Part shown: positions 1-4,166 of the stretch, one piece after another
Layout of the letters: each line of letters opens with the position of its first letter
Position numbering within the stretch: the stretch's first letter is position 1
DNA from: a virus
Lineage: Duplodnaviria; Heunggongvirae; Uroviricota; Caudoviricetes
Reading direction: 5' to 3' (one strand)
Virus record (IMG/VR): IMGVR_UViG_3300003337_000016
DNA: 4,166 nucleotides
Notes under the pieces: model-generated
Databases searched by the model: none
Seen by the model: the letters and a program-made list of their open reading frames with translations, nothing else
Told to the model about the DNA's origin: nothing
Translations under genes and position numbers: made by a program

Positions 1-183
1 GCCATGCGCGGTGAGATCGCCCGCCGCCGGGCAGAAGGAAGAGGAGAAAATCCCCTGGTTTCTTCGCTCGATGCACTGGCGCAGGTGGAAAAAATCGGTG
101 TCAAAGCAGCCGAGGAGATCGGGCAACTCGTCACCGTCGCGCGTGAAGAACTCCAGCGGCGCAAGACCAAAGAACAGGAGTAG
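1..183 (+). CDS. 3' end of an unidentified protein-coding gene that begins upstream of the window (about 60 C-terminal codons)
   Basis: Frame 1 is open from position 1 to TAG at 181-183. The translation (...LDALAQVEKIGVKAAEEIGQLVTVAREELQRRKTKEQE) is a charged, helix-like tail. It is absent from the ORF track, probably because it is 5'-truncated and short. Only one of the three minus-strand frames here contains stops, and a minus-strand gene would need a start inside the window, for which the only candidate is at the extreme edge. Function not recognised. Confidence 0.35.
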   Translation, partial: AMRGEIARRRAEGRGENPLVSSLDALAQVEKIGVKAAEEIGQLVTVAREELQRRKTKEQE

Positions 184-404
184 TTGATCAGCGCCGGGCG
201 CCCAGAAAAAATCGTATCAGTCGCGCCACCAGCAAAATTTTTTGCTTTCCGGACAGCGTGGCCAACGGCATTTTGCAGCAAAATATTCTGCATTTCTGGT
301 GTGCTGCGGCGATGGCGATCAGCGCCTTCACATTGAACGAACTTGTCGCTAAAATTCACCCATATAGCAAACATCGCGGTGCTGTAGGTAATTCGTTCAC
401 AAAG

Positions 405-435
405 GCGCTCCGGCAACGGGGCGCTTTTTCTTTTT
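405..435 (+). terminator. Rho-independent terminator (GC-rich hairpin plus T-tract), plus-strand orientation
   Basis: Stem GCGCTCCG (405-412), GCAA tetraloop (413-416), stem CGGGGCGC (417-424): 8 bp with one G-U pair. It is followed directly by TTTTTCTTTTT (425-435). On the minus strand the same hairpin has an A-C mismatch and only CUUU after it, so it is mainly a plus-strand terminator, though it lies 16 nt past the antirepressor-like gene stop (451). Confidence 0.6.
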
Positions 436-450
436 GTAACGGTCAGAGCG

Positions 451-1251
451 TTACACATGGCTGTTTTCCTCCATGCGACGGGCTAACCAACGCTGCGAAA
501 GACGAATTAATTCAGCTTTCCGCTGGTGGTAGCCCTGGCCTAACTCAATCAGCGTGATATTGCTCTGCTCAAGGTAAGAAAGGTGCTCAAGCTGCAACGT
601 GCTCATGTGGTCGCGTGGTTCGCCTGTGATGCCGTTCGCCTGCGCCCACTGTTTTGCAGTCATGCCACCCAGCACGATACGCGCCAGCATATTGGCTTCC
701 GTGGTGTAGTGGTGCTGGAACGTGTTTTTACCCAGTTCAGCCCGGTACGCCTCCAGCGCGGCACACATTGGCTTAAAGTAGCTGGCAACGGTGATACGGG
801 CTTTCAGTTCCCGGCGTAACGCTGCGGAACGCACTGGCGCTACCTTGTGTAGCTCCTCCTCGCATTTGATAAAGTACTGGCGAACGGCGCGGCCCTGTTC
901 GGTACGTTCGACCATCGCCAGTTCTTTCGCCATGTTCACTGTGATGATGTACTCAAGAGCGGTTTGCTGGCGAGATTTTGCGCTCACCGGATCGGGTCGG
1001 CTCAAATATTCAACAACCTCATAATCCACGCCTTCCGTGAACCCGTATTCTTCAATGCGCCCCTTGATCCACGAACGGAAAACGCGCCCTACACCTAACG
1101 CCTTATGTAACGCTCTGGCGCTAACAATAGTGGTTTCACGCCCACCAATAACGCCGGAAATAACCGGAATAATTTCAGCGAAATTTTGCAGATTCTGGTT
1201 TTCAGGCCGAACGAAGCCCTGCCCCTGTACGGGCGTTTTTCGCAGTTTCAT
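451..1251 (-). CDS. AntA/AntB-family phage antirepressor-like protein (266 aa)
   Basis: ORF with ATG at 1251 preceded by AGGAG with 5-nt spacing. The N-terminal region (SARALHKALGVGRVFRSWIKGRIEEYGFTEGVDYEVV) and the following MAKELAMVERTEQGRAVRQYFIKCEE block match the conserved signature I recall for AntA-domain antirepressors. GC is high (about 60%) and the frame is long and clean. Family call is from memory of motifs, not a search. Confidence 0.7.
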   Translation of the reverse strand: MKLRKTPVQGQGFVRPENQNLQNFAEIIPVISGVIGGRETTIVSARALHKALGVGRVFRSWIKGRIEEYGFTEGVDYEVVEYLSRPDPVSAKSRQQTALEYIITVNMAKELAMVERTEQGRAVRQYFIKCEEELHKVAPVRSAALRRELKARITVASYFKPMCAALEAYRAELGKNTFQHHYTTEANMLARIVLGGMTAKQWAQANGITGEPRDHMSTLQLEHLSYLEQSNITLIELGQGYHQRKAELIRLSQRWLARRMEENSHV

Positions 1252-1328
1252 AAAAACTCCTGCTATCGAATTAAGTTACTTTTATTTGCTGGTGGATAGC
1301 TGGGGCGCCTGGCCCCGTAGCCATTTAA

Positions 1329-1526
1329 TCAGGTAGCTGTTCCGCGTGATTCCGCAATACGCTGATTAATCCACTCGTCAATTTCACTCTCAACGAAAGC
1401 AATAGCTCGTGAGCCAATTTTAACTGATGCAGGAAATTTACCTTGCCCCATAAGGCGATAAATCCATGCCTTGCTATATCCAGTTCTACGCTGAACTTCT
1501 GTTAAACGAATAAGCGTATTTGACAT
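1329..1526 (-). CDS. alpA: AlpA-family transcriptional regulator / excisionase-like helix-turn-helix protein (65 aa)
   Basis: ATG at 1526 preceded by GAGGT with 6-nt spacing. The sequence LTEVQRRTGYSKAWIYRLMGQGKFP...ESEIDEWINQR has the AlpA/Vis-type HTH and the characteristic EIDEWxxQR C-terminal motif. Small size and position next to a P4-type integrase are typical for this family. Confidence 0.8.
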   Translation of the reverse strand: MSNTLIRLTEVQRRTGYSKAWIYRLMGQGKFPASVKIGSRAIAFVESEIDEWINQRIAESRGTAT

Positions 1527-1595
1527 ATATTTACCTCATAACGTCTACTCAATTTGACGAGGTAATCATGGCACAGAAATAACGAATATTTTCAT

Positions 1596-1738
1596 ACCCT
1601 CAGGCCTAATGGTTACCGGAAGGAAATTAACCCTAAGGGTGATGGTAATCGGGAGGAAATCTACCCTAAGGGTGATGGTAAAATTGACGGGGAAGATAAA
1701 AAAATACCCTCAGGGTAACAGTAAATCACCCTCAGGGT
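1596..1738. promoter_or_regulatory. Array of five palindromic sites with core ACCCT-N-AGGGT; candidate operator or activator-binding array upstream of alpA
   Basis: Cores at 1596-1606 (ACCCTCAGGcc, partial), 1630-1640 and 1663-1673 (ACCCTAAGGGT, each inside a 27-bp direct repeat aggaaatNNACCCTAAGGGTGATGGTAA), and 1706-1716 and 1728-1738 (ACCCTCAGGGT). Centre-to-centre spacings are 34, 33, 43 and 22 bp, close to whole helical turns. The array lies between the cargo gene stop (1754) and the alpA start (1526). Confidence 0.5.
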
Positions 1739-1753
1739 ATGCGGTATGGTGCG

Positions 1754-2551
1754 TTAATCCGGCTTTGCGTTCTTTTGGCTGTTGTCTCGGTTAATAGGGC
1801 AGGCAGTCCTCTCTATGAGCGTTGCAAGTGCATTACTTGCCCCCCACTGCTTAAGCTCCCTGGTTATCGCTTCTTGATTTCCCCTGGTGGCAAAATCATT
1901 TTCTGGATCGTAATTGGCCCACTCTCTGTTTCTAATCTCAATAGCCTTAGCTAATGGGTCTTTATCCCAGTATTTATATAAGTGTATCGGGCGCTCTTGC
2001 TCTAACTGCTCTATCCTTGCCCTTAACTCTGCGTTTTCTTTTTCCAGCATTGCGATTTGGGATAATAAATCATCCTCTGTACGCAACTCTTTCTTTTCAA
2101 TATCGCGTCCTTGTGCCTCGTCATTTTCAGAAGAGTTAGCGCCTTCCAGCTTCGTTAACGCGTCAAGGACATCGGGAAAAATTGCGAAAATTTCACCCCT
2201 TATAAATCCAATGTTCTCAAATTCGGGATCTTCCCAATAACCGGACACCAGAAAACCATTTTCATCCCTCTCACCAGGTAAACAACCACGTTTCCGAACC
2301 GCATTCAGATTTCTATAAAGAACATCATAATCAAATTCATCCCGATACGGGTTACAAAAAGATTCCAACAGCTTAAATTCATTTACTGTGTACAGGCGGA
2401 TATGTTCTCCGCTTATTCTCCTGAGTATCCAAGTTATGACATCTGAAACATCATAATCATCACCAGCGACCTTAAGCACGACCTCAAGAAATTCACGTAA
2501 AGAAATAAAATCTTTTTTGTATTCGTTTAATTCGGCATGAATATCAATCAT
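1754..2551 (-). CDS. Hypothetical protein, unrecognised family (265 aa); low-GC cargo gene between int and alpA
   Basis: The ORF track begins at GTG (2557), but ATG at 2551 is preceded by GAGGT with 6-nt spacing, so I call the start at 2551 (MIDIHAELNEYKK...). An 800-nt open frame in roughly 40% GC DNA is strongly non-random. The protein is acidic and hydrophilic with no obvious membrane segment, and has a central heptad-like coiled-coil stretch (LLSQIAMLEKENAELRARIEQLEQER). No catalytic motif I can assign. Confidence 0.78.
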   Translation of the reverse strand: MIDIHAELNEYKKDFISLREFLEVVLKVAGDDYDVSDVITWILRRISGEHIRLYTVNEFKLLESFCNPYRDEFDYDVLYRNLNAVRKRGCLPGERDENGFLVSGYWEDPEFENIGFIRGEIFAIFPDVLDALTKLEGANSSENDEAQGRDIEKKELRTEDDLLSQIAMLEKENAELRARIEQLEQERPIHLYKYWDKDPLAKAIEIRNREWANYDPENDFATRGNQEAITRELKQWGASNALATLIERTACPINRDNSQKNAKPD

Positions 2552-2679
2552 ACGCACACCTCAGCGTCCTCTACTGTAGTGGCTGTACCAGTCCGTCGAG
2601 GTGTACGGATTTTCGGGAGCGACCCTAGACACAGCCTTTTCTTTCGTCGCTCAAAGTCTACTACTGTATACGCAACCAG

Positions 2680-3894
2680 TCATCCACATTTTCCGAACTT
2701 GCCATGCACCACGTTACCGCCATGTTCGAGCGAATCCATATAGTCAGCGTACCACTGGAGCATCTCCCGGCGACCATCCAGATATTGCGCATGGTTGTAT
2801 GTGCCACGAATTGAGTTTTTATCGACGTGTGCGAGCTGCGTCTCTATCCACGCGGTGTTATAGCCCTGCTCATGCAAAATGGTGCTCATGGTGTGCCGGA
2901 ATCCATGACCAGTAACGCGCCCGGCATAGCCGATACGACGAATGAGCACATTCATCGCCATTTCACTCATTGGCTTACTGTGGTGAATACGACCGGGGAA
3001 AATAAACTGATACTGGCCTGTCATGTTTTTTAACTGCTCCAGTATTTTTATCGCCTGTTCTGGTAATGGCACACAATGCGGACGGCGCATCTTCATTCGC
3101 TCTTTAGGCACTTCCCACAAACGATTATCAAAATCGATCTCCTGCCATTCTGCCTGCCGTAATTCCCCGGGTCTGACACCTGTCAGAATTAATAGCCGCA
3201 TTGCCAGTTTGACGATCTGGCTTCCGGTGTACGTATTAAAAACGCGGAAAAATTCCGGCAGTTCGTCGGCCTTCAAATAGGCGTAATGCTCTTTTTTATG
3301 TGGAGCAAATGCGCTCACCAGGTCAGGGGCTGGATTATATTCGGCGCGTCCGGTGATGATTGCGTACCGGAACACCTCGCCGCATCGCTGGCGAACCTTA
3401 CGCAATTTTTCAGTCGCACCACGGTCATTAAGACGGGAAAGAACCGCCAGCAATTCCATCGGCTTAATTTCTGCGATCGGCCTACCACCAATGTACGGAA
3501 AAACATCTTTTTCAAACGTCTCGATCATTTCCTCGGCGTATGACGATGACCACCTGTCGATCCGCTTTTCGTACCATTCGCGAGCAATACCCTCAAAAGT
3601 ATTGCCAAATTTGCTCGCCTGTTCTCGCTTTTGGGCTTTTCTGGCCTCACTTGGATTTATACCACCAGCAAGAAGCCTTTTAGCCTCATCCCTTGCCGCC
3701 CTGGCATCAGACAGAGACACATCAGGGTACACACCCAATGACAACATTTTGGGCTTTCCTGCAAACCTGTAGCGCAGTCGCCACCCTTTCGAACCGTTCG
3801 GCTCAATGAGCAACGAAAGCCCGTTACCGTCATTGAGTGTATAAGCCTTTTCTTTCGGCTTCGCGCGCCTGATGGCAAGGTCTGAAAGCAGCAT
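2680..3894 (-). CDS. int: Tyrosine recombinase, P4-type phage integrase family (404 aa from the preferred start)
   Basis: The N-terminus (LSDLAIRRAKPKEKAYTLNDGNGLSLLIEPNGSKGWRLRYRF...LGVYPDVSLSDARAARDEAKRLL) is the typical P4-type integrase arm-binding domain. The C-terminal catalytic signatures are present: TGVRPGELR (box I Arg), HGFRHT (His-x-x-Arg) and RGTYNHAQY (catalytic Tyr region). The longest ORF starts at 3933 with no Shine-Dalgarno; the in-frame ATG at 3894 is preceded by GGAG with 8-nt spacing and is the more likely start. Stop is TGA at 2680-2682. Confidence 0.9.
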   Translation of the reverse strand: MLLSDLAIRRAKPKEKAYTLNDGNGLSLLIEPNGSKGWRLRYRFAGKPKMLSLGVYPDVSLSDARAARDEAKRLLAGGINPSEARKAQKREQASKFGNTFEGIAREWYEKRIDRWSSSYAEEMIETFEKDVFPYIGGRPIAEIKPMELLAVLSRLNDRGATEKLRKVRQRCGEVFRYAIITGRAEYNPAPDLVSAFAPHKKEHYAYLKADELPEFFRVFNTYTGSQIVKLAMRLLILTGVRPGELRQAEWQEIDFDNRLWEVPKERMKMRRPHCVPLPEQAIKILEQLKNMTGQYQFIFPGRIHHSKPMSEMAMNVLIRRIGYAGRVTGHGFRHTMSTILHEQGYNTAWIETQLAHVDKNSIRGTYNHAQYLDGRREMLQWYADYMDSLEHGGNVVHGKFGKCG

Positions 3895-4166
3895 GTGTAT
3901 AGCTCCAAAAAATAAATTTTGTCCTATACGCATTACTATACACTTCTGTGTGTAGATTCTGGTAGTTGTGAGTAGACGTTAATAAACTATGTAAATGGCT
4001 GGAAGGTTTGATATTCGTGGGTTTGATGGACTTTAGTAGACGTTGAGAAATGTTTGTTTGGAGCGGGCGAAGGGAACAATACAACAAGCCAAAAGGCCAG
4101 TAATAAAGGCGAATTCGCGAGTTCTAAAATAAATTCTATACACATTTCTATACACATTTATCACTC
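3895..4166. promoter_or_regulatory. Repeat-rich region upstream of int; candidate int promoter/operator and attachment-arm binding sites
   Basis: Motif CTATACRC on the plus strand at 3924-3931, 3936-3943, 4136-4143 and 4148-4155, with an inverted copy (GTGTATAG) at 3895-3902 abutting the int start codon. AGTAGACGTT occurs twice (3971-3980, 4035-4044) and GGTTTGAT twice (4005-4012, 4020-4027). A perfect 10-bp palindrome GCGAATTCGC is at 4109-4118. On the int-sense strand a TATAGT -10-like hexamer lies about 41 nt upstream of the ATG. No tRNA-like sequence is present. Confidence 0.4.
4134..4157 (+). repeat. Perfect tandem direct repeat, 2 x 12 bp (TTCTATACACAT)
   Basis: Positions 4134-4145 and 4146-4157 are identical and contain the CTATACAC motif also found next to the int start. 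Confidence 0.85.

What the first reader, a model, noticed from the sequence alone, without database searches (positions are those of the whole stretch)
1596..1738. Five helically phased palindromic sites (ACCCT-N-AGGGT) between the cargo gene and alpA
Five copies of an 11-bp dyad-symmetric core are spaced at 34, 33, 43 and 22 bp, near-integral helical turns, so all would lie on one face of the DNA. Two subtypes exist: ACCCTAAGGGT, embedded in a 27-bp direct repeat, and ACCCTCAGGGT. This is the signature of cooperative binding by a dimeric DNA-binding protein. The array lies immediately upstream of alpA, the presumed master activator of the island, and immediately downstream of the cargo gene. 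It could be the operator through which the island senses a helper phage or autoregulates, or a set of decoy sites that titrate a phage regulator. I do not recognise it as a known operator.
Basis: seen in the sequence. Interest (0 to 1): 0.6.

Follow-up and report, generated by a model that had tools for sequence, protein, structure and literature searches.

The report
Phased palindrome operator array before alpA
A row of short palindromic DNA sites in front of the master-switch gene (alpA) of an E. coli phage-satellite island is real and conserved, but it travels with the supposed "cargo" gene next to it rather than with alpA, which points to that uncharacterised protein as the factor that binds the sites.

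Summary
There are four exact ACCCTNAGGGT sites and one degenerate site at the stated coordinates, spaced 34/33/43/22 bp. In relatives only the 11-bp cores survive while the spacers have diverged. Core-to-core distances cluster at multiples of about 10.8 bp, so this is a DNA-level, one-face protein-binding array.

The interpretation needs correcting in three places.

- **The "fifth site".** It is the right arm of a separate 16-bp inverted repeat. That repeat sits a fixed 17 nt from the last core and abuts a -10-like box, TATGAAAAT.
- **AlpA.** It is not the specificity determinant. Identical AlpA proteins sit behind this array, behind a different array, or behind none. There is no exact site in 488 kb of alpA loci that lack the neighbouring gene.
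- **The "cargo" gene.** It belongs to an uncharacterised family with a variable N-terminus, a coiled coil and a conserved C-terminal domain. It lay directly upstream of alpA in nearly every locus examined, and the array co-occurs with it.

A second family in the same slot carries its own array of ACTTCCA direct repeats.

My best reading, which is inferred and not shown, is that the array is the operator of the upstream-encoded protein and controls the alpA promoter. I found no sign of phage mimicry or decoy sites.

The parts
1728..1738 (.). Core site 5 (distal), ACCCTCAGGGT. It starts 15 nt after the stop codon of the upstream gene.
   Evidence: Exact match. A site 5-15 nt after the stop codon recurs in many relatives, though it is at about 40-80 nt in some lineages.
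1706..1716 (.). Core site 4, ACCCTCAGGGT, followed on the minus strand by a run of seven T.
   Evidence: Exact match. A lax scan flags it as terminator-like, but the T run is not conserved in diverged relatives.
1663..1673 (.). Core site 3, ACCCTAAGGGT, inside the 33-bp tandem unit.
1630..1640 (.). Core site 2, ACCCTAAGGGT, inside the 33-bp tandem unit. It is the promoter-proximal 11-bp core.
   Evidence: It lies a fixed 17 nt from the proximal inverted repeat in 45 of 55 related upstream regions.
1609..1681 (.). 33-bp tandem repeat, 2.2 units. The unit number is polymorphic between strains (1 to 3 full units).
   Evidence: TRF. Alignment of the 201-, 234- and 267-bp variants. Array types.
1597..1612 (-). 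Proximal 16-bp inverted repeat, CCATTAGGCCTGAGGG. It is a hybrid of two perfect allelic forms found in relatives: CCCTCA-N4-TGAGGG and CCATTA-N4-TAATGG.
1588..1596 (-). -10-like box TATGAAAAT (overlapping TATGAA and GAAAAT), directly abutting the proximal repeat. This is the putative alpA promoter. There is no recognisable -35.
   Evidence: The box is conserved at this position in family-A relatives (TATGAAAAT, TATGATAAT). The consensus scan finds no full sigma-70 promoter. The start site is not mapped, so this part is inference.
1531..1565 (-). alpA 5' leader hairpin that pairs the Shine-Dalgarno GAGG (1537-1534) with an upstream CCTC.
   Evidence: It appears in the RNA minimum-free-energy fold. 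The CTCGTAA...TTACGAG block is conserved in alpA loci with and without the array.
1329..1526 (-). alpA (65 aa).
   Evidence: Pfam Phage_AlpA, 2.4e-19.
1754..2557 (-). It has a winged-helix-like N-terminal domain, a coiled coil and a conserved C-terminal domain (...DPL..AIEIRN.EW..YD...TRGNQ.AI..EL...G....A..IE..ACPI.R). It is the proposed cognate binder of the array.
   Evidence: No Pfam, PHROG, PADLOC or NCBIfam family. Family alignment. Structure models. Co-occurrence with the array.

Best explanation

Proposed steps, all inferred:
1. The protein dimerises or oligomerises through its coiled coil.
2. It recognises ACCC(T)N(A)GGGT through its conserved C-terminal module.
3. It binds cooperatively along one face of the helix, from its own stop codon down to the core alpA promoter.
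4. Together with the proximal 16-bp inverted repeat that abuts the -10-like box, the complex sets the activity of the alpA promoter. Most likely it keeps the promoter shut, and shielded from read-through from int and the upstream gene, while the island is quiescent.
5. The variable N-terminal part would be the input domain.

What is shown:
- The sites are real, conserved and phased.
- The promoter-proximal geometry is fixed.
- The array is tied to this gene family and not to AlpA, the integrase or downstream genes.
- A second gene family in the same slot has its own array.

What is inferred: who binds, that the C-terminal domain does the binding, and whether the effect is repression or activation.
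For: 1. **Selection falls on the cores only.** In islands whose AlpA is 74-85% identical and whose upstream protein is 34-62% identical, the spacers are unalignable, yet 2-5 ACCCTNAGGGT cores persist and the central base varies freely.

2. **Phasing.** The 43 spacings from 18 lineages fall at 21-24, 29-34, 42-44, 54-55, 67 and 76 bp. R is 0.80 at 10.7-10.8 bp, reached by 0 of 5000 random sets.

3. **Fixed geometry at the promoter.** The order is: last core, 17 nt, 16-bp inverted repeat, TATGAAAAT. This holds in 45 of 55 upstream regions.

4. **Co-occurrence with the gene.**
   - Of 80 loci picked by AlpA alone, 7 of the 9 with the C-terminal domain upstream have sites. Of the 71 without it, one has a single one-mismatch site.
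   - There are 0 exact sites in 488 kb of the loci without the domain.
   - Among loci picked by the domain alone, 35 of 42 distinct viral loci and 30 of 35 distinct metagenomic loci have at least 2 sites within about 200 nt (mostly 150 nt) after the stop codon.
   - Remote family members keep the motif (L258, L261) or a variant, ACCC-N3-GGGT (L260).
   - L052 has the gene plus the array without an adjacent alpA.

5. **AlpA is excluded as the determinant.** The AlpA proteins of L095 (this array), L097 (other array) and L094 (none) are identical.

6. **Parallel case.** All 12 loci of a second slot family, with a different conserved C-terminal domain, carry 3-7 (usually 5-7) same-orientation A(C/T)TTC(C/T)A repeats from the stop codon to the alpA promoter. 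The mean count of CTTCCA elsewhere is 0.015.

7. **Protein features.** There is a predicted coiled coil at residues 159-186, and the N-terminal domain has winged-helix topology.
Against: - No binding experiment exists.
- No Pfam domain is found in 68 diverse family members.
- The helix that looks most like a recognition helix varies (SNALATL, TSRQAAS, SNVQSKA) while the DNA motif stays the same.
- Some family members lack the motif: the Pasteurellaceae type, L256 and L259. The Photorhabdus type has only a half-conserved variant.
- The gene and the array are physically adjacent, so part of the co-occurrence could be linkage.
- Half-site centres only 6 bp apart are unusually close for a classical HTH dimer.
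- alpA promoters in islands without this gene are still helper-inducible (PMC6092414, PMC11773190). The protein therefore cannot be the general induction mechanism.
Confidence: 0.45

Rival explanations
1. The architecture is the same, a phased one-face DNA operator at the alpA promoter, but the binder is something other than the upstream gene product. It could be a helper-phage regulator that switches alpA on, or a host protein. The upstream gene would then co-occur only because gene and array are adapted to the same helper, or are inherited as one block.
For: alpA promoters of related islands are switched on by helper-phage induction through an unidentified phage factor (PMC6092414; PMC11773190). 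Neither model of the upstream protein shows a recognisable DNA-binding fold. The gene and the array are adjacent, so linkage is possible.
Against: - No paired sites occur in 50,697 phage genomes, and lambda has none.
- The paired motif in IMG/VR is found in alpA islands, or as repeats with no alpA homologue nearby. The four of those I read were plain tandem repeats, and L052 is a family-A gene with the array in a prophage-like region.
- The association with the C-terminal domain survives to remote relatives and across different integrases, AlpA alleles and downstream genes.
- L052 keeps the gene plus the array in a convergent intergenic region with no alpA promoter to activate.
- A second slot family has its own distinct array behind identical AlpA.
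Confidence: 0.25
2. The element acts at the RNA level. The cores would form small hairpins in the 3' untranslated region of the upstream gene. These would terminate or stabilise its transcript and insulate alpA from read-through.
For: - Two cores pass a lax terminator scan (TACCCTGAGGGTA followed by T7).
- The 234-nt RNA folds better than shuffles (z = -3.15).
- Other gene families in this slot have ordinary hairpin-plus-T terminators at this position (L074, L102, L071, L151, EcCIMP1).
- The proximal inverted repeat shows compensatory arm changes between lineages.
Against: - An 11-nt palindrome can form at most a 4-bp stem with a 3-nt loop.
- The T tract is not conserved in relatives.
- Spacings that are multiples of 10.8 bp have no meaning for RNA.
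- T5 and A7 would lie in the loop, yet they are conserved as a complementary pair.
- The good fold score is expected from any set of mutually complementary palindromes.
- The parallel family-B array is made of direct repeats that cannot form hairpins.
- The abundant E. coli form has a broken proximal repeat.
Confidence: 0.1
3. The sites are AlpA's own autoregulatory operator.
For: AlpA positively autoregulates in EcCICFT073 and EcCIMP1. Relatives of the excisionase/AlpA family are known, from general knowledge, to bind several phased sites.
Against: - Identical AlpA proteins are found with this array, with a different array, and with none.
- No alignment column separates the AlpA proteins that sit behind the array from the rest.
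- There are 0 exact sites in 488 kb of alpA loci without the upstream gene family, including the whole of EcCIMP1.
- There are no further sites elsewhere in the island where AlpA-activated promoters should lie.
Confidence: 0.05
4. The array is a recently expanded tandem repeat with no function.
For: The 33-bp unit is 85-88% identical between copies, and its copy number varies between strains.
Against: The cores and their phasing persist where the rest of the unit has diverged beyond alignment and no tandem structure remains.
Confidence: 0.02

Closest known systems
Cooperative operator arrays of temperate-phage and satellite regulators, such as lambda CI at OR/OL and the SaPI master repressor Stl at the str/xis promoters (general knowledge; Stl in PMC9638917)
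   Same: Several dyad-symmetric sites are phased on one face of the helix. The proximal one overlaps the core promoter of the gene that starts the lytic or induction programme. The regulator is modular, with a variable part that could sense the helper.
   Different: - The half-site centres are only 6 bp apart, in an 11-bp palindrome.
- The candidate regulator is co-oriented with its target and lies upstream of it. It is not divergent from it.
- The conserved module is C-terminal and has no recognisable HTH family.
- Binding has not been shown.
The alpA promoters of E. coli PICIs EcCICFT073 and EcCIMP1 (PMC6092414, PMC11773190)
   Same: The gene, its position after int, and the island type are the same. 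AlpA is 81% identical to that of EcCIMP1. Those promoters are helper-inducible and positively autoregulated.
   Different: EcCIMP1 has neither the upstream gene nor any ACCCTNAGGGT site in its 427-bp int-alpA spacer. No operator has been defined in either paper.
MqsA-type short palindromes, 5'-ACCT(N)2-4AGGT (recalled from memory, not tested here)
   Same: A very short palindrome with a tiny spacer, repeated in a promoter and bound by a dimeric helix-turn-helix protein. This shows that such compact sites can be protein operators.
   Different: The sequence, protein family and copy number differ. There is no toxin-antitoxin context here.
Phased multi-site binding by small excisionase-type regulators, such as P2 Cox, 186 Apl and P4 Vis (general knowledge)
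   Same: These are arrays of short sites at roughly one-turn multiples near int and regulatory genes of P2/P4-type elements. AlpA belongs to the same broad family as Vis.
   Different: Those sites are direct repeats bound by the small protein itself. Here the sites are palindromes, and AlpA is excluded as the determinant.
Rfam int-alpA RNA motif (RF02996)
   Same: It is a conserved non-coding element of the same int-to-alpA interval and is present in this window.
   Different: It lies at 2568-2635 on the minus strand, between int and the upstream gene, not in the array. It occurs in loci with either type of array.

Membership tests
Phased operator array of a symmetric DNA-binding regulator | Dyad-symmetric sites that are conserved while the spacers are not | tested here: met
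   Only the cores are conserved across islands whose spacers are unalignable. The central base is free to vary.
Phased operator array of a symmetric DNA-binding regulator | Site spacing at integral helical turns | tested here: met
   R is 0.80 at 10.7-10.8 bp over 43 spacings from 18 lineages, reached by 0 of 5000 random sets. The lineages are related, so the count of independent events is smaller than 43.
Phased operator array of a symmetric DNA-binding regulator | A site overlapping or abutting the regulated core promoter | tested here: inconclusive
   The proximal inverted repeat abuts a conserved -10-like box at a fixed distance. However, no full sigma-70 consensus is found and the start site is not mapped.
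Phased operator array of a symmetric DNA-binding regulator | Demonstrated binding by a cognate protein | not testable with these tools
   There is only co-occurrence with the upstream gene family.
AlpA autoregulatory operator | Sites follow the AlpA allele and occur wherever that AlpA occurs | tested here: not met
   Identical AlpA is found with and without the array. There are 0 exact sites in 488 kb of alpA loci lacking the upstream gene.
Intrinsic (Rho-independent) terminator | A stable G+C-rich stem followed by a conserved U tract | tested here: not met
   Two cores pass a lax scan with 5-bp stems. The U tract is absent in diverged relatives.
Dispersed intergenic repeat (REP/BIME/ERIC-like) | Many copies scattered over the host chromosome | tested here: not met
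   There is one place per genome in 148 of 5426 E. coli genomes. No other copy occurs in 32 kb around the island.
Type III toxin-antitoxin RNA repeat array (ToxI-like) | Whole tandem units conserved, and adjacent to a toxin endoribonuclease gene | tested here: not met
   Only the 11-bp cores are conserved. Spacers and spacing classes differ between lineages. No ToxN-like gene is present, and PADLOC finds nothing.
Replication-origin iterons | Lie next to the island's initiator or helicase genes | tested here: not met
   The RepA-family helicase and its neighbours lie 3.3 kb or more from the array in the whole island. The array is confined to the interval upstream of alpA.
Rfam int-alpA RNA (RF02996) | Match to the covariance model | tested here: not met
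   The only Rfam match in the window is at 2568-2635 on the minus strand, outside the array.

The most novel reading that the evidence does not exclude
The slot between int and alpA in these satellites is usually read as a cargo or defence hotspot. In many islands it may instead hold modular sensor-regulators. Each would have a swappable N-terminal input domain, a coiled coil and a conserved C-terminal DNA-binding module. Each C-terminal family would be matched to its own operator array at the alpA promoter: ACCCTNAGGGT palindromes for one family and ACTTCCA direct repeats for another. These proteins would be the missing island-encoded gatekeepers that couple helper-phage infection to alpA induction in Gram-negative phage-inducible islands.
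Probability: 0.25. Interest if true: 0.75.

Novelty: new variant of a known kind. Interest (0 to 1): 0.58.

Why it matters
How Gram-negative phage-inducible islands keep alpA silent, and how a helper phage switches it on, is an acknowledged open question. No repressor and no operator have been defined (PMC6092414, PMC11773190).

This array, its cognate-looking partner gene and the parallel ACTTCCA array of a second gene family give concrete cis elements and candidate trans factors. They can be tested directly with gel shifts and reporters.

The work also warns that genes filed as "cargo" in the int-alpA hotspot may be part of the island's own control circuit. That would change how defence-hotspot surveys of satellites should be read.

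Tried and rejected
- **Family searches on the upstream protein.** A sequence-profile search of the PDB found nothing significant. Pfam, PHROGs, PADLOC and NCBIfam gave no family for it or for 68 diverse relatives.
- **P. aeruginosa AlpA antiterminator as a model.** I rejected it. That AlpA is a much larger, Q-like protein. It recognises GGGACG between -35 and -10 and loads onto RNA polymerase (PMC9371919, PMC7969949). It shares only the name with this 65-aa Phage_AlpA protein.
- **Tai defence systems.** These sit in a different hotspot, next to pri, so they are not relevant.
- **Helper-phage search.** There is no array and no gene homologue in GenBank phages. Lambda has no site. I did not scan other individual phages because the helper of this island is unknown.
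- **Literature search for the four motif variants.** Only eukaryotic primer or oligonucleotide coincidences turned up.
- **Covariation between C-terminal-domain residues and motif variants.** I saw no clean pattern. Sub-lineages show degenerate right half-sites (ACCCTSATRGT, CTATCAGGGTA), but I could not tie these to specific residues.
- **E. coli K-12 CP4-57.** There yfjH is on the opposite strand from alpA, so the layout differs and is not comparable.
- **Restriction site.** The motif contains CCTNAGG, which I recall as the Bsu36I/Eco81I recognition site. I did not test this.

Full report
**Layout**

Every gene in the window is on the minus strand. In order they are:

| Feature | Coordinates | Note |
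|---|---|---|
| P4-type tyrosine integrase | 2680-3933 | |
| Array | 1596-1738 | |
| alpA | 1329-1526 | Pfam Phage_AlpA, 2.4e-19 |
| AntA-domain protein | 451-1251 | |

In E. coli genomes the same block opens an island of about 15 kb at tRNA-Gly or tRNA-Thr. The island carries Icd-like, RepA-helicase, ProQ/FinO and PerC genes. It is a satellite of the AlpA type, akin to published E. coli phage-inducible chromosomal islands.

**The observation**

Four are exact and one (1596-1606) has two mismatches. Five matches at up to 2 mismatches were reached in 1 of 200 shuffles. Four exact matches in 109 bp are far beyond chance.

The two ACCCTAAGGGT copies sit in a 33-bp tandem unit: 2.2 copies, 87% matches. 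Strains differ by whole units, giving intergenic regions of 201, 234 or 267 bp.

**Conservation**

I collected relatives in four independent ways:
- by DNA similarity in E. coli;
- by the paired motif in IMG/VR;
- by AlpA protein in one genome per species;
- by the C-terminal domain of the upstream protein in IMG/VR and in metagenomes.

In islands whose AlpA is only 74-85% identical and whose upstream protein is 34-62% identical, the sequence between the cores cannot be aligned. Even so, 2-5 ACCCTNAGGGT cores remain, and the central base is free to be A, C, G or T.

The distances between neighbouring cores fall into classes of 21-24, 29-34, 42-44, 54-55, 67 and 76 bp. Over 43 spacings from 18 lineages the resultant length is 0.80 at a period of 10.7-10.8 bp. 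None of 5000 random sets reached that value. The lineages share ancestry, so the number of independent events is smaller than 43. Keeping the spacing classes while the spacer sequence is lost is itself a constraint.

This pattern fits protein binding to one face of duplex DNA. It has no meaning for an RNA element.

**The promoter-proximal end**

Aligning the regions upstream of alpA on the start codon shows a fixed order: last 11-bp core, 17 nt, a 16-bp inverted repeat, TATGAAAAT or TATGATAAT, about 60 nt, ATG. The 17-nt gap holds in 45 of 55 regions, and it is 16 nt in five more.

The inverted repeat has two perfect allelic forms, CCCTCA-N4-TGAGGG and CCATTA-N4-TAATGG. The window carries a hybrid, CCATTAGGCCTGAGGG (1612-1597, minus strand).

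TATGAAAAT (1596-1588) is the best candidate for the -10 element. There is no recognisable -35, and a consensus scan finds no full promoter. The start site is therefore inferred. If it is right, the inverted repeat occupies the spacer and -35 region, and the cores are centred near -54, -87, -130 and -152.

**Who binds: not AlpA**

- The AlpA proteins of L095 (this array), L097 (a different array) and L094 (no array) are identical. No alignment column separates AlpA proteins with the array from those without it.
- In 72 alpA loci that lack the upstream gene family, 488 kb in total and including the whole of EcCIMP1, there is no exact site. About 0.5 would be expected by chance.
- EcCIMP1 has an AlpA 81% identical to this one, and its alpA promoter fragment responds to the helper phage and to AlpA. 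Its int-alpA spacer has no such site.
- The island around the window has no further copies where AlpA-activated promoters should be.

**Who binds: the neighbour is the best candidate**

The "cargo" gene is not a free-standing passenger. Its family has a variable N-terminal part, a coiled coil and a conserved C-terminal domain of about 70 aa that ends in ...IE.VACPI(K/N)R.

- *Loci chosen by AlpA alone (80 loci).* Seven of the nine with this domain upstream have sites. Of the 71 without it, one has a single one-mismatch site 351 nt away.
- *Loci chosen by the domain alone.* At least 2 sites lie within about 200 nt (mostly 150 nt) after the stop codon in 35 of 42 distinct viral loci and 30 of 35 distinct metagenomic loci. 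In many lineages the first site is only 5-15 nt after the stop.
- *Family size.* A profile search of 1.84 billion representative proteins finds 205 clusters. In all 150 listed hits the domain lies at or near the C-terminus, apart from two atypical ones. None of 68 diverse members has a Pfam domain.
- *Remote members.* Four of the five I looked up again sit directly upstream of a Phage_AlpA gene. The fifth contig (L258) ends 22 codons into the next gene, so that gene could not be identified. Two of the five keep the motif (L258, L261) and one has the variant ACCC-N3-GGGT (L260). L256 and L259 have lost it, as has the Pasteurellaceae type (L151, L152).
- *One exception.* L052 has a family member followed by the array in a convergent intergenic region with no adjacent alpA.

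**A parallel case**

A second protein family occupies the same slot. It has a different conserved C-terminal domain (W.EFAGK.TAL..IAGMA.ALEK..GKY.RGGK.NKSAI...). In all 12 loci seen it is followed by 3-7 (usually 5-7) same-orientation A(C/T)TTC(C/T)A repeats running from its stop codon to the alpA promoter. CTTCCA is essentially absent from the other loci, with a mean count of 0.015.

Other families in the slot have ordinary hairpin-plus-T terminators instead.

So the type of array follows the type of C-terminal domain, behind interchangeable AlpA proteins. This is the main reason I assign the array to the upstream protein.

**Limits of that assignment**

- Nothing shows binding.
- The most HTH-like helix varies while the motif does not.
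- The gene and the array are adjacent, so linkage contributes to the co-occurrence.
- Islands without this gene still induce alpA with a helper. At most this is one of several control solutions.

I put the regulator-operator reading at 0.45. The same operator bound by a phage or host factor gets 0.25, an RNA or terminator role 0.10, AlpA autoregulation 0.05 and a functionless repeat 0.02.

**Phage mimicry or decoy**

I found no support for this idea.
- There is no array and no homologue of the gene in 50,697 GenBank phage records.
- Lambda has only a one-mismatch site, at chance level.
- In IMG/VR the paired motif outside alpA islands lies in contigs with no alpA homologue nearby. The four of those I read were plain tandem repeats, and L052 is the one family-A exception.

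**RNA level**

- Rfam finds only the int-alpA RNA motif, at 2568-2635 on the minus strand, upstream of the "cargo" gene and outside the array.
- The intergenic RNA folds better than shuffles (z = -3.15). This comes from pairing between the mutually complementary palindromes and from the leader hairpin.
- Two cores look like weak terminators, but the T tract is not conserved.

**Comparison with what is known**

The element works like a cooperative operator array of a temperate-element regulator. It is not a member of any described operator family. It is not in Rfam and not in the searchable literature. Its candidate binder belongs to an unannotated protein family.

I rate it a new variant of a known kind. 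Its interest lies in making the control of alpA in Gram-negative satellites directly testable.

Noticed in passing
window 2568-2635 (minus strand): A match to the Rfam int-alpA RNA motif (RF02996, 45.5 bits against a gathering score of 35.8). It lies between the integrase stop codon and the start of the upstream ("cargo") gene. The same motif sits at that position in relatives with either type of array (L004, L025, L027, L095, L072, L097, L098).
   Followed up: partly
L025 1794-2162; also L040, L041, L095, L097, L159, L163, L171, L216, L221, L222: In many relatives the slot gene is split in two. The first ORF is about 105-150 aa (counted from the first Met) and starts like the window protein (MLDIAE.LKAR..EFISLREL...). 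In most lineages it ends in PMDFDDDIPF, with IDFDDDIPF and LNFDDDIPF in two. These look like the C-terminal tail of bacterial SSB, the tail that recruits replication and repair proteins (identified from memory). The fused E. coli version in the window lacks this tail.
   Followed up: partly
window 1531-1565 (minus strand): The alpA leader can form a hairpin (TTACCTCGT ... ATGAGGTAA) that sequesters the Shine-Dalgarno GAGG. The equivalent block, CTCGTAAACCGCAATAGACGTTACGAGG, is conserved in alpA loci with this array, with the other array and with none. This suggests translational control of alpA.
   Followed up: partly
L072 about 3310-3450; also L077, L078, L088, L097, L098, L101, L107, L108, L117, L135, L137: A second protein family in the int-alpA slot is followed by 3-7 (usually 5-7) same-orientation A(C/T)TTC(C/T)A repeats. 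They run from its stop codon to the alpA promoter and end in a conserved ACTTCCACA about 60 nt before the ATG.
   Followed up: partly
window 1597-1612 and relatives (L027, L173, L025, L095): The proximal 16-bp inverted repeat exists in two perfect forms, CCCTCA-N4-TGAGGG and CCATTA-N4-TAATGG. They differ by compensatory changes in both arms. The commonest E. coli form, which is the one in this window, is a hybrid with mismatched arms.
   Followed up: partly
window 4077-4166, 4134-4159 and about 3940-3955: The window matches E. coli islands only up to 4076, inside a copy of the tRNA-Gly 3' end (TGGAGCGGGCGAAGGGAA). No complete tRNA is present. Beyond that point lies unrelated sequence with a 12-bp tandem repeat, TTCTATACACAT, in 2.2 copies. 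A similar CTATACAC lies just upstream of the integrase start. These could be integrase arm-type sites or the junction with a second element in tandem.
   Followed up: no
L025 4857-5084, L072 5098-5326, L098 5593-5820, L095 5843-6028, L070 16600-16827: Relatives carry isrK and C4 antisense RNA genes, with a1/b1 target sequences in L072, 1.5-2.5 kb downstream of alpA and near Icd-like or Ash-family genes. This is a P1/P4-style RNA immunity module. The window ends before this region.
   Followed up: no
L052 5476-6330: This is the only locus found where a family member plus the array (ACCCTCAGGGT twice, plus two degenerate copies) is not followed by alpA. The locus is prophage-like. The gene follows a Cro/CI-type gene and faces a convergent XRE-type gene. 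Its N-terminus resembles an AlpA/excisionase-type helix-turn-helix.
   Followed up: partly

What the first reader, a model, noticed from the sequence alone, without database searches (positions are those of the whole stretch)
1754..2551. Unrecognised low-GC cargo gene between int and alpA: candidate novel single-gene defence or interference factor
A 265-aa ORF sits exactly between the integrase and the AlpA regulator, where these islands normally have the two genes adjacent or nearly so. Its GC content (about 36-44% in sampled 100-nt stretches) is well below the flanking int (about 54%) and antA-like gene (about 60%), which points to separate acquisition. The protein matches nothing I recognise: an N-terminal globular region of about 140 aa, an acidic linker (SSENDEAQGRDIEKKELRTEDD), a clear coiled-coil segment (LLSQIAMLEKENAELRARIEQLEQER), and a C-terminal region of about 80 aa. 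Variable slots of this kind in phage satellites and chromosomal islands are known to carry anti-phage systems, so this is the best candidate for an undescribed system in the window. An R-x4-H pattern (RISGEH) is present but carries no weight on its own (see rejected items).
Basis: partly seen in the sequence, partly recalled or inferred. Interest (0 to 1): 0.8.

Follow-up and report, generated by a model that had tools for sequence, protein, structure and literature searches.

The report
Likely alpA switch regulator, not defence cargo
The unannotated 265-aa gene between the integrase and alpA is real and belongs to no described family, but it looks less like anti-phage cargo than like the DNA-binding half of a swappable control cassette that probably decides when this phage-satellite island switches on.

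Summary
The ORF is real: minus strand, 2551..1754, 265 aa. It has no Pfam, NCBIfam, PADLOC, PHROGs, PDB or phage match. It is not free-standing cargo.

Four perfect ACCCTNAGGGT palindromes and one degenerate copy lie directly downstream, just upstream of alpA. They occur nowhere else in the window or in a whole related island.

Across 15 loci from E. coli to uncultured proteobacteria, proteins with this C-terminal domain are always followed by the same motif. Five different N-terminal architectures are involved. Site positions relative to alpA are conserved and helically phased.

Proteins with the same N-domain but another C-domain have different repeats (ACTTCCA). Islands with near-identical int and AlpA but another slot gene have other repeats again.

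A known structured RNA, Rfam RF02996 (int-alpA RNA), lies 16 nt upstream of the start codon. The unit exchanged between islands is leader, gene, repeats and alpA promoter.

Best reading: a leucine-zipper dimer regulator of the alpA promoter with a variable input domain, functionally analogous to SaPI Stl. DNA binding, its sign and any helper sensing are inferred. The C-domain is uncharged and has no fold match. A defence role is not excluded.

The parts
2680..3933 (-). Tyrosine integrase (417 aa as listed from the first ATG; annotated homologues are 404 aa).
   Evidence: Pfam Arm-DNA-bind_3, Phage_int_M and Phage_integrase. Annotated as an integrase in E. coli relatives.
2568..2635 (-). Structured leader RNA, Rfam RF02996 'int-alpA RNA'. 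It ends 16 nt before the ORF's ATG.
   Evidence: cmscan gives 45.5 bits against a gathering score of 35.8, covering the full model. The same motif ends 14-21 nt upstream of the first slot ORF in 12 loci where I compared coordinates, and it reaches the gathering score in 17 related loci. It is absent from EcCICFT073, which lacks a slot gene.
1754..2551 (-). orf265, the gene of the finding (265 aa plus stop codon).
   Evidence: ORF list. 43 homologues. 121 50%-identity cluster representatives among 1.84 billion.
2147..2551 (-). N-terminal globular module (aa 1-135), proposed as the input or sensor module. It is acidic (net charge about -11) and begins with a winged-helix-like beta-alpha-alpha-beta-beta topology.
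2081..2146 (-). Acidic linker (aa 136-157), predicted disordered.
   Evidence: pLDDT below 50 for residues 140-158. Composition.
1991..2080 (-). Leucine zipper (aa 158-187), with Leu every 7 residues and an Asn in the ENAEL heptad. Read as a dimerisation element.
   Evidence: Single long helix in both AF2 models. Only sub-threshold bZIP, Max and GCN4-type matches.
1757..1990 (-). Conserved C-terminal four-helix domain (aa 188-265; motif DPL..AIEIRNxEW.NYDP...AIE.VACPI.R). Proposed DNA-recognition module.
   Evidence: The only part conserved across the family. AF2 pLDDT 89.6 with a 40-sequence alignment. Associated with the CCCTNAGGG array whatever the N-module. No known DNA-binding fold was found and the net charge is about 0.
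1728..1738 (.). Site O1, ACCCTCAGGGT, centred about -207 from the alpA ATG.
1706..1716 (.). Site O2, ACCCTCAGGGT, about -185. On the minus strand it is followed by a T-run, so it is also terminator-like.
1663..1673 (.). Site O3, ACCCTAAGGGT, about -142.
1630..1640 (.). Site O4, ACCCTAAGGGT, about -109.
1597..1612 (.). Promoter-proximal variant site (minus strand CCATTAGGCCTGAGGG; half-sites 4 nt apart). It abuts the -35 position of the putative alpA promoter.
   Evidence: Equivalent proximal inverted repeats made of each cassette type's own half-site are seen in L006, L008, L010, L028 and L036.
1565..1573 (-). Putative extended -10 of the alpA promoter (minus strand TGCCATGAT). There is no recognisable -35.
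   Evidence: Read from the sequence. The element recurs at the same place in related loci. The consensus scan found no canonical sigma-70 promoter on this strand. Inference only.
1329..1526 (-). alpA (65 aa), the island's activator or excisionase-type regulator and the presumed target of the array.
   Evidence: Pfam Phage_AlpA, 2.4e-19. Its role in Gram-negative PICIs is described in PMC6092414 and PMC11773190.
1548..2631 (-). The mosaic cassette exchanged between otherwise near-identical islands: leader RNA, orf265, repeat array and alpA promoter.
   Evidence: blastn of the window against L002 aligns only 184-1547 and 2632-4076. Against L004 the break is 1485-2577. Against L005, which has another integrase, homology runs 184-2937.

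Best explanation
orf265 is the protein half of the island's control cassette for alpA.

Core claim (about 0.6): two chains pair through the leucine zipper. The conserved C-terminal four-helix domains read the 11-bp palindrome ACCCTNAGGGT. The dimers occupy five helically phased sites from about -207 to -75 relative to the alpA start codon. The last site abuts the -35 position of the alpA promoter, so the protein sets whether alpA is transcribed. AlpA is what starts the island's excision-replication cycle.

The acidic, interchangeable N-terminal module is the input. I infer that it binds a helper-phage protein or another signal, which would couple alpA expression to helper infection. Its own expression is probably tuned through the structured RF02996 leader, which carries its Shine-Dalgarno sequence.

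Sign of regulation (inferred, about 55:45): a repressor that holds the alpA promoter off in the quiescent island and is released by the helper, as SaPI Stl is, rather than a helper-dependent activator.

Shown here: the gene, the array, its exclusivity, its association with the C-domain, the cassette boundaries and the leader RNA.
Inferred: DNA binding by this protein, the sign of regulation, and sensing of the helper.
For: 1. Four perfect ACCCTNAGGGT copies lie in 1630-1738 against 0.06 expected in the window. In a 32-kb stretch holding the whole related island they are the only four.
2. In 15 loci that encode this C-domain there are 29 CCCTNAGGG in the gene-alpA intergenic regions (about 3.2 kb) and 0 in about 120 kb of flanks. 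Within this set L011, L013 and L014 have no perfect copy, only degenerate ones.
3. The motif follows the C-domain across five N-terminal architectures: long forms, split or short forms, and the L010, L011 and membrane-anchored types.
4. Pasteurellaceae and Orbaceae variants of the domain go with ACTATNATAGT-type sites instead.
5. Converse case: L036 and L037 carry proteins with the orf265-type N-domain but another, zipper-less C-domain. They have no CCCTNAGGG and instead have 4-5 ACTTCCA direct repeats, with a near-identical AlpA.
6. L002 has 98.5%-identical int-side DNA and a 97%-identical AlpA, but a slot gene whose C-domain is only remotely related (hhalign E 2.4e-5). Its repeats are different. 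L004 has a third gene type with ACCGCAATTGCGGT x2. Int and AlpA are therefore excluded as the readers of the repeats.
7. Site centres are conserved at about -207, -175, -151, -108 and -75 in Salmonella, with four or five of them matched within a few bp in Kluyvera, Pantoea and Symbiopectobacterium. E. coli keeps the outer and proximal sites and shifts the middle ones. Spacings of 22-24, 32-34 and 42-44 bp fit whole helical turns.
8. A zipper accompanies palindromes in this type, and its absence accompanies direct repeats in the L036/L037 type. L004, with a coiled-coil-like region, also has palindromes.
9. The unit swapped between islands is exactly leader, gene, array and promoter.
10. Literature: helper phages switch on alpA transcription in Gram-negative PICIs. 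[quoted passage not shown] EcCIMP1 has the same int-ORF2-alpA layout with ORF2 uncharacterised (PMC11773190).
Against: 2. The C-domain is uncharged (pI 7.1) and the whole protein carries about -20.
3. The C-domain is encoded right next to the repeats. Physical linkage within a swapped cassette could therefore mimic functional co-variation.
4. The window's C-domain differs from its E. coli relatives in the last helix (NALATLIERTA against SRQAASIELVA) while the sites stay the same. That helix is therefore unlikely to set specificity.
5. The promoter assignment is by eye only. A weak or absent -35 with a site centred near -43 would fit activation at least as well as repression.
6. In the Vibrio PICMI satellite, the unrelated gene in this slot is needed for excision rather than restraining it (PMC10803314).
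Confidence: 0.58

Rival explanations
1. Same DNA-binding architecture, but the protein is a helper-dependent activator or co-activator of the alpA promoter. It sits on the array, and on helper infection its N-module recruits or is remodelled by a phage factor so that RNA polymerase can use a promoter that lacks a -35.
For: - The putative promoter has an extended -10 but no -35, and the proximal site is centred about 43 nt upstream of the inferred start (positions inferred).
- In the L004 cassette the two palindromes lie upstream of the core promoter (promoter position inferred by eye).
- EcCICFT073, which has no slot gene, is still silent without a helper and switched on by it. Activation is therefore the documented logic in this satellite class (PMC6092414).
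- The PICMI slot gene is required for excision.
Against: - N-modules are highly diverse, sometimes separate polypeptides, sometimes absent or membrane-anchored. That is hard to reconcile with one conserved RNA polymerase contact.
- Five phased sites spanning about 130 bp are more than a simple activator needs.
- The gene lies downstream of int. In PICMI, int and the slot gene are constitutive, so the protein is probably present while alpA is off.
Confidence: 0.26
2. One reading: a single-gene anti-phage defence or helper-interference factor carried as cargo. The neighbouring repeats would be unrelated to it.
For: - There is no known function.
- The slot is mosaic.
- Satellites do carry defence genes in hotspots (PMC10803314).
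- SaPI Stl2 shows that a satellite regulator can itself confer immunity (PMC11846896 abstract).
- The acidic N-module, and SSB-tail-like ends in related N-modules, could target phage proteins.
Against: - No PADLOC match and no phage or PHROGs family match.
- No enzymatic or effector domain appears in the models.
- The position next to alpA is kept across families of bacteria, with a conserved leader RNA and an associated site array. That is not how hotspot cargo behaves.
- Recognisable cargo (toxin-antitoxin, SocA) inserts between int and this gene.
Confidence: 0.12
3. The repeats are response elements for a helper-phage or host factor. orf265 merely travels with them, so the co-variation reflects linkage only.
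For: - The C-domain is encoded directly next to the array.
- It is not basic and has no recognisable DNA-binding fold.
- In EcCICFT073 a phage factor acts on the alpA promoter without any slot gene.
Against: - The C-domain and CCCTNAGGG stay paired from E. coli to high-GC uncultured proteobacteria at about 30% protein identity, with conserved site positions.
- This reading needs one phage factor's specificity to be conserved over that range and to be replaced in step with each change of C-domain type.
- The zipper-with-palindrome and no-zipper-with-direct-repeat correspondence is unexplained by linkage.
Confidence: 0.1
4. An accessory DNA-architecture protein for another process: excision (a directionality factor, like the PICMI slot gene), packaging-site recognition (small-terminase-like) or partition or replication (centromere or iteron binding).
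For: - The PICMI slot gene is needed for excision.
- Arrays of phased sites beside the gene of their binding protein also occur at pac sites and plasmid centromeres (general knowledge).
- The order N-domain, coiled coil, C-domain loosely recalls small terminases.
Against: - The array is about 2.3 kb from the att end (about 4076), too far for arm-type sites.
- It ends at the alpA promoter and keeps a fixed distance to the alpA start.
- There is no terminase, ParB or Rep family hit in Pfam or PHROGs and no partner ATPase nearby.
- The only 'terminase small subunit' fold hit is noise, E 0.79.
Confidence: 0.06

Closest known systems
SaPI Stl / PICI Rpr master repressors of Gram-positive phage-inducible chromosomal islands
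   Same: - An island-encoded regulator next to int that gates the island's activation genes.
- Modular: one conserved part and one highly variable part that defines the input.
- Allelic diversity between otherwise similar islands.
- Multiple binding sites in the adjacent intergenic region.
   Different: - No sequence or fold relationship, and no Xre-type HTH.
- Co-directional with int and the target gene rather than divergent.
- The proposed DNA-binding part is C-terminal and follows a leucine zipper.
- Repression and phage-protein binding are not shown here.
Immunity regions of lambdoid phages (repressor plus cognate operators exchanged as a block)
   Same: A regulator gene, its operators and the controlled promoter are swapped as one cassette between elements whose flanks stay near-identical. 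Several specificity types exist, each with its own repeat.
   Different: - The proteins are unrelated to CI/Cro.
- There is one protein rather than a repressor/antirepressor pair.
- The controlled gene is alpA of a satellite, not phage early operons.
Rfam RF02996 int-alpA RNA (candidate structured RNA from the comparative-genomics screen of PMC5737381)
   Same: The window contains a full-length match above the gathering score at 2568-2635.
   Different: Rfam files it as a stand-alone sRNA named after the flanking genes. In 12 loci where I compared coordinates it ends 14-21 nt before the start codon of the slot gene, and its 3' end supplies the Shine-Dalgarno sequence. It therefore behaves as a 5' leader of this gene class.
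iolg/icg genes of Vibrio PICMI satellites (PMC10803314)
   Same: Genes of unknown function in the int-alpA interval of a phage satellite, in many unrelated families. The one tested has a core role in the life cycle rather than being cargo.
   Different: - iolg overlaps int by 1-13 nt, whereas here there is a 128-nt gap holding an RNA motif.
- Homology was not tested because no PICMI sequences were at hand.
- iolg is proposed to join the excision complex, and no operator array is reported.
EcCIMP1_002 of E. coli PICI EcCIMP1 (PMC11773190)
   Same: Same island layout: int(001), ORF002, alpA(003), antirepressor, primase, PerC. The slot gene is uncharacterised.
   Different: ORF002 is described as about 10% of the size of UvrB, much smaller than orf265, and was tested only for UV rescue. 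Its sequence was not compared here.

Membership tests
Known anti-phage defence systems (PADLOC-DB v2) | A significant match of the protein to a model of a known or candidate defence protein. | tested here: not met
   0 families at E up to 1.
SaPI Stl / PICI Rpr master repressor | An Xre/CI-type helix-turn-helix DNA-binding domain. | tested here: not met
SaPI Stl / PICI Rpr master repressor | Transcribed divergently from the genes it represses, with operators in the divergent intergenic region. | tested here: not met
   int, orf265 and alpA are all on the minus strand. The site array lies downstream of orf265 and upstream of alpA.
SaPI Stl / PICI Rpr master repressor | Derepression by direct binding of a helper-phage protein. 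| not testable with these tools
   Needs binding and reporter assays. Here there is only the variability and modular exchange of the N-module.
Rfam RF02996 int-alpA RNA (for 2568-2635) | A covariance-model score at or above the curated gathering score over the full model. | tested here: met
   45.5 bits against 35.8, model positions 1-71 of 71.
AlpA / Xis (HTH_17, Phage_AlpA) family | A match to PF05930 or PF12728. | tested here: not met
   orf265 has no such hit. The neighbouring 65-aa gene does.
bZIP-type leucine-zipper DNA-binding proteins | A basic region immediately N-terminal to the zipper, and a Pfam bZIP match above threshold. | tested here: not met
   bZIP_2 scores 15.0 bits against a cut-off of 22.3. 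The segment before the zipper is acidic. Only the heptad-Leu zipper itself is present.
Small terminase / packaging-site binding proteins | A match to a terminase small-subunit family or fold. | tested here: not met
   No PHROGs or Pfam terminase hit. The only BFVD hit has E 0.79 and TM 0.09.
PICMI iolg/icg genes | Located between int and alpA of a phage satellite. | tested here: met
PICMI iolg/icg genes | Start overlaps or abuts the int stop codon (1-13 nt overlap, typically ATGA). | tested here: not met
   128 nt separate the int stop (2680) from the ATG (2551).
PICMI iolg/icg genes | Sequence homology to one of the 13 iolg/icg families. | not tested

The most novel reading that the evidence does not exclude
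This protein family, with its leader RNA and operator array, is the missing helper-sensing master switch of a large class of Gram-negative phage satellites.

It would be a previously undescribed DNA-binding domain, dimerised by a zipper and fused or coupled to interchangeable sensor modules. It would be exchanged between islands as an immunity-like cassette that sets which helper phage can switch alpA on.
Probability: 0.33. Interest if true: 0.8.

Novelty: new variant of a known kind. Interest (0 to 1): 0.62.

Why it matters
How helper phages switch on Gram-negative phage-inducible islands has been open since 2018. AlpA is known to be the activator and to be induced by the helper. No island repressor or sensor, and no phage inducer, appears in the papers I could search (PMC6092414, PMC10803314, PMC11773190).

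This analysis points to a specific, widespread and unannotated gene class. One short form alone is indexed in 1845 blocks of the assembly collection, including Salmonella Typhimurium. It comes with defined binding sites and a defined RNA leader as the candidate switch, which turns the question into a few simple experiments.

It also gives a functional context to an orphan Rfam motif. It warns against reading every mosaic slot in a satellite as a defence hotspot.

Tried and rejected
- **Family scans:** Pfam, NCBIfam, PHROGs and PADLOC gave only coiled-coil noise.
- **PDB profile search:** only leucine-zipper noise.
- **Phage genomes:** tblastn found nothing.
- **Other slot types:** I suspected that the C-terminal domain of the N-domain-only relatives (P0095 type) resembled that of the L004 slot gene. 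BLASTP did not support this, and hhalign found no relation between L004's gene and this family.
- **Excision arm sites:** rejected on distance from att and fixed register to alpA.
- **Simple terminators:** two repeats score as weak terminator-like hairpins. Four to five copies, most without a T-run and at conserved phased positions, argue for protein sites.
- **Promoter:** the consensus scan found no canonical sigma-70 promoter for alpA. The -10 assignment is by eye only.
- **Literature:** searches for a described function of the slot gene found none. The supplement of the paper that introduced the RNA motif was not available.
Full report
**1. What is there**

The window is the int-proximal end of an E. 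coli-type chromosomal island. On the minus strand, in order of transcription, lie:
- an integrase (3933..2680);
- the ORF of the finding (2551..1754, 265 aa);
- a 227-nt intergenic region;
- alpA (1526..1329);
- an AntA-domain gene (1251..451).

In complete E. coli genomes the same arrangement opens a roughly 15-kb island at tRNA-Gly beside actS. That island has Icd-like, DUF4222, RepA-helicase or primase, ProQ/FinO and PerC genes and no phage structural module. This is the layout of the experimentally verified PICI EcCIMP1: int(001), ORF002, alpA(003), antirepressor, primase, PerC (PMC11773190). The ORF's DNA is present in 148 of 5426 complete E. coli genomes, almost always at 99% identity or more.

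**2. Checking the observation**

The ORF, its length, its position and the quoted peptide segments are correct. ATG 2551 is the likely start, because homologues begin MIDI and a GAGG lies 7 nt upstream.

No curated family matches. Pfam, NCBIfam and PHROGs give only coiled-coil noise, and PADLOC gives nothing.

GC is 41.5% for the ORF, 49.6% for int and 53.7% for the antA-like gene. The contrast is real but smaller than stated. alpA (42.4%) and the intergenic region (42.3%) are equally AT-rich.

The premise that int and alpA are normally adjacent holds for EcCICFT073, which has a 365-nt gap and no gene. It does not hold for this island family.

**3. The protein**

The family is small: 43 proteins in the first search and 121 cluster representatives among 1.84 billion. 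No curated family or source gives any member a functional name, and tblastn found nothing in 50,697 phage genomes.

Alignment shows that only the last 70 or so residues are conserved (DPL..AIEIRNxEW.NYDP...AIE.VACPI.R). The N-terminal part varies or is replaced.

AlphaFold gives four parts:
- a confident N-terminal globular module, aa 1-135, with a winged-helix-like start;
- a disordered acidic linker;
- one long helix with leucines every seven residues;
- a compact four-helix C-terminal domain, pLDDT 89.6 with a 40-sequence alignment.

The commonest natural form is split. A roughly 100-aa ORF that aligns with the first 45 or so residues of orf265 is followed by a roughly 145-aa ORF carrying the zipper and C-domain. 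In the Salmonella locus the two ORFs overlap by 4 nt.

Other members carry quite different N-terminal regions, including predicted membrane helices. Conversely, the orf265-type N-module also occurs fused to an unrelated, zipper-less C-terminal domain.

**4. The repeats next to it**

Between the ORF's stop and alpA lie four perfect copies of ACCCTNAGGGT (1630, 1663, 1706, 1728). A degenerate promoter-proximal copy with a wider spacer lies at 1597-1612.

Chance expectation for the window is 0.06 copies. In a 32-kb stretch holding the whole related island and its flanks, these are the only four.

I then collected loci that encode the C-domain: 21 from representative genomes and more by exact look-up. 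In every one the gene is followed, after 114-293 nt, by an alpA-like gene.

In 15 non-redundant loci, CCCTNAGGG occurs 29 times in those intergenic regions (about 3.2 kb) and never in about 120 kb of flanking DNA. L011, L013 and L014 have no perfect copy, only degenerate ones.

The site centres lie at about -207, -175, -151, -108 and -75 from the alpA ATG in Salmonella, and four or five of them are matched within a few bp in Kluyvera, Pantoea and Symbiopectobacterium. E. coli keeps the outer and proximal sites and shifts the middle ones. Spacings of 22-24, 32-34 and 42-44 bp fit whole helical turns.

**5. What the repeats track**

They do not track AlpA or Int. L002 has 98.5%-identical int-side DNA and a 97%-identical AlpA. 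Its slot gene has a C-domain only remotely related to this one (hhalign E 2.4e-5), and its repeats are AATGGT-type. L004 has a third, unrelated slot gene and two copies of ACCGCAATTGCGGT.

They do not track the N-module:
- Five different N-architectures share CCCTNAGGG.
- L036 and L037 have the orf265-type N-module on another C-domain. They have no CCCTNAGGG and instead have four or five ACTTCCA direct repeats, with a near-identical AlpA.
- Pasteurellaceae and Orbaceae variants of the C-domain go with ACTATNATAGT-type sites.

A zipper accompanies palindromes in this type, and its absence accompanies direct repeats in the L036/L037 type.

This two-way dissociation is the main argument that the C-domain dimer reads the repeats.

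The main caveat is linkage. The C-domain is encoded right beside the array, so a swapped cassette would show the same pattern without any binding. Against pure linkage, the pairing and the site geometry persist to proteins of about 30% identity in high-GC uncultured bacteria.

**6. The cassette and its leader**

blastn of the window against L002 aligns only 184-1547 and 2632-4076. The exchanged block is therefore 1548-2631, which runs from 81 nt upstream of the ORF to 21 nt upstream of alpA's ATG.

Where the integrase differs (L005), homology runs from alpA through the ORF into the 3' end of int.

Rfam's RF02996, the 'int-alpA RNA', matches 2568-2635 at 45.5 bits against a gathering score of 35.8. 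The same motif reaches the gathering score in 17 related loci. In 12 where I compared coordinates it ends 14-21 nt before the first slot ORF. This includes the L004, L036 and L037 cassette types. It is absent from EcCICFT073.

It therefore behaves as the 5' leader of the slot gene rather than a free sRNA. A single-sequence fold suggests that the loop of its second hairpin (ACACCUC) can pair with the ORF's Shine-Dalgarno region (GAGGUGU). The energy is not better than shuffles, z = -1.05.

**7. How it most likely works**

Shown:
- a leucine-zipper protein with a conserved C-domain;
- a unique, phased, conserved array of palindromes ending at the alpA promoter;
- association of the array with that domain;
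- exchange of leader, gene, array and promoter as one unit.

[quoted passage not shown] Its transcription is switched on by the helper phage, not by SOS. The inducer is unknown and a global repressor has not been found (PMC6092414; PMC11773190).

Inferred: the protein binds the array as zipper dimers and sets alpA promoter activity, and the interchangeable N-module receives the helper signal.

I lean about 55:45 to a repressor released by the helper, as Stl is. The protein is probably made with int in the quiescent state, and the array is long and reaches the -35 position. However, the apparent lack of a -35, a proximal site near -43, and the behaviour of the PICMI slot gene (required for excision) fit an activator about as well.

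**8. Against the defence reading**

- Nothing in PADLOC.
- No effector-like domain in the models.
- A fixed position next to alpA across bacterial families.
- Recognisable cargo (ParE/antitoxin, SocA) inserting between int and this gene in Mannheimia.

A dual role remains possible. SaPI Stl2 is a repressor that also gives immunity (PMC11846896 abstract).

**9. Weak points**

- There is no direct evidence of DNA binding.
- The C-domain is uncharged, the whole protein is about -20, and no DNA-binding fold was recognised.
- The window's last helix differs from that of relatives which use the same sites.
- Promoter elements were assigned by eye.
- Homology to the PICMI or EcCIMP1 slot genes was not tested.

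**10. Verdict**

The interpretation as defence cargo is not the best-supported one. The gene is most likely the DNA-binding regulator of a swappable alpA-control cassette. It is functionally closest to Stl/Rpr and to lambdoid immunity regions but unrelated to them in sequence, fold and layout, and it is coupled to a known orphan RNA motif. It is a new variant of a known kind and of real interest, because it makes the induction mechanism of Gram-negative satellites testable.

Noticed in passing
L007 3920-4369; L003 3882-4202; L028 5699-6004: In the split-gene subfamily the separate N-module ORF ends in a tail like the C-terminal tip of E. coli SSB, quoted from memory as MDFDDDIPF. Raoultella has ...APMDFDDDIPF*, E. 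coli ...DDSDDIPY* and Salmonella ...WPGDIPF*. This may be an SSB-tail mimic for docking to SSB-interacting host or phage proteins, or to the C-module. The window's fused orf265 lacks it.
   Followed up: no
window 451-1251 (-), residues 172-254: The C-terminal half of the AntA-domain protein downstream of alpA matches PADLOC candidate defence model PDC-S22 (E 1.7e-9). The N-terminal half is a standard AntA/Ant anti-repressor domain.
   Followed up: no
window 2545-2640 (-): The loop of hairpin 2 of the RF02996 leader (ACACCUC) is complementary to the Shine-Dalgarno region of orf265 (GAGGUGU). The minimum-energy fold of the single sequence sequesters the SD instead of forming the Rfam structure (z = -1.05, not significant). 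This may be a translational switch.
   Followed up: partly
window 1527-1560 (-), and the same place in L003, L006-L009, L011, L014, L028, L034, L036: A conserved stem (CCUCGU...AUGAGG in the window; CUCGUAA...UUACGAG elsewhere) pairs the alpA Shine-Dalgarno sequence with a sequence about 25 nt upstream. It is -8.2 kcal/mol and not better than shuffles for the single sequence. It could limit alpA translation.
   Followed up: partly
L027 4188-4252 and 4449-4473 (EcCICFT073); L028 about 5390-5520: EcCICFT073 has no slot gene. Its int-alpA gap holds five (G/A)ACAAC-containing repeats at exactly 10-bp spacing, plus one more copy next to alpA. Salmonella L028 has GGAACAAC/GTTGTTCC repeats between int and the leader RNA. 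These may be binding sites for a different factor, such as AlpA or a phage activator.
   Followed up: no
L035 1219-3912 (Mannheimia haemolytica): A ParE toxin, an HTH antitoxin, a SocA_Panacea protein and two small ORFs lie between int and the slot gene, which stays adjacent to alpA. In L010 (Xenorhabdus) the leader RNA is 1.4 kb upstream of the slot gene. The real cargo insertion point may therefore be the boundary between int and the slot gene.
   Followed up: partly
L031 1668-2216; L032 4001-4525 (metagenome contigs): Distant family members have an N-terminal region that looks like two membrane helices instead of the globular module. They keep the int-leader RNA-gene-CCCTNAGGG-alpA layout, with RF02996 at about 70 bits. 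A membrane-tethered form of the proposed DNA-binding protein would need explaining.
   Followed up: partly
window 4077-4166: Similarity to E. coli genomes stops at 4076, inside the tRNA-Gly 3' end that serves as the att core. The last 90 nt match no complete E. coli genome contiguously and contain a direct repeat (tctatacacattt twice). This may be a tandem element or another junction.
   Followed up: partly
L003 753-980; L006 7038-7223; L007 6897-7124; L009 6269-6496; L015, L017, L018, L026, L032: Related islands carry isrK and C4 antisense RNA matches, the P4-type immunity RNA pair, a few kb downstream of alpA. These islands would then combine a P4-like RNA immunity element with the protein cassette described here. 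The window ends before that region.
   Followed up: no

Follow-up and report, generated by a model that had tools for sequence, protein, structure and literature searches.

Among the attachment regions described so far, the attP of phage P4 is the closest counterpart of the locus considered here. Its description goes back to Pierson & Kahn 1987, as cited in PMC7286903, and the P4 reference record (NC_001609) carries both an annotated attP core and a series of 'attP arm sequence repeat' features. According to the accounts given in PMC2951348 and PMC7286903, P4 Int represses its own promoter and Vis likewise lowers int expression. A comparable arrangement has been reported for KplE1, in which the IntS and TorI sites overlap PintS, and the authors of that study predict the same overlap for most tRNA-associated integrases (PMC2951348). 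Directionality factors typically target direct repeats that lie one helical turn apart, and the Vis protein of P4 is described as bending att DNA (PMC7498355).

The DNA analysed here, hereafter the window, is a stretch of 4,166 nucleotides from IMG/VR record IMGVR_UViG_3300003337_000016. Its minus strand carries an AntA-type gene (451-1251), alpA (1329-1526), which encodes a winged-helix protein of the AlpA/Vis family (Pfam Phage_AlpA), an ORF of 267 aa lacking a Pfam family (1754-2557), and int (2680-3894, start ATG at 3894-3892), which according to the ORF list encodes a P4-family tyrosine integrase of 404 aa. The repeat region under study is all of the window that lies upstream of int. Int is composed of Arm-DNA-bind_3 (residues 3-88; PF13356, E 2e-26), Phage_int_M (PF22022) and Phage_integrase (PF00589) domains and is 39% identical to P4 Int (BLASTP, E 7e-97). 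AlpA, presumed to be both a recombination directionality factor and a regulator, shares 37% identity over 54 aa (E 2e-14) with Vis, which has excisionase and regulator functions in P4. The RefSeq annotation of ETEC4077 uses the same start for the 404-aa int. A start at 3933 was also considered and dropped, as translation would then read through the arm sites and the N-termini of related integrases align with the ATG at 3894. An Int with an Arm-DNA-bind_3 domain, a core identical to the 3' end of a tRNA gene and a presumed directionality factor of the AlpA/Vis family are all features shared with P4. With a probability of roughly 0.85, we read the region as the complete P4-type attachment region of a PICI-like island of ~14 kb that targets the tRNA-Gly(CCC) gene glyU.

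The core of this attachment region lies within the window. The 18-bp sequence TGGAGCGGGCGAAGGGAA, at 4059-4076 on the plus strand, is the reverse complement of the last 18 nt of the tRNA-Gly(CCC) gene glyU. When the window was compared by megablast with 5,426 complete RefSeq E. coli genomes, 948 of them gave a match; among the best matches listed, all end at 4076, and the E. coli sequences of the int-side matches continue past this point into tRNA-Gly. In ETEC4077, the int side leads into tRNA-Gly(CCC) glyU, beside actS and xdhA, and positions 4059-4166 of the window correspond, at 98% identity, to the other end of this island, which lies on the same strand at a distance of 14 kb. TGGAGCGGGCGAAGGGAA, which is repeated at the far end, is the sole stretch common to both island ends. 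The proximal arm was found in 81 complete genomes and the distal arm in 80.

An earlier note on this DNA had placed the att core and its tRNA just beyond position 4166, which would make the region an ordinary tRNA-proximal island junction with all motif copies in a single arm. While int does adjoin a tRNA gene in most genomes, the 18-nt tRNA 3' end is found at 4059-4076, past 4076 the window departs from the tRNA and matches the far end of the island instead, and ARAGORN detects no tRNA in the window. Moreover, genomes with tandem islands show the same junction followed by island genes rather than by a tRNA. The tRNA-proximal reading accordingly retains a negligible likelihood. The order found in the window, namely int, int-proximal arm, core and int-distal arm, is on sequence grounds that of an attP-type junction, so that no tRNA gene should follow 4166. 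Positions 4077-4166 represent the far end of the ~14 kb island or that of a tandem neighbour, and the distal motif copies, previously assigned to the int side of the core, are located past it, as part of the opposite island end.

Since both arms are joined to one core, the window should derive either from a tandem island array or from an excised circle. A tandem-island junction of the same layout, with 10 substitutions in 287 nt, was retrieved from E. coli CP024997.2 through an exact-protein look-up, and a decayed remnant of a tandem junction is present in L006. The junction of the window is absent from the 5,426 complete RefSeq E. coli genomes, an exact search for the arm-core-arm junction retrieved none from viral contigs, GTDB genome contigs or metagenome contigs, and megablast of the whole window against phage records gave no match. 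This configuration therefore appears to be rare, and excised circles are undocumented in these collections.

The position of strand exchange within the core is indicated by insertions elsewhere in the chromosome. In one genome, the same int is located beside cas genes, with a junction that reads TGGAGCGGGCGAAG followed directly by TGCGTC. Comparison with an intact cas5e revealed that this secondary site has only CTTCGCC in common with the core. We predicted the reciprocal junction as a synthetic sequence (distal arm, TTCC, CTTCGCC and the remainder of cas5e) and searched for it, and it was found in 2 complete genomes. In ETEC1747, both reciprocal junctions flank an island of ~10 kb that splits cas5e. 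Isolate A3176 has another island variant with the same right junction. More junctions were detected in L008 and L098. Because CTTCGCC is all that the secondary site shares with the core, the crossover is predicted to be confined to the 7-bp overlap GGCGAAG at 4066-4072 on the plus strand (CTTCGCC in the tRNA sense). The precise tandem junctions and the precise reciprocal junctions at the secondary site provide natural, if indirect, evidence that the core is used for precise site-specific recombination.

On both sides of this core lie copies of the octamer CTATACRC. The window contains 5 matches, all within 3895-4155, against 0.15 expected, and a count of 5 was reached in 0/200 dinucleotide shuffles. 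As the earlier note had described, four copies are on the plus strand (3924-3931, 3936-3943, 4136-4143 and 4148-4155) and one is inverted (3895-3902, minus strand), abutting the int ATG at 3892-3894 and reading CTATACAC on the int-sense strand. The first two form an int-proximal tandem pair with a 12-bp period (3922-3945, plus strand), consisting of CTATACGC at 3924-3931 and CTATACAC at 3936-3943. The other two belong to the int-distal arm (4077-4166, plus strand), which carries the perfect 12-bp tandem TTCTATACACAT x2 at 4134-4157, equally noticed before, 60 and 72 nt past the core. The inverted copy sits between a GGAG Shine-Dalgarno sequence and the ATG, and its 12-mer AGCTATACACAT extends over the first two bases (A and T) of the start codon.

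These copies are the conserved blocks of otherwise diverging arms. The inverted copy is unchanged in all 14 diverged arms that were aligned, and a counterpart is present 0-3 nt from the int ATG in P4 and most relatives. Arms whose identity has fallen to 86%, 85% and 73% retain both CTATACGCATTACTATACAC and, at the ATG, GTGTATAG in altered flanks; even in the last of these, the 20-nt block CTATACGCATTACTATACAC of the proximal pair is 100% kept. The distal pair is likewise kept, 60-74 bp from the core, in the diverged far ends of E. coli and Rahnella islands, and glyU islands of Shimwellia, Serratia, Leclercia, Symbiopectobacterium, Xenorhabdus and Rahnella (Int identity 69-82%) have their arm blocks intact in changed flanks. 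A degenerate inverted arm site, the fourth, was considered at 3948-3955 (GTGTGTAG) and rejected, as its TAGATT is kept whatever the class of the arm motif and opens a series of three GTAGA repeats in 10-bp phase (see below).

The positions of the repeats are those of the P4 attP. With P4 distances counted from the MKLNARQ ATG, which at 3914 lies four codons downstream of the annotated start, the inverted copy lies 3 nt from the int ATG in P4 and 1 nt in the window; the tandem pair lies at 30 and 42 in both; three 10-bp-phased repeats follow at 59, 69 and 79 in P4 and at 58, 68 and 78 in the window; a single core-proximal repeat is found at 142 in both; and the core begins at 164 and 165, respectively. 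Past the core, the distal pair is located at 56 and 68 in P4 and at 60 and 72 in the window, so that the two sets of coordinates agree within 1-4 bp. Conversely, the recognition words differ. The arm motif ATGCCCCC of P4 corresponds to CTATACAC in the window (RTGCCCCC versus CTATACRC), and the directionality-factor-type motif CGGAN (CGGAT, CGGAC and CGGAA at the phased triplet, CGGAT at the core-proximal +142) corresponds to GTAGAN; the target also differs, being leuX with a 20-bp core in P4 and glyU with an 18-bp core here. Judged by these coordinates, the region is the positional homologue of the P4 attP with both recognition words replaced.

Such replacement appears to be a general feature of the family. 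We fetched 80 Int relatives of 58-82% identity, which adjoin tRNA-Gly, Ser, Thr, Arg or SeC, and searched upstream of each int, blind to the motif, for the best direct repeat with 11-13-bp spacing. For most of the 80, the result was a pair with 12-bp spacing at about +26 to +32, accompanied by an inverted copy within 0-2 nt of the ATG. Despite this fixed layout, the word of the pair differs between relatives, and its class tracks the Int N-terminus, not AlpA: CTATACRC occurs with N-termini of the MPLTDLEIRR type and with the MLLSDLAIRR of the window, CTATACAA with MKLTDLAIKR, RTACCCCC with MKLNARQ.., and ATGCCCCC with the N-terminus of a P4-like subset. In two of these loci (L016 and L033), AlpA is 87% and 85% identical to that of the window, yet other arm motifs are present. 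A word that changes in step with the arm-binding domain, on a scaffold that is itself constant, is the hallmark of arm-type sites. The octamers, which flank the core on both sides, match the annotated arm repeats of P4 in position and vary in sequence with the Int N-terminus while their positions and 12-bp spacing stay fixed, are thus best read, as was already suggested for the distal copies from their arrangement, as predicted arm-type sites of the P4-family integrase.

The octamers might alternatively be operators of a transcription factor other than Int, such as AlpA or an island repressor, serving to control int together with a far-end gene and having no role in recombination. One copy does overlap the ribosome-binding region and the ATG, the proximal tandem pair contains a -10-like TATAGT, and dedicated repressors are common among islands. 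However, no gene reads out of the distal pair, towards which the last island genes in fact point, and a motif class that follows the N-terminal domain of Int, not AlpA, is hard to reconcile with such a factor. Symmetric sites on either side of the crossover, at the positions of the P4 att arm repeats, are what a heterobivalent integrase needs. An operator role of this kind is therefore improbable.

Even less probable is that the 12-bp tandem repeats are iterons for island replication, bound by a primase/helicase. Short tandem repeats near an island end do look iteron-like, and the island encodes a D5/P4-alpha-like primase. Nevertheless, the ori and crr repeats of P4 are other words of 8-10 bp, located elsewhere and annotated apart from the att arm repeats, and CTATACAC is kept in islands with different replicases (D5-type primase, DUF927, RepA helicase). 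The motif covaries with Int instead, and one copy overlaps the int start codon.

Between the arm-type sites and the core lies a second class of repeats. Three 10-bp-phased copies, GTAGATTCTG, GTAGTTGTGA and GTAGACGTTA, occupy 3952-3981 on the plus strand (starts at 3952, 3962 and 3972), and GTAGAC recurs at 4036, 23 nt ahead of the core. The earlier note had pointed out two further direct repeats in this interval, AGTAGACGTT and GGTTTGAT, of which the first is significant and the second is not. The copies of AGTAGACGTT, at 3971-3980 and 4035-4044, belong to the GTAGA series; the core-proximal one (plus strand, 15-24 nt from the core) is of the same motif class as the phased triplet. A third exact copy is found at 1540-1549 on the minus strand, just upstream of alpA, and a copy with 1 mismatch at 2653-2662, also on the minus strand; these last two copies had previously been missed. 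At up to one mismatch, AGTAGACGTT has 4 matches against 0.14 expected, and 0/200 shuffles reached 4. By contrast, GGTTTGAT, at 4005-4012 and 4020-4027, is marginal, with 2/200 shuffles reaching 2 copies even when no correction is made for the post hoc choice of the word, and is poorly conserved among relatives.

The GGTTTGAT copies lie within a TTGAT-rich block (4005-4027, plus strand) that is loosely conserved, with cTTGATtttactGG partially kept among relatives. P4-type and lambda-type intasomes usually require a bending protein, and this block is a possible, if weak, candidate for a host-factor (IHF-like) bending site. Since a scan of 3895-4166 for the IHF consensus WATCAANNNNTTR at up to one mismatch gave no match, we make no claim that the GGTTTGAT repeats are IHF sites.

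The GTAGA-type repeats, for their part, vary among relatives in a coordinated manner. GTAGACG of the core-proximal copy is kept in 11 of the 14 aligned glyU-type arms, the three Rahnella arms having ACGGAAGG instead, and is also found in arms that target tRNA-Thr, Ser and Arg. The Rahnella glyU islands keep the arm word CTATACAC, have CGGAC/CGGAA at the repeat positions and lack an AlpA of the window type; islands at selC have phased GTTGAC. The phased and core-proximal copies switch together, being GTAGAC here and CGGAN in P4 and Rahnella. Of 81 arms, 16 contain phased chains of at least three identical 4-mers, whereas shuffles give an expectation of 1.2. At least two RTAGAC copies are present in the arm of 25 of the 31 loci with a window-type AlpA downstream of int and in 3 of the 30 without one (Fisher 2e-8, a value not corrected for phylogeny). 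Words of the GTAGAC type are also found in the alpA leader, here and in many relatives, with the deviating loci L060-L063 having GTAGAC in the arm and a GTTGAC-like word upstream of alpA. The paper on CP4So gives no AlpA binding site.

Because directionality factors typically bind helically phased direct repeats and bend att DNA, we favour, with moderate confidence, the view that the GTAGA-type repeats are sites of the AlpA-type directionality factor. A less likely, though still appreciable, explanation is that Int, using them as additional arm- or core-type sites, or a host protein binds them. Islands with different target tRNAs still have the core-proximal block GGACTTTAGTAGACGTTGAGAAATGTTTG in common, as could be the case if a conserved domain of Int or a host factor recognised it. 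However, changes of the motif (GTAGAC, CGGAN or GTTGAC) are linked neither to the arm motif nor to the target tRNA, and the motif tracks the presence of a window-type AlpA. An exact copy in the alpA leader, shared with many relatives, and the 10-bp phasing typical of directionality factors likewise point to AlpA rather than to these other proteins.

The same sites coincide with the best candidate for an int promoter. The int-sense strand reads GTGTATAGTAATGCGTATAG ... GGAGCTATACACATG, and the GGAG Shine-Dalgarno sequence is followed by the inverted copy running into the ATG. The -10-like element TATAGT proposed for this strand (5/6 match) is indeed present, at 3940->3935, inside the proximal tandem pair; inverted copies had been thought simply to bracket the promoter, but the -10 itself lies within the pair. 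The -35 position is occupied by ACCAGA (2/6), beneath the phased GTAGA repeats. A scan for consensus promoters and terminators came back empty, with no sigma-70 promoter in 3700-4166. P4 and many relatives, unlike the window, have TTGAAA at the corresponding -35 place, in P4 between repeats 1 and 2.

Given the precedents of P4 and KplE1, Int autorepression in this island is a reasonable inference, and control of int by AlpA is plausible. Genetic work on CP4-57 reportedly suggested that AlpA increases the expression of intA; a promoter without a -35 would be in keeping with such an effect. As the phased GTAGA repeats sit exactly on this -35 position, AlpA could be a required activator of int in a glyU sub-family whose int promoter has lost this element, rather than a co-repressor as in P4 and KplE1; we put this forward as a speculative and, on balance, rather doubtful idea. 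If true, one set of sites would provide both the excision architecture and an on-switch, coupling int to helper-phage induction of alpA. Similarly, if the family scaffold is indeed rigid, with Int arm motifs and directionality-factor motifs swapped independently, the result would be mutually orthogonal recombination modules.

Taken together, these observations are consistent with the following scheme. The N-terminal Arm-DNA-bind_3 domain of a heterobivalent Int would occupy the CTATACRC sites, that is, the inverted copy at the ATG, the pair 30/42 nt upstream of it and the pair 60/72 nt beyond the core, while the catalytic domains would act at the 18-bp core (4059-4076), with strand exchange within GGCGAAG. 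An AlpA/Vis-type factor would bind the three phased GTAGA repeats and the copy at 4036, and would bend the int-proximal arm for excision. With the only good -10 inside the proximal pair and the phased repeats on the -35 position, int would be repressed by Int and responsive to AlpA. In this scheme, the sequence anatomy, the core, both arms, the natural recombinant junctions and the covariation are direct observations, whereas the matching of each protein to its sites is predicted from position, covariation and homology, as are the effects on regulation.

Several uses follow from this reading. With the core and both arms in the window, the map of the element is corrected, and primers and reporters can be designed directly from the window. 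Candidate recognition words are gained for a widespread lineage of glyU-targeting integrases (CTATACRC) and for its AlpA partner (GTAGAC), together with a 7-bp crossover. Among islands of Enterobacterales, in which at least five different tRNA genes serve as targets, the attP layout described for P4 in 1987 is retained although both motifs change, a constancy useful for the annotation of island ends and for the engineering of orthogonal integrases. Current understanding is not overturned by any of these findings.

Comparison with other systems places the locus among familiar elements. As in the attL/intS promoter region of KplE1 (CPS-53), the candidate promoter of int would lie within the attachment region, with its -10 under predicted arm-type sites and its -35 position under putative directionality-factor sites (TorI in KplE1), and int would be transcribed separately from the directionality-factor gene (PMC2951348). 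KplE1 differs in its integrase lineage, in its motifs (TAAA-containing P' sites) and in a layout that is not positionally homologous, and the regulation shown experimentally in KplE1 is inferred for the window. The attP of lambda (P1, P2, X1-X1.5-X2, F, H, COC', P'1-3) is likewise served by a heterobivalent Int; arm sites flank its core, one arm having them in a tandem array, Xis sites in helical phase lie between arm sites and core, and the overlap measures 7 bp. On the other hand, there is no sequence or positional homology to lambda, the int gene of lambda does not read out of its att region, and lambda has clear IHF sites, none being recognisable in the window at up to one mismatch. The nearest island systems are AlpA/IntA (SlpA) of CP4-57 and the Gram-negative PICIs EcCICFT073, EcCIEDL933 and EcCIMP1 (PMC11773190), which similarly combine int, alpA, an antirepressor-like gene, a primase and a PerC-like regulator beside a tRNA-type site; their AlpA-family proteins serve as regulators, excisionases or both. 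In gene content (int, alpA and a primase/replicase) and in size, the island resembles a PICI, an element of ~10-15 kb at a fixed att site that a helper phage induces and packages, and the sid, delta and psu genes of P4 are all missing from the island. The kind of element is thus well understood and largely ordinary; what is new with respect to these systems is the set of recognition words and the mapped crossover.

Islands of the window's family are found integrated in cas5e (casD), a gene of the type I-E CRISPR-Cas operon, in three genomes, among which at least two island variants are represented. The gene is split by the insertion, with junctions at positions 7929 and 18045 of the comparison locus L097, at about 9822-9835 of L008 and at about 16030 of L098, while an intact cas5e site devoid of an insertion lies at about 900-930 of L096. 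When this secondary site is compared with the att core, CTTCGCC is the only sequence that the two share. An island that splits cas5e would presumably disable Cascade. In isolate A3176 (NZ_CM163382.1; L098), the far end of the island resides in cas5e and the int end is apparently located beside glyU; this apparent distribution of the two island ends over two att loci points to an extensive rearrangement, either an inversion or a deletion, having taken place between these loci.

In E. coli CP024997.2 (L010, 9300-10020) the glyU site holds two related islands in tandem. A decayed tandem remnant is present in L006 (8800-10020): there, the distal arm and roughly 330 bp from the end of an island precede an int gene truncated to its 5' portion, the proximal arm and the tRNA come next, and the junction has GGGAAT in place of GGGAAC. 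As to the surroundings and cargo of glyU islands, the ETT2 type III secretion cluster adjoins the far end of the island in several E. coli strains (left flanks of L012 and L014), and island variants from STEC carry several genes for PerC-family (Pch-like) regulators.

Several further elements are discernible in the intergenic regions of the window. The alpA leader (1532-1560, minus strand; CCTCGTcaaattgAGTAGACGTTATGAGG) forms an inverted repeat that surrounds the GTAGAC word and overlaps the Shine-Dalgarno sequence; it may constitute an AlpA autoregulatory site and/or a hairpin sequestering the Shine-Dalgarno sequence. The leader of relatives reads CTCGTAAACCGCAATAGACGTTACGAGG, with a TAAAC to TAGAC spacing of 10 bp. 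In the interval between alpA and the 267-aa ORF, the palindrome ACCCT(A/C)AGGGT occurs five times (1594-1740), partly within a 33-bp tandem duplication, and these copies look like a putative operator array for some regulator. The interval that separates int from the 267-aa ORF contains a match to the Rfam int-alpA RNA (RF02996) at 2568-2635 on the minus strand (45.5 bits, E = 2e-7; gathering score 35.8), and 18 nt upstream of this match lies a GTAGAC-type word with one mismatch (AGTAGACTTT; 2653-2662, minus strand).

Upstream of int, TTGAAA is kept as the -35 element between phased repeats 1 and 2 (candidate AlpA sites) in phage P4 (L095, 3970-3990) and, among the relatives L015-L094, in many that carry an RTACCCCC arm word, whereas the lineage of the window possesses ACCAGA at the same place.
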